Shown in pieces: positions 1-20,000 of a stretch of 20,000 nucleotides of DNA. Position 1 is the stretch's first letter. Each line of letters begins with the position of its first letter. The stretch is from Chiloscyllium plagiosum (Eukaryota), in NCBI RefSeq assembly GCF_004010195.1, contig NC_057719.1, forward strand, positions 30,869,894 to 30,889,893, written 5' to 3'. The notes beneath the pieces are model-generated. The model did no database searches, was not told where the DNA came from, and was given only the letters and a program-made list of their open reading frames with translations. Made by a program: the position numbers and the translations under genes.

Positions 1-740
1 TCCTGTCAGTCAACCAATCCTCTATCCTTGCTAATACTCTATCCCTAACACCACACATCCTTATCTTATGCAGCGACCTCATGTGCGGCACCTTGTCAAT
101 GGCCTTTTGGAAATCTAGGTACACTACATCCACTGGGTCCCTGTTGTCCACCTTGCTTGAAATGTCTTCATAGAATTCCAAAAGATATGTGAAGCATGAC
201 CTGCCCTTCGTGCACCCATGCAGCGTCTGTACAACTGGAGAATTTCTTTCGAGATGTCTTGCTATTTCTTCCTTGGTAATAGACTCAAGCATCAGAGGTT
301 AAGCTCACTGGTGTTTAATTCCCCATCTTTGTCTACTTCCCTTTTTAAACAGTGGTGTCACATTTGCTATTTTCCAATCTGCTGGGACTGCCCCAGAGTC
401 CAGCAAATTTTGGAAAATTACCACCAGTCCACCTGCTATTTCTCCTCCCATCTCTTTTAGTACCCTGGGAGGAGAATTCTATCAGGGCCAGGAGTCTATC
501 CTTAGCTCTATTAGCTTATCCAACACTAACTCTTCTGTAATAATATTTGTTTCCAAGTCCTCACCTACTTCGTCTCTTCATCACTTACTGGCATGTTATT
601 AGTATCCTCCACTGTGAAGACCGATGCAAAGTACCTGTTCAATGCCTCAGCTATTTCATCATATCACATAACTAACTTCCCTTTCTCATCCTCTGAAGGA
701 CCAACATTTACTTTAACCACTCTTCTTCGTTTTATATTTG
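1..740 (-). mobile_element. CR1-clade LINE ORF2 (reverse transcriptase) fragment, decayed, running off the left edge
   Basis: Reverse strand of 1-150 translates as VDNRDPVDVVYLDFQKAIDKVPHMRSLHKIRMCGVRDRVLARIEDWLTDR, the CR1 RT motif (VYLDFxKAFDKVPH). The rest is interrupted by stops and frameshifts. Confidence 0.9.
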
Positions 741-1393
741 TTTTGGCTCCACAATTGAAAGGCAGTCCCACTCTCAAGCATTTAATGCTGCCTCCAGTAT
801 ATTATCATTGAGGGGCATCCAGACTTAAAAGATGTTCTTCCCATAATGTTCAACCCAAGTGTCTCTTGAAGTCTTCTACACCCTCTTTCTGTGCAGGTAT
901 ACTTTTTATCATTCTTGAAGTAATTGAAAAACCATTAAATTTCTTTAAACCTCATCACTTATCACTCTATTGTACAATTGTAGGGATGGCATGTACACAA
1001 GACTATATAGCTTCGCTCAGGTTTGGTTTAATGACCTCTGTCATCAGCATTTTTTGTTATGATTGCTGCCATTATCTATGGCAATACAAAGCAGCATCTT
1101 TCGTGGTAGAACAGATAACATCCTTGAGGATCTCATGATTCTGGCAAAAGGCTCACACTTTTTTGTCTTGAACCAAGGCACAGATCTTCCTGTACTCTGA
1201 GGAATTCCAATTCAGGTAATTAATTTTAATTAACATGGGAAAGTAGCTGTCTCAGCTTGCTGTCCCTTCTGATTTCCACAGTTCTTTACATTTAATTGAA
1301 TCGACCATACTATCAAGGGTTTCTCTTTTAATTCTCCCATAAGAAGGGGAATATGCCATTAAATGCCATGAACCAGTTTTGCCATCCAATGTG

Positions 1394-1542
1394 TCAAATT
1401 CTTGGAGGTCCCTCACTGGCAACACCTTAGGTGTACCTATGCCACACAGATAGCAGTAGTGTAAGAAAACAGTTCACCACCAGGGCAATTAGGGATGGAC
1501 AATAAATACTGGCCTAGCCAATGATATCTGCATCACATAAAT
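1394..1542 (+). mobile_element. 3' end of a LINE (ORF2 C-terminus plus 3' tail)
   Basis: 1394-1492 reads SNSWRSLTGNTLGVPMPHR*Q*CKKTVHHQGN*, a WNSLP-type ORF2 C-terminus. The following tail ggcaattagggatggacaataaat resembles the SINE tails at 8370-8505 and 17383-17671. Confidence 0.7.
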
Positions 1543-2039
1543 TTATCAACGTGTAATAAAATTACCATTCTATCCCTTTGATTGAAGCACAATCTCCACT
1601 TAACTATTCCTTGGTCATGCTCCAGGTACCAGTGAATATGTGAATACAACACATAATACCTCTACAATTATTCTTCAAAAATCTCTGATATAATGTCATT
1701 ATGCAGTAAAGCCAATAGAGACCAATTTTACTCAGTCATTACCTTGCCATTATTTGAATGGCTCAATCACAAAAGATGTCCTTTAATCGTGTTTCCCCCT
1801 AAGTCAAGTCTCTCTTTCAGGTCTTTTGACATTCTGACTTTTATTAGCTCATTAACATTTTAAACCTAATTCTTGGTCAAAATGAGAAAAACATGTTGAC
1901 CTTGGTACCCCAGTGTCTGGTCCAGGATTCAAAGTACTTCTGCTTTCTCTACTTGCTGTCCATGCCTCTAAAGTTCTGTTAAGGTGTTTATCTTTTCGGT
2001 TGCATGCAGCAGGTGAGCTTCTTCTTCAACCATTGCACT

Positions 2040-3155
2040 TTATGTCACGAGGGTGTTCTCACAATTCTGTTAGATAGGGTTTCCAGATATCCATCTAGCA
2101 TTAATGAAGAAACAATACCTGTCATGATTTGTGTTATTAATTGGCAGGTGGGTTTGGTTCTCTTACATTAGGGATGAAAATTGAGATGGACATTGTCTGG
2201 CACATACGTGAGTGAACATTAATTTCTAATGTTACTTGTGCATAGTACTTAACAGGCTAAGCCTGAATTTTATTCATATATTGCTTCATGGTTGAATGGA
2301 CCTGTTATCTGAAGTATTGTAACTGGAACTCAACTCTGTAAAATCATTAACAGATAATTCCACTTATGATTTTATGATGGAGAGAGGTCATTTATGAAGC
2401 GATTGAAGATGACTATACCTACATGCTATTCTGAGAAGCTGTTGCAATAATGTCTTGGGATGGACATGACTAGCCTCAAATAACCAGAACCACATTAGCA
2501 TGTGTTGAGATTACTGTAGCCAGGGACCTGTTCAGTTAGTTAGTTAGTGTTTAGGTCAGATTAATGCAAACAGGGGTTGAATCCCTGTTTTTCAATTGAG
2601 GTAAAACTGAGACCTTACACTACCTGGCATAAAAAAATCATGGCACTTTGCCATGGTTTGGTGAATACCACCAAGGATCTACCTTTGGCAAAGAAATAAA
2701 GAAGAATACTATACCCACTGGAGAATTGTCCTTTGATTCCCAATGACTTTAGTTTGAATCGAGATGCTCAGTATCATACTGTTAATGGTATCTTGAGGTC
2801 AAGAACAGTCACTTTCACCTCACCTCTGAAGTTTAGCTTTTGTGTTTGTGATTTGACCCAAGGGTGTTATAAGTCACAAGAGTTGACTGATCCCAGATAA
2901 ATCCAAACCAAGCATCACTGAACAGATTATTGATGAGAAGTGCCTCTTGATTGTGGTTTGGCCAATATTTTCCACTACTTTGCTAATGATTAAGATTATA
3001 CTGATGGGATGGTAATTAGCTAAACTGGATTGTTAAAATTATTTATGGACTGGGCATACTGTGTAATTTTTAACAATCCCAGTTAGTGACCAGTGTTGTC
3101 GCTGTAATAGAACAGATTGGTCAAGATATGGTGCATTTTGGATTACAAGCCATCA
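2040..3155 (-). mobile_element. Old LINE RT fragment (CR1/L2-related), interrupted by a SINE at 2523-2706
   Basis: Reverse strand retains degenerate, frameshifted versions of NYRPISL..IISKV (about 2975-3030), QFGF, the ALDIK region (about 2780-2830) and INDLPSII.S.V..FADD (about 2340-2410), colinear with RT domain order. Confidence 0.75.
2523..2706 (+). mobile_element. Putative tRNA-derived SINE inserted into the LINE above
   Basis: B-box/T-arm-like hairpin aaacagggg-ttgaa-tccctgttt, A-rich 3' end (aaagaaataaagaagaa), and degenerate TSD tactgtagcca (2512-2522) / tactataccca (2707-2717), 9/11 identical. The LINE resumes on both sides. Confidence 0.6.
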
Positions 3156-3624
3156 GCAGGACATTGGAGCTATCTTTATTTTCCACATTTTAGTACTGCA
3201 AATAAATGCTGACAAGCATTTATCGTCATGCTTAAACTAAACACTTGAACAACCATAATTATTTCCAAATAAATCTATATAATGTGAGCTACATCTTCAT
3301 TTCGGTACATTTCTTCTAACAGCCTGTATTTCAGAAACTAATTTAGTATTAATTAATTTCTCTATCAAATACTATGCACTTGAACAGAAACTTCCAAGGT
3401 ACAATGTAGTGATTATAATTTTCAATGCTAGAATAAGTAGGGGTCCAATATTAACGAGATTTGAGTTCTCTCAAACTAGTCTCCATAAATTCAGTTTTAA
3501 CCTTAGCTGAATTACCTTGGGAGACATTTAACAAAAGGCAAGGTATTTCCCCAGAGAGACAGAAAAAGCAACTAAAGACTGCATCAAGCTAATGTACTTT
3601 CATGTACTACTAAAATGAAGTTAG

Positions 3625-3760
3625 TTAATAGGAACATGTATGGGTTATGTAGCCATTTTGAACCATTCAACCAATTAATCACATCATGACTCTGCATTTC
3701 CAACTTCATAATGCTATTTGGTCTGAAGTCCACCTTAATTTAGTAACCTTTAATGTCCTT
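3625..3760 (-). mobile_element. Highly decayed CR1 3' tail
   Basis: ataggaacatgtatgggttatgtagccatt...atcacatcatgactctg resembles the reverse complement of CR1 3' UTR ends such as 7860-7925. The match is weak. Confidence 0.4.
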
Positions 3761-4708
3761 TCTTCTCCAGTCATAAGAATTTTCTCTTCAAAAAAAAACT
3801 TGTGAATAATAATTCTGAAGTATATGAATAATTGGATAAAATGTGATTTCAAAATATGTTCACAAAGCACTTAATGACAAGAAAATCACTCTTATACTTT
3901 TAGTTGTAATCTAGCTGTCAATAGAACCATTGAGAAAAGGTTTTCAGTTCTCACTATGGTTTTTTTAAAAGTGACAGGCACTATTATGCTTTTTTTTATT
4001 ACCATTAACAATTTCCCTGTTATTTAGATGAGTATGCCTTAAGGGGGTGTTATACTTATCCCAGGGCTTTTAGCAGGCAGGTTTAGCTTACTGAAACATA
4101 TTTTCAAGGTGATTCTCAAATGCCACATTATCAGTCATAAGGATAATTTATTCACTAGCTGTATTTGCATTTGAAGATTCTTAGTTGAAGTTTTCAAGGT
4201 AATGAAATGTTCCAGATCAAGTCCTTGCATACCATTGTATTTACAATGCTAGAAAAGTGTTGCACATTGTGAAGAATTTTTTTAAAAATCAAACATTTTC
4301 AAAACATTGAGTTATTCCTGTAGGGTACATATTTGTAATATTTCTGCATTCATTCTATTTTCTTCTAATTGTCATTTATACACCACATCAGCAAGCATGC
4401 CAATTTTATTACACAGGATTATATATGGAAATTTAAAATGATTATCTTCAATACTTGAAAAATGAGCTAAACAGCAGAATAATAGTGGCACTGCTAATTG
4501 CTCAATAATACCAATGTCAGGAACGCTAAACTATACCAAAGACTTTGACTGCTCTGATACCTGGTTTAGTTGACCTGTCTCTTCACAACAAAACTTGTCT
4601 TAGGTAGAAATAGAAGCTATGAAATAGAACCTGCATGCCAAAAGGCAACCGGATTGGTGTGTAGAGTAACGAGATAAACACTGAATGTGTAAAGGTGATG
4701 ATGTATAA

Positions 4709-5482
4709 TGTTGTGTTCCCAGCTCAAGGTAATACTGGACAAGTCAGATCCCAGAGTGAAACCTGGTAATGATAAATCATAAATTTTATTTTCCCTTTTT
4801 GTTTACTTTGATGGTCAGTTACTGAACATAATTGGAGTATGTCACCAATGTACTTTTGACAAAGGAACATTAAACACAAAAAAGAAATAAAAACATACCA
4901 TTTTACACTATACTAGAAATATTTATAATAGTCTTATTAAAAATATCAGAAATAAAGATTCAACCCCTTTAACTCAACAAAAACCTTACAGATACTCAAA
5001 CCTCAGTAAACTTCACTCCATTTCACAGTTCCTTATTTAGTAGGCAAGGATACAACTGGTTTCTGGAGCTTTCTTTTTACAGACTTTGAAGTACTTTGAA
5101 GCAAACACCTGGATTTTCTATACCCTTGGCTTCCAGCAGTTTTCTTTTTCTGGAGATTTATTCTCAGTCATTCGTGACATCTTTTTTTCTGCCCTGCCTA
5201 TTTTGAGGACATGCAAACAGCACTGCTACTGTTACAGACTTTTTTCTCTGAGTGACCTGTACCTCTCAAAGGACCCTGTACACTTCACCAAACACTGAAT
5301 AGTTCTGTCTTCATGTCTCACTGTATCATAGAATATCTTGTTGCTGAGCAACAGAAGATTGTTTTTCTACACTCATTTCCAGTGCACTGAACTGTTCACC
5401 TCAAGCTCTAAACCATGACTGTAAACCTTCATTAAAAATGCATATAGCAATAAACTTCAAACACTCCATTGCCGCTCATAGA
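4709..5482. repeat. Possible solo LTR or other interspersed repeat
   Basis: Starts tgttgtg and may end near tcataga (degenerate TG...CA ends). It is non-coding and its start resembles a repeat I recall from shark DNA. No TSD seen. Confidence 0.25.
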
Positions 5483-5749
5483 TCAAGTGTAAAATGAAAT
5501 TAAAGCTATGGCCAGAATCTTACTGGGGTCTAAATTATATGAGCTGTGGCAAAATTAGTGTCAAAATTGGATGAAAGGTACGGTGAGACTTATCTCAATG
5601 TCAGGACCATATTACTCTTTTTTAAATGCTTTTATCAACCAGTGAGGCATATTTCTCACTTTGCAGCAGCAAGTTGCGACCAAAAAGGACTATTGCTCAT
5701 TAAATATTTCGTTGACAACCCAATTCACGCCATTAGTCTGCAAGTTTTG

Positions 5750-6670
5750 GTACAGGAGAAAGTGAGGACTACAGATGCTGGGGAATCAGAATCGAAAAGT
5801 ACAGCAGGTTAGGCAGCATCCGAGTAGCAGGAGAGTCGACATTTCAGGCATAAGAGTTGAAGGGTCCCAAGGCAGAAGATGAGGCATTCTTCCTCCAGTT
5901 GTTGGGTGGTTTGGGTTTGGTGGTGGAGGAAGCCAGGACTTGTATGTCCTTTGGGGAGTGGGAGAAGGAGTTAAGTAGTCAGCCACAGGACAGTAGGGTT
6001 GTTTGGTGCGTGTGTCCCAGAGATGGTTCCTGAAATACTCCGTGGGGTGGCATCCTGCCTCCTCGATGTAGAGATGACCACATGGAGAGCAACGGACACA
6101 GTAGATGAGGTGGATGGATGTGCGGGAAAATCTGTCCTGGATGTGAAAGGATCCTTTGGGGCTTTGGATAGAGGTGAGGGGGAGAGGTGTTGGTGCAGGT
6201 TTTACACAAGGGAAGGTGCCGGCTATGGAGGGTGGGTTGGTGGGGGTATGGACCTAACGAGGGAGTTATGGAGAGACTGGTCTCTGCGGAATGCAGATAG
6301 GGGTGGGGAGGGACATATATTTCAGTCAGATCTCTGTGATCTGAAACAATGGAGGATAATGCGTGGGGTGGAAGGTGAGAATCAGCAGTTTCTATCCATG
6401 TTGTGGTTGGAGGGTTGGGGTTCAATGGTGGAAGTGCGGGAAGTGAAGGAGATGTGCTAAGGGCACTATCGATGAGGGGAAATTGTGGTCCTTGATGTTG
6501 GAGGCCATCTGAGATGTCCTGGCGTGGAATTGCTCCTCCTGGGAGCAGATACGGTGGAGGTGGGGGTATGTGAGGAGGTGCAGTCCTGGTGGCTGTGGGA
6601 GTTGGTAGGTTTGAAATAGATGTCCATGTTGAGTCGGTCGCTGGAGATAGAGATGGAGAGATCCAGGAAA
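5750..6670 (-). mobile_element. Penelope-like element (Poseidon-type), 5'-truncated and internally deleted: RT C-terminus, GIY-YIG endonuclease and terminal repeat
   Basis: Reverse strand gives FLDLSISISSDRLNMDIYFKPTNSHSHQDCTSSH (PLE RT motif DIYxKPTxSH..LxxxSxHP) at about 6570-6670 and HLIYCVRCSPCGHLYIEEAG...YFRNHL (GIY-YIG: IYCIxC..C..YIGET...RF.EH) at about 6020-6110. TSD is tctgcaagttttg (5737-5749) / tctgcaagctttg (6671-6683), 12/13 identical. Confidence 0.9.
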
Positions 6671-6699
6671 TCTGCAAGCTTTGTATCATCAGGAAGGAG

Positions 6700-7523
6700 A
6701 TCACATCTGGAGTGAGACACAGCCTGATTGAATATATGGTTCAGGAGACAGCATGGGAATAGAACTGGTAAACCTTTCTTTTTATTCTCTTTTTTTTAAA
6801 GTTTAAAATTCACTAGGTTATTTGAAAGGTTAATAAGGTAGCCAACTGAGAGACAGTTATTATTAAATCACCTGAGCCATGAATAGGGCCTTAATTGATT
6901 TTGATTACTATTGAAGCTTAACTTGAGAGAGTTATCTCAGCTCATCTTAGTTCTATTTAAGAGGGAGACTGTTGAAAATGCAAAATCAGTAAGCTTCATG
7001 CAGTTAGGAAGGGGAGATCACATTCCAAATGAGTTTGGGGAATTTGGAAGTATGGTGGGAATTCAGTGCAGAGGGGAAGAGGTATTTTTTGATTTTTGGT
7101 TTGTAAGGTTTTTGATAAGTAGGATAACTTGAAGCCCAGGATCAGGGGGCCCAATACAAATGAAAGAGTGACATCACGTGAAAACTGTAAGTTCATTGGC
7201 TGGTAATACTTGCTAATTTGACTATCTATTATGTGATCTTCAGATTGAAGGCAATTCAGACAAATATTTACAGATTACAAACTAAAAGAGCAATTAGGAA
7301 ATATTTAAAAACAAACTAAGAAGTGAGCAAATGAAATAGAGATGCAGGGTCAGGTGAATATGTAGTACCAGCATGATGTGGAAGCTGGTGGACTCCATTG
7401 TGACACATCTGTAGCAAGTGCTGGTTGCTTGAGAAACTCTGGCTCAGAGTTGATGAGCTGGAGTATGAACTTTGAGCACTGACACATCAGGGAGGGGGAC
7501 AATTACCTGGATGCTATCTTTCA
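6700..7523 (+). mobile_element. CR1 LINE 5' region and ORF1 N-terminus (zinc finger / leucine zipper)
   Basis: From ATG 7342 the frameshifted reading is MQGQV...MMWKLVDSIV..HICSKCWLLEKLWLRVDELEYEL*AL.HIREGDNYLDAIF, a CxxC plus heptad repeat typical of CR1 ORF1. The extent of the 5' UTR is a guess. Confidence 0.7.
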
Positions 7524-7930
7524 TATGAAGAGCAGTTGAGGACTCTGGATCTGTACTTGGTGGAGTTTAAAAAGAAGAGAGGTGATCTCATTGAAATTTG
7601 TAGAATACTGAGAGGTCTGGTTAGAGTGAATGTGAACATTTTTCAACTCAGGGTAGAAACTAGGACCTGAGGGCACAGTTTTAGTGTAAAGAGATGACCT
7701 CTTTAGAACTGAGGTGAAGAGGAAATCATTGCCAAAGAAGGCTGTGGATGCTGAGTCACTTTGTGCATTTGAGATGGAGGTAGATGGGTTCTTGATGAGT
7801 GTAGAGATCAAAGGTTATGGAAGAGAAGGAAAGAGAATGGAGTTGAACATTATATCCCTCATAATTGAATGGCAAAGCAGATCTGATAGATTAAAAAGCC
7901 TCATTCTGCTTCTAATACCTTATGTTTATT
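7524..7930 (+). mobile_element. CR1 LINE ORF2 3' end and 3' UTR
   Basis: Reads YEEQLRTLDLYLVEFKKKRGDLIEICRILRGL, then SLPKKAVDAESLCAFEMEVDGFL, and ends in a CR1-type tail ctgcttctaataccttatgtt. Confidence 0.9.
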
Positions 7931-8369
7931 AATTTTCTGCTTCCTATTTTAACAATTGCATTGAACAAGCTAGATGTCAAGAAATCTCAATATGGAAATT
8001 ACCTTGGAAATAGCTGACAACTTCAGCACACAGCTTATACTAAAGAACATCCACATTGTTAGAACCAAACAGCAACTGCAGGCATGATCCACTGGCACTT
8101 GCCATATACACCCCTCATCCATGGAGACTGGCATTTGCCAACTCCCTCACAACCATGATTCCACTTCTTCTTTGTACTTGCAAGCTACTCAAGTATAACA
8201 GAATTACATTGCAGGGCATTATGGCAACTAACTTGAAAGGCTGCAGCAAGGACATGTTATGTACAGGAACTCAGGTCATGGATTGGACAAGTCTGAATCT
8301 CAGGGCTGCTCACTTGCTCTCCTAGAGTTTACTCACTTACCACCTACCCTCATGTTTGCATCATCCATG

Positions 8370-8505
8370 CCTTATTCATGGGATGTGGGCATCATTTATA
8401 GTTCATCCTTTATTGCTCTTGAACTGAGAAACTTCAGAAGGCATTTCTGTGGATCTGGAGCCATGGTTAGGCCAGACCAAGTAAGGACGGTATATTTCCT
8501 TCCCT
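8370..8505 (-). mobile_element. 3' fragment of the same SINE family as 17383-17671
   Basis: Reverse complement agggaaggaaat...ccttacttggtctggcct...ctccagatccacag...ctgaa aligns by eye to 17543-17620. It is followed by the tail gagcaataaaggatg...gatgcccacatcccatgaataa. Confidence 0.75.
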
Positions 8506-8640
8506 CAATTGGGAGCCTGTTCTCAGCCCAGTCAAGGGGGCAGCTAGTGTCTGTCAAGATTTCCTGATATCATCAGTCATTGACAGCTTACACAAGGTCC
8601 AGAAGCTTGCTCATGGTCAGTCATCCACTTGGCTCATTCA

Positions 8641-9120
8641 TGTAGAGTCAAAGAGCATGGAAACAGACACTTTGATCTGACCAGTCCATGCCGAACAAAT
8701 CCCAAACTAAATTAGTCCCACCTGTCTGCTTCTGGCCCATATGCCTCCAAACCTTTCCTACTCATGTACTTATCTAAATGTCTTTTAAACATTGTAACTG
8801 TGCCTGCATCCACCTCCTCAGGAAGTTCCTTCCACATGTGAACCACCCTCTGTGTTAAAAAAAACTGCCGTGTCTGTTTTCTTTTTAAATCTCTCTTCTC
8901 TCTCATTAAAATATATGCCCCATCCTATGAAAAGGACACGTTAATGCTGCTCATGATTATATAAATATCTAAAAGGTCACTTCTTAACCTCCCATGCTCC
9001 AGTGAAAAAGGTCCCAGCCTATCCAGCCTTTCTTTATGACTCAAATCTTCCATATCCAGCAACATCCTGGTAAGTCTCTTCTGAATCATCTCTAGCTTAA
9101 TAATATCCTTCCTATAACAG
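8641..9120 (-). mobile_element. CR1 (HER1-like) LINE 3' end
   Basis: The ORF track gives PCYRKDIIKLEMIQKRLTRML...ERLDRLGPFSLEHGRLRSDL and FFLTQRVVHMWKELPEEVDAGTVTMFKRHLDKYM. The 3' tail lies at 8641-8690. Confidence 0.92.
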
Positions 9121-9489
9121 GGGATTTGTCCAGCTACAGTCTGGGAAATTGGCAAGCACCAGTGCAATAACGCTTGTAGAACCAGCCAGAGGAATTGCAT
9201 ATTGTTTGCTTAAGTTAGCAGTTACGTGTTTGTTATTTCCTGACTAGAGGTTTTTCATCAAAACTGGTCAAAAGTCTGGGGTGAAAATAATCCTGGATGT
9301 CCATTGGTCAATCATGAAGGGGGGTTTTATAGGAGAAGCTGGGGTATTACCTCAAAATGAAGTCAAGAATGAAGGCTTGGGGGAGTGGGGAGGAAAGAGG
9401 CATTGCAGTGGTGAGGATAAGGTTGATGGGGGAGTTTCATGTGTGTGGAACATCAGAGGGCATGGTAAAATGTTGGGTTGGGGTGCAGT

Positions 9490-9640
9490 GACAGTATTAA
9501 TGACCTTGGCCTCCACAGGGGAAGCAGGGTGGGCATAAATAAGTTGCAAGCCAGGTTTCAGGGGACAGGACATTTATAGGTGAAGTTCACTGTTATAGGT
9601 CGCCACATGGTGAGGTAGGGGAAATGGGCTTTCAGTGGTG
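9490..9640 (-). pseudogene. Possible N-terminal remnant of a second PIF/Harbinger transposase
   Basis: Two reverse frames give HFPYLTM...VNFT and LKPGLQLIYAHPASPVEAKVI, similar in order and spacing to Harbinger transposase N-termini (HFSYL...LRFT...LQPxLQ...ALPVEVKVT). Confidence 0.4.
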
Positions 9641-10954
9641 TGAAGTAAAAGGGGAACATGAAGGTTATGCAGGGTGTACCTTGCAATCAGGTAGAGCCTG
9701 GTGCAGGCAGTACCACGACAAATTGTTTCCTCCCATCACTTGCCATTCTCTAGCTGCAATGTGCTTCTGGTAGCGAGAACACTCAAGTAACAAATACGTG
9801 AAGCAGTTGGTTGCAAACTTCTGCTATATCTAATTTGCAATCATTTCATTGCTCGTTTGTTTTGCATTTAGAGTGAAGGTGCTTAAGCTTACTTGTATGT
9901 TTGCAGCATTTATGCCATGACTGTTCACACATTGGCATTCAGACAGAGGCAAACAATATCAGTACAGTGGGGGAGGGATATCCTGTTGTATCGCACACCA
10001 AGACCTCCATCTAACACCTATAGCATGAGTCAGCTACCAATGGCAAATAATCTGGATGTACATTCAACCAAATGGCTATTTTAGCACCTGGTGTGGGACA
10101 GTCCTCAGCCAAATGGGAATGGTTGTCACTAAGGGGTCTGGGTACTGTCAGTCACGATTATAGCCTGGACATAATCAGGGGTTTTGCTGTTGCCTGCTCA
10201 GGGTTCAGTTCTCTAGGGTCAGAACATGCAAACAGGGTAAATAGTCAGTTTGGGAGGCTGCAAATAGTGCAGTAAGGGGTCTCATCAGTTCTGTCTAAGG
10301 GCTCTTGTTGAAGTCAGTCAGAAGTCTGGGGTAAATACAATCTTGGGAGCCCGTTTATTGAACATTCAGAAGGGTGCAAACAACCTATTAGGGCAGCAGG
10401 AAAATCAATGCCAGAAAGGGCAGGGAGTCAAGGCTGGGGGTAACAGCAGTGGCATTTGTGGCCTTGGGGTCAGGATGATGACAGGAGAGACACCAGGTAT
10501 GATGGGACATTTACAGAGCAGCATCAGAGAGTATGGTTGGCTTCAGGAGGAGGGATGGTGGCAGTGACCACCATTGGGACACTTAGAGAAGCTAAATGGT
10601 TATCATTAAGGTGTATGTTCAGGGTGTAGAATGGATAGTTGATGAATTTCAATATAGATCTCTGTGCAAGGAATGGGTAGGAATAGCTTTTGGCATTGTG
10701 CACAGACACTATGTAGGTTAGTTGGTGACCAAGTGGGGCACAGTGTTATTGGTTTCCTCCACAAGCTGTGTTCTGTACCATCATTTAGGGTTTCCTAGAT
10801 TTTAAGTGCTACTAGAAAATGATTGGGATAACTAGAATGGACAGAGTGAGTGTTAGGTGAAAGTAGCAGAGCCACATTTTGCAAAACACTGCAGAACACT
10901 GTAGCAACAAATGGCAGACATTTGCAAAGCCCAGCTAAATTTATTTTACAATGG

Positions 10955-12195
10955 ATCAGAGTCCTAGAGATCTACAGCACAGAAACAGACCCTTTGGTCC
11001 AACTCATCTATGCTAACCAGATATCCTAAATAAATCTAGTCTCATTTGGCCCATATCCCTCTAAATCCTTCCTATTCATGGTCTCATCCAGATGTTTTAT
11101 AAATGTTGTAATTGTACCAGCCTCCATTATCTCTTCTGGTGACTCATTCTATAGACACACCTGTGTGGAAAAAGTTGCCCATTAGGCCCCTTTTAAATCT
11201 TTACCCTGTCACAAACCTATGCCCTCTAGTGTTGGACTCCACCCACCCCCTCACCCCACCCCCCAACCTGGGGAACATACCTTGTCTATTTACCCTATCC
11301 ATGCCCCTCTTGATTTTCTAAACCTCTAAGGTCACTCTTATCCTCCAATGGTCTGGGGAAAACAGCCCCAGCCTATTCAGCCTCTCCCAATAACTCAAAC
11401 CCTCCAACCTTGGCAACATCCTTGTAAATCTTTTCTGAGCCCTTCCAGCTTTTACAACATCCTTCCTAAAGCAGAGAGGCAAAAATTGCACACAGTATTC
11501 CAAAAGTGGCCTAACCAATGTCTTGTACAGCTGCCACATGATCTCCCAATTCCTATACTCAGTGCACTGACCAATAAAGGCAAGCATACTAAATGCCTTC
11601 ACCATCCTATCTACCTGAGACTCCACTTTCAAGGAACTATGAACCTGTACACCAAGGGTTTTGTTCAGCAAGACTTCCCAGGGCCTACCATTAAGTGTAT
11701 AAGTCATGCCCTGATTTGCCTTTCCAAAATGCAGCACCTCACATTTATCTAAATAAAACTGCACCAACCACCCGTTGGCCCATTGACCCATCTGATCAAG
11801 ATCCCATTATGCATGGAGGTAACCTTTTTCACTGTCCACTACACCCCCAATTTTGATGCCATTTGTAAACTTACTAACCAGACCTCCTATGTTCACATCC
11901 AAATCACTTCTATAAAAGACAAAAAGCAGTGGACTCAGCACTGATCATTGTAGCACGCTGCTGGTCACAGGCCTCCAGTCTGAAAAGCAAACCCTCCATT
12001 ACCACCCCTGTCTTCTACCTTTGAGCCAGTTCAGTATCCAAATGGTAGTTCTCCCTTTATTCCATATGATCTAATCTTGCTAACAAGTCTACCACGAGGA
12101 AACTTGTCAAACGCCTTACTGAACTCCATATAGATCACATCTGCCGCTTTTTCCTCATCAATCCTCTTCATTACTACTTCCAAAAACTCAGTTAG
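10955..12195 (-). mobile_element. CR1 (HER1-like) LINE, 5'-truncated: RT to 3' tail
   Basis: Reads LTEFLEVVMKRIDEEKAADVIYMEFSKAFDKFPRGRLVSKIRSYGIKG, then WLVQFYLDKCEVLHFG and LYKTLVRPLLEYCVQF. The 3' tail is ggaccaaagggtctgtttctgtgctgtag on the reverse strand. Confidence 0.95.
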
Positions 12196-12879
12196 TGAGA
12201 TGCTGGTCATGGGAAATTTGCAACATAGCATTGGTGCTTGCAAGTTGAACTTGGGCATCTTAATGATATTGAAGTTAGCAGCAATGATGGTAGAAAAGGC
12301 TAGTGCTGGCTGAAGGCAGACTATTATTTGTGCAAGTTGAAGCACCCTATGTGACTCACAACTTTGATTCATTATCTGACATGTGAGTGTAATGGTCTGT
12401 ACTGATTGCAGTGAGAAGTTGAACAATTGGCACTGATCTGGGATAGGAAAGGTGCTAGAGAGTTGCAAGCACTCCCTGCTTAATGACATTGAGTGGTCAG
12501 TTAGTCATCATGGTATCTTCATCAGTTGCTACACTTGCTGAGCCTGAATGTGAATGGATGATGAAGATATGTCCCTCATTATTCAAGTGCAGCATGTGTC
12601 TCTGTATGGGGAAGTACGATCATCCCTCCTTTGCAGGGTTTTCCATGTGAGATCTAAGAACCTCTATCACTCCTTCGGTTCTCATGTTCAGTCACTTCCA
12701 CTGTGTATTCTGGGCCCTACCACTAGTGTCATGTTCATCATTATGGGTTCCAACCTAAAGGCAAATACAGATACAGGAGGTCCAGGGTTGATGGCCCTCT
12801 CAGGAGCACTGCAGAGCATGAGGAACACTAAGCATAAGCAAAGATCACTCCTAGAGGGCCCTCAATGTGTGCAGTGTGT

Positions 12880-12970
12880 AGGGTGTCCATTGTTTTCTGG
12901 CCCCAATTCCATCTCCTGGGGATGAGCTAGGCAATGCCAACACAAGCACCATATGTCCCAGAATTTTGCC
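12880..12970 (+). pseudogene. PIF/Harbinger transposase fossil, segment 1 (N-terminal)
   Basis: VFWPQFHLLGMS*, then in a shifted frame QCQHKHHMSQN, resembling VYRPR..YL.MSE.QC.RRLRMSRE. It is colinear with segments 2 and 3. Confidence 0.5.
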
Positions 12971-12971
12971 A

Positions 12972-13237
12972 GATGAATAGCAAAGGTCTTTTCCCTGGGG
13001 TGGGTGAACTCAAATCTAGAGGGTATATTTTTAAGGTGAGAGGAGAAAGATTTAAGAGACCTGAGGCAAATTTTTCAGAGGCTGGTTCATATGTAGAATG
13101 TACTGCCAGAGGAAGTAGTAGGTGCAGGTACACTTGCAACATTTAGAAGACATTTCGACAAGTACATGGTTAGGAAAGGATAAGAGCGCTATGGACCCAA
13201 TGCAGTCAAATGTGACTAGTTTAGTTTGGGAAACTTG
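12972..13237 (+). mobile_element. CR1 LINE 3' fragment lacking its terminal tail
   Basis: Reads MNSKGLFPGVGELKSRGYIFKVRGERFKR, then ...TFRRHFDKYM. It is homologous to 8700-8900 and 11030-11300. Confidence 0.9.
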
Positions 13238-13530
13238 AGGGATTTGTCAGTTCTGCAACCACAGATGCACCAGGTCAGTAACTAATGATATCTGTGGCAG
13301 ATCGCAGCAGTCCATTTTATTCCCCTATTACATGGTTGTGCCGTCCAAGCAGCAGGATTTAAAAACATAGCTGGCTTCCCCAAGGTGCAGGGTGCCATAG
13401 ACTGTACACTTATCACTATAAGGGCTGTAATCATAACACTGCAGAATCCTTCAACAGGAAAGGGATCCATTTGATTAATGTTCAGGCCATCAGTGAGTAC
13501 TATTATCACCTCCAAGACATGCATACCTGC
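13238..13530 (+). pseudogene. PIF/Harbinger (HARBI1-like DDE) transposase fossil, segment 2
   Basis: Three frames give GICQFCNHRCTRSVTNDICGRSQQSILFP / AAGFKNIAGFPKVQGAIDCTLITIRA / FNRKGIHLINVQAISE. These match the Harbinger motifs GISQ..HRCI..VT, AGFPxVxGAIDCTH and NRKGxHSxNVQ. The first catalytic Asp codon is at 13400-13402. Confidence 0.9.
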
Positions 13531-15039
13531 TCTTAATGACATTACAAAGGATGATGTGCTAGACATTTTGAAACATGTGAGGATAGATATATTCCCTGGG
13601 CCAGATGGGATACATCCAAGGCTACTACAGGAAATGAGGGAAGAGATTGCTGTGTTTTTGGTGGTGATCTTTGCTTCCTCATTGTCCACTCTGGCAGCTC
13701 CAGATGTTTGGAGGGTGGCAAATGTTATTCCCTCAAAGAAAGGGAATAGGGATAACACTGGACATTACAGTCCAGTCAGTCTTGCATTAGTGGTGGGCAA
13801 ATTATTGGATAGGATTCTGAGAGACAGGACTCATGATTTAGAAAAGAATAGTTTCATTAGAGAGAGTCAGCATGGCTTTGAGGGGCAGGTCATGCCTCCA
13901 AAAGCCTTATTGAACCTTATTGAGGGTAGAGCAGTAGATGTGATGTATATGGATTTTAGCAAGGCATTTGGTAAGATTCCCATGGTAGGCTCATTCAGAA
14001 AGTAAGGAGGCATGGGATACAGGGAAATTTGGTTGTCTGGATACAGAATTGGCTAACCCATAGACAGAGGGTGTTAGTAGATGGAAAGTATTCATCTGTA
14101 TTTGCCTGGAGTTTGGTGACCAATGATGTTCTGCAGGGATCAGTCCTGGGACCTCTGTTCTTTGTGTTTTTTTTCATAACTAACTTTGAGGAAGTGGAAG
14201 GGTTGGTTAGTATGTTTGCCAATGACACGAAGGTTAGTGGAGCGGTAGATAGTGTGGAGGACTGTTGTGGGTTGGAATAGGACATTGAGCTGTGCTGACA
14301 AGTGCCAGATGGAGTTCAACCTGGAAATGTGTGAAGTGATTCATTTTGGAAGGTCGAATTTCAATACATGGTTAAAGACAGGATTCTTAGCAGTGTGGAG
14401 GAACAGAGGGAGCTTGGAGTTCTCATAAGTTGACAGGGTTGTTGGAAGGTGTATGGTATGTTGTCTTTCACTGGTAGGGGATAGAGGTTAAGAGCTACAA
14501 GGTTATGCTGCAGCTCTATAAAGCCCTGGTTAGACCACACTTGGAATATTGTGTTCAGTTCTGGTTGCCTCCTTTATAGAAAGGATGTAGAAGTTTTAGA
14601 GAGGGTATAGAGGAGCTTTACCAAGATGCTGCCTGGACTGGAGGACATGTCTTATGAAAGGTTGAGGGAGCTAGGGCTTTTCTCATTGGAGTGAAGAAGG
14701 ATGAGAGGTGACTTGATAGAGGTGTACAAGATGATGAGGGGCATTGATAGAGTAGATAGCCAAAGTTTTTTTCCCAGGGTGGAAATGGCTATCATGAGGG
14801 TGCATAATTTTAAGGTGATTGGAGAAAGGTTTAAGGGAGATGTCAGAGGTTGGTTCTTTACACAGAGGTGAGTGCATGGAATGCACTGCCTGCTGTGGTG
14901 GTAGTCAGACACATTAGAGGCATTTAAATGACTCAGATAGGCACATGGATGATAGAAAAATGAAGAGTATGTAGGTTAGTTTGATCTTAGAAAGATAAAA
15001 GGTTGGCACAACATTGAGGGCTATGTTTTAAGTTCAATG
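13531..15039 (+). mobile_element. CR1 LINE ORF2 3' half (RT) with 3' tail, inserted into the Harbinger transposase
   Basis: Reads PGPDGIHPRLLQE, WRVANVIP, YSPVSL, VDVMYMDFSKAFGKIP, QGSVLGPLFF and MFANDTK (FADD), with several frameshifts. It ends in a degenerate (tatgttc)n tail at about 15022-15039. Confidence 0.97.
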
Positions 15040-15420
15040 TATCCTGGAAGCTGCCAGGAGTCCTACATCTTGGAGAAATGACATGTAACTGGTGCATTTG
15101 AGGGCCAGGGACCTTATGAGGCTAGTAATGGGATCAATATCTATCCACTGCAACCATGGTTCATGACAACTTTGCAAAACCCCTCACTGACAAAGAACAT
15201 CAGTTAAACGCTATACATGCTTTGACCAGGAATATGAGGGTTGTTAAAGATTGTTACTGCTAATGGACCAAACTGGAAGACCTTCCAGTATAGTCCTGAC
15301 TGTGTTTAATGCATACTCTGGCTTTCTGTTCTCTGCAGAATTGCAATAGAAAACATGGTGTTGTGTTGGATGCTGAGGAACAGGAACAGTTTTGAGGAGG
15401 ATGACAAATCTTTGTCCTTG
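15040..15420 (+). pseudogene. PIF/Harbinger transposase fossil, segment 3 (C-terminal)
   Basis: Reads YPGSCQESYIL...GINIYPLQPWFMTTLQNP / LTDKEHQLNAIHALTRN / QYSPD followed by an acidic tail. This matches YPGSxHDS, GDxGYPLxPWLMTP.xNP and E..YN..H..TR. Confidence 0.85.
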
Positions 15421-15464
15421 TGCCTGATGCAGCTGAGCACTATCATGAACTAAAGCCAGACAAG

Positions 15465-15780
15465 ACAGTGGTTAGCACTGCTGCCTCACAGCGCCAGAGA
15501 CCCGGGTTCATTTCCCGCCTCAGGCGACTGACTGTGTGGAGTTTGCACATTCTCCCCGTGTCTGCGTGGGTTTCCTCCTGGTGCTCCGGTTTCCTCCCAC
15601 AGTCCAAAAAAATGTGCAGGTTAGGTGAATTGGCCATGCTAAATTGCCCGTAGTGTTGGGTGCAGGGGTAAATGTAGGGGAATGGGTCTGGGTGGGTGCG
15701 CTTCGGCGGGTCGTGTGGACTTGTTGGGCCGAAGGGCCTGTTTCCACACTGTAAGTAATCTAATCTAATCTAAAAAAAAA
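15465..15780 (+). mobile_element. HE1-type V-SINE (tRNA-derived), near full length and young
   Basis: Has a partial A-box (cagtggttagc), a B-box gggttcatttccc (15504-15516), the V-domain gtggagtttgcacattctccccgtgtctgcgtgggtttcctcc, and a CR1-derived tail gggccgaagggcctgtttcc followed by (taatc)3 and poly-A. About 13 CpGs are retained. Confidence 0.95.
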
Positions 15781-16394
15781 TCTGTTTGCCATTTGGTTCC
15801 AATAGATGAGATCCTGAATGAGCAGAATTATAGACTGTAAATTATTAACTGATCACATTGTTGAAATTGGGTTTTTGTCCTTGTTTTTGCTGTCTGAAAA
15901 CAAAAGCTCATGTCTGGATTGTCCAATTGCTTGCCTGTATGTGGTATTTCCCTTTTAGAAATGAAAATCTGCAGGTCTCCTGTGGGTACTTCTGACAGGG
16001 TAGTGCTGACTTAAGGGGCTGTTCAGACAAGATCTATCTACAGACAAAGTCTGGTGTGGTAGTTAAACTGCAATTAATGTGAGAACATGGTGTTGCTTGT
16101 GTAAGGGAGTGTTAGCCATGTGCCATGGGAAGTGTGGCTTTGTAGTTCCTGTGCTATTACATTGCCAAGTGAGGGGATTGGAATTGGATGTAAGAGACCA
16201 TAACGATGGGGTAGATATGCCAAGAAAGTCCATTAGGCCAGGCAGCAGAAAACCTCTTTTCAGGCAAGAAAAGAAGGATTCAGCATCTTGTCTTTAAGAG
16301 GCATTTTAATATTTTTAGTGTAATTTCTTCACTATATCTATTTTACAAATTCACCTATCAGTAAATTCTATTTACAATAAATACTTCAGGACTT

Positions 16395-16615
16395 TCAAGT
16401 TTGAGTTTGATCTACTGTTGTCACATGTATGGAGATACAGTGAAAAGTGGTGTTTTGCATACTACACAGGCAGACCATACCACAAAGTACATCAGGATAG
16501 CAGAATTGTGCAGAATAGTGTTAATGCCGCAGAAAATATGCAAAGAGATCAGAATTGACATTTGAGGTTCATTCAAAAGTCTGATAAAAGCCAGGAAGAA
16601 GCAGTTCCTGAATTA
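16395..16615 (-). mobile_element. Rex1/Babar-type LINE 3' end
   Basis: Reverse strand of about 16565-16612 reads FRNCFFLAFIRLLNE, matching the Rex1/Babar ORF end R.xNSFFPxAIRLLN. It is followed by a 3' UTR containing ttttcactgtatctc. Confidence 0.65.
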
Positions 16616-16764
16616 TATTTCCATAATAATCATATTGTATTGAAATCCATTTTGACCATGACATTAATTTTACTTAATTTGCTCTTGATAAAGCATATGA
16701 TATTGTTTCTTCTAGTTTTATGAATGCCAATGAAATGGTCTTTAAATTCTGCCATAATTTTTTC

Positions 16765-16900
16765 AAGAATCATGGAATTACAGAATTGTTATGGTGAAGA
16801 AGGAGCCATTTGGGCCCATTGTATCTGCACCAACTGTCCAGTGAGCAACATGACTTAGTGTCATTCTGTCTTTTCTCCATAACCTGAATCAATCATCCAC
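16765..16900 (-). mobile_element. Decayed CR1 3' tail
   Basis: agaatcatggaattacagaattgttatggtgaagaaggagccatttgggcccattg is the reverse complement of a CR1 stem-loop plus short-repeat tail. Confidence 0.55.
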
Positions 16901-17125
16901 TTTGTGACACTGGTTCTTAATTGCTAGCTGCTAAACGCTTGTCTCCTACTGTGGTCCTTTGACTGAAGTCTATTTTCTTTCCTTGCCATGCACCTATTTG
17001 CGAAACATTAATGTGTTGATTCTTGCTCGCCATTACCTTTGTTTAGATCAATGGGATTCTTGAACTCTGACTGGCCAATGTATTAAAAGAATGTTATCAG
17101 TCTTAGTTTGGCTAAATGGTGTGTG

Positions 17126-17215
17126 CCGAAAATGTGTTGCTGGAAAAGCGCAGCAGGTCAGGCAGCATCCAGGGAACAGGAGAATCGACGTTTCGGGCAT
17201 AAGCCCTTCTTCAGG
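17126..17215 (-). mobile_element. 90-bp solo Penelope terminal-repeat insertion with 12-bp TSD
   Basis: Homologous to 5794-5854 of the Penelope element. Flanked by aaatggtgtgtg (17114-17125) and aaacggtgtgtg (17216-17227), 11/12 identical. Confidence 0.88.
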
Positions 17216-17217
17216 AA
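17183..17217 (-). ncRNA. Minimal type-I hammerhead ribozyme motif
   Basis: Reverse strand reads UUC-CUGAAGA-A-GGGC-UUAU-GCCC-GAAA-C-GUC|GAUU: CUGANGA box, 4-bp stem II, GAAA box, loopless palindromic stem III (ACGU) and a GUC cleavage triplet. Stem I has only 2 bp in this copy. Confidence 0.75.
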
Positions 17218-17382
17218 ACGGTGTGTGACCAATTTCTGATTTGGTTTCTTCAGGTGTTAGTCATCTTATCAATAATGCTTTGTTAACTCCTGTTTTTCTA
17301 CCATATCAATCATTTGGAGAAGCAGTGCTATCCTTTATTTTCCAGAGGGATAGATGTAATACAATTTGTGTAAAGTATATCA

Positions 17383-17671
17383 GGGAGGCAGTGGCATAAT
17401 GTTGTTGTCATTGGCTAATGCTCATGGACGTGGGTTTGAGTCCTACCCTGGCAGATAGTGAAATTTGAATCCATGAAAATCTGGAATTAAGACATCGTGA
17501 CTAACTTTTGTCATAAATGCCCTATCTGGTTCAGTAATATTAAGGAAGAAAATCTTACCCAGTCTGTCCTACATGTGACTCTAGATCCACAATGTGGTTG
17601 ACTCAATTGTCCTCTGAAATGGCAATTAGGCAGAGGTAATATGTCAGCAATGCTCACATTCCATGAAAAAA
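17383..17671 (+). mobile_element. tRNA-derived SINE (second family), old
   Basis: A-box-like gtggcataatg, B-box-like gggtttgagtcct (17432-17444), body homologous to 8433-8505, and tail ggcaattagg...cacattccatgaaaaa. Confidence 0.8.
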
Positions 17672-17809
17672 TTTTAATTGAAGGGAAGTAATTTGAAGTC
17701 ACAAGATGGTGTTAAATGGTGCAGCAAGATAAACAAACTATAGCAACTAACAAGAATGACATAAAACTAGTGAAACTTAATTTTGAAGTAACATATAGAC
17801 CTGTTACAT

Positions 17810-19480
17810 GCTTTATTACCGAGACCAGTGTCCTGCTGTGAACCCGTCTGGGAAGAGTCAAAGTGCAGCCAAGAGAAAGCAGCTGATTGGGTGAGTAAGG
17901 TACTTATGGTTTGAAAGAAATATTTAGAGTTTATAATTTGTAAGGGCAACATTACGGGGATCCAGAAAAGGGCCGTAGAGAAATTATTTCTCAAGAGAAT
18001 TGAAGGGTTTAATTTAAAGGGATGAGTGATGAAAGAGTTCAAAACTGTGGTGTGTTCTTCCTGCACTGTGGGAAATAAGGCAGTTTCAGGACTAGAACAT
18101 GTGCACAACATGTTTCCAGCTCAGCTCCTGGAAGTCTGAGTTTCAGAGCTGGAGCAGCAACTGGGAACATTATGCAGCATGTGTGAGGCTAAGAGTATTG
18201 TGGTTAGCATGTACAGAGTGATAGTCAGTCTGCAGCCTAAGACTGCAAAGACAGGGAGAGAATGAATGACCACCAGACAAAATAAGACTAGGCAGGTAGT
18301 GCAGGAATACCCTGTGGACATTCCCCTGCAAAACAGTTATACCACTTTGGATACTATTGGGGATAATGGACTTTTGGAGGAAAGTAGCAACAGCCAAATT
18401 CATTACAGCACAATTGATTTTACTGCAAAGAGGAGCTGGAATAAGTGACAAGGCTGTACTATAAGGGGATTCAATCATAAGAAGAAGAGACTGATGATTC
18501 TCTGGTCACGAATGAGACTCTAAGATAGTATGTACGAAACATACAAAGTCAAGGATGCCCTAGTGCGGCTATTGGACATCCTAGAGAAGGTGACTGAACA
18601 GCCAATGATCGTGATACACATTGGTGCCAACAATATAGGTGGGGGGAAAAAAACTATGTCCTAAAAAGCCAAATATAGGGAGTTAGCAAACAATTTTAAA
18701 AAGACTTAATCTTAACATTGCTGCCAGTGCCACAAGTCAGCTTAGAAATAGGATATATCAGATGAATCTGACTGGAGAAATGGTGCAATGGGGAAGGGTT
18801 TAGATGCCTTGGACACTAGGACCAGTTCCGGGGATTTGACCAGCACAAGCTGGCTAAGTTGTGTCTGGACAGGACATGAACTAAAATACAGGGGGAGTAT
18901 TTGCTAGTGCACTTAGAGAAGGCTTAAACTAAAATGGCAGCAAGATGGAAACCTAGTCAGGGAGACAGAGAAACCAGTGCAAAAACAAAAAAACAGAATT
19001 TGAAATAAGAAAAGTGATAGACAGAGAATACAAGGGCAAGAATAAACATGGCCACAATGCAAATTACTGAGTGGACTAAAAATGTTAAATAGACAAGCCT
19101 TGTGTTTTCATGCAGAGAGCATTTGCAATAAAGTAGGTGAATTATTTGTGCAAATGGTATGATTGAGATTATAGAGATGTGACTGCAGGATGACCAAAGA
19201 TGTGAACTGAATATCCAAGGGTATTCAGTTTTTTGGAAGGATACACAAAAAAGAGAGGAGGTGGGAGGCATTGCTTGTCAAAGAAAACACTTCTGGAGTA
19301 AGAATATTAAGTCTGGTGTAATGGAATTTGTATGGATGCAGATTAGAAACACAAGGGGCAAAATAACAACAATTGAGGGGGTTGTTACAGATCTCCAAAC
19401 TGTAATGGTAATAGTGGGAAATCCATTGAAGAGAAAATGAGATGTAAGCAATAAAAGTACACTTGTAATTAGATGCATCT
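17810..19480 (+). mobile_element. CR1 LINE 5' half: ORF1 (zinc finger/zipper plus SGNH esterase) and ORF2 endonuclease start, decayed
   Basis: ORF1 motifs are VVCSSC (18047), VSELEQQLGTL, IPLQNSYTTLDT, GDSII (18465-18479) and VIHIGANNIG (18611-18640). APE endonuclease remnants LNIQGY, VWMQIRNTRG and YRSPN follow. Confidence 0.88.
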
Positions 19481-19504
19481 AATTCTTTGAATTCACACAA
19501 AGGA

Positions 19505-20000
19505 TATCAGAGCCGATTACTCTCCAGGACCTGATGAACCAGCTCTCGAAATCTCACGAGATGTTGGGGAAACAGATTGAAGAGAAGCTGGCTCCAGTCT
19601 CTCTCATGCTGCAGAAGCATGAGCAGCAGCTGGGAGACCTGGAGAAGAGGACGGATGAGGTGGAGCACAGGGTCACAGTGGTGGAAGCTGATGCCAGTTC
19701 ATTCAAGGATGAGATCCAAGCCCTGAAGACACAGGTTCATAATTTGCGTGACCAAGTGGATGATCATGAAAACAGGGGCAGGAGAAAAAACATTCGGATC
19801 ATCAGTCTGCCTGAGGGTAAGGAAGGTGAGCGGCCTGCGGAATTTGTTGAAGATTGGCTTCCAAAATCCCTTGACTTGAGACTGGCATGAGAGGATTGAA
19901 GATAGAGAGCGCTCACCGGGTCGCAGCACCGAGGTTGGGTCTGGGTCAACACCCTCGTCCTTTCCTGGTGCGGTTCCATCATTACCAGGATAAGGAGAGA
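19505..20000 (+). mobile_element. L1-clade LINE ORF1p (coiled coil plus RRM), one frameshift, running off the right edge
   Basis: A heptad coiled coil precedes DDHENRGRRKNIRIISLPEGKEG. After a 1-nt shift near 19877 it reads GLKIESAHRV...HPRPFLVRFHHYQDKER. These are the L1 ORF1 motifs ENRxRRxNxRIxGxPE, IERAHR and PRPxxVRFxxYxDKE. Confidence 0.93.

What the first reader, a model, noticed from the sequence alone, without database searches (positions are those of the whole stretch)
17114..17227. 90-bp TSD-flanked mini-insertion that is essentially a hammerhead ribozyme cassette
Seen: a 90-bp unit bracketed by a 12-bp direct repeat differing only by a CpG>TpG change. It keeps 5 CpGs in a CpG-poor background, so it is probably recent. 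The minus strand carries a complete hammerhead core (CUGAAGA 17214-17208, stem II GGGC/GCCC, GAAA, GUC with predicted cut between 17187 and 17186). Known: Penelope-like elements carry minimal hammerheads with a palindromic stem III thought to work as dimers. Inference: this is either an extreme 5'-truncated Penelope insertion or a member of a non-autonomous, retrozyme-like family mobilised by Penelope RT/GIY-YIG. The insert stops 1-3 nt 5' of the CUGA box, so reverse transcription may terminate at the ribozyme.
Basis: partly seen in the sequence, partly recalled or inferred. Interest (0 to 1): 0.75.

Follow-up and report, generated by a model that had tools for sequence, protein, structure and literature searches.

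The report
Penelope leader stub ending at promoter
This 90-base insert is one of tens of thousands of short copies of the hammerhead-bearing front end of an ordinary Penelope-type jumping gene, and such copies pile up just before the ribozyme, which likely marks the capped start of the element's RNA rather than a stop caused by the ribozyme or a separate self-spreading family.

Summary
In detail: 12-bp direct repeat (1 mismatch), 5 CpGs, and a minimal hammerhead on the minus strand. The insert is the tail-less short form of a very abundant endonuclease-bearing Penelope-like family, Neptune-type by its Cys linker, with 78,216 exact hits of a 23-mer. It is not a separate retrozyme. Among 103 unselected copies, 3' ends fall in two clusters, the known Penelope 'tail'. 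5' ends pile up 1-6 nt before CUGA (35 of 96), with 1 of 96 in the next 36 nt and 1 of 96 at the predicted cut. An extra G often precedes this wall, and a second hammerhead family has TATAAA 30 nt before its own wall. Best reading: internally primed reverse transcription runs off the capped RNA start. No RNA start or cleavage was seen directly. This copy keeps only 2 bp of stem I, so it is probably catalytically dead. Earlier scan notes reached the same reading on other DNA; I found it in none of my literature searches.

The parts
17114..17125 (.). Target-site duplication, copy at the element's 3' end (priming side); its last base is shared with the element
17125..17217 (-). Whole insert, positions -2 to +90 (C of CUGA = +1, base before = 0): tail-less short form of the Penelope-like leader/pLTR end
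   Evidence: 98.9% over 93 nt to locus L206; 100% over 92 nt to 22 other loci; differs from the majority of 103 copies at one position only
17214..17217 (-). 5' junction: 2 nt microhomology with the TSD, then the base before the core and the first core base; the family's A(-3) is replaced by a target base, so stem I keeps 2 of 4 pairs
17208..17214 (-). CUGAAGA catalytic box
17195..17206 (-). Stem II (4 bp) with 4-nt loop
17187..17194 (-). GAAA box, self-complementary ACGU (stem III only in a dimer) and GUC triplet; predicted cut between 17187 and 17186
   Evidence: cleavage not tested
17183..17186 (-). 3' strand of stem I
17125..17132 (-). Short 3' end cluster (mode +90), the inferred first internal reverse-transcription start site; the ~37-nt tail that leads to the second cluster (mode +126) is absent
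   Evidence: interpretation by analogy with PMC11167929
17216..17227 (.). Target-site duplication, copy at the element's 5' end; retains the CpG

Best explanation
The insert is a short, tail-less copy of the hammerhead-bearing leader of an abundant Penelope-like retrotransposon, likely made when the element's enzyme primed reverse transcription about 90 bases inside its own RNA and ran off the RNA's likely capped 5' end, which is predicted to lie four bases before the CUGA box. Steps: (1) shown: the sequence is the pLTR end of an RT + C-terminal GIY-YIG element and lies upstream of its ORF; (2) inferred: the endonuclease nicks both target strands 12-18 nt apart, giving the TSD; (3) shown as a pattern, mechanism taken from the Anolis element in vitro: copying starts at one of two internal sites (+90 or +126); (4) shown as a pattern, cause inferred: most copies end at or just short of A(-3), often with an extra G read as the copied cap; (5) inferred: the cDNA end joins the second target end by microhomology (this copy), joins a second cDNA made from the other nick (head-to-head copies), or jumps to another template (partial tandems). 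The ribozyme is carried uncut as a passenger, and this copy is probably inactive.
For: Family size: 78,216 exact hits, control 0. Long copies run into GIY-YIG sequence with two cysteines inside the core and a Cys linker; homologues score Pfam GIY-YIG and RVT_1, mostly near or below the curated cut-offs. The ORF follows the tail. 3' ends: 55 of 103 at +83..+97, 48 of 103 at +120..+137, none between. 5' ends of 96 scorable copies: 11 at +15..+43, 27 at +1..+14, 35 at -5..0, 1 at -6..-41, 22 further up; 35 of 58 copies that reach 0 stop within 6 nt against 1 of 23 in the next 36 nt, Fisher p=3e-6. Genome-wide, 53,979 matches from -3 fall to 29,039 from -6. G precedes A(-3) in 8,875 places and in 57 of the first 100 non-C junctions (counted by eye), against 28.5% expected. 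In solo copies all 4 single-base insertions between TSD and A(-3) are G; an extra G marks capping in full-length L1 insertions (PMC11702581, passage). A second hammerhead family (28,883 hits) shows the same wall (10 of 30 at -9..-1) and a TATAAA 30 nt before its initiator-like A; family A has a T-rich hexamer 31 nt before A(-3) in 22 of 23 long copies. 35 of 38 head-to-head insertions pair one long and one short arm, p=7e-8, with TSDs of 12-18 bp, mode 15. In reads and contigs of other samples a loose end at A(-3) is among those listed for two runs (150 reads in X19, 66 contigs in X1).
Against: No RNA 5' end was observed: the RNA reads came from both strands, 93% ran on into unrelated sequence, and no start pile-up appeared. 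G is also raised before other 5' ends (19 of 49, 39%; wall vs control p=0.03, or 0.01 after removing three reference artefacts), so part of the signal may be general C-tailing or microhomology with the inverted arm. 6 of 14 solo copies whose TSD abuts the element take their G from the target. The single-G count is only 4. Family A's TATA-like hexamer is not canonical. The window copy itself has no extra G, so its history is inferred from the family. In D. virilis Penelope the start lies 46 bp before a 75-bp intron whose end meets helix I (PMC2377424, PMC4209133), so the ribozyme is not at the very front there.
Confidence: 0.7

Rival explanations
1. The endonuclease cuts a longer DNA intermediate, or a genomic pLTR, at the ATT just before the ribozyme, so the wall is a DNA resolution site.
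For: The Anolis enzyme cut most often at 5'-ATT-3' near its own ORF-pLTR junction (PMC11167929). The wall here is ATT; family B has AAT near its wall.
Against: It does not explain the extra G or the TATA spacing. The TSD ends listed show no ATT consensus by eye.
Confidence: 0.09
2. Reverse transcriptase stalls or falls off at the folded hammerhead, alone or as a dimer.
For: The wall coincides with the 5' base of stem I, and 27 of 96 ends lie inside the core, +1..+14.
Against: A structure block is expected on the 3' side, near +33 (inference), where few ends lie. The fold is weak (z -0.30; stem I 3 of 4 pairs). Copies that pass -6 almost never stop for 36 nt. In vitro, unprocessed RNA was the main substrate and hammerhead mutants did not change insertion size (PMC11167929).
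Confidence: 0.07
3. The RNA end at A(-3) is real but uncapped, made by a nuclease or exonuclease stalled at the ribozyme-protein complex; the G is enzyme-added tailing.
For: G is also raised at non-wall ends (39%). The wall equals the edge of stem I.
Against: Canonical TATA spacing in family B and an initiator-like sequence at the wall in both families (consensus recalled).
Confidence: 0.08
4. The 90-mer is the monomer of a discrete non-autonomous retrozyme that is cut by its hammerhead, circularised and copied in trans.
For: About 1 in 10 insertions has this solo, short, wall-ended anatomy (8 of 79). Some tandem arrays of about 215-225 nt exist (L138, L141/L142, L143). Animal retrozymes derive from pLTRs (bioRxiv 10.64898/2026.07.22.740005).
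Against: Ends vary at both sides and grade into ORF-bearing copies. 1 of 96 begins at the cut product. No tandem in the window. Tandem junctions fall at or near A(-3) with variable unit length, not at the cut. This copy has 2 stem-I pairs.
Confidence: 0.04

Closest known systems
Endonuclease-positive Penelope-like element insertions (Craig et al. 2021, PMC8557442 and its preprint, passages; Arkhipova et al. 2013, PMC3846280, parts 1-3 of 5)
   Same: 5'-truncated copies, inverted 5' partner, optional 30-40 bp tail at one end, TSD, hammerhead in the pLTR, C-terminal GIY-YIG with CCHH; Cys linker as in Neptune.
   Different: The passages read do not report a fixed 5' wall, an extra G, or the near-strict long/short pairing of arms. 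Copy number here is far higher than in the rotifer.
PAc, Poseidon element of Anolis carolinensis (Frangieh et al. 2024, PMC11167929, parts 1-2 of 4)
   Same: Two internal reverse-transcription starts bounding the tail; both strands nicked and extended; predicted dimer; uncut RNA used; no reads ending at the cut site.
   Different: PAc's ORF starts at stem II; here the long ORF's first ATG lies beyond the tail, so the stub is non-coding apart from short upstream frames. PAc is Poseidon, this has a Neptune-type linker. The RNA start was not mapped in the parts read.
Minimal type I hammerheads of metazoan PLEs (Cervera and De la Pena 2014, PMC4209133, parts 1-2 of 4)
   Same: Core boxes, unpaired base before stem II, short helix I, palindromic helix III; most motifs there are also single and attributed to truncated PLEs.
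   Different: Stem II is 4 bp here, against 7-8 bp in the Schistosoma motifs; this copy has only 2 stem-I pairs. That paper proposes cleavage to circular templates, which the ends here do not support.
Non-LTR retrozymes (Li et al. 2026, bioRxiv 10.64898/2026.07.22.740005, parts 1-3 of 5)
   Same: Non-coding, hammerhead-bearing, pLTR-related, present in Chondrichthyes.
   Different: Defined by tandem units each with a hammerhead; this copy is solo and its family is the autonomous element itself.
Full-length LINE-1 insertions with a cap-derived G, and twin priming (PMC11702581, passages)
   Same: Extra G at a complete 5' end; a second priming event from the other DNA end; 12-18 bp TSDs.
   Different: L1 primes at the poly(A) and its inverted part copies a different stretch; here both arms copy the same leader from internal sites.

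Membership tests
EN+ Penelope-like element | RT followed by C-terminal GIY-YIG with two cysteines inside the core (CCHH) | tested here: met
   In long family copies, not in the stub: L027, L106, L177, L197; homologues hit Pfam GIY-YIG and RVT_1. The fragments alone had no Pfam hit.
EN+ Penelope-like element | pLTR / partial tandem organisation with hammerhead | tested here: met
   The same segment lies after the ORF end and before the ORF start; partial tandems seen.
EN+ Penelope-like element | Optional 30-40 bp tail, inverted 5' partner, TSD | tested here: met
   Two 3' clusters 36 nt apart; 40 of 79 insertions inverted; 29 of 40 with a 12-18 bp TSD.
Neptune clade | CX2-5CxxC linker between RT and EN | tested here: met
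   C-x4-CxxC before the EN in L027, L197, P0002, P0003; criterion from PMC8557442.
Neptune clade | RT phylogeny groups with Neptune | not tested
   No reference set of clade RTs was at hand.
Minimal type I hammerhead | CUGANGA, GAAA, NUH, stem II, palindromic stem III | tested here: met
   a second family keeps the boxes with different stems and the swapped stem III pair.
Minimal type I hammerhead | Helix I of 4-5 bp | tested here: not met
   This copy 2 of 4 pairs; family 3 of 4; sister subfamily 4 of 4.
Minimal type I hammerhead | Self-cleavage, as dimer or with protein | not testable with these tools
   No pile-up of read ends in one RNA run, which cannot decide the point.
Non-LTR retrozyme | Tandem units each with a complete hammerhead | tested here: not met
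   Solo; no tandem repeat in the window. A few family loci are tandem.
Non-LTR retrozyme | Fixed monomer independent of the coding element | tested here: not met
   Ends vary and grade into ORF-bearing copies; 1 of 96 starts at the cut product.
Non-LTR retrozyme | Circular RNA intermediate | tested here: inconclusive
   No back-joint at the cut site among the listed joints; 7 joints were not shown and the library is poly(A).

The most novel reading that the evidence does not exclude
In these shark-type Penelope elements the hammerhead is the first structure of the capped mRNA. A dimeric enzyme copies the leader from two internal sites, one from each target nick, runs off at the cap like a strong-stop DNA, and then joins the target, joins the other cDNA, or jumps to a new template. 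That one cycle would produce solo stubs, head-to-head arms with one tail, and the partial tandems that regenerate the pLTR. The ribozyme would then be a protein-triggered self-decapping switch that removes the first 32 nt, not a processor of monomers or circles.
Probability: 0.35. Interest if true: 0.7.

Novelty: new member of a known kind. Interest (0 to 1): 0.38.

Why it matters
The insert itself is ordinary: roughly one in ten insertions of this family looks like it. The family statistics matter more. How Penelope elements regenerate their pseudo-LTR was called unexplained in PMC2377424, and the hammerhead's role is called unclear in the preprint of PMC8557442. A fixed 5' wall with a cap-like G, two 3' start sites and near-strict long/short pairing give base-level predictions that one CAGE library and one in vitro assay could test. 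It also warns that motif-based retrozyme or ribozyme counts in such genomes will be filled with dead stubs.

Tried and rejected
Rfam at E<=1: no match. Tandem Repeats Finder on the window: none. Folding z-scores near 0 for four versions; cofolding two copies did not give the active dimer and paired a competing palindrome across the cut site in the main family. Pfam on nine ORF fragments: no GIY-YIG hit for the six PLE pieces, settled through homologues. Sequencing runs: no RNA holder listed; raw RNA run X19 showed no start or end pile-up and X20 laid nothing. Empty site: no joint skipping the insert in four contig sets; X16 contigs reach 23-26 nt into the insert from both flanks, short of the 31-nt bridging rule; one X18 contig stops at 17215 with 53 letters unplaced, unresolved; the left flank has no paralogue spanning the site. 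The first search was biased towards full-length hits of the query, so end statistics were taken from the first 100 listed pattern hits instead (103 copies after fetching). A majority sequence of upstream regions was unusable beyond about 200 nt and was dropped in favour of real copies. The link of family B to a Penelope ORF was not traced. Parts of many long copies read N, so no full ORF was read. Literature: nine searches answered; none listed a paper reporting a cap-G or start-site wall for Penelope elements; the library lacks most subscription papers, and supplements (notably Fig. S2 of PMC11167929, which maps insertion and read ends) were not read. PMC11371274 (passages) had nothing relevant; PMC4038843 (passages) supports cap-derived G in general.

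Full report
Observation. A 12-bp direct repeat with one CpG-type mismatch brackets 17126-17215, which holds five CpGs in a window with about 15% of expected CpG. The minus strand carries CUGAAGA, a 4-bp stem II, GAAA, a self-complementary ACGU and GUC. Such a repeat arose in 2 of 20,000 random junction pairs. Rfam found nothing and the fold is no more stable than shuffles, so the ribozyme call rests on motif and family. Numbering below: C of CUGA = +1, the base before = 0.

What it belongs to. A 23-mer from the insert occurs 78,216 times in G000, control 0, and 22 other loci are identical over 92 nt. Long copies continue upstream into a GIY-YIG domain with two cysteines in its core, preceded by a C-x4-CxxC linker and RT remains. 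The closest named proteins are from carpet sharks and a skate, and score Pfam GIY-YIG and RVT_1 near or below the cut-offs. [quoted passage not shown] This is an endonuclease-positive Penelope-like element; the linker is the Neptune criterion of PMC8557442. No RT tree was built. The insert is its pLTR end, which is also its leader.

Ends. I fetched the first 100 listed pattern hits (contig C1, 0-3 Mb), which gave 103 copies in 79 insertions. 3' ends form two clusters, 55 at +83..+97 and 48 at +120..+137. This is the known tail, which PMC11167929 (parts 1-2 of 4) traces to two internal reverse-transcription starts. The window copy uses the short one. For 5' ends, 7 copies were blocked by N. Of 96, 11 end at +15..+43, 27 at +1..+14, 35 at -5..0, 1 at -6..-41 and 22 further upstream. 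The predicted cut product starts at G29; 1 copy starts there, and three scored at +27 match at least one base further up once a private change in the reference copy is allowed for. Genome-wide counts agree: 53,979 matches from -3 and 29,039 from -6.

What makes the wall. RT moves 3' to 5' on the template and would meet the fold near +33; the wall lies after the whole fold is copied (inference). The wall base A(-3) sits in an initiator-like context (consensus recalled). G precedes it in 8,875 places and in 57 of the first 100 non-C junctions (by eye; 28 A, 15 T), against 28.5% expected. I fetched 90 of those 100; the 10 left out were 5 A, 4 G and 1 T. Among 42 solo copies, 28 had a scorable TSD: 14 abutted or overlapped the element, 10 had longer inserts, and 4 had a single extra base, G in all 4. 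An extra G marks capping in full-length L1 insertions (PMC11702581, passage). Against this, G is also raised at other ends (19 of 49; p=0.03), and inverted arms can supply a G. A second, unrelated hammerhead family (28,883 hits; no similarity to the first) has the same anatomy: of 30 loci, 10 end at -9..-1, 8 are long (three of these judged by eye because the ungapped script undercalled them), and 12 lack an intact box. Its long copies carry TATAAA 38-40 nt before CUGA, 30 nt before an initiator-like A in the 38-nt form. Family A has a T-rich hexamer 31 nt before A(-3) in 22 of 23 long copies. The TATA check was prompted by an earlier scan note.

Insertion anatomy. 40 of 79 insertions have a head-to-head partner; 35 of 38 scorable ones pair a long with a short arm (p=7e-8), and 29 of 40 have TSDs of 12-18 bp, mode 15. 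This fits an enzyme that extends both nicks, as shown for the Anolis element. Partial tandems join ORF-leader sequence of variable length to the wall (L179, L181, L183, L186, L194, L200, L206), as expected if a run-off cDNA jumps templates. Solo, short-arm, wall-ended copies like the window's are 8 of 79 insertions.

The ribozyme. Core boxes are kept across families with different stems and a swapped stem III pair, so the motif is under selection in active elements. In this copy the target base replacing A(-3) leaves 2 of 4 stem-I pairs, and it has no tandem partner, so it is probably dead. PMC4209133 (parts 1-2 of 4) found single minimal motifs inactive; PMC11167929 found cleavage only with protein and not needed for insertion.

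RNA and empty site. One raw RNA run gave 2,644 reads on both strands, 93% running into unrelated sequence, with no start or end pile-up; the loose ends repeat the genomic junctions, including A(-3). This neither shows nor excludes a start or a cut. The empty site was not found.

Comparison and novelty. The structural parts are in print (PMC8557442 passages, PMC3846280 parts 1-3 of 5, PMC11167929, PMC4209133). It fails the retrozyme definition of bioRxiv 10.64898/2026.07.22.740005 (parts 1-3 of 5). The start-site wall with a cap-like G was not found in nine searches, supplements unread. [quoted passage not shown] Earlier scan notes reached the same reading on other DNA of this and other genomes; they are unchecked and are not counted as support. 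I had formed the start-site and cap-G reading before consulting them (notes).

Verdict. Real feature; ordinary member of a known class; moderately interesting for what its family's ends say about Penelope replication. Interest 0.38.

Noticed in passing
window 5754-6800 (-): An older, diverged copy of a related Penelope element: RT and GIY-YIG remains, pLTR with a decayed hammerhead (CUGA box lost) and a tail.
   Followed up: partly
L141/L142 (G000:C1 about 26,522,000): Three head-to-tail units of about 224 nt of the sister subfamily, each with an intact hammerhead and perfect 4-bp stem I; the best candidate here for a retrozyme-like, dimer-competent array.
   Followed up: no
L120, L130, L134, L139, L141: Sister subfamily with a different loop II and a complete stem I; useful as a positive control for cleavage.
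   Followed up: partly
L207-L236: Second abundant hammerhead family (28,883 exact hits) with its own tail, inverted arms, wall and canonical TATA box; its ORF was not traced.
   Followed up: partly
L005:-, L085:+: A third hammerhead type with a longer stem II in flanking DNA.
   Followed up: no
L148, L189, L200, L275: Stuttered 5' junctions repeating the first 7-9 nt of the leader, as if copying restarted at the RNA end.
   Followed up: no
L007, L096: Copies whose inverted partner is reduced to the tail alone.
   Followed up: no
window 11318-11806 (-), 12031-12504 (-), 13475-14280 (+): Decayed LINE reverse-transcriptase fragments, CR1/L2-like by recall; weak RVT_1 hit for 13475-14002.
   Followed up: partly
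window 19483-19890 (+): Coiled-coil ORF resembling a LINE-1-type ORF1 by recall; only weak coiled-coil Pfam hits.
   Followed up: no
L163, L164: The same insertion with the same flanks twice, 3.7 kb apart: a local duplication after insertion.
   Followed up: no
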